Shown: positions 1 through 64,000 of the stretch, in pieces
Position numbering within the stretch: position 1 is the stretch's first letter
How the letters are laid out: each line of letters begins with the position of its first letter
DNA from: Candidatus Bathyarchaeota archaeon
Lineage (GTDB): Archaea > Thermoproteota > Bathyarchaeia > Bathyarchaeales > Bathycorpusculaceae
Assembly (NCBI GenBank): GCA_963705145.1
Contig: CAVPJA010000004.1
Location: forward strand, 43,810 to 107,809
Length of the DNA stretch: 64,000 nucleotides
Direction: 5' to 3'
Made by a program: the position numbers and the translations under genes
Notes under the pieces: model-generated
Seen by the model: only the letters and a program-made list of their open reading frames with translations
What the model was told of the DNA's origin: nothing
Database searches by the model: none

Positions 1-2
1 TA

Positions 3-2087
3 ATTTTTGAGGTTACAAATATCGCGGAATCTGAAAAAGATTTTGTGGTCAAAGGAAAACTTGTTTACGAAGGTATAGGTTTGCCAAAAGCTGATTGCAT
101 TGCTAACGCTTGCAGAGTCAAAGGTTCAGATGGATCAAGCTCAGGCGACTGGATGGTTGTAACCGAACTAAAGCGTAATGTACAGGGCCAGTTTGAGGAA
201 GCCCAAAGACGCTCCCCATCTGAAGTTGAAAAATCAGCTCGAGCAATCGTCGATAAAGTAAATGTTCGAAAATCCGAGATAATTATTAACGTAGTCAGTT
301 GGCCAAGTGGCAAAGGCAGAAAATACAGTGCATGGCACAATCTTCCAACAACTGACCCTGAAAAAGCCAAGAGCAAGTATATGCAGCTTTTCGAAGTTGG
401 AAGAATCTACATTTTGGATGAGTTAGCTGACGACATCATTTCTGATCGGGCGACTAAATGTCTTGACTACGCAGGCAGCAACGTATTGTATGGTTTGTTA
501 GCAAATTTCTTAGCAGGCAAATATGAAGTCTCTTCACACACTGCTTTGTCAAGAGAAGGAACTTTGCAATTTCTAAGGTGGGTTGAAGGCAGGCACTTTT
601 CTCCTAAAGCTGAGCAGCAACGTTTCATTGAACGTGTTTTTGGGAAAGAACAAATTGTTATGCTCCAGGGTCCGCCCGGAACAGGAAAAACTGAAACTTT
701 GCAATTGGCAGTTTTAGCTCATGTCGCCGCCCATAGAGCCAAATCAAGATGCCGGGTATTGATGGTTGCTCCAACCCACAAAGCCATTCAAGAGTTCGTT
801 AGTAAACTTGCGCGTTGCTGGCAAGAATATTGCCGAGGAGGCGGTAAAGACTTAAAAGACCTAAATATTTACCGAGTTCTAAGCAGCTCCGTTTCTTCAG
901 CCAAACCCATTGATGGAGTCAAATACGTTAACTATAACGAAGATGAAGAAACTGTTAAGGAACTCAAGGATTGCTTGATAAACCAGGAAGCGTTAACGCC
1001 CACTCCTTCAGGTTCTGACCCATTGATTCTATGTTTAACTCCTCCTGGCTTGTACGGCTTAATGAAGAAAATCGGAGATTCAGAGCCGCCTTGGGGTGAA
1101 GCATTCTTTGATTTGCTCGTTGTTGACGAGGCAAGTATGATGCGTCTGCCAGAGCTAATTCTTTCAGGCTCATTCCTCTCTAAAAGCAGCCAAATCCTCG
1201 TTGCGGGAGACCATCGACAGCTTCCTCCAATTCAAGCGCATAACTGGGAAAAAGAAGACCGTCGAACGCTTGAAGAAATGGCGTCATTTCTATCCGCCAT
1301 GGATTTCCTTCGTTTACTACGACAAGAAGACCTTGGCATTGAAAGAATAAGTTGCAAACATCCAGCAGATATCCCAGCGGAACGATTATGTGAAAGCCAC
1401 AGGTGCCACTCGATCGTAGCAGAATTCTTGAGAGAATGGGTCTATGAAAAGGACAAGATTGATTTTCGTTCAGACCAAAAACAAACATTGGCAGCTTCGG
1501 AGCCTAAGACTGATGGTTTAAGGGTTGTTTTGGAGCCTGAGAACGTTTTTGTCTTGATTGTTCACGATGAAGCGGAGAGTTTCCAATCAAACGTGGTGGA
1601 AGCTTCGATTGTTGAGGCTTTGGTTCGTAACGTGAAATCAGACGGCATCGGTGTGATTACTCCGCATAACGCCCAGAAAGGTTTGCTTAAAAACATGCTG
1701 TCTGAGGGCTGCGAAAACGCAAGAGTTGACACTGTTGAGCGCTTTCAAGGTGGTGAAGCCGACTTCATAATAATCTCTTCTACAGTTAGCGACCCCGACT
1801 ACGTTCGCAGTGAAAGCGACTTCCTTCTTAATCTGAACCGAATAAACGTGGCGATTTCGCGAATGAAGAAAAAACTGGTCGTCATTGCAAGCAGATCAAT
1901 TTTTGAGTTCATGCCACAAGACGCCAAAGACTATGACAAGGCATTATTGTGGCGTGGGATTTCACAAACAGTTGGGTTTACTGCTGGCTCAAAGGCAAAA
2001 TGGGCAGGTAATCTATCAGAGCTTCTTGGAAACGCCGCAGCTCCAATAAAAGTTGAAGTCTATGTTAGGTCAGAGAACAATCCTTAG
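3..2087 (+). CDS. Superfamily 1 (Upf1/Dna2-like, AAA_11/AAA_12) helicase, 5'-truncated by window edge
   Basis: Frame is open from position 3. Motifs GPPGTGKT, VVDEAS, GDHRQLPP, TPHNAQK, TVERFQGGE and RINVAISR. Confidence 0.85.
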   Translation: MFEVTNIAESEKDFVVKGKLVYEGIGLPKADCIANACRVKGSDGSSSGDWMVVTELKRNVQGQFEEAQRRSPSEVEKSARAIVDKVNVRKSEIIINVVSWPSGKGRKYSAWHNLPTTDPEKAKSKYMQLFEVGRIYILDELADDIISDRATKCLDYAGSNVLYGLLANFLAGKYEVSSHTALSREGTLQFLRWVEGRHFSPKAEQQRFIERVFGKEQIVMLQGPPGTGKTETLQLAVLAHVAAHRAKSRCRVLMVAPTHKAIQEFVSKLARCWQEYCRGGGKDLKDLNIYRVLSSSVSSAKPIDGVKYVNYNEDEETVKELKDCLINQEALTPTPSGSDPLILCLTPPGLYGLMKKIGDSEPPWGEAFFDLLVVDEASMMRLPELILSGSFLSKSSQILVAGDHRQLPPIQAHNWEKEDRRTLEEMASFLSAMDFLRLLRQEDLGIERISCKHPADIPAERLCESHRCHSIVAEFLREWVYEKDKIDFRSDQKQTLAASEPKTDGLRVVLEPENVFVLIVHDEAESFQSNVVEASIVEALVRNVKSDGIGVITPHNAQKGLLKNMLSEGCENARVDTVERFQGGEADFIIISSTVSDPDYVRSESDFLLNLNRINVAISRMKKKLVVIASRSIFEFMPQDAKDYDKALLWRGISQTVGFTAGSKAKWAGNLSELLGNAAAPIKVEVYVRSENNP

Positions 2088-2392
2088 CGATCTAATTTGC
2101 TCCATAAATTGCTCAAGATATTTGATTATTAATGTCTTCGCAATCAGGACCGAACCTATCGTTGTTGTGGTCAGTGCTGATTCACCTGCTTTACTGACTT
2201 GAAGATAATTGACTTTTAGAAGAGGAAAAACGGCGTTTTTCTTTAATACCGTACATATCTATCAATCATCATTTTTAGACATTAAATAATAGTTATGCAA
2301 AATAAACTTAAGCAACTGTTGTAATATATAGTTTAGTTGAGTCTTACATAGCATAAATAACTGGTTTTACAGATCTTTTGTAATCTAGATTT

Positions 2393-2662
2393 ATGGTAGG
2401 TGATGTTACTTTGAAAATGTATGATGCGATGGTGTTGAAAAGAGAAATAGGGACAAGCTGCAATTTAGACGCAAAAATTCTTGAGACTTTGAAAGATGGG
2501 TTTGTTTTGAGAATTATGGAAAACATGGTTAATGAGAATTCACTTGAGGCTATAACTGATTTTGTTAACAAACATGAGCTAAATATGTTGTTTGATAATG
2601 GCGTTTATTTTATTTCTAATCAATTTCTTGAGCCATCCGAGCCAATTTATTTATCCGAATAA
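2393..2662 (+). CDS. Hypothetical protein (89 aa; start may be at downstream ATG 2417)
   Basis: Clean ORF with protein-like composition; GGTGAT SD-like motif before the second ATG. Confidence 0.6.
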   Translation: MVGDVTLKMYDAMVLKREIGTSCNLDAKILETLKDGFVLRIMENMVNENSLEAITDFVNKHELNMLFDNGVYFISNQFLEPSEPIYLSE

Positions 2663-2904
2663 TGTGACCACTTTCAGAATTAGACAATTGACCGGTTGGA
2701 CTATAAGCAGATGTAACTGATTGAGAGTTTATTTGGCAAGGCAAGAGGAGAACTATAAGCATTACTATGATTACTTGGATTCTCTTCAACTATGTTGCCT
2801 CGTGATGTTCTTACATTCGATACAGATGGATTTATTTAGATTTTACTAGTCTGAACACCAGTTGGTTTATATTGTATAATGGCGTGAAAACGTCTGAAAT
2901 TAAA

Positions 2905-3060
2905 ATGTCAAAAAAGAATCAACTGGAAAAAATATGCCCTGAATGCGAAGAAGAAATGAATCCAGTATATGACAAAAACAAAATACTTACTTGTTGGGAA
3001 TGCACCGAGTGCGGTACAATCGTTTCAACAACCAAAGAAACTAAAAAAGAAAAGCCTTAG
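2905..3060 (+). CDS. Small zinc-ribbon protein (51 aa)
   Basis: CPEC...CTECG pair of CxxC knuckles; ATG at 2905. Confidence 0.65.
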   Translation: MSKKNQLEKICPECEEEMNPVYDKNKILTCWECTECGTIVSTTKETKKEKP

Positions 3061-3079
3061 CCAAACATTTTAGATCCAA

Positions 3080-3569
3080 TTATTTTTTGATTAGTTTTTC
3101 ATCAGCCCAAAAATCGATTTTGCCGCATTTTGGACATAGGTAGACTATTACAGGTAGCACTTCCGCTCCAAATCTCGCCGAATCATCACCATCAACCTTT
3201 TGATTTGATTCTTTCCACCCATCAATCTTAAACTTGGTCTTGGTTTGTGACATCTCAACATTACATAAAGAACAAAAAGCAACTGAAGAATTTTCTGTTT
3301 TGTTCACTTCAGGTTTTTTCTTCACTGATTACTGAACTATTGATTTTGGTTTTTTCAGCGTCAACTTGTTGGGGCTCATTTTCATAACCCCCTAAAAATC
3401 GGCAGGGATTAGCACAGTCTAGTACAAACATGCAAAGGTAGCAACAGGTCATCTTCTCGTCATTCTTGCATCGAACCTGCCTGCTTGCCCTTGATTTCTC
3501 ACTTTCAGAAACAGCTAGGCATAATTTCTCACTTGTTAAATATTCACAGCTATTTGCTAAGTCTGACAC
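3080..3569 (-). CDS. Cys-rich protein with C-terminal zinc ribbon; two overlapping ORFs (3309-3569, 3080-3325), probably one gene split at an A6 run
   Basis: N-part has C..C..C..CCYLC..C..C; C-part has CSLC...CPKCG. Removing one A in GAAGAAAAAACCTGAA joins the frames (EEKPEVN). Confidence 0.6.
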
Positions 3570-3643
3570 GTTGGTTTCTTCCTATTGAACAAATCAAGTT
3601 GTAAGTTTTGCCTATTTGTGTTTTGGTTAGAATGGTGATAAAA

Positions 3644-4036
3644 TTAAGTGATTTGGTTTCTTTTGATAGTTTTGTTTGCTTTCTGATAGGCAAGGTAAGC
3701 GAAGATTACTATTAGTGCCGTCCAGGTTACGAATATGAGGTGTATGCCTCCTATGAAAATAGGTTGTGAAATTAGTCTGTTGATGATTGAAATGGCAATT
3801 AGAAAAATAGGGCCTTTTTTATTTCGTCGAACAATCCAATAAAACGCAAGAAGGTTTAGAACTGTGAAGGCGGCAGCGTTAGAAATTGCTATGGTATAAT
3901 CAGCGGCTAAGGTGAAGCGTATTTTTTGTCCTGAAGGTATCGTCGGGTTTGCTGCCCACAGAATTATTGAGGCTACTTCGCCAATAATTGTTAGCGCTAC
4001 TAAAACCAACAGAATTTTATTTGTTGAATCTTGCAT
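3644..4036 (-). CDS. Hypothetical membrane protein (~4 TM segments)
   Basis: Four hydrophobic stretches in ~130 aa. Confidence 0.7.
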   Translation of the reverse strand: MQDSTNKILLVLVALTIIGEVASIILWAANPTIPSGQKIRFTLAADYTIAISNAAAFTVLNLLAFYWIVRRNKKGPIFLIAISIINRLISQPIFIGGIHLIFVTWTALIVIFAYLAYQKANKTIKRNQIT

Positions 4037-4573
4037 GGTCAATATAATGAGTAACCTGAATAAAAGTGTGAAGTTTGAAGTTGAAAAAGGCTGGTCAGCC
4101 TCTTCAAGTAGATTCTTTTTTTACACAATTGGAACTGTGTGACTAAGGATTTTTGAAATCTGATTTTCCATTAAGTGGGGGTTTTTGGCTTTGTAGTCCA
4201 GGGCAATTAATCGAGATATCAGACTTGACATCTTTTTAATGAATTGCAAATAGAAGAAAGACTGCTGATTCCGAAGGGAAAGCGTGGTCCTTATTCTTTT
4301 ATAATAGACTTAGCCCCTTTTCTTAGTGACTGAAGAAAAAGAAAGAACATCCTGAGTACTAATTTTTTCTTCTTCTAAAAAAGATCGAAAAGTCCTTTTC
4401 ACTGTTGCTTCCACTCCTTTTTCCCTTTGTTCTTTGTTTGACCTTTTGTTTCGCTTTTAGGTTTATTTTTTGTTTTATTTTTTATTTTAATTTCCCCTCC
4501 TGCTTTCTTATTTCCACTGTTCAATTGTTCTGCACGCTTATTCAGATTGCCCCTCTAGAAGCCGTCGAAAAGA

Positions 4574-4615
4574 GAAAATAGGTATATTCCTATTTTCAAT
4601 ATATTATTCCTATTT
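4574..4615. repeat. Perfect 9-bp inverted repeat plus overlapping direct repeat
   Basis: GAAAATAGG-TATATT-CCTATTTTC (4574-4597); TATTCCTATTT at 4585 and 4605. Confidence 0.6.
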
Positions 4616-4762
4616 CAACCTCTGCTGAAAGCAACGAACTTGAGAGAAGAAGAAACAAAAATTTTTCAACTTTCTTCTTTTCTATTGAATTAGAATGATT
4701 TCATCAACGCAAAATATAGCTTAAATATTTTAACGAAACATAGTGTCGTCAGGAATGCTTCT

Positions 4763-4882
4763 ATGAACAAGTCCGATAAAAAAGTGACCAAAGCAATTGA
4801 AGAAGTTAAAGAAATACCCTCAAACCCATTACCTGACATTACAACCGCAGCAGAATATATTCGAAGAAGATACATAAAGTAA
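4763..4882 (+). CDS. Unannotated 39-aa microprotein MNKSDKKVTKAIEEVKEIPSNPLPDITTAAEYIRRRYIK
   Basis: TATA-like CTTAAATA at ~4720, AGGA before the ATG, T-tract after the stop. Confidence 0.5.
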   Translation: MNKSDKKVTKAIEEVKEIPSNPLPDITTAAEYIRRRYIK

Positions 4883-4922
4883 CAGGTTGGTAAGTTGTTT
4901 TTTTACTCACTTTCTCTTACTC

Positions 4923-5903
4923 TTATTGCTTGGCTTTGCGTTTCCTTTTGCGCTTGATTGAAGAAAGAACAATTGCTATTTGGTTTAGTTGATTATCATT
5001 AAGAATAGTCTCAGACGTTTTAAATCTAATATTTGTATTTTTCAGCATTTCATAGAATGGTTCTCTCTCCAACGTGTAGGTTTTTTCTGTTTCAAAAGCC
5101 CCATGAAGATCTCCATCATCAGTTTCTACACGTGCTTTATCGGAGATTCGAACTAGTTCAATCCCTATTTTTCCACGTTTGCTTAGATCAGCTATGTAAG
5201 CAAAATCACCAAGTTTAACATGGCTAAAAAAGTTATAACCAACATCTCCTAATACGGACAGATTAGTTTGCCAATTTGTTTCCTTCTTTATTTTGTGTTC
5301 AGATTTTGACGAAATCCAGTGCGAGACCCCAATAAACCATGTGTTAACGAAATCATTAGTCCAATCTCTGATTTTGGTATGAGGCTTAATTTTTTTAAGT
5401 TTGACTTTTTTTGTATTCTTCTGGGCTAAATTCCACATAATTTTATATCTTTTTAATTCACCAATAGGTTTTGAAGTGTTCCATAAGCTTTCATTGAAGA
5501 AACTTTTTACTTCTTCTACGTCTGACCCTTCAAGCAATACGCCAACTTCAATATTGTTTTCAAATGCTTCTTCTGTCAGGGTGGCTGAGGTTAATAACGC
5601 TGAATTGTCAAAAATGTAAATGTTTGAATTAAAATTTTCATTAGATTTTATTTTAGCGCCCTTGAAATGCTCCATTAAGTACTGTATTTCGTACGGATTG
5701 AATTCACCTTGCTTGACTGCAAAATCATTTACTCGGAAGATAAATCGGGTATCCGCTGGAGTATTTTTCAAGATTTCTTGTGAAAAAACTCTGTGGGCAC
5801 CTGAACCCAAAAAGGGGGAACATACCCAAAAGATCTCTTTTGCGCCTAATGATTTCTGAAGAATAGTTTCATATAACTCTGTTTTGCGCAGCAATCTATT
5901 CAT
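4923..5903 (-). CDS. Phospholipase D-fold (Nuc/BfiI-like) domain protein with degenerate HKD motif and a C-terminal domain
   Basis: CSPFL, then FNSNIYIFDNSALLTSATLT...NNIEVG, matching the PLDc_2 pattern HxKxxxxD...SxNxT...NxE but without H/K. Confidence 0.75.
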   Translation of the reverse strand: MNRLLRKTELYETILQKSLGAKEIFWVCSPFLGSGAHRVFSQEILKNTPADTRFIFRVNDFAVKQGEFNPYEIQYLMEHFKGAKIKSNENFNSNIYIFDNSALLTSATLTEEAFENNIEVGVLLEGSDVEEVKSFFNESLWNTSKPIGELKRYKIMWNLAQKNTKKVKLKKIKPHTKIRDWTNDFVNTWFIGVSHWISSKSEHKIKKETNWQTNLSVLGDVGYNFFSHVKLGDFAYIADLSKRGKIGIELVRISDKARVETDDGDLHGAFETEKTYTLEREPFYEMLKNTNIRFKTSETILNDNQLNQIAIVLSSIKRKRKRKAKQ

Positions 5904-6146
5904 AGTGTGAAGTTAATTAATGTGAATAAAAGTTTTCCGAAAGTATTTCCAATATATCTGCCTGGTAGCAAGCAAAATGGCAAGGCAATTCAGATTAAAT
6001 TGAAACTCAAAAACCAGATCTAAGAACTTGTTCTTAGTATTCTCTTTTCTATTGTACTTTTCAGGATTTTTAGGATTCTTCGTATGAAGACAAGAAACAG
6101 ATTTACAAGGGGACGCATTAATTTCTTTTAAAAAGGAGATTGTGTG

Positions 6147-6272
6147 ATGAGTAAGAAAGGAGAAACCGGAGAACAAGATCGGGGAAAACCTCAACCTCAA
6201 AAAAAGAAGGATAGGGAGACTAAACGGAAGGACAAAAAATCAGCTAGACTTGAAAGACAAAAGTCAAGATAG
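6147..6272 (+). CDS. Putative 41-aa highly basic microprotein
   Basis: AAGGAG SD-like motif upstream; MSKKGETGEQDRGKPQPQKKKDRETKRKDKKSARLERQKSR. Confidence 0.35.
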   Translation: MSKKGETGEQDRGKPQPQKKKDRETKRKDKKSARLERQKSR

Positions 6273-6501
6273 GCTTTGGGAATTGTCTGTGGATCTATTG
6301 GGTTTGAAGTTTGCTTGAAAACACCCTGGATGACGACGCTTGAAAACGTTGAACATAAAAGTAGTGTTATTAGAGAAACGCAGATTTCTTTCTTCATGTT
6401 TGCACCCTTAAGAAAATAGTTATTATTACAGTAATATTTACTGCCCGAGGTATTTAAAAATAAGATCTTTATCAAAAAAAAGAAAAATTATGTTTGCGCT
6501 T

Positions 6502-6588
6502 TTACTCTTCGTCTTCGCAGTCGTCGCAATCGCAGTCTTCGGAATCTTCTTCCTCTTCTTCTTCGAAACCAAAAATAGTCTTTACCAT
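6502..6588 (-). CDS. Putative 28-aa acidic Cys-containing micropeptide
   Basis: MVKTIFGFEEEEEEDSEDCDCDDCEDEE; GGTG SD 6 nt upstream, AT-rich TATA-like region upstream, oligo-T tract downstream. Confidence 0.55.
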   Translation of the reverse strand: MVKTIFGFEEEEEEDSEDCDCDDCEDEE

Positions 6589-6707
6589 TTTTTACACCTG
6601 CAAGTTTAACCTAAATTTAACTAAATAAACCCTTTGTTACAACCTCAGATTGCTCTTGAACTCAACTTTCTGCAAAAACAATTAAGGAGTTGCAACCACT
6701 TTGAAGT

Positions 6708-8058
6708 ATGCCTCAAGAGGTTTCAAACGACTTAAAGGACTTAATAGTTCGCTTTGTTCAAACCTATAGTAATGTGCCAGATTTAGAGCTTGATTTATAT
6801 CTTAATCCTAAACCCTGGTTTATGCCCCTAACCAGCAACCAGGCAAAACAGGAAGCCGCACACTACTTTCTGCATGCAGCAGCCTTGAGCGATTACATGT
6901 TAACTGGAAATCCAAGAAACGTCAGAATACTTCTAAATCACCTCCACAGCGCCCTCGGATCCAAATTGTACACAACAACTAACCCTTCAGAATTCACTTC
7001 TGAAGTTGCCAGGTTCGAGGCTCAAATAGAAAAGTTTGATCGTCTAGGTCAAGCAAAAGTAAAGATTCCCGAAGAATTATGCTCTGTTAACCAGTTCGTT
7101 GTCAACAAAGCCCAAGGCAACCTCATCAACTACACCACTAAGCTAAGCCAAAGAAGAAGAAAACCCGCCGATTTTGTAAAAGAACTTTCATTCAGCGTTA
7201 AGAGAATGACTAAACATAATAAAGCTAAATCTTGGCTGTATTTGCGTTGGATGGTTCGAGGTTCCCCTGATTTGGCGCTTTTCCAATTCGACCCAAAAGA
7301 CCTAATGGTATCGCTTACCACTCCCAAATTCAGAGTTTACGCCGCATTAGGTCTTAGTGACAATGAAAACTTGCCGTTTGAACTCAGCACCAAAAACCGA
7401 CCTGAAAGCTGGTGGAAAAATACAGCAGAATTCGATAAAGATGCAGAAAAGTTAACAAACTTTGTGAGATCATTGTTTCCAATGGATCCAGCTAAAGTAG
7501 ATTTCCCATTCTTTATTTTAGGAACATGGCTTGAATACTCTGACCTAACACCTTCTTCATTAGAAAAGTCCATGAGGTTCTTTATTCAGAAACATGACGA
7601 ATTCCTACAACCACTCACACGTTACCTTACAGTGGTTTATCATTACAATAGAATAGGCGAACGAATAGACCCTGGAGCATTCTCAACTTTAGAACTCAGA
7701 TATCTACGAATTTCTGCGAAAAAAACAAGTGATCTTCAACTATGAGTTTATGGAATTTTGTCTCTCAAAGGAAAACCCAACTTTTTCATACAAACCAGAC
7801 TTTCTGCTGCCCCAGTATACCTGCAATGGTAGAAAGGTCTTGCTTGAACCCCACGGCATCAAAAGTAACTTGATGGAATTTCTAAGCAAAATCGCCGTTT
7901 TCCGCAAACATTATGGAAATTATTTCTGCCTAATTTTAATAGTGCCCGACGCTCTCGCCCAAAAAATCGATGAATACGATCCCAAACACATATCCTATGA
8001 TTTTTTGTGGAAACAAAGTAACTATAAAATGCAATTTGAAAACTTCCGCAGTTCATAG
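6708..8058 (+). CDS. DUF2400/TIGR02757-like (HhH-related) domain fused to a PD-(D/E)xK-type nuclease domain; frameshift near 7695
   Basis: WLYLRWMVR and DPAKVDFPFF motifs. The second frame reads DIYEFLRKKQVIFNYE...YKPDFLLP...LLEPHG and is open upstream of its first start codon. Confidence 0.65.
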
Positions 8059-8438
8059 TCAAGGCGAATAATTCTCCCACAATCCTTTCTTTTTCCTCCC
8101 GTTGCTTTAGAATTTTAAAGCTTGGTAAGATAATGTTTTCAAGAACCATGAAAATCCGCGGGGTTGATTGGACTAAATATCTATGCTTTTTCCTAAATTA
8201 AAAACTCCAAAAATTTGGACAGTATCTTTTGGTGTTTTCTGCCCTTTAAGAGTTTGTGATTAGGCGACTGCAGCTACAATAGAAAAAAATAGCCGTTTTA
8301 AAATCTTCAGCAATTCGTTGCAATATACTTGAGTAATCCACGTTTCGTCTGGTAAGCTACACAGAAAGATTAAGAATCTATTCACAAATCTTAAAAGCCC
8401 AACTGAACAAAAGATTCTTTACATAAGCGGGTGTATCG

Positions 8439-9041
8439 ATGGGGTTCTTTAAGAAATTTACAAACAAACTAACTGCTCCAGAAGCATCTGTCCAGCTTAG
8501 ACTATCTAATTACTCAGTTTCATTAGGAGAAAACTTGCAAGGAACACTCAACATATCTTCAAAAGAGAACTTTGAAACAACAGAGGTGCGTTGTGAAATA
8601 ACTTGCATTGAACAAGCGAAGGTCATTCGGGTAGTTTATGATGCTGCTCTTAAAAGATCAATTCCACGAGTGGTTGATGAATCATCCGTTATTTACTGTG
8701 CTAAACCCACACTTTGTGGATCTACGCACTTTGCAAACGGCGAAAACCGAAGCATCCCAATCAACTTTAACATTCCAATAGGCGCAAGACCAACTTGTGC
8801 AGGTGTAGATCAAAGAGTAATATGGACAATAAAAGGTGTCCTCGCAGTAGACGGCCGACCTGATAAGACAACAGAGACATGTGAGATCCAAGTTATAGCT
8901 CCAACCGTGCAGGCTCAGGCGGTTACTGTTCAAAAAGAAATCATTCGCACCGTTGTGATGATTCCTTGTAAATACTGCCAAGGTCTAATGGACCAAACTC
9001 TGACGGTGTGCCCTAACTGCGGTGCAAAGAGAACAATTTAG
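8439..9041 (+). CDS. Arrestin-N/SpoOM-like beta-sandwich protein with C-terminal zinc ribbon
   Basis: LGENLQGTLNI...FNIPIGARPT...WTIKGVL pattern; CKYC...CPNCG. Confidence 0.7.
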   Translation: MGFFKKFTNKLTAPEASVQLRLSNYSVSLGENLQGTLNISSKENFETTEVRCEITCIEQAKVIRVVYDAALKRSIPRVVDESSVIYCAKPTLCGSTHFANGENRSIPINFNIPIGARPTCAGVDQRVIWTIKGVLAVDGRPDKTTETCEIQVIAPTVQAQAVTVQKEIIRTVVMIPCKYCQGLMDQTLTVCPNCGAKRTI

Positions 9042-9174
9042 GCTGAATGAGATCTAAAAGAGGCGTTTTGTTTTTTGAGCTCCATTTTTTGTCTAACTGT
9101 TTGAACTGACAAAGTTAGAGTCTTTTCCACAAACATTAAATTACCTTCTTGTATTATTGGAGAGGAGAATAATC

Positions 9175-11091
9175 ATGAAGATCATTTTAAAGTCTGATTT
9201 TCAAGATTTCGTAAACAACCTGATTGAAGATGACTCCTACAACGTAATTGGAGTAAAATCTAGAGGCAACAAATTTGCTTTTTCGCCGTTGCAAACAGCC
9301 GAGGAACTGAGACTCGACTACGACGTAACCCTGCTGCCGCCAAAAAAATATTTCTTCCCACAACGCGAAACCCTATTCACCTATGATTTGGCAGGCGGTT
9401 TCTCTGCCAAAAAACCCGAGGAAGCAAAACCCCTGGTGATAATAGGCGTACACCCCTACGACATTGTTGCGTTGCTTCACATGGACGAGATTTTTAGGGA
9501 AACAAAATCAGACCCATACTACTTCAAGAAACGTGAATCATCGGTGATAATTGGAGTCAACATCCAGAAATTGTCTAAATGGAACTTCTCTTCATACATG
9601 GGGGCTTCCACAGTTGACTACGGCTTCGATCTTATGTTAACCGATTTAGGCAATAGATACATTATCACAGTTGGATCCCAAAAAGGCGAAGAATTACTAT
9701 CCAAATACGCAAAAAACATTACAACCGCATTGGCTCGTGATATTCAAGTTGCTGGACAGAAAAAAAGAGAAATCATGAACATCTCACAGCAAAACTTCGA
9801 CTTTTCTCCAGAATTGATCCCTGACTTGCTAAAGGACAGCTACGTAAAAAGTGGCTTTTGGGAAAAACACTCTGAGAAATGTTTAGCTTGCGGCTCATGT
9901 GTGTTAGTTTGCCCGACATGTTACTGTTTTGACGTTAAAGATAACCCTGACCTTACCTTGGAGGCAGGTGAAAGAATCAGAACTTGGGATGGCTGTCTAT
10001 TAGAGGATTTTGCCAAGATTGCCTCAGGCGAGAACTTCCGTGCCACCAGACCAACGAGGTATCGTCACCGTTACTTCAAAAAAGGAAAATACCTCTATGA
10101 CCGTTTCGGTTTTGTCTCTTGTGTTGGTTGCGGCAGATGCTCGTCAAATTGTTTACCAAACATAGCCAACCCCGTCGACCTATTCAACGACATGTATCAT
10201 GAAATGCAAAGCAATGGTAGCCAAATAAAAGCTTCTACTGCGCCTGACATCTCCATTCAAACTGAAGGAAACATCAACTTCGTACCTAAACTAGCAACAA
10301 TAGTAAAAAAGACCCCGATGACAGCCCTTGAAACACTCTTTGAGATAAAATTAGACGATGACTCAGAGCTTAGCCATAAACCGGGCCAGTTTGTCGAAGT
10401 CTCAGCATTCGGTATTGGTGAAGCACCAATATCCCTGTCTTCCTCGCCTACAAAGAAGGGCACGTTTGAAATCTGCGTTCGTAAGCTAGGAAACGTCACG
10501 ACCAGATTGCACAAACTAAACCAGGGAGAAAAAGTGGGAATCCGAGGACCATTCGGAAACGGTTTTGACGTTGATTCTCTGAAGAACAAAGATCTTTTGT
10601 TCATTGCAGGCGGCTTGGGAATCGCACCTCTTAGGTCACTGTTCAATTATGTGCTTGATAATCGGAAGGATTACGGACGGGTCATTCTGCTTTACGGCTG
10701 CAAAGAACCAAAGGAGTTGCTTTTCGGTGAAGAAATCGCTGCGTTGGCTCTAAGAGACGATGTTGAATTGAAAGCAACTGTCAACTGGTGCCCTGAAAAC
10801 GAAGTTTGGAGTAGCAACATTGGTGTAATCACAACTCTTATTCCACAGGTGTCCTTTGACCCAGAACATACCCTTGCCATACTATGTGGGCCTCCAGTTA
10901 TGTACAAATTTGTAATCGCTGACCTCAAAGCCAAAAAGGTGCCAGATGACCACATAATAATGTCGCTTGAACGCAGAATGAAATGTGGGGTAGGAAAATG
11001 TGGTCACTGCCAAATCAACCATATTTACGTTTGCAAGGATGGGCCTGTGTTTAATTACGCAAAAGTAAAGGGTATACCGGAGGCGTTATAA
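9175..11091 (+). CDS. Group 3b sulfhydrogenase fused beta (4Fe-4S, AsrA-like) and gamma (FAD/NAD(P), 2Fe-2S, AsrB-like) subunit
   Basis: CLACGSCVLVCPTCYC and CVGCGRCSSNC, then KPGQF, GPFGNGF, AGGLGIAP, CGPPVM, CGVGKCGHC in one frame; GAGGAG SD before ATG 9175. Confidence 0.9.
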   Translation: MKIILKSDFQDFVNNLIEDDSYNVIGVKSRGNKFAFSPLQTAEELRLDYDVTLLPPKKYFFPQRETLFTYDLAGGFSAKKPEEAKPLVIIGVHPYDIVALLHMDEIFRETKSDPYYFKKRESSVIIGVNIQKLSKWNFSSYMGASTVDYGFDLMLTDLGNRYIITVGSQKGEELLSKYAKNITTALARDIQVAGQKKREIMNISQQNFDFSPELIPDLLKDSYVKSGFWEKHSEKCLACGSCVLVCPTCYCFDVKDNPDLTLEAGERIRTWDGCLLEDFAKIASGENFRATRPTRYRHRYFKKGKYLYDRFGFVSCVGCGRCSSNCLPNIANPVDLFNDMYHEMQSNGSQIKASTAPDISIQTEGNINFVPKLATIVKKTPMTALETLFEIKLDDDSELSHKPGQFVEVSAFGIGEAPISLSSSPTKKGTFEICVRKLGNVTTRLHKLNQGEKVGIRGPFGNGFDVDSLKNKDLLFIAGGLGIAPLRSLFNYVLDNRKDYGRVILLYGCKEPKELLFGEEIAALALRDDVELKATVNWCPENEVWSSNIGVITTLIPQVSFDPEHTLAILCGPPVMYKFVIADLKAKKVPDDHIIMSLERRMKCGVGKCGHCQINHIYVCKDGPVFNYAKVKGIPEAL

Positions 11092-11829
11092 ATGAAACCT
11101 AAAGTCGCATTTTTTGATTTTGCTGGCTGTGAAGGAGACCAACTGCAAATTGCAAACCTCGAAGAGGACCTTCTGGCTCTTCTTGGACAAGTTGAAATTG
11201 TCACTTTCAGAGAAGTCATGAAAGAACAAAGCGACAACTACGATATCGCATTCGTTGAAGGCTCATGTACAAGACTGCAAGATGAAGACAGGCTAAAGCA
11301 AATCAGAAAGAATGCTAAAATTGTGGTGGCAATTGGCTCATGTGCTGCAATTGGTGGCATTAATTCCCTTAGAAACTATAAGGATTTAGACGTTGTCAAA
11401 AAGATGGTTTATGGCGAAGACGCTAGGCTTTTTGATTCCTATGCCGCAAGACCAATTGACGCCGTTATCCCCGTTGACGCATACGTTTATGGCTGCCCAA
11501 TCGACCGTGAAGATTTCCTACATGTTGTTAAATCGCTTCTAATGGGGAAGAAACCTGAAACACCTACTTATCCCGTGTGCGTTGAATGCAAGAAAAACGA
11601 AAATGTCTGCGCTTTTGAACGCGACCAATTCTGTGTAGGGACAGTTACCAGGGCTGGCTGCAATTCGTGTTGTGTTAATGAAGGAACAATTTGCTGGGGT
11701 TGCCGGGGTTTAATCGATAACCCCAACGAGAACTCTGAGAAAGAAGTTCTTATAAAATACGGCTTAACGGTTGACGATGCGATAAGCAAGTTTAGGCTAT
11801 ATTATGGTTGGCAGGAGGCAAAAAGATGA
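11092..11829 (+). CDS. hydD: Group 3b [NiFe] hydrogenase small (delta) subunit
   Basis: GCEGDQ, VEGS, GSCA, GCP, VCVEC...CVGTVTRAGC...CWGCRG. Confidence 0.88.
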   Translation: MKPKVAFFDFAGCEGDQLQIANLEEDLLALLGQVEIVTFREVMKEQSDNYDIAFVEGSCTRLQDEDRLKQIRKNAKIVVAIGSCAAIGGINSLRNYKDLDVVKKMVYGEDARLFDSYAARPIDAVIPVDAYVYGCPIDREDFLHVVKSLLMGKKPETPTYPVCVECKKNENVCAFERDQFCVGTVTRAGCNSCCVNEGTICWGCRGLIDNPNENSEKEVLIKYGLTVDDAISKFRLYYGWQEAKR

Positions 11830-13139
11830 GTGAACAAAAAAATGTTGACATAAATGTTCATCACATAACAAGGGTTGAAGGACATGGAAACATCAATGTA
11901 TCCATAAGGAATGGCGCCATAGAAAAGTGCGAATGGAGTATCCCTGAAGCGCCAAGGTTCTTCGAAGCGATGGTTGTAGGAAGATCCTGGAGCGAGCTGC
12001 ACCACATTACCTCGCGTATATGCGGTATATGCTCAATTGGTCATACGCTTGCTTCGTTGAAAGCAACAGAAGCTGCAATGGGAATACAGATAAGTGAACA
12101 AGACCTAAAACTGCGCAAGCTTGCGCTGCACGCTGAAACCCTTCAAAGCCACATTCTTCATCTGGGTTTTCTGGTTCTTCCTGATTTGATGGGTGTAGGC
12201 TCGGTTATTCCCCTGGCCTCAACAAACCTTGCGGAAGTAAAAATTGTTCTGCAACTTCACCGAACTGCAAACGAAATGTCAAACTTGCTGTGCGGCCGAA
12301 CAACTCACCCCCAACGACTAATTCCCGGCGGTTTCTCCAAAATCCCCTCGATTAAAGAATTGATTACTTTGCGAACGAAGCTGCAGGATTCGATTCCTAA
12401 TCTTCAAGCCGTTGCTGGACTGTTTAAGAGTTTAGCAGGCAACTTCCCAACCTTCGAACGGGAAACAGAATTTATTGCTCTTTCAGACCAAAGTGAATAC
12501 GCCTTCTACGATGGGCAGTTAGCATCTACAGACACCGGCACAGCGCCAGTAAATGAGTACCTAAACTTCACAAATGAATACGTGATTCCACAATCGACCG
12601 CTAAATGGGCAAAACACAACCGCGAATCATACATGGTTGGCGCACTGGCTCGTCTTAACCTCAACTACAGAAGACTATCGCCTATGGCTAAGAAAACGGC
12701 AGAAATGTTCAACCTAAAACCAACCTGTCACAATCCATTCATGAATAACATCGCTCAACTCGTAGAGGTAGTCCACAGTGTGGAAGATTCAGTGCGGTTA
12801 ATCAATGATCTTGAGGCAGCGGGACTTAAAGGTCAACCAGACTACAACAATCCAAGCATCAAAGTTAAAGCAGGAAAAGGCGTTGGCGCAGTCGAAGTAC
12901 CAAGAGGCATATTATTCCATGATTACAGCTACAACGACGCAGGGTTATGCACCAAAGCAAACTATATCATTCCCACCAACCAGAACCACGGCAACATCTC
13001 CCTGGACATGAAAGCGTTGGTGCCACAGGTTTTAAATAAACAACAAAAAGAAATTGAACTTGCTTTAGAAATGCTTGTGCGCGCTTATGACCCATGTATC
13101 TCTTGCTCAACACACGTCGTCAAAGTTGACTTGACCTAA
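11826..13139 (+). CDS. hydA: Group 3b [NiFe] hydrogenase large (alpha) subunit
   Basis: RVEGHG, SRICGIC, EVPRG, DPCISCSTH plus a short C-terminal extension. Confidence 0.92.
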   Translation: MSEQKNVDINVHHITRVEGHGNINVSIRNGAIEKCEWSIPEAPRFFEAMVVGRSWSELHHITSRICGICSIGHTLASLKATEAAMGIQISEQDLKLRKLALHAETLQSHILHLGFLVLPDLMGVGSVIPLASTNLAEVKIVLQLHRTANEMSNLLCGRTTHPQRLIPGGFSKIPSIKELITLRTKLQDSIPNLQAVAGLFKSLAGNFPTFERETEFIALSDQSEYAFYDGQLASTDTGTAPVNEYLNFTNEYVIPQSTAKWAKHNRESYMVGALARLNLNYRRLSPMAKKTAEMFNLKPTCHNPFMNNIAQLVEVVHSVEDSVRLINDLEAAGLKGQPDYNNPSIKVKAGKGVGAVEVPRGILFHDYSYNDAGLCTKANYIIPTNQNHGNISLDMKALVPQVLNKQQKEIELALEMLVRAYDPCISCSTHVVKVDLT

Positions 13140-13188
13140 ACTTGTTTCTCTAAAATCTCCAATTAGCGAGTAGGGAATCAAATACACT

Positions 13189-15847
13189 ATGGGAAATCTT
13201 AAAGGATTTTTCAGCCCCAAAGCCATCGCTATTATAGGGGCAAGCGAACGAGTTGACTCCATAGGAAATCGAATCTTGCATAACCTAGTCGGGAGTTATC
13301 AGGGAAAAATTTTTCCTGTCAACTCCTTCAGGCAAAAAGTGCAGGGACTTACAGCTTATCCAAGCATAGATCGAGTACCCTCCAAAGTAGACCTTGCAAT
13401 CATATCGACCCCTGCCCACACGGTTCCCCAGATTGTGGAAGAATGCGGAATGGCAGGCGTTTTGAATGCTGTGATTGTTTCCGCTGGTTTTCGCGAATGC
13501 GACACAGTCGGCAAAGAGCTTTCACGGAGAATTCTTGACTGCAAAAAAACCTTCGGAATGCGGATAATAGGACCCAACAGTTTTGGAATCATACGCCCAA
13601 ATTTAAATCTATACGCAACCTTTGCAGAAAAAAAAGCAGTTCCAGGAAAAATAGCCTTCATATCCCAGAGCGGAGCATTCTGCGGATCAGCGCTGGACTG
13701 GTCTTTGGAAACTCAGGTTGGGCTTAGCGCTGTTGTCTCGATGGGTCAGACTATCGATGTTGACCTCGGCGATTTGATAGAGTATTTCGGCAATGACCCT
13801 CAAACCCGCATAATAATGGTCTACGCTGAATCTATAAAAAACGCAAGAACCTTCATGAGTGCCGCTAGAGGCTATGCAAAAACCAAACCCATTATCATAG
13901 TTAAACCCAGCAGAACCGATGAAAATCAAAATTTTACGGTTTCAGATACACGTCTACTCAAAGAAGCCATTCATGATGCCGCATTTAGAAGAAGCGGCGT
14001 TGTTCGAGTTGAGACTATTAACGGGCTTTTTGATTGCGCTAAAACATTGTTAATGCAACCAAACCCAACTGTTCCTCACTTGACCATAATAACAAATGCA
14101 GGTGGTCCAGCATTAATGGCTTTGGACCAGATAAACAGGCGAGGTGGCAAACTCGCAGAAATAAGCGATGCAACTGTTCAAGCTCTAAAAGACATTTTAC
14201 CCTACTACTGCAACTTAACCAACCCCATTGACCTTCTAGAAGAGGCAACTCCTGAAAGATACCGAAAGGTCATACAAACCTGTATAGACGATAACGCAAG
14301 TAACAGTCTCCTTGTGATTTATACACCCACAGGCTTAACCAGCCCCAGTAGTATAGCCGATTTAATCGTTGAATCTGTTAAACAAACGAGAAAAAACATG
14401 CTCGTTTGCCTAATGGGCGAAGACCCTCAATGCCAAGAAGCAAGAAGAACGCTTCATAGAAACGGCGTTCCAACCTTCAAAAATCCTCAAGAAGCAGTAA
14501 GAACATTTATGAACATCTTCGTTCGCACCCAAAACTTAGAGTTGCTTTATCAAACCCCCGAAGAGATCCCTATAGACAAAACTTTGCCAAAATATCTCAT
14601 AGGTGTTTTACGTCGTGCGTTTAGTGAGGGGAGAGAAATGCTAAATTTACAAGAATCTTTCCAACTCCTAGAAGCATACAAGATTCCCACTGTGAAAACT
14701 CTTTTCGCTAAGACCGCTGAAGAATCCTCTGCTTTTGCATATCAGCTTGGTTACCCTATTATGATGAAAACCCTAAGTCCTCAGAATGGTCAGAAAAGCG
14801 AAATTCAAAGTTCTGTCTTTGATGTTTTTTCTCCCGATCAACTTCGCTTTCAATTCAATCAACTATTTAACAAGAATGATGCTTCCGGCGAAGTAGACGA
14901 GTTCCAAGGAGTAGCAATTCAGCCAAAAGTGCTCAATATTTCCTGCCGACTATTTTCTAGGGTCACGAAAAGACCCACAGTTTGGTTCAATAATATGTTT
15001 GGGAACAGGAGGCACTTTAGTTGAAAAAGATAGGGAGCTAAGTGTTGGGTTTCCCCCGTTAAATCAGGTTCTTGCCCGTCAAATCATGGAAAACACCAAA
15101 GCGCTACAATACTGCAAAGACGCATGCACAGACAAGTTTGAAACTGGGCCAATCGAAGAAATAATAATTAAGTTCTCTCAGCTTGTTGTTGATTTTCCTG
15201 AGATAAGAAAAATCGACATTAACCCCATCATTGTAAAAGACGGCAAGGCCTACGTGGGTGATACTGAAATAGTCCTAGACTTGACGCGGTTTTTACGTCA
15301 AGGTGATGAACACCACGAAAATCTGGTGATCGCACCTTACCCGAAAAAATACATTACACAGCGAACCCTGAAAAATGGTGTGAGAGTGACTCTTCGACCA
15401 ATCAAGCCCGAGGATGAAAACCGCTTCAATGATCTTTTCAAATCACTATCTGCCCAGAGTGTGCGGTTTAGGTTCTTTGAGACCATAAAAGAGATGTCGC
15501 ATGACACACTGTCTAGGTACTGCAATCTTGATTATGACCGAGAAATCGCCATTGTTGCCCAACTGGACGACAGTAGACTTATTGGAGTTGTTAGGTTAAT
15601 TCTTGACGCGGAAGCAAAGAAGGGGGAATTCGCGGTCATGGTTACCGATTCTTGGCACGGCCTAGGACTGGGATCAAAAATGATGGACTACATCATTGAC
15701 ATAGGCAGAGATCTAAAACTCGATACCATTTATAGTGACGTGAGCCCTGAAAATACCAAGATGCTAAACCTTTGCGGTAAAAAAGGGTTTACGACTAAAT
15801 CAGCAGACGAATATTCGGTGTTTTTGTCTCTGGTGCTGCCGCATTAG
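13189..15847 (+). CDS. NDP-forming acyl-CoA synthetase-like/GNAT fusion (Pat/PatZ-type protein acetyltransferase); frameshift at the T4 run 14953-14956
   Basis: CoA-binding GAS...IIGPN, SQSG, TNAGG, NPIDL, then an ATP-grasp part and a GNAT domain (RPIKPED, DYDRE, GLGLG). Deleting one T restores LFLGSRKDPQFGS. Confidence 0.85.
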
Positions 15848-16158
15848 AGGTTGAGGTCGTTTAAGAACTTCCAGAACTCCTCGATACACCTGACAATTCT
15901 TAGTTCCAGAAAATTGCAGTCGAAATTGAATTCTGAATTGACAGGGTTTTTGAAGAAGCCAATTGTGTGTGGGTACCCGTTTTCAAACATTGGGCTGTCC
16001 ACGATGTCTGCTATGAGTACATCCTTGCTCTGTTTGTTTTTTCGGTCTATGAAATGTACGGAATAGAAAAGGTATTTTCTTCCCTCATTTCCCGAACAGG
16101 GAAAGCTAACTATCCAGTCCATTTCTTGTAAATAAAATTTTTTCGTATTTGTTTCCAT
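15844..16158 (-). CDS. Hypothetical protein (104 aa)
   Basis: ATG-started ORF, protein-like, AT-rich promoter-like region upstream. Confidence 0.6.
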   Translation of the reverse strand: METNTKKFYLQEMDWIVSFPCSGNEGRKYLFYSVHFIDRKNKQSKDVLIADIVDSPMFENGYPHTIGFFKNPVNSEFNFDCNFLELRIVRCIEEFWKFLNDLNL

Positions 16159-16232
16159 AGAACCAACCGTTTATTGAATTAGTTTGAATGTAATAAATAA
16201 ATTTTAGGAAATATGCAAAGTTGGGGTTGAGC

Positions 16233-17642
16233 TTAATTTTTGTCCAGATTGAACTCTTCGTGAATAGCCCGAACCACAGCTACTCCGTCTTTCTCTTTAA
16301 CTACAAATGATATGTTGAGTTCAGAACTGCCCTGTGCAATCATACGGATGTTTATACCTTTCTCTGCAACAGTGCTGAAAATTCTTGATGCAACACCCAA
16401 TGTACCCTTCATATTTGCGCCCATAACTGCTATGACTGCGACGTCGTCTTCTGCGGTGACTTCACTCACTACTCCGCCTCGCTCTAAAAGTGCAATTTCC
16501 AGGTTACTGATGGCTCGACCCAGAAGTGCCCGTTTGATTATCATTGAAATGTTGGCTTCGGAGACTGCGGTAGATATCATCATTACGTTGATTCCGTTTT
16601 TGCCTAGTACATCGAAGACTTTGGCGTAGCTGCCTGGTGCTCCGACCATTGCTGCTCCGTTTACATTGAGCATGGCAACGTCTTTTATCATGGCTACTGC
16701 TTTAACGGGTTTGGTTTCATTGGTGGTCGGTTCATTGGTTATGATTGTGCCCATGTTTTCTGGGTGGGCTGTGTTTCGGATTCGAACTGGAATGTTTTCT
16801 TTGATGACTGGTCCTAGTGCTCGTGGGTGCATGGCTTTGGCGCCGAAAATCGCCATTTCAGCTGCTTCCTGATAACTCAGCTGAGGCAGCATCCTTGCAG
16901 CTGGAACGATTTTAGGGTCGGAGGTCATTATTCCGTCAACATCGGTCCATATCCAGACCTCATCAACCTGCAATGCTACACCAAGTATTGTTGCAGTGTA
17001 GTCTGACCCACCTCGGCCAACAGTTGTCACTATGCCATCTTGATTGGCGGCAATAAACCCTGTAACTACCGGAATTGTGCCTTTTTCAAACAGTGGTCCG
17101 ATTCTTTCACGGATAAGGTGTGTGGTATAATTCATAAGTGGGTCAGCTTCACCAAAATTCGAATCCGTAACTATGCCTGCTTCTTTGCCTGTGAAGCATT
17201 GGGATTCAAATTTATGGTCTCTTATCGCGCCGGAGACTATTGGTGCAGATAAACGTTCTCCAAAAGAAGCAACGTAGTCTTTGGATTTTGGTGTTAGTTC
17301 ACCAACGTAGCATATGCCGGTTAAGACTTTTTCTAGTTCAGAGATTGTTTTTTCTGTGATTTGAATAACTTCTCTTTGGATTTGTTTGCTTGAAATAGCA
17401 GTTGAAATTGCTTCCACATGTTTCTTGAGAAGCTCCTTTGTAAATGAGTCGATTTGTTTATTATCGCTTTTCTTAGCTTGACAAGCAACTTCAAGCAAAC
17501 TGTTAGTGACGCCTGCTAATGCAGAAACGACGACAGCCACTTTGTAATCTTTCTTAGCGTATTGTGTTACTGAATCAGCTACGTGACGTATGTTCTCGCC
17601 CGTGCCTACGCTTGTTCCACCGAACTTCATGACAATCTTCAT
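16233..17642 (-). CDS. lysC: Aspartate kinase
   Basis: KFGGTS, GRGGSDYTA, TDVDG, two ACT domains. Confidence 0.95.
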   Translation of the reverse strand: MKIVMKFGGTSVGTGENIRHVADSVTQYAKKDYKVAVVVSALAGVTNSLLEVACQAKKSDNKQIDSFTKELLKKHVEAISTAISSKQIQREVIQITEKTISELEKVLTGICYVGELTPKSKDYVASFGERLSAPIVSGAIRDHKFESQCFTGKEAGIVTDSNFGEADPLMNYTTHLIRERIGPLFEKGTIPVVTGFIAANQDGIVTTVGRGGSDYTATILGVALQVDEVWIWTDVDGIMTSDPKIVPAARMLPQLSYQEAAEMAIFGAKAMHPRALGPVIKENIPVRIRNTAHPENMGTIITNEPTTNETKPVKAVAMIKDVAMLNVNGAAMVGAPGSYAKVFDVLGKNGINVMMISTAVSEANISMIIKRALLGRAISNLEIALLERGGVVSEVTAEDDVAVIAVMGANMKGTLGVASRIFSTVAEKGINIRMIAQGSSELNISFVVKEKDGVAVVRAIHEEFNLDKN

Positions 17643-17659
17643 TTTTAACAGTCCTTTTC

Positions 17660-18688
17660 TTAGTTTAGTAATCTGGTTGCTAACTTACGTCTTATATCTA
17701 AGAGGTCCCTTAAAACTGCACTGGCAGTTTCGATCCCGCCTGCTCCTCTACCGATGAGTGTTTGTTCTGCTGCATATTCTGTTGAAAAGGTTATGGCGTT
17801 TAAAACTCCGCTGACGCATAAAGGGTTGGTTAATGGTATTTCTGTAGGTTTAACTGTTGCTTTGTTGCTTTCGATTGAACCGATAAGTTTGATGGTGTTA
17901 TTTCTTTTTGCGGCTTCTTCAAGTGTTTGCAGGGTTACATCGCGGATGCCTGTTACGTTTATGTCTTTTAGGGTTATTTTCTTGTTCATTATCCAGTTTG
18001 ATAAAATGACTACTTTACAGGCAGTATCAAACCCATCAATATCCATCGATGGTTCTCTTTCTGCGTAACCAAGGTTCTGTGCATTTGAGAGTGCATCTTG
18101 GAAGGTTACGTGGTTTTGAGACATTTCAGTTAGTATATAGTTTGTTGTGCCGTTCAGTATACCATGTATGGCCAAGATTCTGTCTCCTGCAAGGCATCGT
18201 TTAGCGAACTCTAACATAGGTGTTCCGCCACCGACTGTACCGCTGAACCTAAGGTAAACGTTGTTGTATTCAGCGAGTTCTGTGAGCGCTGGCATCGCCA
18301 AAGCTAATGGTCCTTTGTTGGTTGTGACAACATGTTTGCCTGTTTTGAACGCTTTCGTAATGTGCGATAGGCCCGGTTCGCCAGTTTTGATGTTAACAGG
18401 TGTGACTTCAACAACTACTTCCGCCTCTACTGACTCGATAACATCCAAAGCTGAAATTCCGGGACGACCAAAGTCAGGGTCTTTAGATATTGGATAACCC
18501 CGTTGCTTTATCGCCTCAAGTTTTTCTGGGCTTAAGCCTCTTGGGTTTATTACCGCGCCATCTATATCGGCGATTGCTACGATTTTCGGGTTAAACCCAG
18601 TATCCTTAAGGTTTTCTGAGTATCTGCGGGCAAGAATTGTTGTTACGCCTTTTCCAACTACGCCGTAGCCAACTAAAATAATCCTCAT
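17660..18688 (-). CDS. hom: Homoserine dehydrogenase
   Basis: GYGVVG, TTNKGP, GILNGTTN, GRGAG. Confidence 0.95.
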   Translation of the reverse strand: MRIILVGYGVVGKGVTTILARRYSENLKDTGFNPKIVAIADIDGAVINPRGLSPEKLEAIKQRGYPISKDPDFGRPGISALDVIESVEAEVVVEVTPVNIKTGEPGLSHITKAFKTGKHVVTTNKGPLALAMPALTELAEYNNVYLRFSGTVGGGTPMLEFAKRCLAGDRILAIHGILNGTTNYILTEMSQNHVTFQDALSNAQNLGYAEREPSMDIDGFDTACKVVILSNWIMNKKITLKDINVTGIRDVTLQTLEEAAKRNNTIKLIGSIESNKATVKPTEIPLTNPLCVSGVLNAITFSTEYAAEQTLIGRGAGGIETASAVLRDLLDIRRKLATRLLN

Positions 18689-18695
18689 TATCTAA

Positions 18696-19943
18696 TCACC
18701 GTGCCAGAATTACTTGTTTTTTTAATCCCAACGCATTCTCGATGGCTGAGATGTCCGCATCAACTTCGATTGGTTTCTCACTCATTTTAACTGCTGTGTC
18801 TGGGTCTTTGAGTCCATGTCCAGTTGTAACACATACAACGCGTTCATCTTTACCAATTACACCGCTTTTGACAAGCTTCTTAAGTCCTGCAATTGATGAG
18901 GCGCTCGCTGGTTCTACGAAAATTCCTTCAATCCGCGCCAATATTTTTTGGGCATCCAAGATTTCTTCATCTGTTACAGTTTCAGCAGTTCCCTTGGATT
19001 CACGGATAGCGTTGATGGCTTTTTTCCAGCTTACTGGTGCACCTATGCGAATGGCCGTAGCGACGGTTTCGGGGTTTGCGACTGGAACAATTTTGTCGCT
19101 GTTGTTTTTTATCGCTTGAACGATAGGTGCAGAGCCAGAGGCTTGTATCCCGGTCATTTTTGGAAGTTTTTTTATGTAGCCAAGCTGGTGGAATTCGGTT
19201 AAGCCTTTCCATATGGCGCTTATGTTTCCAGCGTTACCAACTGGCACGATAATTCTGTCGGGAGCATCGTTGTTGAGTTGCTCACAGATCTCGTATCCTA
19301 ATGATTTTTGTCCTTCAATACGGAATGGGTTAATTGAATTCAACAGGTAAATGCTCTTGTGTTTCTCAGCAAGTTTAAGCACGAACTCTAAAGCTTCATC
19401 AAAGTTGCCTTTGACTTGGAGAACTTTGGCGCCGTGAATCATGGCTTGCGAGAGTTTACCATAGGCAATTTTGCCTGAGGGAATCAGGACAGTGCATTTT
19501 ATTCCTGCTCTTGCAGCATAAGCTGCTAAGCTTGCCGATGTGTTGCCTGTGGAAGCGCAGATGACATGTCTTGCGCCCAATTCAACTGCTTTGGTAACTC
19601 CAACGGTCATGCCGCGGTCTTTAAAGCTGCCCGTTGGATTTTCACCTTCATTTTTAACGTAGAGGTTTTTAAGTCCCAACTCGGCGCCTAACCGTACTGA
19701 TCGGTGCAGACCCGTACCGCCTTCGTTTAAAGTTACTATTTTTGCAGATTCGTGGATAGGCATGAAGTCTCGGTAACGCCAAACAGAGAGGGGTTTGCTC
19801 AACCAGTCGCTTTCTTTGAGTGTTTCAACTATCTCTTTGAAATCAAACTTTATCTCCAAGATGTCTCCGCATTTTTTGCAGAAGTAAACAATCTCATCTA
19901 TATCGTAGGTTGTTTTGCAGTTTATGCATTTTTGATGTGTCAT
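18696..19943 (-). CDS. thrC: Threonine synthase (archaeal type, N-terminal Zn ribbon)
   Basis: NPTGSFKDRG PLP lysine, ASTGNT, VGNAGN, EPASA, TGHGLKD. Confidence 0.95.
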   Translation of the reverse strand: MTHQKCINCKTTYDIDEIVYFCKKCGDILEIKFDFKEIVETLKESDWLSKPLSVWRYRDFMPIHESAKIVTLNEGGTGLHRSVRLGAELGLKNLYVKNEGENPTGSFKDRGMTVGVTKAVELGARHVICASTGNTSASLAAYAARAGIKCTVLIPSGKIAYGKLSQAMIHGAKVLQVKGNFDEALEFVLKLAEKHKSIYLLNSINPFRIEGQKSLGYEICEQLNNDAPDRIIVPVGNAGNISAIWKGLTEFHQLGYIKKLPKMTGIQASGSAPIVQAIKNNSDKIVPVANPETVATAIRIGAPVSWKKAINAIRESKGTAETVTDEEILDAQKILARIEGIFVEPASASSIAGLKKLVKSGVIGKDERVVCVTTGHGLKDPDTAVKMSEKPIEVDADISAIENALGLKKQVILAR

Positions 19944-20028
19944 TTATTTAGATCTCCACTTTGGCAGGCGACTAATGCGCTCCTATTTTAATTGTGACAT
20001 TATTAATTTTGCCCTACCTTGCTAAGTA

Positions 20029-20607
20029 TTAACCCACTAAATTTGATAGAACCTCGTAGGTTTTGAGGCTATCCTTCTTTTCAACCACCATGATTGTTTC
20101 TGTCCAGCAAGAAATGAACTCGATAATGTTCACATTCTGTTCAGCTAGAAGGGTTGCTAGAAACGCGACAACTCCCGGTGTAGCTTCAAGTTCTTCGGGC
20201 GAATGCACAACAATCATCGTGCAATTATCATGCTTAACTAAAGTGCTTATGCGTTCAGGCAAATCGCTTCGATCAAGCAAATAAACGAATTTACCCATTA
20301 AATCCACCTTCATACCTGTTTGTGTAGGCATTTCTTTAGCCGTTATCATAACGGATTTTCGGTCATAAACAGCAATGTTGCTTCGTTTAAGGAGTTGGAG
20401 AACTTTTTCTTCTCTTTTTTGCTTGTGTTTCTGCAGTTCCTCTGAGTAGCGACGCAGGGCGGCTTTTATAGCGCTTGTATCGTCGGTTTTTAGTTCTTTC
20501 TGGATTTGCCGTGAGAGTTCGCTTAGGTTGACTATGCCTTTTTCTAGAGCTTCAAGTAGGTATGGTTTGTTTCGCAAGTGATTTCTAACGTTTTGAGCTA
20601 TTGTCAA
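20029..20607 (-). CDS. ACT-domain putative amino-acid-responsive regulator
   Basis: N-terminal HTH-like GIVNLSELSRQI...AIKAALRR; C-terminal ACT TPGVVAFL...NVNIIEFISC; likely TTG start at 20607. Confidence 0.75.
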   Translation of the reverse strand: MTIAQNVRNHLRNKPYLLEALEKGIVNLSELSRQIQKELKTDDTSAIKAALRRYSEELQKHKQKREEKVLQLLKRSNIAVYDRKSVMITAKEMPTQTGMKVDLMGKFVYLLDRSDLPERISTLVKHDNCTMIVVHSPEELEATPGVVAFLATLLAEQNVNIIEFISCWTETIMVVEKKDSLKTYEVLSNLVG

Positions 20608-20635
20608 GGTGTTCTGTGAATGTATCAAATGGGAC

Positions 20636-20679
20636 ATTTAAAGCTTGTTAAGTGACAAAAAAGTCACAAGGTTTAAAAA
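20636..20679. promoter_or_regulatory. Divergent promoters (ACT regulator / argG) flanking a GTGAC-A6-GTCAC palindrome
   Basis: Minus-strand TATA-like at 20636-20643, plus-strand TTTAAAAA at 20672-20679, palindrome at 20652-20667. Confidence 0.5.
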
Positions 20680-20734
20680 TACAGCCCTTAAGGTTGTTGG
20701 AATAAATTTAGGACAAAAATGGGGGAGCAAACAC

Positions 20735-21952
20735 ATAACCGATAAATTTGTATTAGCGTACTCAGGCGGATTAGACACATCCGTGTTAATAAAATACCTC
20801 CAAGAAAAGTATAATGCGCAAGTAATCACAGTAACAGTAGACGTTGGTCAACAAGAAGACATCAAGGCAGCTGAGGAAAAAGCAAAAAAACTCGGAGTCC
20901 TCAAACATTTCTCCATCGACGCCAAAGACGAGTTTGCCAAAGACTACATTTTTCCTGCCATAAAAGCCAACGCACTCTACGAAGGAAAATATCCAATAAG
21001 CACAAGTTTATCTAGACCATTAATCGCCAAAAAAATGGTTGAAATCGCCGAAAAAGAAGGTGCAACAGGCTTAGCGCACGGCTGCACAGGAAGAGGCAAC
21101 GACCAAGTACGCTTCGACGTAACATTAGGATCATTAGCACCTGAAATGAAAATTATTGCTCCAGTACGCGAATGGGGTATGACACGAGACGAAGAAATCG
21201 CCTACGCCAAAACCAAAGGAATCCCAGTATCGAACGCCGCCAAAAAATATAGTATCGACGCGAGTGTTTGGGGAAGAGCTATCGAATGCGGTTTACTTGA
21301 AGACGCAAGTCAAGCGCCGCCAGAAGACGCATATGAGTGGACAACTTCACCAGAAAAAGCTCCCAACACACCTGAAATTGTTACTATCAATTTTGAAGCG
21401 GGAGTTCCAGTTGCAGTTAATGGCAAAAACATGTTGCCTCTTGAGCTAATCGAAGAAATTAACAAGATTGCTGGCAAGAACGGTGTTGGTCGCATTGACC
21501 ATATTGAAGATCGTTTAGTCGGAATAAAATCTCGTGAAGTCTACGAGTGCCCAGCAGCCACTGTTATTCTCGAAGCCCACAAAGACCTCGAGAAAATGGT
21601 TATGACTCGGCATGAAGTGTTGTTCAAGCAGCAAATCGATGCCGAATGGGTGTTTCTGGCTTATGCAGGTTTGTGGGTTGACCCGCTCAAAGATGACTTG
21701 GACGCGTTCATTAACAAATCCCAAGAAAATGTCACCGGCGAGGTCAAGCTTAAACTCTATAAAGGGAGCCTCCAAGTCATAGGACGTTCCTCTCCAAACT
21801 CACTCTACGACAAAAACCTAGCCAACTACAACATCAAAACCAGCTTTAACCAATCCTACTCTAAAGGATTCATCGAACTCTGGGGATTGCAAACAAGAAT
21901 GTACAACACGCTAAAGAAAGCCAGCAAGAAGCCGAAGACAAAGAAAGCCTAA
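20735..21952 (+). CDS. argG: Argininosuccinate synthase (probable non-canonical ATA start)
   Basis: VLAYSGGLDTS, HGCTGRGNDQVRF, KSREVYE; GGGGGAG SD-like motif shortly upstream of ATA 20735. Confidence 0.95.
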   Translation: MTDKFVLAYSGGLDTSVLIKYLQEKYNAQVITVTVDVGQQEDIKAAEEKAKKLGVLKHFSIDAKDEFAKDYIFPAIKANALYEGKYPISTSLSRPLIAKKMVEIAEKEGATGLAHGCTGRGNDQVRFDVTLGSLAPEMKIIAPVREWGMTRDEEIAYAKTKGIPVSNAAKKYSIDASVWGRAIECGLLEDASQAPPEDAYEWTTSPEKAPNTPEIVTINFEAGVPVAVNGKNMLPLELIEEINKIAGKNGVGRIDHIEDRLVGIKSREVYECPAATVILEAHKDLEKMVMTRHEVLFKQQIDAEWVFLAYAGLWVDPLKDDLDAFINKSQENVTGEVKLKLYKGSLQVIGRSSPNSLYDKNLANYNIKTSFNQSYSKGFIELWGLQTRMYNTLKKASKKPKTKKA

Positions 21953-22002
21953 TTATTCAATAAAGAACATAACTGGAAGGAGGGCAAGGAAAAACGTCGA
22001 AG

Positions 22003-23505
22003 ATGCTGCATGGAGGACGACTGGGCAATGTTCGAGAAGACGTTGCTAAATTCACCTCCTCACGCAAAGATGATGCGCGGTTAGCTGATGCTGTTTTAGC
22101 GATTAACAAAGCGCACGTCGTTATGTTGATGGAACAGAAAATCATCAATTTGTCAGATGGCGCAAAAATCCTAAAAGCTCTCCAAAAAATAGACCGCCAA
22201 AAACTTGACCCTAACGCTGAAGACGTCCATATGGCAGTGGAAGAAGCCGTTTTAGCTGAGACTGGTCCTGAGGTAGGCGGAAACCTGCATATCGCCAAAA
22301 GCAGAAACGATCAGGTAACAACAGCCCTTCGCATGGAACTGCGAAACGAATTATTAAGTGTCATGCAGCAAGTGCTCAACATGCAGGAAAGCTTCCTGAA
22401 ATCCGCCAGTAAACACACTGAAACCATCATCTTAGCTTACACTCACCTTCAACCAGCTCAACCAGTGACCTTCGCCCATTACTTGCTTTCACATGTTGAA
22501 GCTTTAGGGCGAGATTTGCAGAGATTGCAGAGTGCTTACGAACGGATTAACTTGTGTCCTTTGGGCGCTGGAGCATTGGCAACCACAAGCTTCCCTATAA
22601 ACCGCAAAACTACAGCCGAACTCTTAGGCTTCGATGCAGTATTAGAGAATTCGATCGATGCGGTTGGCAGCCGAGATTTCATCCTCGAAACCCAATCAGC
22701 ACTAACTTTGCTTGCGGTGAACTTAAGCCGTATAGCTGAAGACCTGATTATCTGGAGTTCACCTGAATTCGGCACAGTTGAGTTGTCAGACGAATTCACA
22801 TCAACCAGCAGCATCATGCCTCAAAAGAAGAACCCTGAAGTACTCGAGGTCATCCGCGCACGAGCCAGTTATGCCTTGGGCGATTTCGTTGCTTCAGCTG
22901 CTGCCCTCAAAAGCTTACCCTCAACTTACAACCTTGATTTCCAAGAAATAACTCCTAAGCTTTGGTCATCAACCGACAACCTCACAGCTTCACTTAGAAT
23001 TTTTGTGAAACTTATTCCTAACTTGAAGGTTACTTCGAACGTTGAAAACAAGGCTGCAGCAGGATTCGTGGGCGCAACCGAACTTGCGAACATGCTTGTG
23101 AGAAAATATGGCGTAGCTTTTCGAACCTCCCACAAGATAGTTGGTGCTTTAGTCAAAGCACTAATCGATTCGAAACAGACTTTGTTCGATGCGACACCTG
23201 AATTGCTAACGAAAGTGGCTATGAAATCAGTAGGAATCCAGTTAACTGTAAAAAAAGTAGACATAGTTGAATGCACAAATCCCCGCAAACTAATCGAAAC
23301 CTATAAAGTACAAGGTGGTCCATCACCCGCAGAGGTCGAAAGAGCAATCATATCAACCAACAAAACCCTGATACAGACAAAAACAAACGTTACAAAACTC
23401 CAAGAAAACCTTGCAACCGCAGAAAAAACCCTTAACTCTACCGTGAAATCCTGCTCTCAAATTGTCTCTTCCAAAAACGGAAGACTTAAAAATTCACAGT
23501 TATAG
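22003..23505 (+). CDS. argH: Argininosuccinate lyase
   Basis: SRNDQV, YTHLQPAQP, SSIMPQKKNP. Confidence 0.95.
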   Translation: MLHGGRLGNVREDVAKFTSSRKDDARLADAVLAINKAHVVMLMEQKIINLSDGAKILKALQKIDRQKLDPNAEDVHMAVEEAVLAETGPEVGGNLHIAKSRNDQVTTALRMELRNELLSVMQQVLNMQESFLKSASKHTETIILAYTHLQPAQPVTFAHYLLSHVEALGRDLQRLQSAYERINLCPLGAGALATTSFPINRKTTAELLGFDAVLENSIDAVGSRDFILETQSALTLLAVNLSRIAEDLIIWSSPEFGTVELSDEFTSTSSIMPQKKNPEVLEVIRARASYALGDFVASAAALKSLPSTYNLDFQEITPKLWSSTDNLTASLRIFVKLIPNLKVTSNVENKAAAGFVGATELANMLVRKYGVAFRTSHKIVGALVKALIDSKQTLFDATPELLTKVAMKSVGIQLTVKKVDIVECTNPRKLIETYKVQGGPSPAEVERAIISTNKTLIQTKTNVTKLQENLATAEKTLNSTVKSCSQIVSSKNGRLKNSQL

Positions 23506-23518
23506 GTTGAATAGGGCT

Positions 23519-24664
23519 TTGGTCCCACAATTTAACACGTCCAACGAAAACAAAAAAGCGATACTGCTTCTTGAAGACGGAACGTCATTTATCGGCAAAG
23601 GTTTTGGGGCAACAGGAAAAATTTCTGGTGAAGTTGTTTTCTCAACCCAGATGGTTGGTTACCCAGAAGCCTTGACTGACCCATCTTATAAAGGGCAAGT
23701 TCTCACTTTCACTTATCCTATGGTGGGAAACTATGGAGTCCCATCCAACGAATTAAACCTCGGAATGCCACTTTATTTCGAATCTGACCATATCCAAGTA
23801 CAAGGCTTAATTATCCATGAATTATGTCATGAGCCGTTCCATTGGGCTTCCACAAGAACACTTGATAAATGGCTGGCAGATGAAGGCGTTCCTGGAATCT
23901 ATGGCTTAGATACAAGACGCTTAACAAAGAAACTTCGAACTTTCGGTGTAATGTTAGGGATTTTGCAGGTTTTTGAAGCGGGTGAAGAACCCAATTTGGA
24001 TGCAATTTTGAAGAACGGCAAAAATATCGCCGATCCAAACTTGACTGATTTGGTTAGAGAAGTGTCCGTGAAAAAACCCATCAAGTATAGCGTTGATGGT
24101 AAGAAAACTGTTGTTTTAATTGACTGTGGAGTCAAATACAGTATTATTCGAAATCTGCTTAGAAGGGGCATAGATGTTGTGCGTGTGCCATATGATACTT
24201 CAGCCAGCGAAATCATGACTTACCACCCAGACGGGGTTTTCTTGAGTAATGGTCCGGGTGACCCTAAGAAATGCACAAAAACAATTGCATCTATTCGGGA
24301 ATTGTCTGAGAAGGTCCCACTCATGGGTATCTGTCTTGGTGCTCAAATATTGGCGTTGTCAATGGGAGGGGACACTTACAAACTTAAGTTTGGTCATCGC
24401 GCCCAAAACCAACCTGCTCTTGATTTAAACAGTAATCGTTGCTACATTACAACTCAAAACCACGGTTACGCGATAAACTTAGAATCACTAAAGAAAACAC
24501 CGTTGGAACCTTGGTTCATTAATCCTAACGATAAAACTACTGAAGGTGTCAAACACAAAAATAAGCCAGTTTTCGCTGTCCAATGGCATCCTGAAGCTTC
24601 GCCTGGACCGTACGACACTGAGTTGCTGTTTGATAAATTCGCTAAAACCTTGGAGATCACTTAA
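23519..24664 (+). CDS. carA: Carbamoyl-phosphate synthase small subunit
   Basis: [29 protein letters not shown]. Confidence 0.95.
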
Positions 24665-24666
24665 GG

Positions 24667-27600
24667 ATGCCAAAGTTTGATTGGATAAAGAAAGTTATGG
24701 TTCTTGGTAGCGGCGCCATTAAAATTGGGGAAGCAGCTGAATTCGATTATTCAGGTAGCCAATGTCTTAAAGCTCTGCGAGAAGAAGGCATTGAGACTGT
24801 TCTAATTAACCCTAACATTGCAACTATTCAGACTGACCCTAGGCTTTCAGGTAAAGTTTACCTTCTCCCAGTTACCCCAGAGTTTGTAGAGAAAGTTATC
24901 GAGAAAGAGCGTCCAGACGGCATTCTGCTTGGTTTCGGCGGGCAAACAGCTTTAAACTGTGGTTTAGAACTGGAAAAAACAGGTATCCTCCAAAAATACA
25001 ATGTTAAAGTTTTAGGTACACCTGTAAAAGCTATCGAAGACACTGGTGACCGTGAACGTTTTCGCCAAGCAATGCTTGAAGCTGGCGTTCCACCTCTAGA
25101 AAGCAAATCGGCGACAACCGTTAAGTACGCTTTGGAAGTTGCCGATGAAATCGGTTATCCTGTCATCGTTCGAGTAGCTTACACTTTAGGTGGAAAAGGT
25201 TCAGGCGTAGCCCACAACGTTTCTGAATTAAAAGAAATCGCGACCCGCGGAATAGCTCAGAGTCGAATCGGCCAAATCCTAATTGAAGAATACGTTGGGC
25301 ACTGGAAAGAAGTCGAATACGAAGTCATGCGTGACTACGCAGACAACTGCTTAACGGTCTGCAACATGGAAAACTTCGATCCCATGGGCGTCCACACAGG
25401 AGACTCAATTGTAGTAGCTCCGTCTCAAACCATGACGAACCGTGAGTACCACCTAATCCGCTCAATCTCCATAAACGCAATCCGCCACTTGGGTATCGTT
25501 GGCGAATGCAACATTCAATGGGCACTCAACACTCAATCCGAGGAATGCCGCGTTATAGAAGTTAACTCACGTATGTCCCGCAGTTCCGCGTTAGCAAGCA
25601 AAGTTACAGGGTATCCCCTAGCTTACATAGCCACCAAACTCACATTGGGATACACTCTTCCAGAATTAATTAACAAAGTAACGGAAGTCACTACAGCATG
25701 CTTTGAACCAGCCCTCGACTATATAACCGTCAAAATCCCAAGGTGGGACCTCCAGAAATTCAAGAATGCCGATCGCCATGTCGGTCCGCAGATGCGTTCC
25801 GTAGGAGAAGTTATGGCAATTGGTCGCTGTTTTGAAGAAGCGCTCCAAAAAGCCGTACGCATGTTGGATATAGGAAAGATTGGTTTAGTTTGCAATCCGG
25901 AAGAAGATCGCAGAAATCGAATCAGAAGAGCGAATAAGAGACGAAATCGCAAACCCCACTGACGAACGCCTTTACAAACTTGTTAAAGCCTTAAAACTGG
26001 GCATACCTATCAATGAGATATACCGTTTAAGCGGCGTAGACCCCTTCTTTCTGTATAAAATCCAAAACATAATAGACATGGAAACACAACTCTGCAGCCT
26101 AAACCTAGCAGAAACCTCTGCGCCAGAAACAATCCGTGAGGCAAAACGCATTGGTTTCTCAGATGAACAAATCGCTCAATGCCAAAAAACTGATGAATTC
26201 ACGATTAGGGCATTTAGAAAAGGCGCAAATATTCTTCCCGTTATAAAACAGATTGACACGTTGGCAGCGGAATGGCCTGCAAAAACCAACTATCTCTACC
26301 TAACCTACGGCGGAGATGAGGACGATATAGAATTATCCAGCAACCCGTCCAAAGTTATCGTGCTTGGCGCAGGCGTTTTCCGAATCGGGTCAAGTGTGGA
26401 ATTCGATTGGTGCGGCGTTAACACGATTTGGGCGCTTAAAAAGAACGGCGTAAAAGAAGCTATAATGGTCAACTACAACCCTGAAACCGTCTCCACAGAC
26501 TACGATGTCTCAGACAAACTCTACTTTGAAGAATTATCAATCGAGCGGATTTTGGACATTTACGAGAAAGAAAATCCGTTGGGTGTAATAACCAGCGTCG
26601 GAGGACAAATCCCCAACAATTTAGCTATGCCACTCTCAAAAGCAGGCGTAAATCTCTTGGGCACTTCAGCGGAGAACGTGGATTTGGCTGAAGACCGATC
26701 AAAATTTAGTGCTCTTCTAGATCAACTTGGCATTTGCCAGCCCAGCTGGAGCAAACTCTTATCGATTGATGATGCAAAACGCTTCGCTCAAAAAATAGGG
26801 TACCCTGTTCTTGTTAGACCCAGTTATGTGCTGTCGGGTTCAGCTATGCGTGTTGCCTACAACGAGGTATCACTAGAAAACTTTTTGAATTTAGCTGCCA
26901 AAGTTTCGCGCGACCATCCGGTAGTAATCAGTAAATTCATAACTCAAGCCAAAGAAGTCGAAGTAGATGGTGTCTCCGACGGCGAAAACGTATTCATCGG
27001 CGCCATAATGGAGCATGTGGAGAACGCTGGTGTCCACAGTGGCGACGCAACCATGACTATTCCCCCTCAAGCACTAAAGATTGAGGTTCAAAAGAAAATC
27101 GAAGAGTGCACCCAAAGTATAGTGAAAGCATTGCAAATTCACGGACCATACAACATACAGTACCTCGTCAAAGACGATGTTGTCAACGTTATCGAATGCA
27201 ACCTAAGAGCCTCGCGTTCCATGCCCTTTGTTAGCAAAACTCGGGGCATAAACATGATTGAGTTGGCGACTTTGGCGATGCTGGGCAAAAAAATCAACGG
27301 AGTCAAACTCTCCCCAATGACTGTTGCACCTCATGTCGGTGTGAAGGTTCCGCAGTTTAGCTTTATGCGATTAAGCGGAGCTGACCCAGTTTTGGGCGTG
27401 GAAATGCTTAGTACTGGAGAGGTAGCGTGTCTTGGGGAAAACTTTTCGGATGCCTTCTCGAAGGCGTTGCAGGCTGCCGAATTCACGATTCCTCCCAAAG
27501 ATGGCAAAGTGTTCATAAGCGTCGGCGGCGATGAAGCCCGAAAGGCGCGTGTTGTGCCGATTGCCAAAGCACTTGCTGAAATGGGCTTTAAAATCTACGC

Positions 27601-27946
27601 AACTCAACACACAGCCGACGTGCTAAACGCCCACGGAGTAACCGCCACCGTACTATACAAGGTCAAGGACGCTCAAGTTAGCCCCAACATAATGGATTAT
27701 TTGCAGGAGCGCAAAATCGACCTAGTAATAAACGTGCCAATGGCTAACAGACACTCAAGCATCTCCGACATCCTAACCGACGGCTACATCATACGGCGCC
27801 AAGCAGTAGAATTCAACATCCCAGTCATCACTAACCTGCAACTCGCGGTGGCGCTAGTGGAAGTGCTCAAGCAGAAAGGACAAAACGGCAATTCCATTCG
27901 CTCATTAAACGAGTACATGGACGACTTACCTTGGAAACAATGGTAA
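24667..27946 (+). CDS. carB: Carbamoyl-phosphate synthase large subunit; +1 frameshift near 25899-25909
   Basis: [22 protein letters not shown]. The second frame resumes with NPTDERLY well before ATG 26078, then a second ATP-grasp and an MGS domain. Confidence 0.92.
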
Positions 27947-28058
27947 ATCCACCGCGCTCTCTTTAACCTCCTCACGAAATATTGTGAATAAACTAGTTTT
28001 ATGCGCAAATATTATATTCTTGCCGTGCCTTTTCGATTGAGCATTAAGGTAATCTACT

Positions 28059-29561
28059 TTGTCTAACCAAGCTAAGACTCGGACAGTAGAAGAGATTAAC
28101 CAGAAAATCCGCAAGGGAGACGCTCAAGTTTTAACAGCTGAAGAAATGAAGAAGCTGGTTGAGAGCAGCGGTGTTGAGGTTGCCTTCAAAGAAGTTGATG
28201 TGGTTACCACGGGCACTTTTGGAGCCATGTGTTCATCTGGAGCGGTTGTCAACCTTGGACATTCTGATCCACCCATAAAGATTGAACACGCATGGATCAA
28301 CGATGTGGAAGTTTGCCACCCAGGCGCTGCGGTCGACCTATTCATTGGTGCGACCAACATGTCCGAGAAGCAACCTTATGAGTATGGTGGGGGACACGTT
28401 ATCCAAGACTTGGTGGCTGGAAAAGAAGTTGAACTAAGAGCCACCTCATATGGAACCGATTGTTACCCACGAACCTCGATAAAAACAACCTTGACAAAAG
28501 ATGATTTAAACCAGTTTTATCTGCTTAACTTCCGCAATTGCTACCAACGCTACAATTGCGCCGTAAATAGCAGCGACGAGGTCATCTACACTTACATGAG
28601 CAAACTTCTGCCCAGACTGCGAAACGCCACCTACTCAGGTGCAGGTGAACTTAACCCTCTTATGAATGACCCAGACTACGAAACCATGGGCATGGGAACC
28701 CGCATCTTTCTTGGCGGCGGACAAGGATACATCATAGGTGAGGGAACCCAGCATAGCCCCAAAAATCTCAATGGAACATTAATGGTTAAAGGCGATGCGA
28801 AGAAGATGTCACCTGAATTTTTGCAGGGTGGCGCCTTCACGGGTTATGGCACTTCATTGTACATTGGTTTGGGAGTTCCAATTCCAATTTTGAACGAGGG
28901 TTTGGCGAAGAAAACTGGTATTCAAGACAAAGATATCTTAACCGACATAATCGATTACAGCGTGCCGCGTCGTGACCGCCCCACGTTTGGGAAAGTGAGT
29001 TACAAGGAACTAAAATCTGGTTCAATAACCGTTAACGCAAAGAAAGTCAGGGTCAGTTCGCTTTCAAGCCTGAAAATGGCAAAGAAAGTTTCGCAAACAC
29101 TCAAATCGTGGATTGACGAAGGCACATTCTTCTTAACTTCTCCTGTTGAGAGGTTGCCAACAACAACGATATTTAAGGCTATGAGGCAAACCGAAGAAAT
29201 TCCATTCGTTTATAACGTAATGCATCGTGCTGTTACATGCACCGAAGACGAAGAGATCCAAGCTATTGCAAAACGCATCGTCACGAAATCAGTCAACCAC
29301 ATCGTGGTGGTAGATGAAACTGGTAAACTAAAAGGAATCGTAACATCGTGGGACATCACACGCGCCATGGCTGAAGGCAAAAAAGCATTAGCCGACATAG
29401 AATCCCACAACGTAGTCACTGCAAAACCTGATGAACCACTCGAAATTGCTTCTAAACGAATGGCTCAAAACAACATCTCTGCTTTGCCTGTGATTGATAT
29501 TGAGCGAAAAGTGCTGGGCATAATCACTTCAGAAGACGTTTCCAGACTATTAGGACGGTAA
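28059..29561 (+). CDS. L-aspartate semialdehyde sulfurtransferase (DUF39 + 2 CBS; homocysteine biosynthesis, MA1821/MJ0100-like)
   Basis: DVVTTGTFGAMCSSG, GGGHVI, GTDCYP, C-terminal CBS pair. Confidence 0.9.
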   Translation: MSNQAKTRTVEEINQKIRKGDAQVLTAEEMKKLVESSGVEVAFKEVDVVTTGTFGAMCSSGAVVNLGHSDPPIKIEHAWINDVEVCHPGAAVDLFIGATNMSEKQPYEYGGGHVIQDLVAGKEVELRATSYGTDCYPRTSIKTTLTKDDLNQFYLLNFRNCYQRYNCAVNSSDEVIYTYMSKLLPRLRNATYSGAGELNPLMNDPDYETMGMGTRIFLGGGQGYIIGEGTQHSPKNLNGTLMVKGDAKKMSPEFLQGGAFTGYGTSLYIGLGVPIPILNEGLAKKTGIQDKDILTDIIDYSVPRRDRPTFGKVSYKELKSGSITVNAKKVRVSSLSSLKMAKKVSQTLKSWIDEGTFFLTSPVERLPTTTIFKAMRQTEEIPFVYNVMHRAVTCTEDEEIQAIAKRIVTKSVNHIVVVDETGKLKGIVTSWDITRAMAEGKKALADIESHNVVTAKPDEPLEIASKRMAQNNISALPVIDIERKVLGIITSEDVSRLLGR

Positions 29562-29565
29562 TTAA

Positions 29566-30000
29566 ATGGGAAGAATTCTAATAAGATTCAACGAAGACCA
29601 AGTTTCAGAGCCCATAGCATCCCAAATAATTATTGAATACAAAGTGCCAATGGCAATTTTGTCAGCACACATAAACTCAAAGGGTGGCGAAATTCTAGCT
29701 GAAGTCCCCGACGAGATACTGGAAAAAGTTGTTAATGCTTTCCGAAATAGAGGCATCTCAGTAACAGTTCCCAAACTAATTGAGGTTGATTCGGACAAAT
29801 GTTTTAGTTGCGGTAGCTGCATCGCACTTTGCCCAGTGGAAGCTATAAGCTTAACCAAAGACTCAACTGTCCAGTTTGATAAAGAGAAATGTGTTGGCAG
29901 CACATGCAGCGTTTGTGTTGATGCATGCCCCGCTCGAGCCATTAAATCGGTTAAACCAAACAATAATGGTACATCAGCCAATAGGGAAAAGAAACGTTGA
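29566..30000 (+). CDS. NIL-domain ferredoxin partner of homocysteine synthesis (MA1822/MJ0099-like)
   Basis: NIL-like N-terminus, CFSCGSCIALCP and C..CSVCVDACP. Confidence 0.85.
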   Translation: MGRILIRFNEDQVSEPIASQIIIEYKVPMAILSAHINSKGGEILAEVPDEILEKVVNAFRNRGISVTVPKLIEVDSDKCFSCGSCIALCPVEAISLTKDSTVQFDKEKCVGSTCSVCVDACPARAIKSVKPNNNGTSANREKKR

Positions 30001-30701
30001 CAGGACAACTTTTCAAGGAAAGCTTTTCCCTAAAAGAGACCCAATGCACAATCCTTTCTGATAGGCAGCAAGCTATCCAAGCCGCCATAGAATCCATTGA
30101 GCGCAACCGTCAAGAGTTGGAACTTTACGCTAGGGCTAACCCAAAGTTTTTATACACTCTAAAACCCATCGTTGTACCAGAAAAACCTCTTGTAGCAAAG
30201 TTAATGGCGATAGCAGCCCAAAAAGCAACTGTTGGACCAATGGCAGCTGTTGCAGGAGCTTTAGCTGACTTAGCCGTAGAAGACATGAAACGGGAAGGTT
30301 GCGAGGTTGCGCTTGTGGAGGACGGTGGCGAAATATCAGCAACCTCAAACCGGTCAATTGATGTAGCAGTTGCCGCAGGCGAGGAGCTCCTCTCAAAACG
30401 TTTCGGCTTCAGGCTCTCCGAATTCCCAATCGGCGTCGCCACGAGTTCAGGTCGATTCAGCCACGCACTCAGTTTTGGTGACGCAGAAGCCGCCATAGTT
30501 TTCTGCAAAGACGCCACCTTGGCAGATGCAGCCGCCACAGCCGTTGGCAACGTGGTAAAAGGTGAAGATGCACAGGATGGGATTAAAGCGGGAATCAATA
30601 GGGGCTTGTCGATTGAAGGTGTTGATGGCGTGCTTATACTGTACAAGGGTCAGGTTGGGACGGCGGGAAAAATTCCACAAATAATAAAGATTGAACCTTG
30701 A
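29997..30701 (+). CDS. UPF0280 ApbE-like protein (sulfide assimilation, MA1715-like)
   Basis: VGPMAAVAG, EDGGEI, TSSG...LSFGDA, LADAAATA. Confidence 0.88.
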   Translation: MTGQLFKESFSLKETQCTILSDRQQAIQAAIESIERNRQELELYARANPKFLYTLKPIVVPEKPLVAKLMAIAAQKATVGPMAAVAGALADLAVEDMKREGCEVALVEDGGEISATSNRSIDVAVAAGEELLSKRFGFRLSEFPIGVATSSGRFSHALSFGDAEAAIVFCKDATLADAAATAVGNVVKGEDAQDGIKAGINRGLSIEGVDGVLILYKGQVGTAGKIPQIIKIEP

Positions 30702-30823
30702 AGAAACGCCTGAAATTTTCTATTTTTGCCATTTTTTTAATTTTTATTGGCTCAAGAAGCTTGCACACCAACAAAAACACATTTGCTATGGCAATGGGAA
30801 GGTATTTAGTTGTAGCCTGAATC

Positions 30824-30838
30824 CGAAACGCTTATATT
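30824..30838 (+). promoter_or_regulatory. BRE/TATA promoter of the aromatic amino-acid operon
   Basis: CGAAAC followed by CTTATATT, ~180 nt upstream of the first enzyme gene. Confidence 0.55.
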
Positions 30839-30873
30839 TTTTGGGATATGACTGATTGAACAGGTTCGAAGCA

Positions 30874-30960
30874 ATGTCCAATTCCAAAAACAAAAACGAC
30901 GGCAACGTATCACCGTTCCTTAGCTTCGACTACTATTTTTATTATTACCATTTTCCTTAA
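30874..30960 (+). CDS. Putative Tyr/Phe-rich leader peptide MSNSKNKNDGNVSPFLSFDYYFYYYHFP
   Basis: 28-codon ORF with 5 Tyr + 4 Phe codons in the last 14, directly upstream of the shikimate/Tyr operon. Confidence 0.8.
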   Translation: MSNSKNKNDGNVSPFLSFDYYFYYYHFP

Positions 30961-30999
30961 GCCCAGAACTGAAAAATTTTTTTGGGAACGGTTCTGGGC
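30961..30999 (+). promoter_or_regulatory. Attenuator-like RNA element: 10-bp hairpin enclosing a U7 tract
   Basis: GCCCAGAACT (30961-70) pairs with GGTTCTGGGC (30990-99); T7 at 30977-83; starts at the base after the leader stop codon. Confidence 0.65.
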
Positions 31000-31017
31000 A
31001 AAACACGGGTGACCTAA

Positions 31018-32253
31018 ATGGCAGATAACAAAAAAATTGTTGTAAAATTCGGCGGCTCTAGCCTTGCCGACCATGAACGTCTCTTAAAAGCGGTAGTTGC
31101 CGTAGTGAACGAATCAAAGAAAGGCACAAAAATCGCTGTTGTAGTTTCCGCCATGGGCAAAACAACCGATGTTCTAATGTCTACAGCCAAAAATACTTCG
31201 AATGGGAAATTAGAGAAACACGATTTAGATGATATTCTCTCAATGGGTGAACGTACCAGCGTACGCATATTTTCAGCTGCCCTAAAAAGCAACGGAGCAA
31301 ACTCATGCTATTTTGACCCAATAGACTGCAACTGGCCAATAATAACCGATGCAGCTTTTCAAAACGCTAACCCAATCCTCAAAGAATGTGCGAAAAACAT
31401 CAAAGAATGCATCCTGCCAATGGTTGAAAAAGGTACAATACCCGTCATCGCAGGGTTCCTTGGCAAAACCAAAGAAGGTAAAGTAACCACTTTGGGCAGA
31501 GGCGGAAGCGACACTACAGCATTCATTTTAGCGGAAGCGTTAGGTGCGGACCTAGTTGTTTTAGTCACGGATGCAGATGGCATAATGTCTGGTGACCCAA
31601 AAATCATTGCGAACCCGCAGAGACTTAAAGAAATCGACGTTAACACTCTTGTAGGCTTGGCGGATTCAGGAGCCAAGTTTATCCACAGCAAAGCCTTAAA
31701 ATACAAACCCAAAAACATCGATGTTAAAGTCATAAGCAACAAGAATAGCGACTTAAGCAGTGAAGGCACCCTCATCAAAGGTGCATTAATTTCGGAGCTG
31801 GACGCGGAAATAGCTCATCCAACCCCAGTCTCGGAAATAACCGTGATTGGAAAAGGCATCTCCGCAAACCCCCAAGTCATCACCGAAATGGTAGAGAAAG
31901 TAAAGGAAAACTCGATCCTCTTGGGAATGTCAATGAACACTAACTCTATTATTCTCTATGTCCCACAAGAAAAAAACATCGAAACCCTCTTCAACCAAAT
32001 TCACAAAATATCCACAAACAACAAAGAAACCATTGCGATGGCGGTCAAAAAAGATTTGGTGTTCATACAAACTAGCGGTGTGGGCTTAGAAGAAACCCAT
32101 GGCATTATTGGAAGAATAAGCGAAGACCTACGAGTCAATGGAATAAACATCTCAGGTATACTGACTATTACCTCGAGTATCCTGCTGTTTGTAGATTGGA
32201 ATGAGAAAGAAAAAGCATTAAAGTTAATTAAAAACTCACTTAAAACACGTTAA
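31018..32253 (+). CDS. Aspartate kinase, second paralog heading the aromatic operon
   Basis: KFGGSS, VVSAMG, SMGER, GRGGSDTTA, ACT-like C-terminus. Confidence 0.85.
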   Translation: MADNKKIVVKFGGSSLADHERLLKAVVAVVNESKKGTKIAVVVSAMGKTTDVLMSTAKNTSNGKLEKHDLDDILSMGERTSVRIFSAALKSNGANSCYFDPIDCNWPIITDAAFQNANPILKECAKNIKECILPMVEKGTIPVIAGFLGKTKEGKVTTLGRGGSDTTAFILAEALGADLVVLVTDADGIMSGDPKIIANPQRLKEIDVNTLVGLADSGAKFIHSKALKYKPKNIDVKVISNKNSDLSSEGTLIKGALISELDAEIAHPTPVSEITVIGKGISANPQVITEMVEKVKENSILLGMSMNTNSIILYVPQEKNIETLFNQIHKISTNNKETIAMAVKKDLVFIQTSGVGLEETHGIIGRISEDLRVNGINISGILTITSSILLFVDWNEKEKALKLIKNSLKTR

Positions 32254-32264
32254 GGTGGAGAAAG

Positions 32265-33056
32265 ATGAATACAGGAAAAAACCGCAGACTAAGAAGAATC
32301 ATGCAGCAAGATAACCGCACTGTAATCGTGCCTATGGATCATGGCGTCACAATCGGACCCATCCAAGGCATAACTAACATGTATGAAATAACCACTAAAC
32401 TGGTGAAGGGAAACGCAGACGCTATCCTTGTCCACAAAGGCATAGCCAAATGCATCGATACCGGACACGCAGGACTCATAGTTATGTTGTCAGGCATGTC
32501 AAACCTTAGCCCTAACTTAAATGCCAAAGTACAAGTCTGCTCCGTGCAAGAAGCTATACGCATCGGCGCGGACGCAGTCTCTGTGCACGTAAACGTTGGA
32601 GCCCAAGACGAAGACAAAATGCTCCAGAATCTGGGCAAAGTCTCAGAAGAATGTGACCTCTTCGGTCTCCCACTCCTTGCTATGATGTATCCGCGTGGAC
32701 CAAAAATCAAAAACGAGCATTCACCTGAAGTGGTAGCACACGCAGCAAGAATCGGAGCAGAGCTTGGCGCGGACATTATCAAAACCAACTATACAGGCGA
32801 CATAGAAACCTTCAAAACTATAGTTGAAAGCTGCCCCGTTCCAGTGGTCATCGCTGGCGGACCAAAATGCAAATCCACCCAAGAAGTCCTCCAAACAACA
32901 TTTGATTCGCTTAAAGCTGGAGCCGCTGGACTTTCGATTGGACGAAACGTGTTCCAATGCGAAAACCCAACTCAAATTGTCAAAGCACTTTCAGCTATTG
33001 TCCACGAAAACGCGTCGGTGGAGAAAGCGCTTAAGGTTCTCGGTGAAAAGCGTTGA
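32265..33056 (+). CDS. aroA': 2-amino-3,7-dideoxy-D-threo-hept-6-ulosonate (ADH) synthase
   Basis: PMDHG, MYPRG, ELGADIIKT, AGGPK, GRNVFQ (class I aldolase) next to DHQ synthase II. Confidence 0.9.
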   Translation: MNTGKNRRLRRIMQQDNRTVIVPMDHGVTIGPIQGITNMYEITTKLVKGNADAILVHKGIAKCIDTGHAGLIVMLSGMSNLSPNLNAKVQVCSVQEAIRIGADAVSVHVNVGAQDEDKMLQNLGKVSEECDLFGLPLLAMMYPRGPKIKNEHSPEVVAHAARIGAELGADIIKTNYTGDIETFKTIVESCPVPVVIAGGPKCKSTQEVLQTTFDSLKAGAAGLSIGRNVFQCENPTQIVKALSAIVHENASVEKALKVLGEKR

Positions 33057-34093
33057 AGATACTCTGGATAGAAATAGACCCAAAAACTTCGACTCAAGAA
33101 AAAGAGAGTTTACTTAGCCTTTCCAATGAAAACGCGGATGTAATCCTTGAAGGGGACCAAACGAGCAACCGCAACGGCAAACTCGAAATAGTTTTCCTAA
33201 GTGATTTAAACGAGAAAAAGCTTGCCCAACTAAAGAGAGAAGGCAAAAAAACTGCCCTTCGAGTTACCATTCAGGGCAAAGAAGACGAAAACAAAGCCGC
33301 CAAAGCCGCAGACCTCGGCGTTGACTATGTGATAATAAACTGTCTCGACTGGCGAGTGATTCCACTTGAAAACTTGATTGCGAAAGGTAGAGGAAAAAGC
33401 ACCTTAATCGCTGAAGTCACGACCTCTGAAGATGCGAAGGTGGTTTTGGAAGCGCTCGAACTTGGAACTGATGGGGTGCTTATTAAAACTGGAAACCCAA
33501 ACGAACTGGAAAAAACAATCAAACTCATTAAGTCACAAGCCCCAAAAATGGTGATAACACCAGCGAAGATTTTGTCAATTAAGCCCATTGGTTCGGGCGC
33601 CAGAGTTTGCGTTGACACCGTTGACTTGATGGTTCCTGGCGAAGGTATGCTTGTAGGATGTCAATCGGCGGGGTTTTTCCTTGTTGAAGCTGAAGTGAAC
33701 GAGAATCCCTATGTGCAGTCTAGACCTTTCAGGGTTAACGCTGGACCCGCTTCACACTACACCTTAACATCGACGCAGAGTACGCGATACCTCTCGGAAC
33801 TCAAGGCAGGAGACGAAGTTTTAATCGTTAACCGAGAGGGTAAAGTCAGATTAACAAACGTAGGCAGAAGCAAAATTGAGTTCCGACCATTAATTCTCAT
33901 TGAAGCCCAAGCATCGGATACAAAAATAAAAACTATTCTTCAGAATGCCGAAACCATCCGCCTAGTAACTCCGAAAGCATCAAAACCAGTCACAGAACTA
34001 AAGGCAAACGACGAAGTCTTAGTGCATATAGCCGTGAAGGGAGGAAGACACTTCGGCATATCTGTGCCTGAAGAAACGGTGATTGAAAAGTGA
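33053..34093 (+). CDS. aroB': 3-dehydroquinate synthase II
   Basis: DWRVIPLENLIA, RVCVDT, RPFRVNAG, LQNAETIRL, GRHFG. Confidence 0.93.
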   Translation: MKILWIEIDPKTSTQEKESLLSLSNENADVILEGDQTSNRNGKLEIVFLSDLNEKKLAQLKREGKKTALRVTIQGKEDENKAAKAADLGVDYVIINCLDWRVIPLENLIAKGRGKSTLIAEVTTSEDAKVVLEALELGTDGVLIKTGNPNELEKTIKLIKSQAPKMVITPAKILSIKPIGSGARVCVDTVDLMVPGEGMLVGCQSAGFFLVEAEVNENPYVQSRPFRVNAGPASHYTLTSTQSTRYLSELKAGDEVLIVNREGKVRLTNVGRSKIEFRPLILIEAQASDTKIKTILQNAETIRLVTPKASKPVTELKANDEVLVHIAVKGGRHFGISVPEETVIEK

Positions 34094-34773
34094 CCCCGAG
34101 AATCTGTATTTCGATTCTCCCAAAAAACAGCATAGAAGCATTAAACCTCATTGAAAAGGCAGAGAAAGCCAAAGCTGACTTCATAGAAGTAAGGCTTGAC
34201 TGCCTTGAAACCTCCCTCAAGCTATCCGAATTATCAGCAAGCACGAAAGTCCCTTTAATTGCCACCAACAAACTCCAAAGAGAAAAGGGATTTTTTGCTG
34301 GAACAGAATCTGAGCGTCAGCAAACCCTGCTTAAGGCAGCTAAAAGTGGCTTTGAGTACGTTGATATTAATTTGTCAAGTCCAAAATACAAAGAAACTAT
34401 CAGCCAGCTTAAGCTGTTGGGGGCCAAAACCATCGTTTCCTACCACAAGTTCGACGGGGCACTCAACGTTTCAGCGATGGCGGCGGTTCTAGATGAAGAA
34501 CTTGCCAGCGGCGCATTCGTCTGCAAGATTGTGACAACTGCTAAACAGATAGAGGACAACCTGCCTGTTTTGAGTTTTGTTTCTTTTGCTTCCAACAAGG
34601 CTAAGCTGGTTTGTTTCTGCATGGGTGAACACGGCAGGGTTTCGAGGGTTCTCTCACCATTGTTTGGGGCTTTTTTCACTTTTGCCTCACTTGAAGAGGG
34701 TAGTGCAACGGCGGCGGGACAAATGAGCATAAATGAAATGAAGACTGCTTATACTCTGTTGAGGAATAAATGA
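34090..34773 (+). CDS. aroD: Type I 3-dehydroquinate dehydratase
   Basis: IEVRLD, VSYH, CKIV, MGEHGRVSR, AAGQ. Confidence 0.9.
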   Translation: MTPRICISILPKNSIEALNLIEKAEKAKADFIEVRLDCLETSLKLSELSASTKVPLIATNKLQREKGFFAGTESERQQTLLKAAKSGFEYVDINLSSPKYKETISQLKLLGAKTIVSYHKFDGALNVSAMAAVLDEELASGAFVCKIVTTAKQIEDNLPVLSFVSFASNKAKLVCFCMGEHGRVSRVLSPLFGAFFTFASLEEGSATAAGQMSINEMKTAYTLLRNK

Positions 34774-34774
34774 T

Positions 34775-35632
34775 ATGGGTATATCTGGAAAAACAAAGGT
34801 ATGCGGTGTCATCGGGGACCCAATAGAGCACACATTAAGCCCAATCATGCACAACGCAGCATTCAACGCCCTAAATCTCGACTACGTGTTTTTAGCTTTC
34901 AAGGTGAAGCCTGCGGAAGTTGAAAACGCAGTGAACGGCATGCGAGCCCTAAACATCCGTGGCTTAAACGTAACAATGCCGCATAAAACTCCAGTCTTAA
35001 AATTTCTAGATAGGACCGACTTATCAGCTCAAATCATAAACTCAGTAAACACCATCTTAAACAGGGATAACAAACTCTTCGGCTTCAACACAGACGGAGT
35101 CGGTGCATTGAAAGCTCTCAGAGAAAACGGGGTGGAATTGAAGGGGCGAAAGGTTCTGTTGTTGGGTGCAGGAGGTGCGGCTAGAGCCATAGCTTACACG
35201 ATGGCTAAAGAAGCTGACGAGTTGGCCGTGTTGAATCGTTCCCTAAAACCAGCTCAAGAATTAGCCAAACTCCTTGAGAAGACCGCAAACAAAAAAATTG
35301 TTTCAGGCTCACTTTCGCCGAAAGAAATCGAGCAAAACCTGCAAGACTCAGACGTTTTAATTAATGCTACATCAGTGGGAATGAAACCGAAAACTGAGGA
35401 AACCCCAGTAGCGTCTAAACTGTTGCGCCCAAACTTAGCTGTAATGGACATAGTCTATAACCCAATTGAAACTAAACTGGCTAAAGACGCGAAGGCGGCA
35501 GGTGCGAAAGTGGTTAGTGGGGTTGAGATGTTGATTTATCAGGGTGCGGCGTCGTTTGAGATTTGGACGGGTAAGTCTGCGCCTGTTGATGTTATGAGGC
35601 AGGCCGCGCTCAATCATTTATCGAAGGTGTAA
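34775..35632 (+). CDS. aroE: Shikimate dehydrogenase
   Basis: HTLSPIMHN, NVTMPHK, NTDG, GAGGAA, MLIYQG. Confidence 0.95.
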   Translation: MGISGKTKVCGVIGDPIEHTLSPIMHNAAFNALNLDYVFLAFKVKPAEVENAVNGMRALNIRGLNVTMPHKTPVLKFLDRTDLSAQIINSVNTILNRDNKLFGFNTDGVGALKALRENGVELKGRKVLLLGAGGAARAIAYTMAKEADELAVLNRSLKPAQELAKLLEKTANKKIVSGSLSPKEIEQNLQDSDVLINATSVGMKPKTEETPVASKLLRPNLAVMDIVYNPIETKLAKDAKAAGAKVVSGVEMLIYQGAASFEIWTGKSAPVDVMRQAALNHLSKV

Positions 35633-35634
35633 AC

Positions 35635-36504
35635 TTGACGGGTAAAGCGGTGGCTATTGCTCATGGGGCAACAACAATCGTTAACGCAATTGCGTTGGGG
35701 AAGGGTGCTGCGTTTGGGATTGATTTGTGGACTAGAGCTGAAGTTAACTTAACCGATGAATCAGGCGTTATTAGGGCTGAGATAGTTTCTGACCCAAAAG
35801 AAAGCACACTCCTTATAGAAAAAACCGCTGCAAGAGTCCTGCGAAGATTTGGTTTAGAGAAGAGTTTTGGCGTGAAAATAAAAACCATATCTAACATTCC
35901 CATCGCACGAGGGCTTAAGAGCAGTAGTGTAGCCGCAAATGCAACAGCTCTTGCGACTACAGCTGCACTGGGAAAAACCCTTGATGACCTAGAAATCATA
36001 AAGTTGGGTGTTGAAGCAGCTTTTGACGCCAAAGTCACAATCACGGGCGCATTTGATGATGCTTGTGCTTCTTATTTTGGCGGCATAATAATCACTGACA
36101 ATCTAAAAAGAGAAATAATCAAACAATATCCGTTGCGTGAGGATTTAGTTGTGCTCTTCCATGTGCCACCCCAAAAAGCCTACACGATCGACTGCAATGT
36201 AAGTAGGCTTAAAACTCTCAGACCTCTCGTTGAAGTCGCTTTCGAGAAGGCTTTAGACGGCAAAATCTGGGAAGCACTAACTCTTAACGGATTAATTTAC
36301 TCTTCAGCTTCCAACCTCAATACATCAATTGTCATCGACGCATTAGTTGCTGGCGCAGTAGCGGTTGGACTCTGCGGCAAAGGGCCAGCGGTTACGGCTG
36401 TGGTTTCAAAGGATAAAGTTGATTTGGTGAAGACTTCTTTCCAGAAATATGAAGGTGAAATATTGCAGACTCAATTGAACTGTGATAAAGCCAAGGTGCT
36501 CTAA
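35635..36504 (+). CDS. aroK: Archaeal (GHMP) shikimate kinase
   Basis: IPIARGLKSSS, TITGAFDDACAS. Confidence 0.93.
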   Translation: MTGKAVAIAHGATTIVNAIALGKGAAFGIDLWTRAEVNLTDESGVIRAEIVSDPKESTLLIEKTAARVLRRFGLEKSFGVKIKTISNIPIARGLKSSSVAANATALATTAALGKTLDDLEIIKLGVEAAFDAKVTITGAFDDACASYFGGIIITDNLKREIIKQYPLREDLVVLFHVPPQKAYTIDCNVSRLKTLRPLVEVAFEKALDGKIWEALTLNGLIYSSASNLNTSIVIDALVAGAVAVGLCGKGPAVTAVVSKDKVDLVKTSFQKYEGEILQTQLNCDKAKVL

Positions 36505-36507
36505 CCA

Positions 36508-37806
36508 ATGGCGGATGTAATCGTTAAAAAAACTGAGAAGCTGAGCGGTCAAGTTTGCGCACCATCGTCTAAGTCCTACACTCAGAGGATGGTTATTGCC
36601 GCTGCGTTATCAAAGGGAACATCTAAAGTTTTTTTTCCTCTTTTGTCCGAAGACACCGAAGCAACACTACGCGCTGTCATTGCTTTGGGTGCAAAGGTAA
36701 CTGTAACAGACGGCTGCTGGACAATCGAAAGCACTAAGGCGCTCAAAGGCGCAAAAGAACCAATCGACTGCGGCGAATCAGGAGCTACATTGCGTTTCAT
36801 GGTTCCTGTAGCCGCGCTAGCAAAGGAGCCTTCGACTCTATTGTTTAAGGGTTCAATTGAGAAGCGACCTGTGGAACCATTACTATATAGCCTCAATGAA
36901 CTTGGCGCCAAGGTTCATATCGGAAAATTCGGTGATAAAGACGCGGTTTTCGTGGAGGGTGGCGGTATTCTTGGAGGCGAAACCTCCATTCCGGGCAACG
37001 TTAGCTCGCAGTTTATTTCTGGTTTGATGTTTGCCTGCCCAAAAGCTCAAACGGACACCGAAATAATGTTGTCTTCTCCGTTGGAGTCTGAAGGTTACGT
37101 TAAGATGACCGAGGCTGTTCTTGTTGATCATGGAGTTAAAGCGTCTGCACATGAAAATCATATTCATATACCAGCAAACCAAACCTACACGCCCGCCGAC
37201 GGTAGGGTTCCAGGCGACTTCTCTTCAGCAGCTTTCCTCGTTGCTGCGGCAGCTATTACCCACTCTAAAGTCCAAATAAACAACCTTGACTATAGTAGTG
37301 TTCAAGGAGACAAAGCGATTATAGGTATCCTAAAACATATGGGTGTCAATGGAAAAGTTTGTCCGGACAGCGTTGAGATTGAAGGTTCAGGCAGTATGTT
37401 CAAAACAGATGAAGTAGATGCCAAACACATTCCTGACCTTGCTCCCGTCATCGCGGTTCTGATGTGTTATGCAAAGGGTACTTCCCACATTTTTGGTGCA
37501 AATAGGCTTCGGCTTAAAGAATCTGACCGTCTCGAATCACTTTACATTGAGTTAAAAAAGATGGGCGCCCAAATCACCATCAATAACGATGGCTTAATCA
37601 TAGAAGGTGGTTCAACTTTACACGGCGCAATAATAGATCCACACAACGACCACCGAATCGCGATGGCTTGTGCAGTTGCCGCTTTAGGCGCAGAAGGACA
37701 AACCACAATCCAAAACGCCGATTGCGTCAGAAAGTCTTATCCGCAGTTCTTCACTCATCTAAGACAAATAGGAGCTGACGTTGTTGGCGGGAAATTCGAT
37801 AGGTAA
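36508..37806 (+). CDS. aroA: EPSP synthase
   Basis: SKSYTQR, ESGATLR, SSQFISG, RLKESDR, DHRIAMA, KSYP. Confidence 0.95.
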   Translation: MADVIVKKTEKLSGQVCAPSSKSYTQRMVIAAALSKGTSKVFFPLLSEDTEATLRAVIALGAKVTVTDGCWTIESTKALKGAKEPIDCGESGATLRFMVPVAALAKEPSTLLFKGSIEKRPVEPLLYSLNELGAKVHIGKFGDKDAVFVEGGGILGGETSIPGNVSSQFISGLMFACPKAQTDTEIMLSSPLESEGYVKMTEAVLVDHGVKASAHENHIHIPANQTYTPADGRVPGDFSSAAFLVAAAAITHSKVQINNLDYSSVQGDKAIIGILKHMGVNGKVCPDSVEIEGSGSMFKTDEVDAKHIPDLAPVIAVLMCYAKGTSHIFGANRLRLKESDRLESLYIELKKMGAQITINNDGLIIEGGSTLHGAIIDPHNDHRIAMACAVAALGAEGQTTIQNADCVRKSYPQFFTHLRQIGADVVGGKFDR

Positions 37807-38887
37807 AGAATTCACAGTTACTACGTTTGGTGAGAGCCATGGCAAAGTGGTTGGTGTAGTTGTGGATGGTTGTCCAGCAGGTTTGCCTCTTTCTGAAGGC
37901 GATTTTCAAGGGGAACTTGACCGCAGGATTCCAGCTGAGCCAAAGATCGTTTCTGCACGTGTAGAGAAAGATGTTATCAAGGTTCTTTCAGGGATTTTCA
38001 ACGGATTTACAACCGGGGCTCCAATAGCCGTGTTGGTCGAGAACAAGGAAACAGACTCCAGCGATTACGAAGCCATGAAAGATCTACCAAGACCCGGGCA
38101 CTCAGATTACCCAGCCCGAATCAAGTATGGTGGCTTAAACGATTATCGAGGCGGAGGACGCTTCTCAGGTAGAGTTACTGTAGCACTAATCATGGCTGGC
38201 ACTATCGCAAAAAAAATACTTAGTCGCTTTGACGTTGATGTGTTGGCTTACACTTCAGCGATTGGGCAAGTTAAGGCTGACAAAAAGTTCAGCACCGACG
38301 AAATACGCAAAAACCGCTATGCCACAGCAACAAGATGCCCCGACATAAGTTGTGGAGAAAAGATGGAGGAAGCTATAGTGAACGCCAAAAAGGAAGGCGA
38401 CAGTCTAGGCGGAATAATCGAGTGTCTAATGCTTGGTATGCCCGTTGGTGTAGGTGAACCATTATTTGACGCATTAGATGCCGATTTGGCTAAATCAGTA
38501 TTTGCGGTTCCAGCGGTTAAGGGCGTCGAGTTTGGCGTGGGTTTTGAAGCTACACAGATGAAGGGGTCGCAGAACAATGACACTTACCAAATAGAAAAGG
38601 GACAAGTTGTGTCTTTAACCGATAATGCCGGAGGCGTTTTAGGCGGTTTATCCAGCGGCATGCCAATCATGATGCGAGTGGCGATTAAACCAACACCTTC
38701 CATCGCGAAGGAACAGAAAACTGTTAACCTTAAAAAAATGGAAAACGCAGTCTTAAGTGTAAAGGGCAGGCATGATCCATGTGTAGTTCCTAAAGCTGTT
38801 CCAGCTATCGAAGCTGCCATTGCAATAACCTTAGTTGACCACATGATCCGAGCGGGTTTTATACCGCGCGTTCTCAAGAGGAAGTAA
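37784..38887 (+). CDS. aroC: Chorismate synthase
   Basis: FGESHG, RPGHSD, GGGRFSGR, KPTPSI, GRHDPC. Confidence 0.95.
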   Translation: MAGNSIGKEFTVTTFGESHGKVVGVVVDGCPAGLPLSEGDFQGELDRRIPAEPKIVSARVEKDVIKVLSGIFNGFTTGAPIAVLVENKETDSSDYEAMKDLPRPGHSDYPARIKYGGLNDYRGGGRFSGRVTVALIMAGTIAKKILSRFDVDVLAYTSAIGQVKADKKFSTDEIRKNRYATATRCPDISCGEKMEEAIVNAKKEGDSLGGIIECLMLGMPVGVGEPLFDALDADLAKSVFAVPAVKGVEFGVGFEATQMKGSQNNDTYQIEKGQVVSLTDNAGGVLGGLSSGMPIMMRVAIKPTPSIAKEQKTVNLKKMENAVLSVKGRHDPCVVPKAVPAIEAAIAITLVDHMIRAGFIPRVLKRK

Positions 38888-38889
38888 AT

Positions 38890-39150
38890 ATGGCTGAAAT
38901 CTCCATGCAGCGAAAAAAAATAGATGAAATTGATGACCAAATCCTGTTGGCACTTTGCGAGAGAGTTAAGGTTTGTAAGGCAATTGGCGATGCCAAAAAA
39001 AGGCAGAGCATGCCAATACGCGATTTATTTAGGGAAAGTGAAGTTTTCAAGCGCATAAAAGAAAAAGCCGTCCAAATAGGCTTAAACGCTGGTCAGGTTG
39101 AAGCGGTTTACCGCGAAATAGTTAATATGTGCAGTGCTGTTCAAGAATAA
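38890..39150 (+). CDS. Monofunctional chorismate mutase (AroQ type)
   Basis: RKKIDEIDDQILLALCER...IGDAK...RE. Confidence 0.88.
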   Translation: MAEISMQRKKIDEIDDQILLALCERVKVCKAIGDAKKRQSMPIRDLFRESEVFKRIKEKAVQIGLNAGQVEAVYREIVNMCSAVQE

Positions 39151-39177
39151 AACGCTCTTAACGGAGACGCCAAAGAT

Positions 39178-40260
39178 ATGCTCTACGAGATAAATGAGAA
39201 AGCTCTTAAACTTGAAAGCGAAGGAAAAAAGATAATTCGATTAAACCTTGGAGATCCAGACTTAGCTACGCCGCCTGAAATAGTGGAAGCCGCGTACGCT
39301 TCTATGAAGGCTGGTAAAACCAAGTATTCTTCTTCTTACGGCGAGTTAAAGCTGCGTCAGAAAATAGCTGAGGCACATGGCGTTCAAACTGAGAACGTGG
39401 TTATTACCCCGGGTTCTAAGTGGGGCATATTCGCCACGATGTTTTTGTTGCTAAAAGACGGCGGCAACGTTATCATTCCTACGCCTTACTGGACAGCTTA
39501 CGATTTAATAGCCAAAAGTCTTGGCGCCAAAACCAAATTGTTGCGAACCGAGCTTGAGAACGATTGGAAAGTCGATTTAGATAAGCTGGAAAAAATAATT
39601 GACAAAGATACACGCATGATCGTGCTCAACAACCCAAACAATCCTACAAGCAAAGTAATGGACGCAGAAACCTTAGACGGCATAGTGGAACTCGCCAACA
39701 AAAAAGGCATTACAATTCTCTCCGACGAAGTCTACGCCACAATAGCATTCACCAAAACCAAAAGCATATTAGACTACGACAAAGACTGCAAACATATTCT
39801 AAGCAACGGCTTTTCCAAAACTTTCACCATGACAGGCTGGCGAATTGGCTACATTATCGCCAACAAGATGCTGGTTGACAAAATAACCAAACTAAACCAA
39901 ATCACCATCAACAACGTCCCCGTTTTCATCCAGGACGCAGCACTCAAAGGCTTAGAACTCCATGCAAAAATCGCTTCAGCCATCAAAGCCAAATACAAAC
40001 TACGTGCCGACATGGCATGCACTAAACTCTCTGCAGCAGGCTTCAAATTTTCCAAACCCGATGCTCCCTTCTATGTGTTTCCCAAACTCGAAGGTTTAGA
40101 CGGAGAAAAATTCACTCTGGACCTTCTAGATAAAGGCGTTGCTGTTGCTCCAGGCACTTCTTTTGGCGATTACCGAGAACACTTCCGCATATCCTTAACT
40201 GCGCCCGACGACCAAATCGAGGCTGGGCTGGATAAAATCTGCGAGGTAGCAGCTAAATGA
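39178..40260 (+). CDS. Class I/II PLP aminotransferase (probable aromatic aminotransferase)
   Basis: NNPNNPT, SDEVY, GFSKTFTMTGWRIG; operon context. Confidence 0.88.
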   Translation: MLYEINEKALKLESEGKKIIRLNLGDPDLATPPEIVEAAYASMKAGKTKYSSSYGELKLRQKIAEAHGVQTENVVITPGSKWGIFATMFLLLKDGGNVIIPTPYWTAYDLIAKSLGAKTKLLRTELENDWKVDLDKLEKIIDKDTRMIVLNNPNNPTSKVMDAETLDGIVELANKKGITILSDEVYATIAFTKTKSILDYDKDCKHILSNGFSKTFTMTGWRIGYIIANKMLVDKITKLNQITINNVPVFIQDAALKGLELHAKIASAIKAKYKLRADMACTKLSAAGFKFSKPDAPFYVFPKLEGLDGEKFTLDLLDKGVAVAPGTSFGDYREHFRISLTAPDDQIEAGLDKICEVAAK

Positions 40261-41129
40261 AGGTTGCCGTAATCGGCGCTGGAAAGATGGGTGTTTGGTT
40301 CGCAAAATTTTTTGAGTCTAAAGGTTACGACGTTATTCTGGCTGACCGTAAGAAAGCGAAGCTTGAAGCGCAAAAAGACTTGCTAGTTGATTTGACAACC
40401 AGTTTCGAGGAAGCCGTCCAAGACGCCGACCAAATTTTCCTTTGCGTATCCATAAACGCCATGGAAGAGGTTGCTAAAGCAATTAGCCCCGCCGTCCACG
40501 AAGGACAAGTAATCATGGATATTTGCTCAATCAAAGAAGCCCCAGTCAAAACGATGCACCAATACCTAAACGGCGCCACGATTTTGGGTACGCACCCAGT
40601 TTTTGGTCCCGGAAGCAAAGGCGTGAAACACAAAGCATACGTCCTAACCCCAACCAATGCCAAAGAGCAAGAGTTCGCTGAGCAATTCAAGCAGTGGCTG
40701 GAAAAGGAAGAAGCACACGTGTTCATTATGACTCCAAAGAAACACGATGAACTAATGTCAGTCGTGCTGGGGTTGCCGCACTTCCTAGGCTTAGTTGCCT
40801 GCGAAACATTGCTGGAACAAGTGAATTTGTCTGAAACAAAAAAAGTAGCTGGCACCACCTATCGAATGCTGTTCACCTTAGCTGAAGCGACGGCGCTGGA
40901 AACCCCAGATCTATACGCAAGCGTACAAACGAATTTGGCTAACTTAGGCGAAATCGAGGATTTGTTTATGGCTAAAGCCCAAGAATTGCTTACCTTAATC
41001 AAAAACAAAGACCAAAAAGCAATAGTCGAACGATTGGAACAACTAAAAAAGAAGCTTGCGGCTGCTGACAGCGACTTCGCCGACTCTTACGACGTCATGT
41101 ATAAAATGCTAGAATCAACAGAGAAATAA
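40257..41129 (+). CDS. tyrA: Prephenate dehydrogenase
   Basis: GAGKMG, DICSIK, THPVFGP, HDELM. Confidence 0.92.
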   Translation: MKVAVIGAGKMGVWFAKFFESKGYDVILADRKKAKLEAQKDLLVDLTTSFEEAVQDADQIFLCVSINAMEEVAKAISPAVHEGQVIMDICSIKEAPVKTMHQYLNGATILGTHPVFGPGSKGVKHKAYVLTPTNAKEQEFAEQFKQWLEKEEAHVFIMTPKKHDELMSVVLGLPHFLGLVACETLLEQVNLSETKKVAGTTYRMLFTLAEATALETPDLYASVQTNLANLGEIEDLFMAKAQELLTLIKNKDQKAIVERLEQLKKKLAAADSDFADSYDVMYKMLESTEK

Positions 41130-41152
41130 TTTTTTTAAAATTTGCTTTTTTT
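41130..41152 (+). terminator. Oligo-T archaeal terminator of the aromatic operon
   Basis: Two T tracts immediately after the tyrA stop. Confidence 0.45.
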
Positions 41153-41200
41153 GCTCACAGTATGATTATATTGTCATTTCGGCATAAGTCATATGAGTAG

Positions 41201-42058
41201 ATGTGTATGGAACGAAAAGTGGAAAAAATCTTAGAAAGACAGCCCACAATTGAAGGTGCAGGTGTTATGCTCCAACGCGTTTTAGGCAATGATAAAAACT
41301 CTACTCTTGACCCATTTTTGCTTTTTGACCATTTCGGCTCAAACGACCCTAAAGATTACATCAAAGGTTTTCCTTGGCATCCTCATAGAGGGATAGAAAC
41401 CGTCACTTACATGTGGACTGGCGAAGTTGCACACGGTGACAGCATGGGCAACAAAGGCGTAATCAAATCCGGAGACCTACAATGGATGACTGCGGGTTCA
41501 GGAATAATTCATCAAGAAATGCCCCAAAAATATGGCGGTCTAATGCAGGGCTTTCAATTATGGGTAAACTTGCCGGCAAAAAAGAAGATGATCGATCCAA
41601 AATACCGGGGAATCGAAAAAGAACAAATCCCAACCGCCCAGAAAAACGGAATAACGATCAAAGTGATAGCAGGTCAAATAGATGGGGTAGAAGGACCAGT
41701 TTGCGACCTTGCAATCGACATAGATTATTTTGATGTCGAGCTTCCTGAAGCCAAAACATTCGAACACGCCACACATAGGAACAACACAGTCTTTGCATAC
41801 GTTGTCGATGGATCAATAAAAGTTCACGACAAAACTATCTCGACGGGACAATGTGCTGTTTTTGGCGAAGGCGATTTAGTTAATATCGGCTCAAAAAAGG
41901 GTGCTCACTTTTTGTTTGTCTCAGGAGAACCATTGAAGGAACCTGTAGCTTGGGGAGGACCAATTGTAATGAATACTGAAGAAGAGTTAGAAAGGGCATA
42001 TGACGAACTTGACGAAGGCACATTCATCAAAACTACAAAGCCAGTAAAATTATACTGA
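41201..42058 (+). CDS. Pirin family protein
   Basis: DPFLLFD, HPHRGIET, MTAGSGIIHQE, QLWVN, GPIVMN. Confidence 0.93.
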   Translation: MCMERKVEKILERQPTIEGAGVMLQRVLGNDKNSTLDPFLLFDHFGSNDPKDYIKGFPWHPHRGIETVTYMWTGEVAHGDSMGNKGVIKSGDLQWMTAGSGIIHQEMPQKYGGLMQGFQLWVNLPAKKKMIDPKYRGIEKEQIPTAQKNGITIKVIAGQIDGVEGPVCDLAIDIDYFDVELPEAKTFEHATHRNNTVFAYVVDGSIKVHDKTISTGQCAVFGEGDLVNIGSKKGAHFLFVSGEPLKEPVAWGGPIVMNTEEELERAYDELDEGTFIKTTKPVKLY

Positions 42059-42138
42059 AACTAAAATGTATAAGTTTGAGCAAATCATAATGTGGCAATC
42101 ATGAGAAAAGGAAGTGACTAAAAAAAATAAAATTATGG

Positions 42139-42954
42139 TTAGATTGCTTTAGGGTAGGACCCTAAGATTTTGATGAATGTGGTATATTTTTCCAGTGCTT
42201 TGAGTGTTTCGGCGCATTTAGGTTCGGTTCGGTGTCCTTCAAAGTCTAGGTAGAAGTTGTATTCCCATGCAGTTTTTTTGGTTGGTCTGGATTCGATGCG
42301 GGTTAGGTTGATTTTGCGTTTGGCGAATTCTCCCAGTGCGTGGTAGAGTGAGCCTGGTTCGTGTTTGGCTGAGAAGATAATTGAGGTTTTGTCTTTGCTT
42401 GTTACTGGTGAATCCTCTTCAGAGAGTACAAAGAAGCGGGTGTAGTTTTCTTTGTTGTCAGCAATGTCTTTGGCGAGGATTTGCATGCCGTAGATTTCGG
42501 CTGCTCGCTCGCTGGCAATGGCTGCTGCGGACATGAGTTTTTGTTCCTTGATGAGTTTAACGCTTCCAGCCGTATCATAAGCTGGAATCTGTTCGTATTT
42601 TAAGTGTTCCAGAAAGCTTCGGCACTGCGCAAGAGCTTGCGGGTGGGAGTAAACCGTTTTGATTTGATCCAAACTTGCGCCTGGATTAGCTATTAGACAG
42701 TGGGCGATTTTTACTATTACTTCACCGCAGACTTTAAGGTCATAATTGAAGAATAAATCGTAGTTTTGGTTGACGCTGCCTTCAATCGAGTTCTCAACTG
42801 GCACCACACCTGCGTCAACGCCCAGGCGTTTTACGCTTTCAAAAACGTCGCGGAAATCCATGCACGGTTTAACCTGCGTTTTTGAACCAAAGAACTGGTA
42901 AACTGCGCTCTCACTATATGCGCCAGGTTCGCCTTGGAAGGCTACATGTGTCAC
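42139..42954 (-). CDS. pheA: Prephenate dehydratase (PDT + ACT)
   Basis: GAYSE, PVENS, SHPQA, NYTRF, IESRP. Confidence 0.95.
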   Translation of the reverse strand: MTHVAFQGEPGAYSESAVYQFFGSKTQVKPCMDFRDVFESVKRLGVDAGVVPVENSIEGSVNQNYDLFFNYDLKVCGEVIVKIAHCLIANPGASLDQIKTVYSHPQALAQCRSFLEHLKYEQIPAYDTAGSVKLIKEQKLMSAAAIASERAAEIYGMQILAKDIADNKENYTRFFVLSEEDSPVTSKDKTSIIFSAKHEPGSLYHALGEFAKRKINLTRIESRPTKKTAWEYNFYLDFEGHRTEPKCAETLKALEKYTTFIKILGSYPKAI

Positions 42955-44473
42955 TTTTTGTTTCCCTGCTTATGGTTCTTAATCAAGAGCTTGTTTATAC
43001 CATTTATCATTGCTTCCACGCTTGCCATAACAATGTCTTCTCGTGCTGCTCGTGCGGAGACGATATTGCCTTTTTCGTCTTCGACTTTTATGATGACTTC
43101 GGCGACTGCATTTGACCCTCCAGTTATAGCTGCAAGACGGTATTCGCTAAGGCGGATGTTTTCTATGCTGCTGGTCAACTTCTGAATTGCCTTTAAGACT
43201 GCATCTACTGGTCCTACGCCTGTTTCGGCTGCAACGTATTCTTTGCCATTCAAGGTTAGACGCACCGAAGCGGTTGGGATAACTTTGATGCCTGTTACGA
43301 CGGCCATGTCGCATAAGTCAATTATTTTTTCTTCCCCAATCACTTCACCCATTACAGCGGAAGTTAGCGCTATCAAGTCGGCGTCTGTGACCATTTTGCC
43401 TTTGTCACCTAAGTCTTTGACGCGTTGTACGATTTCTTTTAGCTGCTCCTCGGTTGGGTGGATACCGATTTCGTTCAATTCTGCCTTGATACCTCGGGTT
43501 CCCGCCAGTTTGCCAGCTACAAGTTTTCTTGTGCGTCCTACTAATTCTGGGTTTATAGGCTCGAAGGTCAGTGGTTTTTCTGTTACGCCGCGGGTGTGTA
43601 TGCCTGATTCGTGGGCAAACGCGTTCTCTCCAACAATTGCTTTGTTAGCTTGTACATTAATGCCTGTTAATGATGCAACCAGTCGTGAGGTGCTATAGAG
43701 TAAGCGCGTGTTGACGTCTGTTTTGTATTTGTAAATCATGTGCAGTGCCATAACTACTTCTTCGAGTGAAGCGTTGCCTGCACGTTCACCTAAGCCATTA
43801 ACCGCTACGTGTACTTGGTCTGCGCCTGCTTCGACGGCAGCTAAACTGTTGGCAACTGCTAAACCGAAGTCATCGTGACAATGGGTGCTTATTGGAACGT
43901 TAACTATTGTTTTTAGTTCCTCGATTAATTTGGCTGTTGTTTTAGGAATCATGATGCCGACTGTGTCAGGGACATTTAAGCTATCCATGCCTGCGTCTTG
44001 TGCTGCTTTACAAACCTTTTTTAGAAAAGGCATCTCGGAGCGTGTGGCATCCATTGGTGAAAACTCGCATTTTACGCCGTGTTTCTTCACGTATGAAATG
44101 GAATCCACCGTTGCAGCCAGCACTTGTTCAGGAGTTAAGTTAACCGCGTATTTCATTTGAACAGGTGAGGTTGGGATGAAAACGTGAATTAAATCAACTT
44201 CGCAATCCAAAGCTGCATCGATGTCGCCCTAGTTGCACGGGAAAGTGCGCAGACTTCTGAGGTTAAACCTGCCTTAGCAATGTCTCGGACAATTTTTTTT
44301 TCGCCCTCTGACGAACTTGGAAAACCCGCTTCAATGGTGTCAACGCCCAACTTGCTTAGTTGACAGGCAATCTCCATCTTATCGTCTGCAGTTAAAGAAA
44401 CTCCAGGGGTTTGTTCCCCATCTCTTAATGTTGTGTCAAAAATTCGGATTCTTCTTGAGGTTTTATTTGTCAT
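42951..44473 (-). CDS. leuA: 2-isopropylmalate synthase; one base missing near 44227-44231
   Basis: DTTLRDGEQ in the first frame; NVPDTVG, HCHDD, GERAGN, HESGIH and the regulatory domain in the second. Adding one base restores ...T(R/K)GDIDAAL. Confidence 0.88.
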
Positions 44474-44477
44474 GCTT

Positions 44478-45515
44478 TCAACCAGTTTTCACGGTTAAGG
44501 ATGCAGCGATGGCTTCAGCCATGCCCACCGTCGTTTTGGTGCCGCCGCAGTCAGGAACAGATTGACGGTTAGTTAACGCGTACACTACTCCGTTCTCTAT
44601 GGCTGCGCCTGCTTGTAAACATTTTTTGTCGTTGTATTTTTCTCCCAGCCACTCAAGCATCATTTTTGCGGAAAGTATCATGGAGATTGGGTTGGCGGTG
44701 TGTTTTCCTGCTCGGTTTGGTGCTGATCCATGGATGGGTTCGAAGAGTGCAAAGTTGTCGCCTATGTTTGCTCCTGGAGCCATTCCTAAGCCGCCGATTT
44801 GCTGTGCTGCTTCGTCAGATAGGATGTCGCCGAACATGTTGCATGTGCAAAATACATCGAATATTTCTGGTTCTTTGATTATGCGCATGGATGCTGCGTC
44901 AACGTAGAGTTCGTTGAATGCGATGTCGGGGTACTGTTTTGCGGTTTCGCGGCAGACGCTGGCAAATAAACCGTCGGTTACGCGCATGACGTTGGCTTTG
45001 TGAATGGCGGTGACTTTCTTTTTGCCGTTGCGTAGACGTGCGATGTCAAAGGCTTTTTTGGCGATGCGTTCGCAGGCTTTGCGTGTTATAACTCTTAGGC
45101 AAAGGGTTGTGTCGTTGCCTATGGTGAATTCTAGGCCTTTGTAAACGTCCTCAGTGTTCTCGCGGACAAATATCATGTCAATGTCTGGGCGGGCAACAGG
45201 AACGTTAGGGTAAGCTTTCAGTGGACGCAAATTAGCGTATAAATCAAACATTGCTCTGAGCTTCACTATTACGTCGGCTGCAGATTCGCCTACTGGACCT
45301 TTTAAGCAAGCGTGGGAGTTCTTAATTTTCTCCACAGTGTCCGCTGGCAATGCGGCGCCTACTCTCTCAAGTGCGACGTCGCCTGCTTCAGCTTCGATAA
45401 TCTGAAGTTTGGCTCCGAATTTTTTCTGAACTGCGTCTAAGACTTTTAGGGTAGCTTGGGTTAATTCTGGTCCGATTCCGTCTCCTGGAATTAGAGATAT
45501 TTTGTATTCTGTCAT
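44478..45515 (-). CDS. leuB: 3-isopropylmalate dehydrogenase
   Basis: [33 protein letters not shown]; located in the leu operon. Confidence 0.85.
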
Positions 45516-46012
45516 TTTTTCATATTTCTCCTCAAGTTTTCGATTAATCCGCCATCTGCTAAAATTTCTATGATGAATTGTGGAAGCTTTTCTACTTGAA
45601 ACTTTTTTCCGTTAGAGGTGTTTTCTATCTTGCCCGCTTCAAAATCCAAATTTAACACTTCGCCTGTTTTAACCGCGGTGGATATTCCTTTGCATTCGAT
45701 TACAGGCAAGCCAATATTTATGGCGTTGCGGAAGAAGATTCGCGCGAACGATTCTGCGATTACACATTTGACGCCTGAATACTTCAAGGCCAGCGGTGCC
45801 TGCTCACGGCTTGAGCCGCAACCGAAGTTCTTTCCGCCTACCAGAATGACGCCGCCTTTGGCTTTCGTAACGAATTCTGTATCTAAGCTTTCCAGCGCGT
45901 GTTTGCCCAACTCGTTTGGGTCAACTAATATTAGGTATTTGCCTGGTAGGATGACATCTGTGTCAATGTTGTTGCCGAACACTATGGCAGGCGCTTTTAT
46001 TTTGCTGCTCAT
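45512..46012 (-). CDS. leuD: 3-isopropylmalate dehydratase small subunit
   Basis: IDTDVI, NFGCGSSREQA, SFARIFFRN. Confidence 0.92.
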   Translation of the reverse strand: MSSKIKAPAIVFGNNIDTDVILPGKYLILVDPNELGKHALESLDTEFVTKAKGGVILVGGKNFGCGSSREQAPLALKYSGVKCVIAESFARIFFRNAINIGLPVIECKGISTAVKTGEVLNLDFEAGKIENTSNGKKFQVEKLPQFIIEILADGGLIENLRRNMKK

Positions 46013-47277
46013 GCTTTTGTCTCCAGTGTTGTGGGGTCTGTGATTCTTCCTGTTATTGCTGAAGCCGCTACCGTTGCAGGTGAAGCTAAATAGACATTTG
46101 CTTGGGTGCTGCCCATTCTTCCAATAAAGTTGCGATTAGAGGTGCTTACGCATGTTTCACCTGCTGCTAACAACCCGATGTGTCCGCCTAAGCATGGTCC
46201 ACAAGCGGAACCGCAAACGATTGCGCCTGCCTCAGTGAAAATTTGCAGCAGACCTTTTTTGTCGGCTTGCTGATAGATTTCCTGAGATGCTGGAATAACT
46301 AGGGCACGGACGCCGTCAGCGACTTTTTTGCCCTTCATGATCTTCGCAGCTAACTGCAAATCTTCTAGTCTGCCGTTGGTGCAGGAACCGATGAAGGCTT
46401 GGTCAATTTTGACTTCTCCTATTTTGCTGATTGGTTTAACATTGTCAACTGATGATGGACAAGCCACTTGAGGCTCCATAGATGAAACGTCGAATTCGAC
46501 GGTTTGACTGTATTTTGCGTCTGTATCGCTCTTTAAAGTGTCTAAGTCGGGCATTTTTTTTATTTTGTCTTCTAAGTATTTGCGTGTGGTTTCGTCTGGT
46601 TCAACTATACCGTTTTTTGCACCCATCTCAACAGCCATGTTGCACAGGGTCATTCGGCCTGAAACAGTCATGTTTTTGATGGTTGGGCCCGTAAACTCTA
46701 AACTCTTGTAGATTGCGCCGTCTACGCCCAATTTGCCTGTTATGGTTAAAACTAGGTCTTTGGCCGTGACGTTGGGTTTGAATTTGCCTTTAACGTTTAC
46801 TTTGATAGTTTCGGGAACTTTCAGCCAGATTTTTCCAGTAGCCATTACTGCGGCTGCTTCTGTTGAACCGATGCCTGTTGCAAAAGCTCCAAAAGCTCCG
46901 TAAGTGCATGTATGTGAATCAGCGCCTAAAATGATGTTTCCGGGAACCACGTGTCCCTTATCCGGCATAACTTGGTGGCATATTCCTCCTTTGCCTACGT
47001 CGTAGATTTGTAAATTTTGGTCATTGGCAAATTGTCTCATGGTTTTGTGTAGTTCAGCTGCTTTAACTGATTCCGCTGGAACTTGATGATCCAGAATTAC
47101 CACTACTTTTTTGTTATTCCAAACTTTTGGAACACCTATTTTTTTGAAAGCTTCAACCGCTAAGGGTCCAGTTAAGTCGTGCACCATTACCATGTCGACG
47201 TTTACGTCAACGATTTCTCCTGGATGCACAGCTATTTTTCCTGAAGCTTTTGCCAAGATTTTTTCTGTAATGTTCAT
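46009..47277 (-). CDS. leuC: 3-isopropylmalate dehydratase large subunit
   Basis: DSHTC, GSCTNGR, CGPCLG, STSNRNF. Confidence 0.92.
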   Translation of the reverse strand: MNITEKILAKASGKIAVHPGEIVDVNVDMVMVHDLTGPLAVEAFKKIGVPKVWNNKKVVVILDHQVPAESVKAAELHKTMRQFANDQNLQIYDVGKGGICHQVMPDKGHVVPGNIILGADSHTCTYGAFGAFATGIGSTEAAAVMATGKIWLKVPETIKVNVKGKFKPNVTAKDLVLTITGKLGVDGAIYKSLEFTGPTIKNMTVSGRMTLCNMAVEMGAKNGIVEPDETTRKYLEDKIKKMPDLDTLKSDTDAKYSQTVEFDVSSMEPQVACPSSVDNVKPISKIGEVKIDQAFIGSCTNGRLEDLQLAAKIMKGKKVADGVRALVIPASQEIYQQADKKGLLQIFTEAGAIVCGSACGPCLGGHIGLLAAGETCVSTSNRNFIGRMGSTQANVYLASPATVAASAITGRITDPTTLETKA

Positions 47278-47376
47278 TGTTTTTCGCTTATCCTTGAATT
47301 AACCTAAATAACCTTAAGATAATTGGAAAAATTTTAAAGAACAGACAATTAAGTATTTCCGCTAAGTCAACGCTGT

Positions 47377-47889
47377 TTATTCGTCGATTTTTATTGATTT
47401 TGCGCCTCGTGCTAGGGCCGTTATGCCTGTTCTTGCGAGTTCTATGACTCCATAGCTTTTCATGAGGTTAAGGAAGGCGTCGATTTTGTCAGGGGTTCCT
47501 GTGATTTCAACAGTTAAGCTGTCGATTGAGACATCGATTATTCTGCATCGAAATACGTCAACACAGTTGATTATATCTGAGCGTTCTTTAGCACTTGGAA
47601 CGTTTACTTTTATCAAGGCTAGTTCTCGCATGACAAATTTTCCTTGCTCAAGTTCGCCTACTCTGAGGACATCAATTTGTTTTTCAACTTGTTTGACAAC
47701 TTGATCGATTGTTTTTTCGTCTCCGTTGATGGTTATGGTCATGCGGGAAATGTCTTGCTGTTGGGTTGGACCCACAGTGATGCTTTCAATGTTGAAGTTT
47801 CTCCGGCGGAACAGGTTTGCGATTGCATGGAGGACACCAGGTTTGTTTTCGACTAAAACGCTGATTACTTTGGTTTTTCCATTTTCCAT
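47377..47889 (-). CDS. ilvN: Acetolactate synthase small subunit
   Basis: VENKPGVL...RRNFNIES, ELARTG. Confidence 0.93.
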   Translation of the reverse strand: MENGKTKVISVLVENKPGVLHAIANLFRRRNFNIESITVGPTQQQDISRMTITINGDEKTIDQVVKQVEKQIDVLRVGELEQGKFVMRELALIKVNVPSAKERSDIINCVDVFRCRIIDVSIDSLTVEITGTPDKIDAFLNLMKSYGVIELARTGITALARGAKSIKIDE

Positions 47890-49601
47890 TAGTAGTCACC
47901 TATCTGTTGTGGTAAACCGCAGCCTGGAGGGACAAATGGAACAACATCTGTCTCTGAACCAATAGGCACATCGATTACCGTTGTTACTTTACTAGTTAGT
48001 GCCGTCTTAACTGCTTTGTGGAACTCCTCGATAGAAGTTGCTCGCAATCCCTGCGCCCCGTAAGCTTCGGCCAGTTTAACGAAGTCGGGTGTTTTGCCTA
48101 AATGAACTGCCATGTAACGTCGTTTGTAGAGCATCCTTTGCCATTGAGCCACCATACCAAGAATTGAGTTATTTAGAACTATGACAGTAACAGGAATGTT
48201 CTCGGTTACTGAGCATGCGAGTTCTTGCTCGGACATTATGAAGCTTCCATCACCCGCTATATCCACGACTGCTCGGTCTGGGCATGCGACTTTTGCGCCT
48301 ATTGCTGCTGGGAAACCAAAGCCCATGGTTCCAAGGCCGCCCGAGCTGATGAATGTGCGTGGTTTTAATGCTTTGAAGTATAGGGCTGACCACATTTGAT
48401 TTTGTCCAACTTCAGTGGTGACTATGTCGTTTTCATTCAACAGTTTTCTAAGTTCTATTAACAATGATTTAGGCACTAAATCTCTTGGCATTTCTTTAAG
48501 CAGTGGACTTAGTTGTTCTTTGGCTTCCTTCACTCTTTTTGTCCATGCTTTTCCTTCTCCCCTCTGCAGCTTTTGAGTTATGGCAGCGTAAAGCATTCTC
48601 AATGAGACTTTGGCATCTGCAACAATTGGAATATCAACTTCGATGTTTTTGTTAATTTCTGCATTGTCGAGGTCAATATGGATTTTTTTGGCGTTGGGCG
48701 CAAAACTGTCCAAGTTAGCTGTTGCACGATCAGAGAACCTTGTACCAACTGCCAGCAAGACGTCTGCCTCACCCATAAGCTTGTTTGCAGCGGGGTTGCC
48801 ATGCATACCTATGCATCCAAGTGATAGGGGGTGGTTTTCTGGGAATGCTCCTTTTCCCATGAATGTTGTAGCGACTGGCGCCATAAGCAAGTCTGACATT
48901 TGGACTAACTCATCTGATGCACCAGAAGTTATGACTCCGCCTCCTGCCAGAATGATTGGGCACTCTGCTTGGGCTAAAAGATCTGCGGCTTCGCTGATTT
49001 TTGTTGGGTTTGGTTCGGATGGTAGTTTGTAGCCGCGTACATCAATTTTATTTGTGAATTCGACATTCTCGATTCCGGCTTGAACGTTTTTGGGTAAATC
49101 AATCAGGACTGGTCCGGGTCTTCCGGTTGTTGCTATGTAGAAGGCATTGTTAACGGTTAACGGAATTTCGGCGACTGTTCGAGGTTGATAACTGTATTTG
49201 GTGATGGCGGTAGTGATGCCGATGATGTCTGCTTCTTGAAAAGCATCTTTGCCGATCATATAACTGGTGTTGACACCTGTAGCTGGAATTTGGCCAGTTA
49301 ACGCTATCATCGGTGAGGAGTCCATGTATGCATTAGCTATACCAGTAACTAAGTTAGTAGCTCCTGGACCGCTGGTTGCCATGCAAACGCCTACTCTTCC
49401 GCTTGCTCGTGCATAGCCTTCTGCTTCGTGGGCTGCACACTGCTCATGCCTTGCAAGTATGTGGCGGATTTTCTTGTTGCCGCATAACTCATCATATACT
49501 GGGAGGATGGCGCCGCCTAAGATACCGAATATTACTTCAACTTTTTGATGTTCAAGGGATTCTAAGAGTGCTCGCGCACCAGTCATTTTTACCATTTTCA
49601 A
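47889..49601 (-). CDS. ilvB: Acetolactate synthase large subunit
   Basis: RHEQ, TSGPGATN, GMHG, GDGSF...NN TPP motif, GMVAQWQ. Confidence 0.95.
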   Translation of the reverse strand: MKMVKMTGARALLESLEHQKVEVIFGILGGAILPVYDELCGNKKIRHILARHEQCAAHEAEGYARASGRVGVCMATSGPGATNLVTGIANAYMDSSPMIALTGQIPATGVNTSYMIGKDAFQEADIIGITTAITKYSYQPRTVAEIPLTVNNAFYIATTGRPGPVLIDLPKNVQAGIENVEFTNKIDVRGYKLPSEPNPTKISEAADLLAQAECPIILAGGGVITSGASDELVQMSDLLMAPVATTFMGKGAFPENHPLSLGCIGMHGNPAANKLMGEADVLLAVGTRFSDRATANLDSFAPNAKKIHIDLDNAEINKNIEVDIPIVADAKVSLRMLYAAITQKLQRGEGKAWTKRVKEAKEQLSPLLKEMPRDLVPKSLLIELRKLLNENDIVTTEVGQNQMWSALYFKALKPRTFISSGGLGTMGFGFPAAIGAKVACPDRAVVDIAGDGSFIMSEQELACSVTENIPVTVIVLNNSILGMVAQWQRMLYKRRYMAVHLGKTPDFVKLAEAYGAQGLRATSIEEFHKAVKTALTSKVTTVIDVPIGSETDVVPFVPPGCGLPQQIGDY

Positions 49602-49697
49602 TTATGTCTCCTATATGTTGAATAAAATATACTGTCGTCTAGAAAAGTTGGCTGCGAGAATTTTTCGGTAGTTTGTTCAGAGGATAACCTAGGTGAA

Positions 49698-49748
49698 TTA
49701 GAGAAGCTGTACCCGACGATCCCGGCTATGGAGGTGACGATCCCTCAT
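49698..49748 (-). CDS. Putative leader ORF upstream of ilvB (MRDRHLHSRDRRVQLL)
   Basis: GAGG SD before the ATG, inside a ~170-nt leader downstream of a TATA-like CTTTTTATT (49797-49805). Confidence 0.4.
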   Translation of the reverse strand: MRDRHLHSRDRRVQLL

Positions 49749-49992
49749 TTTTTTGCCTCTTCAAACTCCGTTCTTTAAAAAAGAAACAACAGTTCAAATA
49801 AAAAGCTTGCGGTTTCTGATTAAATCTTAAAATACAATTGCTTACTTGTTTGCCAAAATGACACGCCCATTGGTCCTTCTTCACTTTTAAAAGGTTCGCA
49901 AGAATATTCTAAAGAAAAAAATAGCGATGGTATGTGGAAGCTACAGGTAAAAAACCGGCATTCCAACTCTTTCTTTGCCCTTTGCAGTTTTT

Positions 49993-51621
49993 TTATTCTG
50001 TTGGCATTGGTTTGTAGCGTGAGAGTATTCCCTTTTTTATTTTGGGTTCTCTTGGTTTCCAAGCAACCAAACGTGCTTTGAGTTCTTTGTCGGATAATTC
50101 AACTTTAAGGGCGCGGTTGGGGATGTCGATTGTTATGATGTCTCCGTTTTTCAGTGCTGCGATGGGTCCACCTTCGAAAGCTTCTGGAGCAACGTGTCCG
50201 ATGCTTCCTCCACGTGTGGCTCCTGAGAAGCGTCCATCCGTGATTAAGGCAACACTTTCACTAAGACCCATGCCGGCAATGGTTGCTGTTGGGAAAAGCA
50301 TTTCAGGCATTCCGGGTCCGCCTCTTGGTCCTTCATAGCGTATTACGACCACTTCGCCGGGTTTGATTTCGTTGCCGCGGATGGCGGTCAGAGCTTCTTT
50401 TTCTGAGTCGTAGACTTTTGCTGGACCAGTGTGCTTTTGCATCTTTGGTGAGACGCCTGCGGTTTTAATGACTGAGCCTTTTGGCGCAAGGTTACCTGTT
50501 AGGATGGCGATTCCGCCTTCCTTGTGGACAGGATTTGTTAAACTGTGAATGACTTCTCTGTTTAAGACAACCGCGTCTTTGATGTTCTCACCAACCGTGT
50601 TACCCGAAACTGTTGGCAGTTTTAGATTGAGCAAACTTTTGAGTTCACCCATGACAGCTGGAACTCCCCCGGCTGAATCCAAATCCTCAAGTGCATAAGA
50701 CCCGCTTGGAATCATACTGCATAAGTGGGGAACTTTTCGGCCGATTTCATCGAAGTTTGAAAGGGGTAAGGTTAGGCCTGCTTCTTTGGCGATTGCTGGC
50801 AAATGCAGGGTTGTATTGGTTGAGCCGCCGAGCGCCATGTCTACTGCAATGGCGTTTTCGAAAGCTTCTTTGGTCAGAATTTGATATGGTTTGAGGTCAT
50901 CTTTGATTAGTTTGATTATTTGTTTACCCGTGGCTCTGGCTAGTCGAAGTTTGAATGCGCTTGTAGCAAGAGAGGTTCCACAGTAAGGAAGAGACATCCC
51001 TAGCGCTTCAGTTAAGCATGCCATAGTGTTGGCAGTGAACATTCCGCTGCAGGAGCCGCATCCTGGACAGGCTTCTGATTCCATCTCAAGTAATTCTCCT
51101 TCACCCATTTTTCCAGCAGCCACTTGTCCGAGTGCTTCTGGCATTGAAGAGTAACTTATTTTTTTGCCGCGATGATGTCCTGCAGCCATAGGTCCTCCTG
51201 TAACCATTATTGAAGGAATATTGACGCGTGCAGCTGCCATTAGCATGCCAGGTGTGACTTTGTCACAGTTAGAAATCATAACGAGGCCGTCTAAACTGTG
51301 TGCTTGGAGCATTATTTCAACTGAATCAGCGATTATTTCGCGTGAGGGCAACGAGTAACGCATGCCGTCATGTCCCATGGCGATTCCATCGCAAACCGCA
51401 ATCGTGTTGAATTCAAACGGTGTGCCGCCTGCAGATAAGATGCCTTCTTTTACAGCTTCTCCTATAATACGAAGGTGAATGTGTCCGGGAACGATATTTG
51501 TGTAGCTGTTAGCTATGCCGATTAGTGGCTTTGCTATGTCATCATCTTGTAATCCTAAGGATTTTAGAAGCGCTCGGTGAGGCGCTTTTTCTGTTCCTTT
51601 TTTTATTTGGTCACTACGCAT
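49993..51621 (-). CDS. ilvD: Dihydroxy-acid dehydratase
   Basis: CDGIAMG, NCDKVTPG, CSGMFTANTM, GGSTN, TDGRFSG; true start ATG 51621. Confidence 0.95.
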   Translation of the reverse strand: MRSDQIKKGTEKAPHRALLKSLGLQDDDIAKPLIGIANSYTNIVPGHIHLRIIGEAVKEGILSAGGTPFEFNTIAVCDGIAMGHDGMRYSLPSREIIADSVEIMLQAHSLDGLVMISNCDKVTPGMLMAAARVNIPSIMVTGGPMAAGHHRGKKISYSSMPEALGQVAAGKMGEGELLEMESEACPGCGSCSGMFTANTMACLTEALGMSLPYCGTSLATSAFKLRLARATGKQIIKLIKDDLKPYQILTKEAFENAIAVDMALGGSTNTTLHLPAIAKEAGLTLPLSNFDEIGRKVPHLCSMIPSGSYALEDLDSAGGVPAVMGELKSLLNLKLPTVSGNTVGENIKDAVVLNREVIHSLTNPVHKEGGIAILTGNLAPKGSVIKTAGVSPKMQKHTGPAKVYDSEKEALTAIRGNEIKPGEVVVIRYEGPRGGPGMPEMLFPTATIAGMGLSESVALITDGRFSGATRGGSIGHVAPEAFEGGPIAALKNGDIITIDIPNRALKVELSDKELKARLVAWKPREPKIKKGILSRYKPMPTE

Positions 51622-51706
51622 ACTTATGCCTCTGTGTAATCTTAACTCACCAATAATTTTATATTTAAGCTTGCCCCCTTGAAAATGAATGTGATTTAAA
51701 TGGGGT

Positions 51707-53218
51707 ATTGCTTTATTCAACCGCTTCCCTGAGTCTGTAAGATTTTTAGACACCACCCTGCGTGATGGTGAACAAACACCTGGAGTATCTCTTGTTCCTG
51801 AAAATAAGTTACGCATTGCTCAGCGTCTTGACGAGCTTGGCGTAGATGTTATCGAAGCTGGGTTCGCGGCGGTTTCTGATGGCGAAATGGAATCCATAAA
51901 ACTCATTGCAAAGCAGGGTTTGAGAGCGCATATTTTCAGTGCTGCAAGAGGCACCAAAAATGACATTGACGCTGTTTTGAAGAGCGGTTGTTCGGGTGTG
52001 TCCATGATCATACCCACTTCAGATTTACATATAGAATGCAAACTGCACAAGACAAGGGAGCAAATACTGAAAACCACTGAAGAAGTTGTTGGCTACGCTA
52101 AAGCCCAAGGTTTGAAGGTAGAGCTTTTGGCTGAAGATGCTACACGCTCAGACTTTGAGTATTTAACCCAAGTTTTCCAAGTTGCTACAGATGTGGGCGT
52201 TGATAGAGTAGTACCCTGCGACACTGTCGGAATCTTAACACCTGAGCGTGCTGCAGAGTTCTTCTCGAACCTCAAAAAATCCCTCAAAGTTCCAATAGCT
52301 GTGCATTGTCATAACGACTTTGGTATGGCAGTTGCCAACACAGTTGCCGCTTTAAGCTCAGGCGCTGACGAATGCCACGCTACAATAAACGGTTTAGGTG
52401 AACGTGCAGGCAACGCGGCACTCGAAGAAATAGTGATAACACTTCGCTCGCTCTACAAGCTGGACTTGAAAATTAAAACCGAACTCCTCTACAGCACCTC
52501 GCAGTTGGTTTCACGATTAACGGGCGTCTACACACAGCCTAACAAGGCAGTCGTCGGAGAAAACGCATTCACACACGAATCAGGCATTCACACTCAAGGC
52601 GTACTTGCAAATCCTTTGACTTATGAGCCGATTGCCCCTGAACTTGTAGGATGCACAAGACGCATTGCCCCAGGAAAACACTCAGGATCCAACGCAATAC
52701 GAGCAGACTTAGCTAACATGGGACTAAAACCAACAGAAACACAGTTCAAAGGTATCTTAAAACGAATCAAGGAATTAGGTGACAAAGGCAAAACAGTCAT
52801 GGATGCAGATGTGCTGGCTATCGCTGAAGCTTTCATGGGGTTGGACAAAACTAAACCTATACAGCTTGAAGAAATGACGTACGTTGGGGGCGATAAAGTT
52901 ACTTCGACCGCTTCAGTGCGCTTGAAACTAAACGGTAAGGTCGTTTGGGGCGCTGCAGTGGGTGTTGGACCAGTTGACGCCACGATAAACGCGGTTAAAC
53001 ACGCTATTGCAGAAACCGAGCCCATCACGCTTGAGCAATACAATGTTAAAGCTATTACTGGCGGAACAGATGCGATGGTTGAGGTCGTAGTGCATATGCG
53101 AAAAGGCGATCGAAAAGTCACTGCAATGGGAGTCCGCGAGGACATCGTTAAAGCAAGTATGGAAGCAGTCCTAAGCGGTATGAACGTGCTGACAACCGAC
53201 TACAGCAATAAAACGTAA
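51707..53218 (+). CDS. cimA: (R)-citramalate synthase / IPMS paralog (start codon non-canonical or frameshifted)
   Basis: Frame open from 51695 carries [12 protein letters not shown] upstream of the first ATG; [25 protein letters not shown]. Confidence 0.75.
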
Positions 53219-53397
53219 TAGCGTACGAATTCTCTTTTATTTAAATGCAAATCGTCTGTTGTAATATTATAACTACTGCAAATCCTTTTACAGTAAAACC
53301 CGTTAAATTTTTGAAACGGTTTGCTTCAGAATTGTATGTCTTTTTTTCCAAAACAGAAAATAAGGGGTTTTTATTGGGTTTAGCCGAAGGAGTGGAG

Positions 53398-53724
53398 ATG
53401 AAAACCGAGCGCATATCTAAAAGGCACCTTACTGCTGCATGGAAAACGCTTAGTAGCAAGCCAATGCCAAAAGTTAAAGCGTTAAGGTTAAGCGATGAAG
53501 ATTTTAATCATGTTCTAAAGCATCGCCAATGCATCGAAGATGATTTTCGAGAAATAGAAGAGTGGGGAAGGATTCTTTCAACCCATGACACGGATGCGTG
53601 TGTATTTAGCGGTGACGAAACCGACGATGCCGAATACATTATTCTAGTAAGGAAGAATCCCTATCACAGCATGGATGAAATCATTGTTCATGAGTTGGCG
53701 CATATTGCCAGGGGAGACCTCTAA
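53398..53724 (+). CDS. Small HExxH (zincin-like) hypothetical protein
   Basis: GGAG SD before ATG 53398; C-terminal IIVHELAHIARGD. Confidence 0.65.
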   Translation: MKTERISKRHLTAAWKTLSSKPMPKVKALRLSDEDFNHVLKHRQCIEDDFREIEEWGRILSTHDTDACVFSGDETDDAEYIILVRKNPYHSMDEIIVHELAHIARGDL

Positions 53725-54675
53725 CTATATTTTCTTGACGACAGCTTCAGAAAACAACTTTAAACCATTTGTGCTTGGCAAATCTGCGAAGTACAACATA
53801 AAATAAGTCACGCCCAAATCAACATAAACCTGTAACTGTTCCAAACATTCGTTTGGAGTGCCAGACAAATTGCCCTTCCTGAATTCATCCATAGGCAAAC
53901 TTGAGGGTTTGCGCAGAGAAATCATTTCTTCTAATTCTCTTTGTTTCTGAACAATCAACACTTGCCCTCCAGGCCAGCAGGAAAGCTCAATCTCGCCAAA
54001 GTCTCTTCCAACGACTTTGCATTGTTCTTGTAACAACCCAAGTTTACGCTTATAATCCTCTGCAGATGACAGAGAACCCCAATCACATCTGTCAGCATAC
54101 TTTGCGGTAATTTTCATCGTCAGTTTTTCGCCTCCACCGCCAACGGTGATAGGTGGATGGGGTTTCTGCAACGGTTTTGGCTCACAAACTGCCTCTTTGA
54201 GGGTGTAATGTTTTCCTTGGTAATTTGCTTTCTCTTGAGTCCATAGTCGCGTTATCACTTCCAAAGCTTCGCCTAAGCCTTCAATTCTAACGTTCGCTTT
54301 AGGAAAACCATATCCATAAGCCAAATGCTCAGCTTCCTGGCAACCTGCACCGACCCCAAACTCTATTCTGCCATTCGAAAGAACATCAAGGGTGGCGGCA
54401 GTTTTAGCAAGCAATGCTGGGTTTCTGTGGGCATTGCAAGTAACCAAGGTTCCCAGTCGTATCTTGTTGGTTAAGGATGAGAGCGCGGAGAGAGTTATCC
54501 ACGGCTCAAGGATTGGCCAGTTATTATACATTAAATGATCGTCAAGCCAAACCGAGTCATAGCCTAAACGTTCACATTTCAAAACAATAGTTTTAAGTAG
54601 CTCAAAGTATTCGGTGGACGTTTTTGTTTGGAAAGCGTAGAAAGGTAGGAATACGCCGAATTTCAGTTTGCGCAA
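53725..54675 (-). CDS. LLM-class flavin/F420-dependent oxidoreductase
   Basis: GYDSVWLDDH, RLGTLV, RNPALLAK, PKPLQKPHPPI. Confidence 0.9.
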   Translation of the reverse strand: MRKLKFGVFLPFYAFQTKTSTEYFELLKTIVLKCERLGYDSVWLDDHLMYNNWPILEPWITLSALSSLTNKIRLGTLVTCNAHRNPALLAKTAATLDVLSNGRIEFGVGAGCQEAEHLAYGYGFPKANVRIEGLGEALEVITRLWTQEKANYQGKHYTLKEAVCEPKPLQKPHPPITVGGGGEKLTMKITAKYADRCDWGSLSSAEDYKRKLGLLQEQCKVVGRDFGEIELSCWPGGQVLIVQKQRELEEMISLRKPSSLPMDEFRKGNLSGTPNECLEQLQVYVDLGVTYFMLYFADLPSTNGLKLFSEAVVKKI

Positions 54676-54853
54676 GCAAATCCTCCAATCAAGAGCTAAT
54701 TACGTATTGGGCAGTTGGCGGTATTAGGCTTTAGGTTTGGTCGCTTTTTATTTTCTTAATTCTTTTCCGCGGATAAACGACAACACTGATGCAAAAACAA
54801 GAATAATTATCAAAACGTACAGGGCGTTGTGGATGCCTACTTAGAACGCTTGG

Positions 54854-55254
54854 CTAACACCGCCACTGAGTTGGTTTGTTACTATAAACACTTGGAAAGC
54901 AACTTTTCCTTGAACTGAAGCAACTGCAACTGAAATTGCCAATATAAAACTCCCCAATTATACCTATGTTTGCGCTGCTCTTAGGGCATCTTCGTCTCAT
55001 CATTCCTCCGAACTGGAAAGGATAGATTGGCTGGTAGTATTGTATTGAGTGTGTGGTTGTGCTAGGTTGGTTTGTATAGGGTGAACTATTGTATCCATTA
55101 CCATAGCCTCCCATAATTCCTCCGCCAAACACGTCCCCATCATGCCGCCGAATACGTTGGAACTCGATTACCCCATTGCAGCTACTATGGAAACTAGTAG
55201 CAATGCCGCAACGAGCGTTATGCCCATTATGGTCAATATTTTTGAAGATTTCAT
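54854..55254 (-). pseudogene. Decayed gene for a secreted/membrane Gly-Met-rich protein
   Basis: Signal-peptide-like MKSSKILTIMGITLVAALLLVSIVAAMG then an in-frame TAA; GGMMG / GGIMGG / GGMMR pieces lie in different frames. Confidence 0.5.
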
Positions 55255-55399
55255 TTTTTTACCTTCGAGTTTATCTGAAACATATTAGGGTACATAAGCG
55301 GTTTGGAGAGCTTTAGAAATATGAATGATAAGTCCAAAATTGATGGGATAAGTAATTATAATTCATAAACCCTATTTTTGAAGCAGACCTAACTTAACC

Positions 55400-55930
55400 G
55401 TGATTCCTGATATGCCGTCTAAACCGCCTTCTACATACGAACTGATGGATGAAGAAGCCAGTGCACAGGTTGATGAAGAAGCAGAGAAGCGGCAGCGGCG
55501 CAAGGAACTTATCGACCCCACAGGGGTCAAAGAAATCTTCAAAGATGGCAAAATTAAAATTAACGAGTTTACGTGTGTGGGTGGACAATGCAGACTTTGC
55601 ATCAAAGCTTGTCCAACAAACGCGTTGTATTGGGGTACAGGTAAAGTTGGAATCACAGAGGACTTGTGCGTTTACTGCGGTGCTTGCGTTCTTAATTGCA
55701 TGGTGAATGACTGTATAAAGGTCGAGCGAAAACGTGAAGATGGTAAAACAGAGTGTTTCAGCAAGCCTCGCGATGTTATTATGCTTCAAGAGAGAATTAA
55801 TTGTCAAAAACGTTTTGAACGCGTAAGAACCAATGCAGTAACGAAGTGGCACTACGTGAATAGAGACGATAACCTCAAGAAATATCAAAACTTGAAGCAA
55901 CTGTATGTAGATCAGGAATACAAAATCTAA
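55400..55930 (+). CDS. 4Fe-4S dicluster protein
   Basis: CVGGQCRLCIKACP and CVYCGACVLNC. Confidence 0.82.
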   Translation: MIPDMPSKPPSTYELMDEEASAQVDEEAEKRQRRKELIDPTGVKEIFKDGKIKINEFTCVGGQCRLCIKACPTNALYWGTGKVGITEDLCVYCGACVLNCMVNDCIKVERKREDGKTECFSKPRDVIMLQERINCQKRFERVRTNAVTKWHYVNRDDNLKKYQNLKQLYVDQEYKI

Positions 55931-56013
55931 CGCATGATTGGTTGCGATTTGTTAAAAGCATAGGAATGCTGATAAGCAAAAACATTATTTTACAAACTCA
56001 GAAGGTAACTCAA

Positions 56014-57036
56014 TTGATTAAAACTTACGATGTAGCTGTGCTTAAAGGCGACGGGATAGGTCCCGAAGTTACTGAGGCAACCGTGAAAGTTCTTGAGACA
56101 GTTCAAGAAAAAGCAGATTTCAAACTAAACTTCCTTTATGGCGAAGCAGGGTACCACTGCATAGCTGAAAATGGCACTAATTTGCCTAAACAGACAATAG
56201 AATTAATCAAGCAAACCAAAGCGTGCTTGAAAGGTCCAATGACTACACCTGAAGAGCCAGGTGCACCCGTAAGTGTTGCTGTTACCCTGCGAAAAATGTT
56301 CAACTTGTATGCAAATGTGCGTCCCTGCAAGAGTTTTCCAAGTGTTGAAGCCTTAAAACCCAACATTGATTTGATTGTGGTGCGTGAGAACACAGAAGGC
56401 TTGTATTCGGGTGCAGAATCCCTGCTTGCACCTGGAGTTGGAGTAGCGCTGAGAATAATTACGAGGGAAGCTTCATTAAAGATCGCTGAATTCGCATTTA
56501 AACTTGCAGGCCAACGCCGAAAACATTTAACATACGTCCACAAAGGCAACATTCTACGCATAACCGATGGAATATTCAAGGATGCAGTCAAAGAAGTCCA
56601 GCAAAAATACCCAGACATTGAAGTTGACGACTTACACATTGACGCAGCAACCATGCAACTAATCAAGAAACCCGAAAGCTATGATGTGATGGTTACAACA
56701 AATCTTTTTGGAGATATACTCTCCGATGAAGCAGCGCAGGTTACAGGCAGTTTGGGTTTGGCTGCTGGTGCAAACATCGGCGCAACCTATGGCATGTTTG
56801 AACCAGTCCACGGCTCAGCACCCAAATACGCGGGAATGAACAGGGTTAACCCCATCGCCACCATAATGGCAGGTGTAATGATGCTTGATTATCTCGACGA
56901 AAAAACAGCCTCAACAAAAATCGAAACCGCTGTGATCGAGGTCCTAAAAGAAGGCAAAGTCAGAACAGCAGACTTGGGCGGCACTGCAACAACAAGCGAA
57001 ATGACAAATGCAATAGTAGCACATCTCAAACTTTAA
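56014..57036 (+). CDS. Isocitrate/isopropylmalate dehydrogenase family protein (second paralog)
   Basis: [32 protein letters not shown]; TTG start at 56014. Confidence 0.88.
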   Translation: MIKTYDVAVLKGDGIGPEVTEATVKVLETVQEKADFKLNFLYGEAGYHCIAENGTNLPKQTIELIKQTKACLKGPMTTPEEPGAPVSVAVTLRKMFNLYANVRPCKSFPSVEALKPNIDLIVVRENTEGLYSGAESLLAPGVGVALRIITREASLKIAEFAFKLAGQRRKHLTYVHKGNILRITDGIFKDAVKEVQQKYPDIEVDDLHIDAATMQLIKKPESYDVMVTTNLFGDILSDEAAQVTGSLGLAAGANIGATYGMFEPVHGSAPKYAGMNRVNPIATIMAGVMMLDYLDEKTASTKIETAVIEVLKEGKVRTADLGGTATTSEMTNAIVAHLKL

Positions 57037-58183
57037 TAATAGAAACTACCGTTGAAGTTCGGGTGGATAACTCTATTTTACCACCAAACCCTTTCTTAAC
57101 ATAAATATTTTGCAAAACCACTTTTTCACCTATTTTTAAATCCTTGAATGCTTCGGCGTGTTCCCTCCAAGCTGAAACACGAACGCTACCGCTGTCATCT
57201 TTTAAGTCAAAAACTGAGAGTCTGATTGTTTCGCCTTTAGATGTGGTAACTTCTTTGTTTTCAAGGACTTCGCATACAATGCCTTCAAAGTTAACTATTT
57301 GATCTTCAGTTAAACCAGGGATTTTGGTATACTTCAATTGAGCGGCTTGAACATTGATGAATGTGTTTGAGTCAACGTGTACTTCTATGCCTCCATTCTG
57401 GCCCTCTTTCACCCTTGCGTTAACCAACAGTAAACGAGCATTTGCTTTAAGAGCAGTTTCCAGTTCTGTTGTCTTCTCATTCCAAAAAACAACTGTTACC
57501 AAACCTGAATCATCCACTAGAGTTAGGCGTGTGACTGTGCCCACGCTTGTGTCGCTTCGGATGAAGGAGCTTTCGCTTAAAACCTCTTTTACCTCGCCTG
57601 ATAGGTTCACGCATCCATCTGTTGTAGTGAGTGTATTAATTTTTGTAGTGAACTTTTCAATAGATGGGCATTCATCGATTTTAGCTTCGGGTTCAAATTC
57701 GATTAGGCTTTTGTTGCCAAGATGCAACTCTGTTTTGCCATAACGGTCTTGACGTGTGTACCCATGAACCAACCTGACTGTTTGTCCAGCTTTCAGCTCA
57801 CCCCTCTCAACCAACTCAGCCTTCTCATTCCACAGCACTACACGCAAAATACCTTCTTTGTCAACTAGCATTAATGTGGCGAATTTGCCTGATTTTTCAG
57901 CGCCCTGAAAGGTTTTAGCTGGAAAAACGGCGATTAATCGACCTGCCACCGTAACATCGTATAAGCCGGCAAACAAACGATTTATAGATAGGATTCCGCT
58001 GTTATGAATCGTGTTTTGTTGTACTTGAACGCCGAATTTAGCTGCAATCAACCGCAACAATGTTTCGTCGCCAAGTAAGCCGGCTGTCCTGGCTTTTTCA
58101 GCTTTCAGTTTTTCCAGGATTTGCTCTTGGGTGATCAGTGGGTTTTTCTGTAGAATCTCTTGGATTAGGTCTTGGGTGTTCAT
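57026..58183 (-). CDS. rpa: Replication protein A-like ssDNA-binding protein (3 OB folds)
   Basis: Three repeats of D.(E/S)G..V..W OB-fold motifs after an N-terminal helical domain. Confidence 0.82.
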   Translation of the reverse strand: MNTQDLIQEILQKNPLITQEQILEKLKAEKARTAGLLGDETLLRLIAAKFGVQVQQNTIHNSGILSINRLFAGLYDVTVAGRLIAVFPAKTFQGAEKSGKFATLMLVDKEGILRVVLWNEKAELVERGELKAGQTVRLVHGYTRQDRYGKTELHLGNKSLIEFEPEAKIDECPSIEKFTTKINTLTTTDGCVNLSGEVKEVLSESSFIRSDTSVGTVTRLTLVDDSGLVTVVFWNEKTTELETALKANARLLLVNARVKEGQNGGIEVHVDSNTFINVQAAQLKYTKIPGLTEDQIVNFEGIVCEVLENKEVTTSKGETIRLSVFDLKDDSGSVRVSAWREHAEAFKDLKIGEKVVLQNIYVKKGFGGKIELSTRTSTVVSIIKV

Positions 58184-58296
58184 TTTAGGATGACACGATA
58201 AAGAAGTGCTGGGGCTTTTAATTTTTTGCATTTCTTAGGCTTGCTGGCTATGTTTATTAAAAACGTTGGTTCATCTCAAGTTTGCTTGGCAAATCG

Positions 58297-58553
58297 GTGG
58301 ATCTCAAGGTTTTTACCCAATTGTCATAGCATTGGTTGCCGTTGGAGTCATAATTATTTTGGTTGTGATTGTTCTTGCCTCAATAGGTGCAAAGAAGGAC
58401 AAGATTCATGGCGCTGGAGTAATTATGATTGGTCCTATCCCGATAATTTTTGGCACAGACAAAAAATCCGTAAAATCTATGTTGGTTCTTGCCTTGGCGC
58501 TTACTATTGTTGTCTTAATTATTACTTTTGTGTACTATTGGTTATTGAGGTAA
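58297..58553 (+). CDS. DUF131/TIGR00304 small membrane protein (likely GTG 58297 plus one missing T at 58310-58314)
   Basis: GAGVIMIGPIPIIFGTD motif. Confidence 0.75.
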
Positions 58554-58557
58554 AGCC

Positions 58558-58848
58558 GTGTTGAGCGATGAAGAAGCTGAAGATGTCGGAATCAGCATAT
58601 CTGGTCGATTGCTTAGTTTTTTGCTTTTAGAAATGGCTTTAGTTTTTGTTGGGATAGCAGTTTTGGTAGTTGCTTCCATGGTTTTGGGTGGATCAGAAAG
58701 TGTTGGCGGTATAATCTTGATTGGTCCAATTCCGATAGTTTTCGGTTCGAGACCTGACGCAGGTTGGCTAGTTGCTATAAGCTCAACTCTTACTGTTGCC
58801 AGTATAGCCTTGTTTTTAATTATGAATAAACGATTTAAAAGAAAATAG
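58558..58848 (+). CDS. DUF131/TIGR00304 small membrane protein, tandem paralog
   Basis: GGIILIGPIPIVFGS motif. Confidence 0.78.
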   Translation: MLSDEEAEDVGISISGRLLSFLLLEMALVFVGIAVLVVASMVLGGSESVGGIILIGPIPIVFGSRPDAGWLVAISSTLTVASIALFLIMNKRFKRK

Positions 58849-58862
58849 CTTTTAAAAAAGGG

Positions 58863-58985
58863 TTAATCTTTTGACTTCTCATCATCCTTGCCGTAATAAG
58901 CATACAGGAAGATAAGTAGTAAAGCAATAAATGTTGAGCCCATCAGGGCGTATTGGAGTGTTACGAAGTATGCACCTAGATCCAT
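58863..58985 (-). CDS. Unannotated 40-aa single-TM microprotein
   Basis: MDLGAYFVTLQYALMGSTFIALLLIFLYAYYGKDDEKSKD; GGAG SD, TTTAAATA upstream, T-tract downstream. Confidence 0.6.
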   Translation of the reverse strand: MDLGAYFVTLQYALMGSTFIALLLIFLYAYYGKDDEKSKD

Positions 58986-59203
58986 CTGAGGTTCTCCTTT
59001 GTATTTACCATATTGTTGTAGCGTCTTCATATTTAAATCTAAAGCTGAAGCATCTAACTAATCATCAGCATTCGTTTTAGCTGGCATATTCAAAAATGTT
59101 TAAAGGAAAAATTGAGGTCATAAAAAATAATTATTCAATTTGCAAAAAACAATACTCCCTAATTTAAATTGTCAGCAATAGTGATCGCAATTCTTTTCAG
59201 AAC

Positions 59204-59644
59204 CTAAAACAATGTTTTGGGGTCGGCTTTTTTCCAATCTTTCATCAACATGTCAAAGCACTCGTCATTTTCCTCAATAGGGTTAAACCAGCCCAAGTTC
59301 TGCGCTATTTTCTGTGTTAACAAATGGTAACACATATGGATTTTCTTGTCTAGTACTCTAAAGTAAAAGTCTTCACAGGGACAGAATTCTGCTTCAGGCA
59401 TAATCAAGTAATCCCGCTCTCTACCCACCACAATCCAAACGGTTCTGCCGCTTGGCTTGAAAACATATTTCTTGATTCTTCCTTCCTTTAGTGCATCGAG
59501 TGCTTTGGTGAACCTTGATCCAAAAAGATCATAGAGCTCTGTTAAGTTGCCACCTGATAGTTTGCCAGCTGTTTTTGCTTCTCTACAAATAGTGTTTATC
59601 GTTTCGTTTTCTGAGGTATCGTTCATCGTTGCATTACTACTCAA
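59204..59644 (-). CDS. SWIM zinc-finger protein
   Basis: WIVVG...Y...FCPCEDF...CYHL (CxC...CxH). Confidence 0.82.
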   Translation of the reverse strand: MSSNATMNDTSENETINTICREAKTAGKLSGGNLTELYDLFGSRFTKALDALKEGRIKKYVFKPSGRTVWIVVGRERDYLIMPEAEFCPCEDFYFRVLDKKIHMCYHLLTQKIAQNLGWFNPIEENDECFDMLMKDWKKADPKTLF

Positions 59645-59674
59645 GGATTAATTTGAATGTGGAGTTTTTAGGCT

Positions 59675-60271
59675 TTAGCCTATGTTTATTGGTTCGCCTT
59701 TAGATTTATTTGAGGCTTCGGCTTTTGGAATAATAACTTCTAAAACTCCGTTTTTGTAGCTGGATTTTGCCTCTTTAATCCTTACTTTAACTGGTAAAGC
59801 AGCTTCTTTGTAGTACTTGTAATTGGGGGTATCAACTGAAATTGTCAGTGAATCTTCAGTGCCGTGAAGTTTTATGTCAGTTTTTTCTACACCCGGCAAC
59901 TCCGCTACAACATGAATGTCTTCATTAGTTTCCACTGTGTCCACGAGTGGTTCCCGTTCTTCCTTAACTTGAGGAGTGCCTTTGAGTCCTTTTTTGATAT
60001 TTCCAAACTCCTGGATTTCAGGTTTACCGTCAGGACCAATCTTCATGCTATAACCGTAAACAAAAGGGCCCATTTCCTTAACTGTGCTGCCGTCTGGCAA
60101 CTTGCGTTCCTTAACATATTCCTTGGGAACTTTCTCTGCGAAGCTTTTAACTTCTTCATCCACCATCTTCTCCATTTCACGGAACATGTCATCTATATTG
60201 CTGAAAGGGTCCTTAGATAAACTACGGCGTTTCTTGAACCATTCAGGAGTATCCTCGTTGTCTGAAGACAT
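59675..60271 (-). CDS. hsp20: Archaeal small heat-shock protein
   Basis: GPFVYG...GPDGKP...FGN, EREPLVD, AELPGV, YKNGVLEV, terminal INI. Confidence 0.93.
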   Translation of the reverse strand: MSSDNEDTPEWFKKRRSLSKDPFSNIDDMFREMEKMVDEEVKSFAEKVPKEYVKERKLPDGSTVKEMGPFVYGYSMKIGPDGKPEIQEFGNIKKGLKGTPQVKEEREPLVDTVETNEDIHVVAELPGVEKTDIKLHGTEDSLTISVDTPNYKYYKEAALPVKVRIKEAKSSYKNGVLEVIIPKAEASNKSKGEPINIG

Positions 60272-60536
60272 TCAAATCTCCACTTACAGTTGAGGTTTTC
60301 AATCCAATAAATTTATTGTAACAAATATCATCAATTAGTGGTTGGCAACAAACGGTTTCTAATCTAACTTTTATTTTCAAAGAGCTTCCTATAGTTTTTG
60401 CATTAATTGATTTAGAATCATAGGTGCTGCGCAGAAACCTGTTTTTCACAATCAAGATATTTGTTGGGAAATCTTAAGGTTTAAATGAAGGCAGATAAAC
60501 TAAAATGGCATCGGTCTAAAAACCGAGAGGCAATGT

Positions 60537-60645
60537 GCCGGGGTAGCCTAGCCTGGCTAGGGCGCCAGACTCATAATCTGGAGTTTGTCAGGGGCAAGCG
60601 TCCTACAACCAGAAGTCGCGGGCTCGAATCCCGTCCCCGGCACCA
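60537..60645 (+). tRNA. tRNA-Met(CAT), elongator type, with a 31-nt intron (60584-60614) at position 45/46; CCA encoded
   Basis: Acceptor GCCGGGG/CCCCGGC, anticodon arm CCAGA-CTCATAA-TCTGG, T arm GCGGG-CTCGAAT-CCCGT; splicing yields variable loop AGGTC. Confidence 0.9.
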
Positions 60646-60865
60646 CTTTTCAAAATCTTCTTTTTTAAAGAAACCGTATAGATGGACTCGACCAATCCAT
60701 TGTCCAATACTTGATATCTTTTTAGTATTTGTAGGAGTTTCAGAGTAATTCATTCATTAACTATTAACCCAAGTAGAACCTGACGATAGGCTACACTGAA
60801 TGACTTCAGAGTTTTTTCAATCAACAACTTATTAAACTAAGTCAGCAACGTACCACAAACTTCGT

Positions 60866-60989
60866 CCACAACCACAACAACAACCAAACAAACCCCAAAC
60901 CACAACCCAAAACAAAAAACAAACCCACCACAAACCCCCCCAAAAAAACAAACACACAAGAAAACCCACAACAACAACCAAACAAGAAC
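60866..60989. repeat. A/C-only low-complexity tract
   Basis: 124 nt with no T and only two G; 60866-60959 is purely A/C. Confidence 0.8.
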
Positions 60990-61215
60990 TTGTCTATGAA
61001 GATTTTTCAGCACTTTCTAATACGCAAGTTTCAGTCTTTAAAAAGCCTACGCATAAGCAACCTAAAACAACTGACCATTTGTCAAACGTAACCGCTGTTT
61101 TTCTTCAAACAAACAAATATTTCAATCTACAATTCATTAAACGGAAACTGGAAAAACTCTCATAAAGGCAAGAGTTTTTACCTTTAAAACCAAATTATTC
61201 CAGGAGCAAAACCAT

Positions 61216-62829
61216 TTGAAAAATAATACACCCTGGTTTGACAGCTGGCCTGCTGGAGTACCGAAACATATTGAGTATCTAAAGACTCCGCTGCAAGAAA
61301 TCCTAAAAAAAACTGCGGATGTTTACCCAGAAAATGCCGCCATAGTATATGGTGAACAGGAAATCAGTTATGCAAAATTAGAAGCCCTCTCAAACCAGTT
61401 TGCAAATGCACTTGCCAAGTTAAGAGTGGAGAAAGGAAATAAAGTAGCAGTTTTTTTGCCAAATATACCTCATTTTGTCATTGCGTATTTTGGGGCTCTT
61501 AAGGTGGGTGCGGTTGTAACAGCGATTAGTCCTTTGCATCGCGAACGCGAAGTTGAGTATCAATTGGTAGATTCTGGTGCTCAAACCATAATAGCGCTTG
61601 ATTCCCTTAGTCCGATTGTTGAGAAAGTTAGGGAAAAAACCCAGGTTAAACACGTAATAATTACAGGGTTAGCCGAAAACGTTACTTTTCCAAGGGCTCC
61701 AAAAGTCTTGATATTAGACCAGTTGATTGAAAACAGCCCAAAAACACCTCCAAAAGTTAAGATTAATCCATTTGAAGATTTAGCAGCGTTGCAGTACACT
61801 GGCGGCACATCAGGAACCGCAAAAGGTGCCATGCTAACCCACCTTAATCTGCTCTCTAACGCCCTCGCCTTCGCCGCATGGATACGAGGAGCAGAAGCCA
61901 AAGAAACCTTCCTAACTGTCTTGCCGCTTTTTCACATTTACGGCATGACAACCAGCATGACAGTACCCATCAGCCTTGCAGCCAAAATGGTGTTACTTCC
62001 AAGATTTGAGCCAGCCAAAGTCCTACAAACAATTGAAAAGTGCAAAATCTCAGTTTTTTGCGGTGTCCCAACCATGTATCAAGCACTTCTCGCCAGCCCT
62101 GAACTGAGAAAATACGATTTAACTTCAATTCGCGTTTGCATATCAGGCGCGTCTTCATTGCCGCCGCAGGTTCAAAAGCAGTTTATGCAGGTTACGGGTG
62201 GGCTTTTAGCTGAAGGTTACGGATTGACAGAGGCATCGCCTGTTACACATTGCAGCCCAGTTGACAGGTCTATGCGAACGGTGAGGGTGGGCTCTATTGG
62301 GTTGCCGCTGCCAGATACAGAAGCCAAAATTGTTGACGTGGAAACTGGCAAAATAACCCTTAGTCAAGGTGAGAAGGGTGAATTGGCTGTGAAAGGACCA
62401 CAAATTATGAAAGGCTATTGGAATAAGCCCCAAGAAACCGCTTTGGTGCTTCGTGAAGGGTGGCTTTTAACAGGAGACATCGCTTGGATGAACGCTGACG
62501 GCTACTTTTACATTACTGACCGCAAGAAAGACCTAATCAAGACTAAGGATTACAGCGTTTATCCGCGGGAACTTGAAGATGTCATATATGAGCATCCAGC
62601 GGTGAAGATCTGCGCGGTCGTTGGCAAACCGGACGCATTGGCGGGCGAAGTTCCAAAGGCTTTCATAGTGCTGAAAGAAGGCATAGCTTCCTCGGCTGAT
62701 GAAATCATGTCTTTCGTAAACGCCAAAGTGGCTCTCTACAAAGCTATACGCGAAGTCGAATTCAAAAAAGAACTACCCCTCAGCGCAGCAGGTAAAGTAT
62801 TGAAGCGACTGCTCCAAGAAAAACCCTAA
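61216..62829 (+). CDS. Long-chain fatty acid--CoA ligase
   Basis: YTGGTSGTAKG, LPLFH, EGYGLTEASP, TGDI, GKVLKR. Confidence 0.92.
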   Translation: MKNNTPWFDSWPAGVPKHIEYLKTPLQEILKKTADVYPENAAIVYGEQEISYAKLEALSNQFANALAKLRVEKGNKVAVFLPNIPHFVIAYFGALKVGAVVTAISPLHREREVEYQLVDSGAQTIIALDSLSPIVEKVREKTQVKHVIITGLAENVTFPRAPKVLILDQLIENSPKTPPKVKINPFEDLAALQYTGGTSGTAKGAMLTHLNLLSNALAFAAWIRGAEAKETFLTVLPLFHIYGMTTSMTVPISLAAKMVLLPRFEPAKVLQTIEKCKISVFCGVPTMYQALLASPELRKYDLTSIRVCISGASSLPPQVQKQFMQVTGGLLAEGYGLTEASPVTHCSPVDRSMRTVRVGSIGLPLPDTEAKIVDVETGKITLSQGEKGELAVKGPQIMKGYWNKPQETALVLREGWLLTGDIAWMNADGYFYITDRKKDLIKTKDYSVYPRELEDVIYEHPAVKICAVVGKPDALAGEVPKAFIVLKEGIASSADEIMSFVNAKVALYKAIREVEFKKELPLSAAGKVLKRLLQEKP

Positions 62830-63138
62830 GCTTTACTCTTTTTACTTCCAAAGCCTAAGCACCGCTTTTTCTCCCATCCAAGCAAAAAACAAAATAACAA
62901 AGAAGGGACCTAAAAAATGCTCGAAGACAAAGGCGTTGTTGGCAGTTGCTGCTTTTTCCAAAACTTCCGGATAAAGGGCGACGCCTCAAATTACTAAGGC
63001 AGACGTCAAAAGAAAGACGACAGCAAACTTAACCCACTTCATGCATCTTGATGGGAAATTGTTTGGTTTAGCTTTACCAATATTTTTCGAAATGTATAAG
63101 AGAAAAACCCGGTTCTCAGTTAAGTTAAGGTTTAGTCT

Positions 63139-64000
63139 TTGCGTGTCAAACTCAGCGTTACTGGCATCGTGCAAGGCGTCGGTTTCCGCCCATTCATCTA
63201 CCGCATAGCTGTACAAAATGATTTGGCAGGTTACGTGCGCAACAGAGGCGACGCAGGCGTTGAGGTGCTACTTGAGGGTGAAGAAGAAAAGATCCAAATT
63301 TTTATGCGCGACTTAACTGAACAGAAGCCGCCGCTAGCCCAAATAGAAAAAATTAACCACACCATGCTTTCAGGCAAAAACGAATACGAACAATTCACCA
63401 TTTTTAAAAGTTCCCTAGAAGCGGAAAACTCAGGCTCAATTATCCCATCCGACATAGCCATCTGCAACCAATGCCTCAAAGAACTACGCGACCTCAAAGA
63501 CCACCGCTTTGAATACTTTTTTATTACTTGCACAGATTGCGGTCCACGCTTCACTATTATTGAGCGCTTGCCCTACGACCGGGAAAACACCACCATGCGC
63601 GAGTTTCTGTTATGTGGTTTTTGCCAAAAAGAATACGCGGACCAAGAAAACAGGAGGTTTCACGCGCAGACAGTGGCGTGCCAAACCTGCGGTCCCAAAG
63701 CGTATTTAACGACAAACACGGGCGAGCCAATCAAAACCAAAGACCCGGTGCGGATGGCTGGGAAGCTGCTTTCGGAAGGCAATATTCTTGCTTTAAAAGG
63801 CTTCGGCGGCTTCCACATTGCCTCATCAACTATGTTGGAGCAGTCCCTGCTTAGGCTTCGAACCACTAAGCACCGACAAGAAAAACCCTTCGCAATCATG
63901 GCAAAAAGTCTCCAAGCTGTACAAACCTTCGCTGAAGTTGGCTCAAAGGAAATAGAGCTTCTTACATCCTCTGCACGCCCAATCGTCTTGTTAAACAAAA
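63139..64000 (+). CDS. hypF: Hydrogenase maturation carbamoyltransferase, 3'-truncated by window edge
   Basis: TTG start; GIVQGVGFRPF acylphosphatase domain, DIAICNQC, CTDCGPR, RRFHAQTVACQTCGP, KGFGGFH. Confidence 0.93.
   Translation, partial: MRVKLSVTGIVQGVGFRPFIYRIAVQNDLAGYVRNRGDAGVEVLLEGEEEKIQIFMRDLTEQKPPLAQIEKINHTMLSGKNEYEQFTIFKSSLEAENSGSIIPSDIAICNQCLKELRDLKDHRFEYFFITCTDCGPRFTIIERLPYDRENTTMREFLLCGFCQKEYADQENRRFHAQTVACQTCGPKAYLTTNTGEPIKTKDPVRMAGKLLSEGNILALKGFGGFHIASSTMLEQSLLRLRTTKHRQEKPFAIMAKSLQAVQTFAEVGSKEIELLTSSARPIVLLNK

Follow-up and report, generated by a model that had tools for sequence, protein, structure and literature searches.

A reading frame of 28 codons that precedes the aromatic amino-acid operon of a Candidatus Bathyarchaeota archaeon very probably acts as a translated sensor of phenylalanine and tyrosine, as judged by the comparison of its frame and codons among relatives. 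Together with the hairpin that follows its stop codon, it may form a Phe/Tyr gauge that is read by the ribosome, in which the hairpin is permissive and the output is termination by FttA, and we give this combined reading a probability of about one half. Control of read-through into the operon is the likeliest outcome. The case bears on the question of whether attenuation by ribosomes takes place in archaea, organisms in which transcription and translation are coupled and transcripts end in a manner unlike that of bacteria. Positions given here without a contig label refer to the window, that is the whole stretch of 64,000 nucleotides that was analysed.

The operon comprises eleven genes on the + strand (31018-41129, identified by gene matches): aspartate kinase (AK), ADH synthase (aroA'), DHQ synthase II, aroD, aroE, an archaeal shikimate kinase, EPSP synthase, chorismate synthase, chorismate mutase, an aminotransferase and prephenate dehydrogenase. 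These constitute the archaeal aroA'/aroB' route to chorismate, prephenate and tyrosine with AK at the head, a position that is understandable since aspartate semialdehyde is one of the substrates of the aroA' route. A sequence-only reading of this DNA had described an eleven-gene aromatic operon devoid of trp genes downstream of a promoter, and both observations hold. No trp gene was found among the eleven, the trp cluster being located on contig C5 instead, and a BRE-like word (30824-30830, +) and a TATA-like word (30831-30838, +) ahead of the leader are both kept in A1, an alignment of 54 loci. By the usual archaeal spacing, transcription would start near 30860. A Shine-Dalgarno-like (SD) word of the AK gene, resembling the familiar anti-SD complement, is found at 31007-31012 (+), 8 nt after the hairpin.

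The leader ORF (30874-30960, +) translates as MSNSKNKNDGNVSPFLSFDYYFYYYHFP followed by the stop codon. The translation agrees in every respect with the composition first claimed for it: 28 codons, Phe or Tyr at nine of the last 14, a YYFYYY run in which TAC, TAT and TTT are mixed, and no Trp codon. The sensor tract proper (30916-30954, +) holds these nine among 13 codons and stops one codon short of the stop codon. When the short ATG starts upstream of long ORFs were scored throughout the genome (n=1076), this leader had the highest Phe/Tyr count (9 of 14) and the runner-up had 7. The same test gave two Phe/Tyr at most, and hence no such leader, for the genome's second AK gene and for eight paralogous AK loci of relatives. 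ORFs of the leader type are below the size accepted by gene callers and are therefore missing from annotations. RNA contigs from four runs (shares 0.05-0.15) touch AK and none spans the leader, a kind of gap that is uninformative.

An AK orthologue was found in 35 of 36 genomes of the same genus (G020 is without one). These 35 loci, six more and our own make 42, and in all 42 an ATG ORF of 24-29 codons ends in a Phe/Tyr tract. With 13 loci of other genera added, the leader is present in 55 of 55 scored loci of the family. The check on related genomes that the sequence-only reading had proposed thus found the short ORF, the Phe/Tyr enrichment and the synonymous variation all conserved. An overlapping set of 80 named genomes yielded 77 leaders, the other three loci being without usable upstream DNA. 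Across the class, 110 loci with AK as the first gene were assembled, and of these 76 have the tract design, seven have too little upstream DNA and 27, belonging to the four families f17, f26, f31 and f35, are without it. The tract leader occurs in 14 families, our own and 13 more of the class, with unrelated sequences. Among 20 regions from outside the class (18 from other classes), where the gene next to AK is asd-like by eye, similar leaders were found in f57, f46, f44 and f52 and none in f51 and f70. In the f44 loci L358-L360 the leader ends some 20-25 nt before AK and no post-stop hairpin follows it, and L358 and L360 carry an anti-SD word within the leader ORF. The survey left out eight family-f1 aroA' loci without AK directly upstream, and leaders and start codons outside f1 were chosen by eye. 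The motif finder missed 10 of 120 AK-containing loci, of which three were restored and seven are unscored, including L063, L079 and L127, which do show the tract. The placement of the sensor codons is constant: the last Phe/Tyr codon lies 0-3 codons ahead of the stop in 91 of 91 leaders, and Phe/Tyr make up a mean of 7.7 of the last 12 codons versus 6% in the remainder of the ORF.

The reading frame and the choice of codons carry the marks of selection. In 51 of 51 loci the first ATG past a conserved 5'UTR anchor shares the frame of the tract, while the distances from anchor to stop fall into all three classes modulo 3. The leader's N-terminal part is different in 51 of 52 loci. Its frame 0 is stop-free by selection; each of the other two frames contains stops, one in 16 and one in 32 of the 52 loci, the shuffled mean being 30. 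Within the tract all 349 in-frame TT-/TA- triplets specify Phe or Tyr and none is TTA or TTG; the +2 frame of the same DNA contains 148 TTA. Pairwise exchanges among kin, which are not independent of each other, amount to 228 synonymous and 178 Phe-Tyr changes. The frame and codon counts taken together argue for selection on the frame and on the tRNAs used, and not on peptide sequence or T-richness. The claim that the ribosome senses Phe/Tyr here and thereby controls read-through is strongly supported in its sensing half, both by these comparative tests and by the product-matched ilv, his and trp leaders described below, while control of read-through would be its likeliest output.

Two explanations in which codons are not what is read can be weighed against the same counts. 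The Ser-Phe-Asp stretch of the leader is conserved at the base level and the 5'UTR contains the palindrome TTCGAA, as might be expected if the ORF were incidental to a T/A-rich DNA, or to an RNA or DNA site for a protein, that happens to read Phe/Tyr. Such a site would not account for an in-frame ATG at every locus or for the lack of TTA/TTG in frame, nor for the unrelated sequences of other families that retain both the ORF and the aromatic tract, and the one-sided changes in both RNA helices are nearly all G-U compatible on the + strand; we regard this explanation as extremely improbable. It is also very unlikely that the peptide itself acts, be it as a TnaC-like arrest peptide sensing free Phe/Tyr in the exit tunnel or as a small trans-acting protein. 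N-terminal parts that nearly all differ, Phe and Tyr that exchange freely, a variable last residue (Pro, Asn, Thr, Ser, Tyr and others) and the absence of any NCBIfam match for the leader peptide speak against it, although in the genus a Ser-Phe-Asp/Glu/Gly motif is found repeatedly, as is a Phe-Pro-stop ending. The constancy of Ser-Phe-Asp is explained by these codons forming one strand of an RNA helix.

This helix, 1:2, has its 5'UTR strand just before the leader start codon (30863-30872, +, 7 counted pairs, with 30866-30872 as the paired bases) and its in-ORF strand at the Ser-Phe-Asp codons (30923-30929, +, from folding and alignment). The post-stop hairpin begins with the first base after the stop. 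Neither of these two helices figures in the sequence-only reading. Its purine-rich 5' arm (30961-30971, +, folding and alignment) is separated from the 3' arm (30989-30999, +, alignment) by a loop containing U7 (30977-30983, +), a candidate aCPSF1/FttA recognition or pause site. In the 54 sequences of A1, 99.7% of cells in helix 1:2 are paired, with changes that are almost all G-U compatible, and in the hairpin 97.2% are paired and two pairs are changed on both sides. For both helices the value is 98.2% against 23-49% in slid controls, and changes on two sides were found in 10 cells versus 0 of 500 shuffles, the tested structure being derived from the same sequences. The stability of the whole-leader fold is unremarkable (z -1.83, equalled by 10 of 200 shuffles). 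As far as sequence comparison can establish them, the ORF, its frame and codon choice and both helices with their positions are secure.

Beyond the family, the strongest stack begins between -3 and +6 nt from the stop in 78 of 91 loci when searched in an unbiased window; by family group, most loci conform in 13 of the 20 and not in the other seven. In 13 of 14 families each hairpin arm has a better match in its own partner than in a swapped one, and in all 14 the 3' arm is U-richer than the 5' arm. The 5'UTR prefers its own partner over a swapped one at the start of the tract in 9 of 14 families and at the hairpin 5' arm in 10 of 14, and does so strongly at the 5' arm in f5, f7 and f12. A mutually exclusive antiterminator helix, as in a 2:3/3:4 alternative, is not conserved within our family; elsewhere the 5' arm has competitors in the 5'UTR (f5, f7, f12) or in the tail of the ORF (f57). 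At L344, L345 and L378 of f57 and at L361 of f52 the last leader codons reach over the stop codon to pair with the post-stop arm, and in f57 this pairing is an alternative to a longer hairpin, which comes nearest to the textbook two-state attenuator.

At this locus the hairpin is not a bacterial terminator. A hairpin with a U-tract behind it, the mark of an intrinsic terminator, was not found on the + strand; the loop holds the U7, and downstream of the hairpin come A-rich sequence, as elsewhere in the genus, and then the AK SD. U-rich tails are present in f7, f12 and f14. A run of four or more U between stop and AK start is present in 48 of 55 family loci and missing in seven, and no sampled locus of f5, f37, f57, f46, f32 and f34 has one. 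The pheL/trpL design proposed at the outset is therefore borne out by the product-codon leader and not by a hairpin/U-tract terminator or a conserved 2:3/3:4 alternative in the family.

In the mechanism that we infer, the leader is translated in vivo, the ribosome stalls on codons for uncharged tRNA-Phe/Tyr, the sign of the hairpin is permissive and FttA is the effector. Delay of the ribosome on the Phe/Tyr codons would permit closure of the hairpin, with read-through and AK initiation as the result, while a fast ribosome arriving at the stop would cover the 5' arm and leave U-rich RNA exposed to termination by aCPSF1/FttA. The post-stop hairpin would thus take the place of the antiterminator known from the bacterial design. 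Behind the passing ribosome, helix 1:2 would likely form again at the leader start, and could thereby limit re-initiation or pause the polymerase. The bare U-rich tract could itself act as an FttA site after ribosome release. The archaeal ribosome protects 15-16 nt counted from the P-site codon (PMC7261190), from which it follows that a ribosome with the stop codon in its A site would cover 9-10 nt of the 11-nt arm. By the same footprint geometry, a stall three or more codons earlier leaves the 5' arm free, and a stall on the last Phe/Tyr codon would cover 3-4 nt of it, which counts against the model.

In archaeal termination a hairpin is unnecessary, and U-rich RNA and aCPSF1/FttA can serve (PMC13675443). 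FttA favours U at the cut, with U-rich RNA 9-14 nt upstream and within 36 nt of the 3' end (PMC11616081). At our locus U30992, in combination with U at five of the six positions from -9 to -14, matches this spacing, with contributions of the loop U7 and of U in the 3' arm. The signature is found in 35 of 55 loci versus 1.4 expected, an expectation that comes from mononucleotide shuffles, so that the excess mostly restates the presence of U-tracts. The loci and families that have no run of four U speak against this output. PMC11616081 also sets out a steric model in which a ribosome close to the polymerase may exclude FttA, and a ribosome at the stop may by this model keep FttA out, contrary to the mechanism that we prefer. 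A match to aCPSF1 over the cut-off was present in five of five near-complete relatives and was not found in the genome itself, which is 59% complete. In 14 of 20 family groups, opening the AK SD costs least when the ribosome is stalled; the differences in our family are just 0.3-1.5 kcal/mol and are biased by the amount of RNA left free. With an element of about 190 nt, defined sensor codons and two helices for which natural compensatory variants exist, the leader is portable to a reporter in a tractable archaeon, and it makes the competition between ribosome and aCPSF1/FttA for nascent RNA testable.

The opening of the AK site raises the question of translational attenuation, in which the tract pairs with the AK start region, the hairpin is a scaffold, a stall frees the AK ribosome binding site and transcription is affected via polarity. 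There is precedent for translational attenuation in the mycobacterial poly-Cys leaders (bioRxiv 10.1101/834739). At our locus the free fold has the tract paired with the AK start codon region, and within the family the cost of opening for AK initiation falls from 6.95 kcal/mol in the free RNA to 5.1-5.4 kcal/mol with the ribosome on the middle or last sensor codon. In 34 of 55 loci the SD is costlier to open once the ribosome has been released than while it is stalled. Folding energies favour this mechanism by 1-2 kcal/mol at our locus and in the family. However, the direction of this shift is inconsistent in other families, and pairing between the tract and the AK initiation region was no better with the own partner than with a swapped one (7 and 8 of 14 families). 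These observations make such a mechanism a possibility, albeit an unlikely one. Sequestration of the SD by the 3' arm was considered separately and rejected, since it was better than swapped in just 3 of 14 families, a count for which fixed pairing windows may split adjacent anti-SD words; by eye, such words are seen in f57, f46 and f12.

We also consider it unlikely, to a somewhat greater degree, that the hairpin is negative, as a terminator, a pause or a block of the AK site that is relieved by a stall on the last Phe/Tyr codons or by a +1 slip. The hairpin ends a mean of 18 nt before the AK start in our family, U-rich tails do follow it in f7, f12 and f14, the tract reaches close to the stop throughout, and leaders of a frameshift type are present in the same genome, all of which such a hairpin would accommodate. 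Most sensor codons are nevertheless too far upstream for a ribosome on them to cover the arm, and the sequence after the hairpin is A-rich in the genus. The +1 frame, moreover, reaches the AK start in just 48 of 79 loci (0 of 5 in f7 and 0 of 3 in f37), and the +2 frame in 35 of 79. As the end point of the +1 frame is not fixed, a prfB-like +1 frameshift was rejected as a requirement for the aro leader.

Leader-peptide transcription attenuators are established for E. coli pheL-pheA, trpL, hisL and thrL. The aro leader shares with them a short upstream ORF, a tract of codons for the end product and a biosynthetic operon downstream, as well as helices that overlap the start region and follow the stop. 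It departs from them in the terminator and in the alternative helix discussed above, in that one tract senses two amino acids, and in having an archaeal polymerase and aCPSF1. The leader accordingly works like an attenuator of the pheL type in our proposal but fails on the terminator. A search of the Rfam leader families between 30600 and 31200 returned three sub-threshold chance matches only. The leuA-Halobacteria RNA motif of Rfam appears to be a conserved leader that precedes an amino-acid gene in archaea and may be a partial precedent. The motif was not found by term search or in the main text of PMC5737381. The Methanothermobacter trpY gene, encoding a repressor, is said to be preceded and controlled by a Met-Trp minigene of two codons. 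That minigene is likewise an archaeal upstream ORF with a product codon, and it is not known to have the tract and post-stop hairpin of the aro leader. No archaeal leader-peptide attenuator emerged from our literature search, most subscription papers being outside its reach.

The mycobacterial poly-Cys ORF Ms5788A resembles the aro leader in having product codons at its 3' end, a length of about 29 codons and an intergenic hairpin (bioRxiv 10.1101/834739). Its tract pairs with the downstream SD, whereas the corresponding pairing is weak here and without co-variation across families, and Ms5788A is itself leaderless, whereas the aro leader has a short structured 5'UTR. The Rho-dependent Salmonella corA and thiM leaders, described in PMC13675443, offer another parallel, since access of a termination factor to its loading site is blocked by RNA structure or by a ribosome, as is proposed here for FttA. 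The parallel is incomplete: Rho is a translocase and FttA is a nuclease, and corA and thiM are described there without a product-codon tract.

Other amino-acid operons of the genome have leaders in which the sixth codon is that of the pathway product: Leu for ilvB (plus Val at another site), His for hisG (at two sites), Trp for trpE, and Ile for a citramalate synthase-like gene. The ilv, his, trp and Ile leaders resemble what we take to be +1 sites of the prfB type. The ilv leader (49748-49698, -) upstream of ilvB has 16 codons, MRDRHLHSRDRRVQLL, with two SD-like words before its Leu and Val codons. Of 30 loci examined 29 bear the leader, and in 27 of them its +1 frame stays open until a stop that overlaps the start of ilvB, while its +2 frame does so in none, making the leader a candidate hungry-codon +1 frameshift sensor. 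The his leader (G000:C2:143588, -, L206) has two SD-His sites in successive frames. Of 30 loci examined, 25 matched the pattern, and in 23 of these a ribosome shifting by +1 at both His codons would arrive at hisG, while a single shift would do so in none; on sequence grounds the design is AND-like. At trpE (G000:C5:145786, -, L236) there is no in-frame start and the leader MGNRLW is present, and a Trp leader of this type is conserved in 27 of 28 loci, offset from the TrpE frame by one base. The absence of Trp codons from the aro leader fits with trpE having a Trp-codon leader of its own. At 51700-51732 (+) a 10-codon leader has Ile as its sixth codon, and the downstream leuA/cimA-like gene is at this locus in the +1 frame and apparently has no start codon of its own before the conserved N-terminal motif. 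The product-matched ilv, his and trp leaders provide what appears to be independent support for a sensing role of the aro leader.

The families without the tract do have aromatic codons ahead of the aro operon. In f26 and f35 (L102, L119, L120, L130, L134-L144) SD-like words are followed by single Phe, Tyr or Trp codons and no tract, and the AK frame is open for 49-79 codons upstream in 20 of 21 loci; SD-like words and single Phe/Tyr/Trp codons are also found in f17 and f31 (L103, L105, L118, L126). Comparison of f26 and f35 with the tract families indicates that two unrelated designs place aromatic codons before the same operon, with Trp gauged separately at trpE. One may speculate, at somewhat less than even odds, that this is an attenuator without a terminator hairpin, in which the time of the ribosome's arrival at the stop codon sets whether the hairpin shields the nascent RNA from aCPSF1/FttA, and that it is one half of a lineage-wide system of ribosome sensing by two devices that replaces repressors. 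If true, stall-and-hairpin and the hungry-codon +1 frameshift would be interchangeable devices, even at the aro operon between families. The leader points to a likely mode of regulation of amino-acid synthesis in Bathyarchaeia.

The surroundings of the operon yielded some further observations. The window holds an amino-acid super-cluster (16233-62829) with genes for thr, arg/car and homocysteine synthesis, aro, ilv-leu-pheA and a leuA/cimA-like gene, some of these labels being assigned by eye. The gene for prephenate dehydratase, pheA (42139-42954, -), is outside the aro operon as the last gene of the opposite-strand ilv-leu operon, and the Phe-specific step would consequently be under the branched-chain leader. 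The leuA gene is split by a frameshift at 44189-44210 (-), is open in five of five relatives (512-540 aa) and is likely affected by an assembly error, and carB (24667-27946) is likewise spread over two ORFs. A 25-codon Thr/Ile-rich ORF is located at G000:C5:237626-237549 (-), ahead of another gene.
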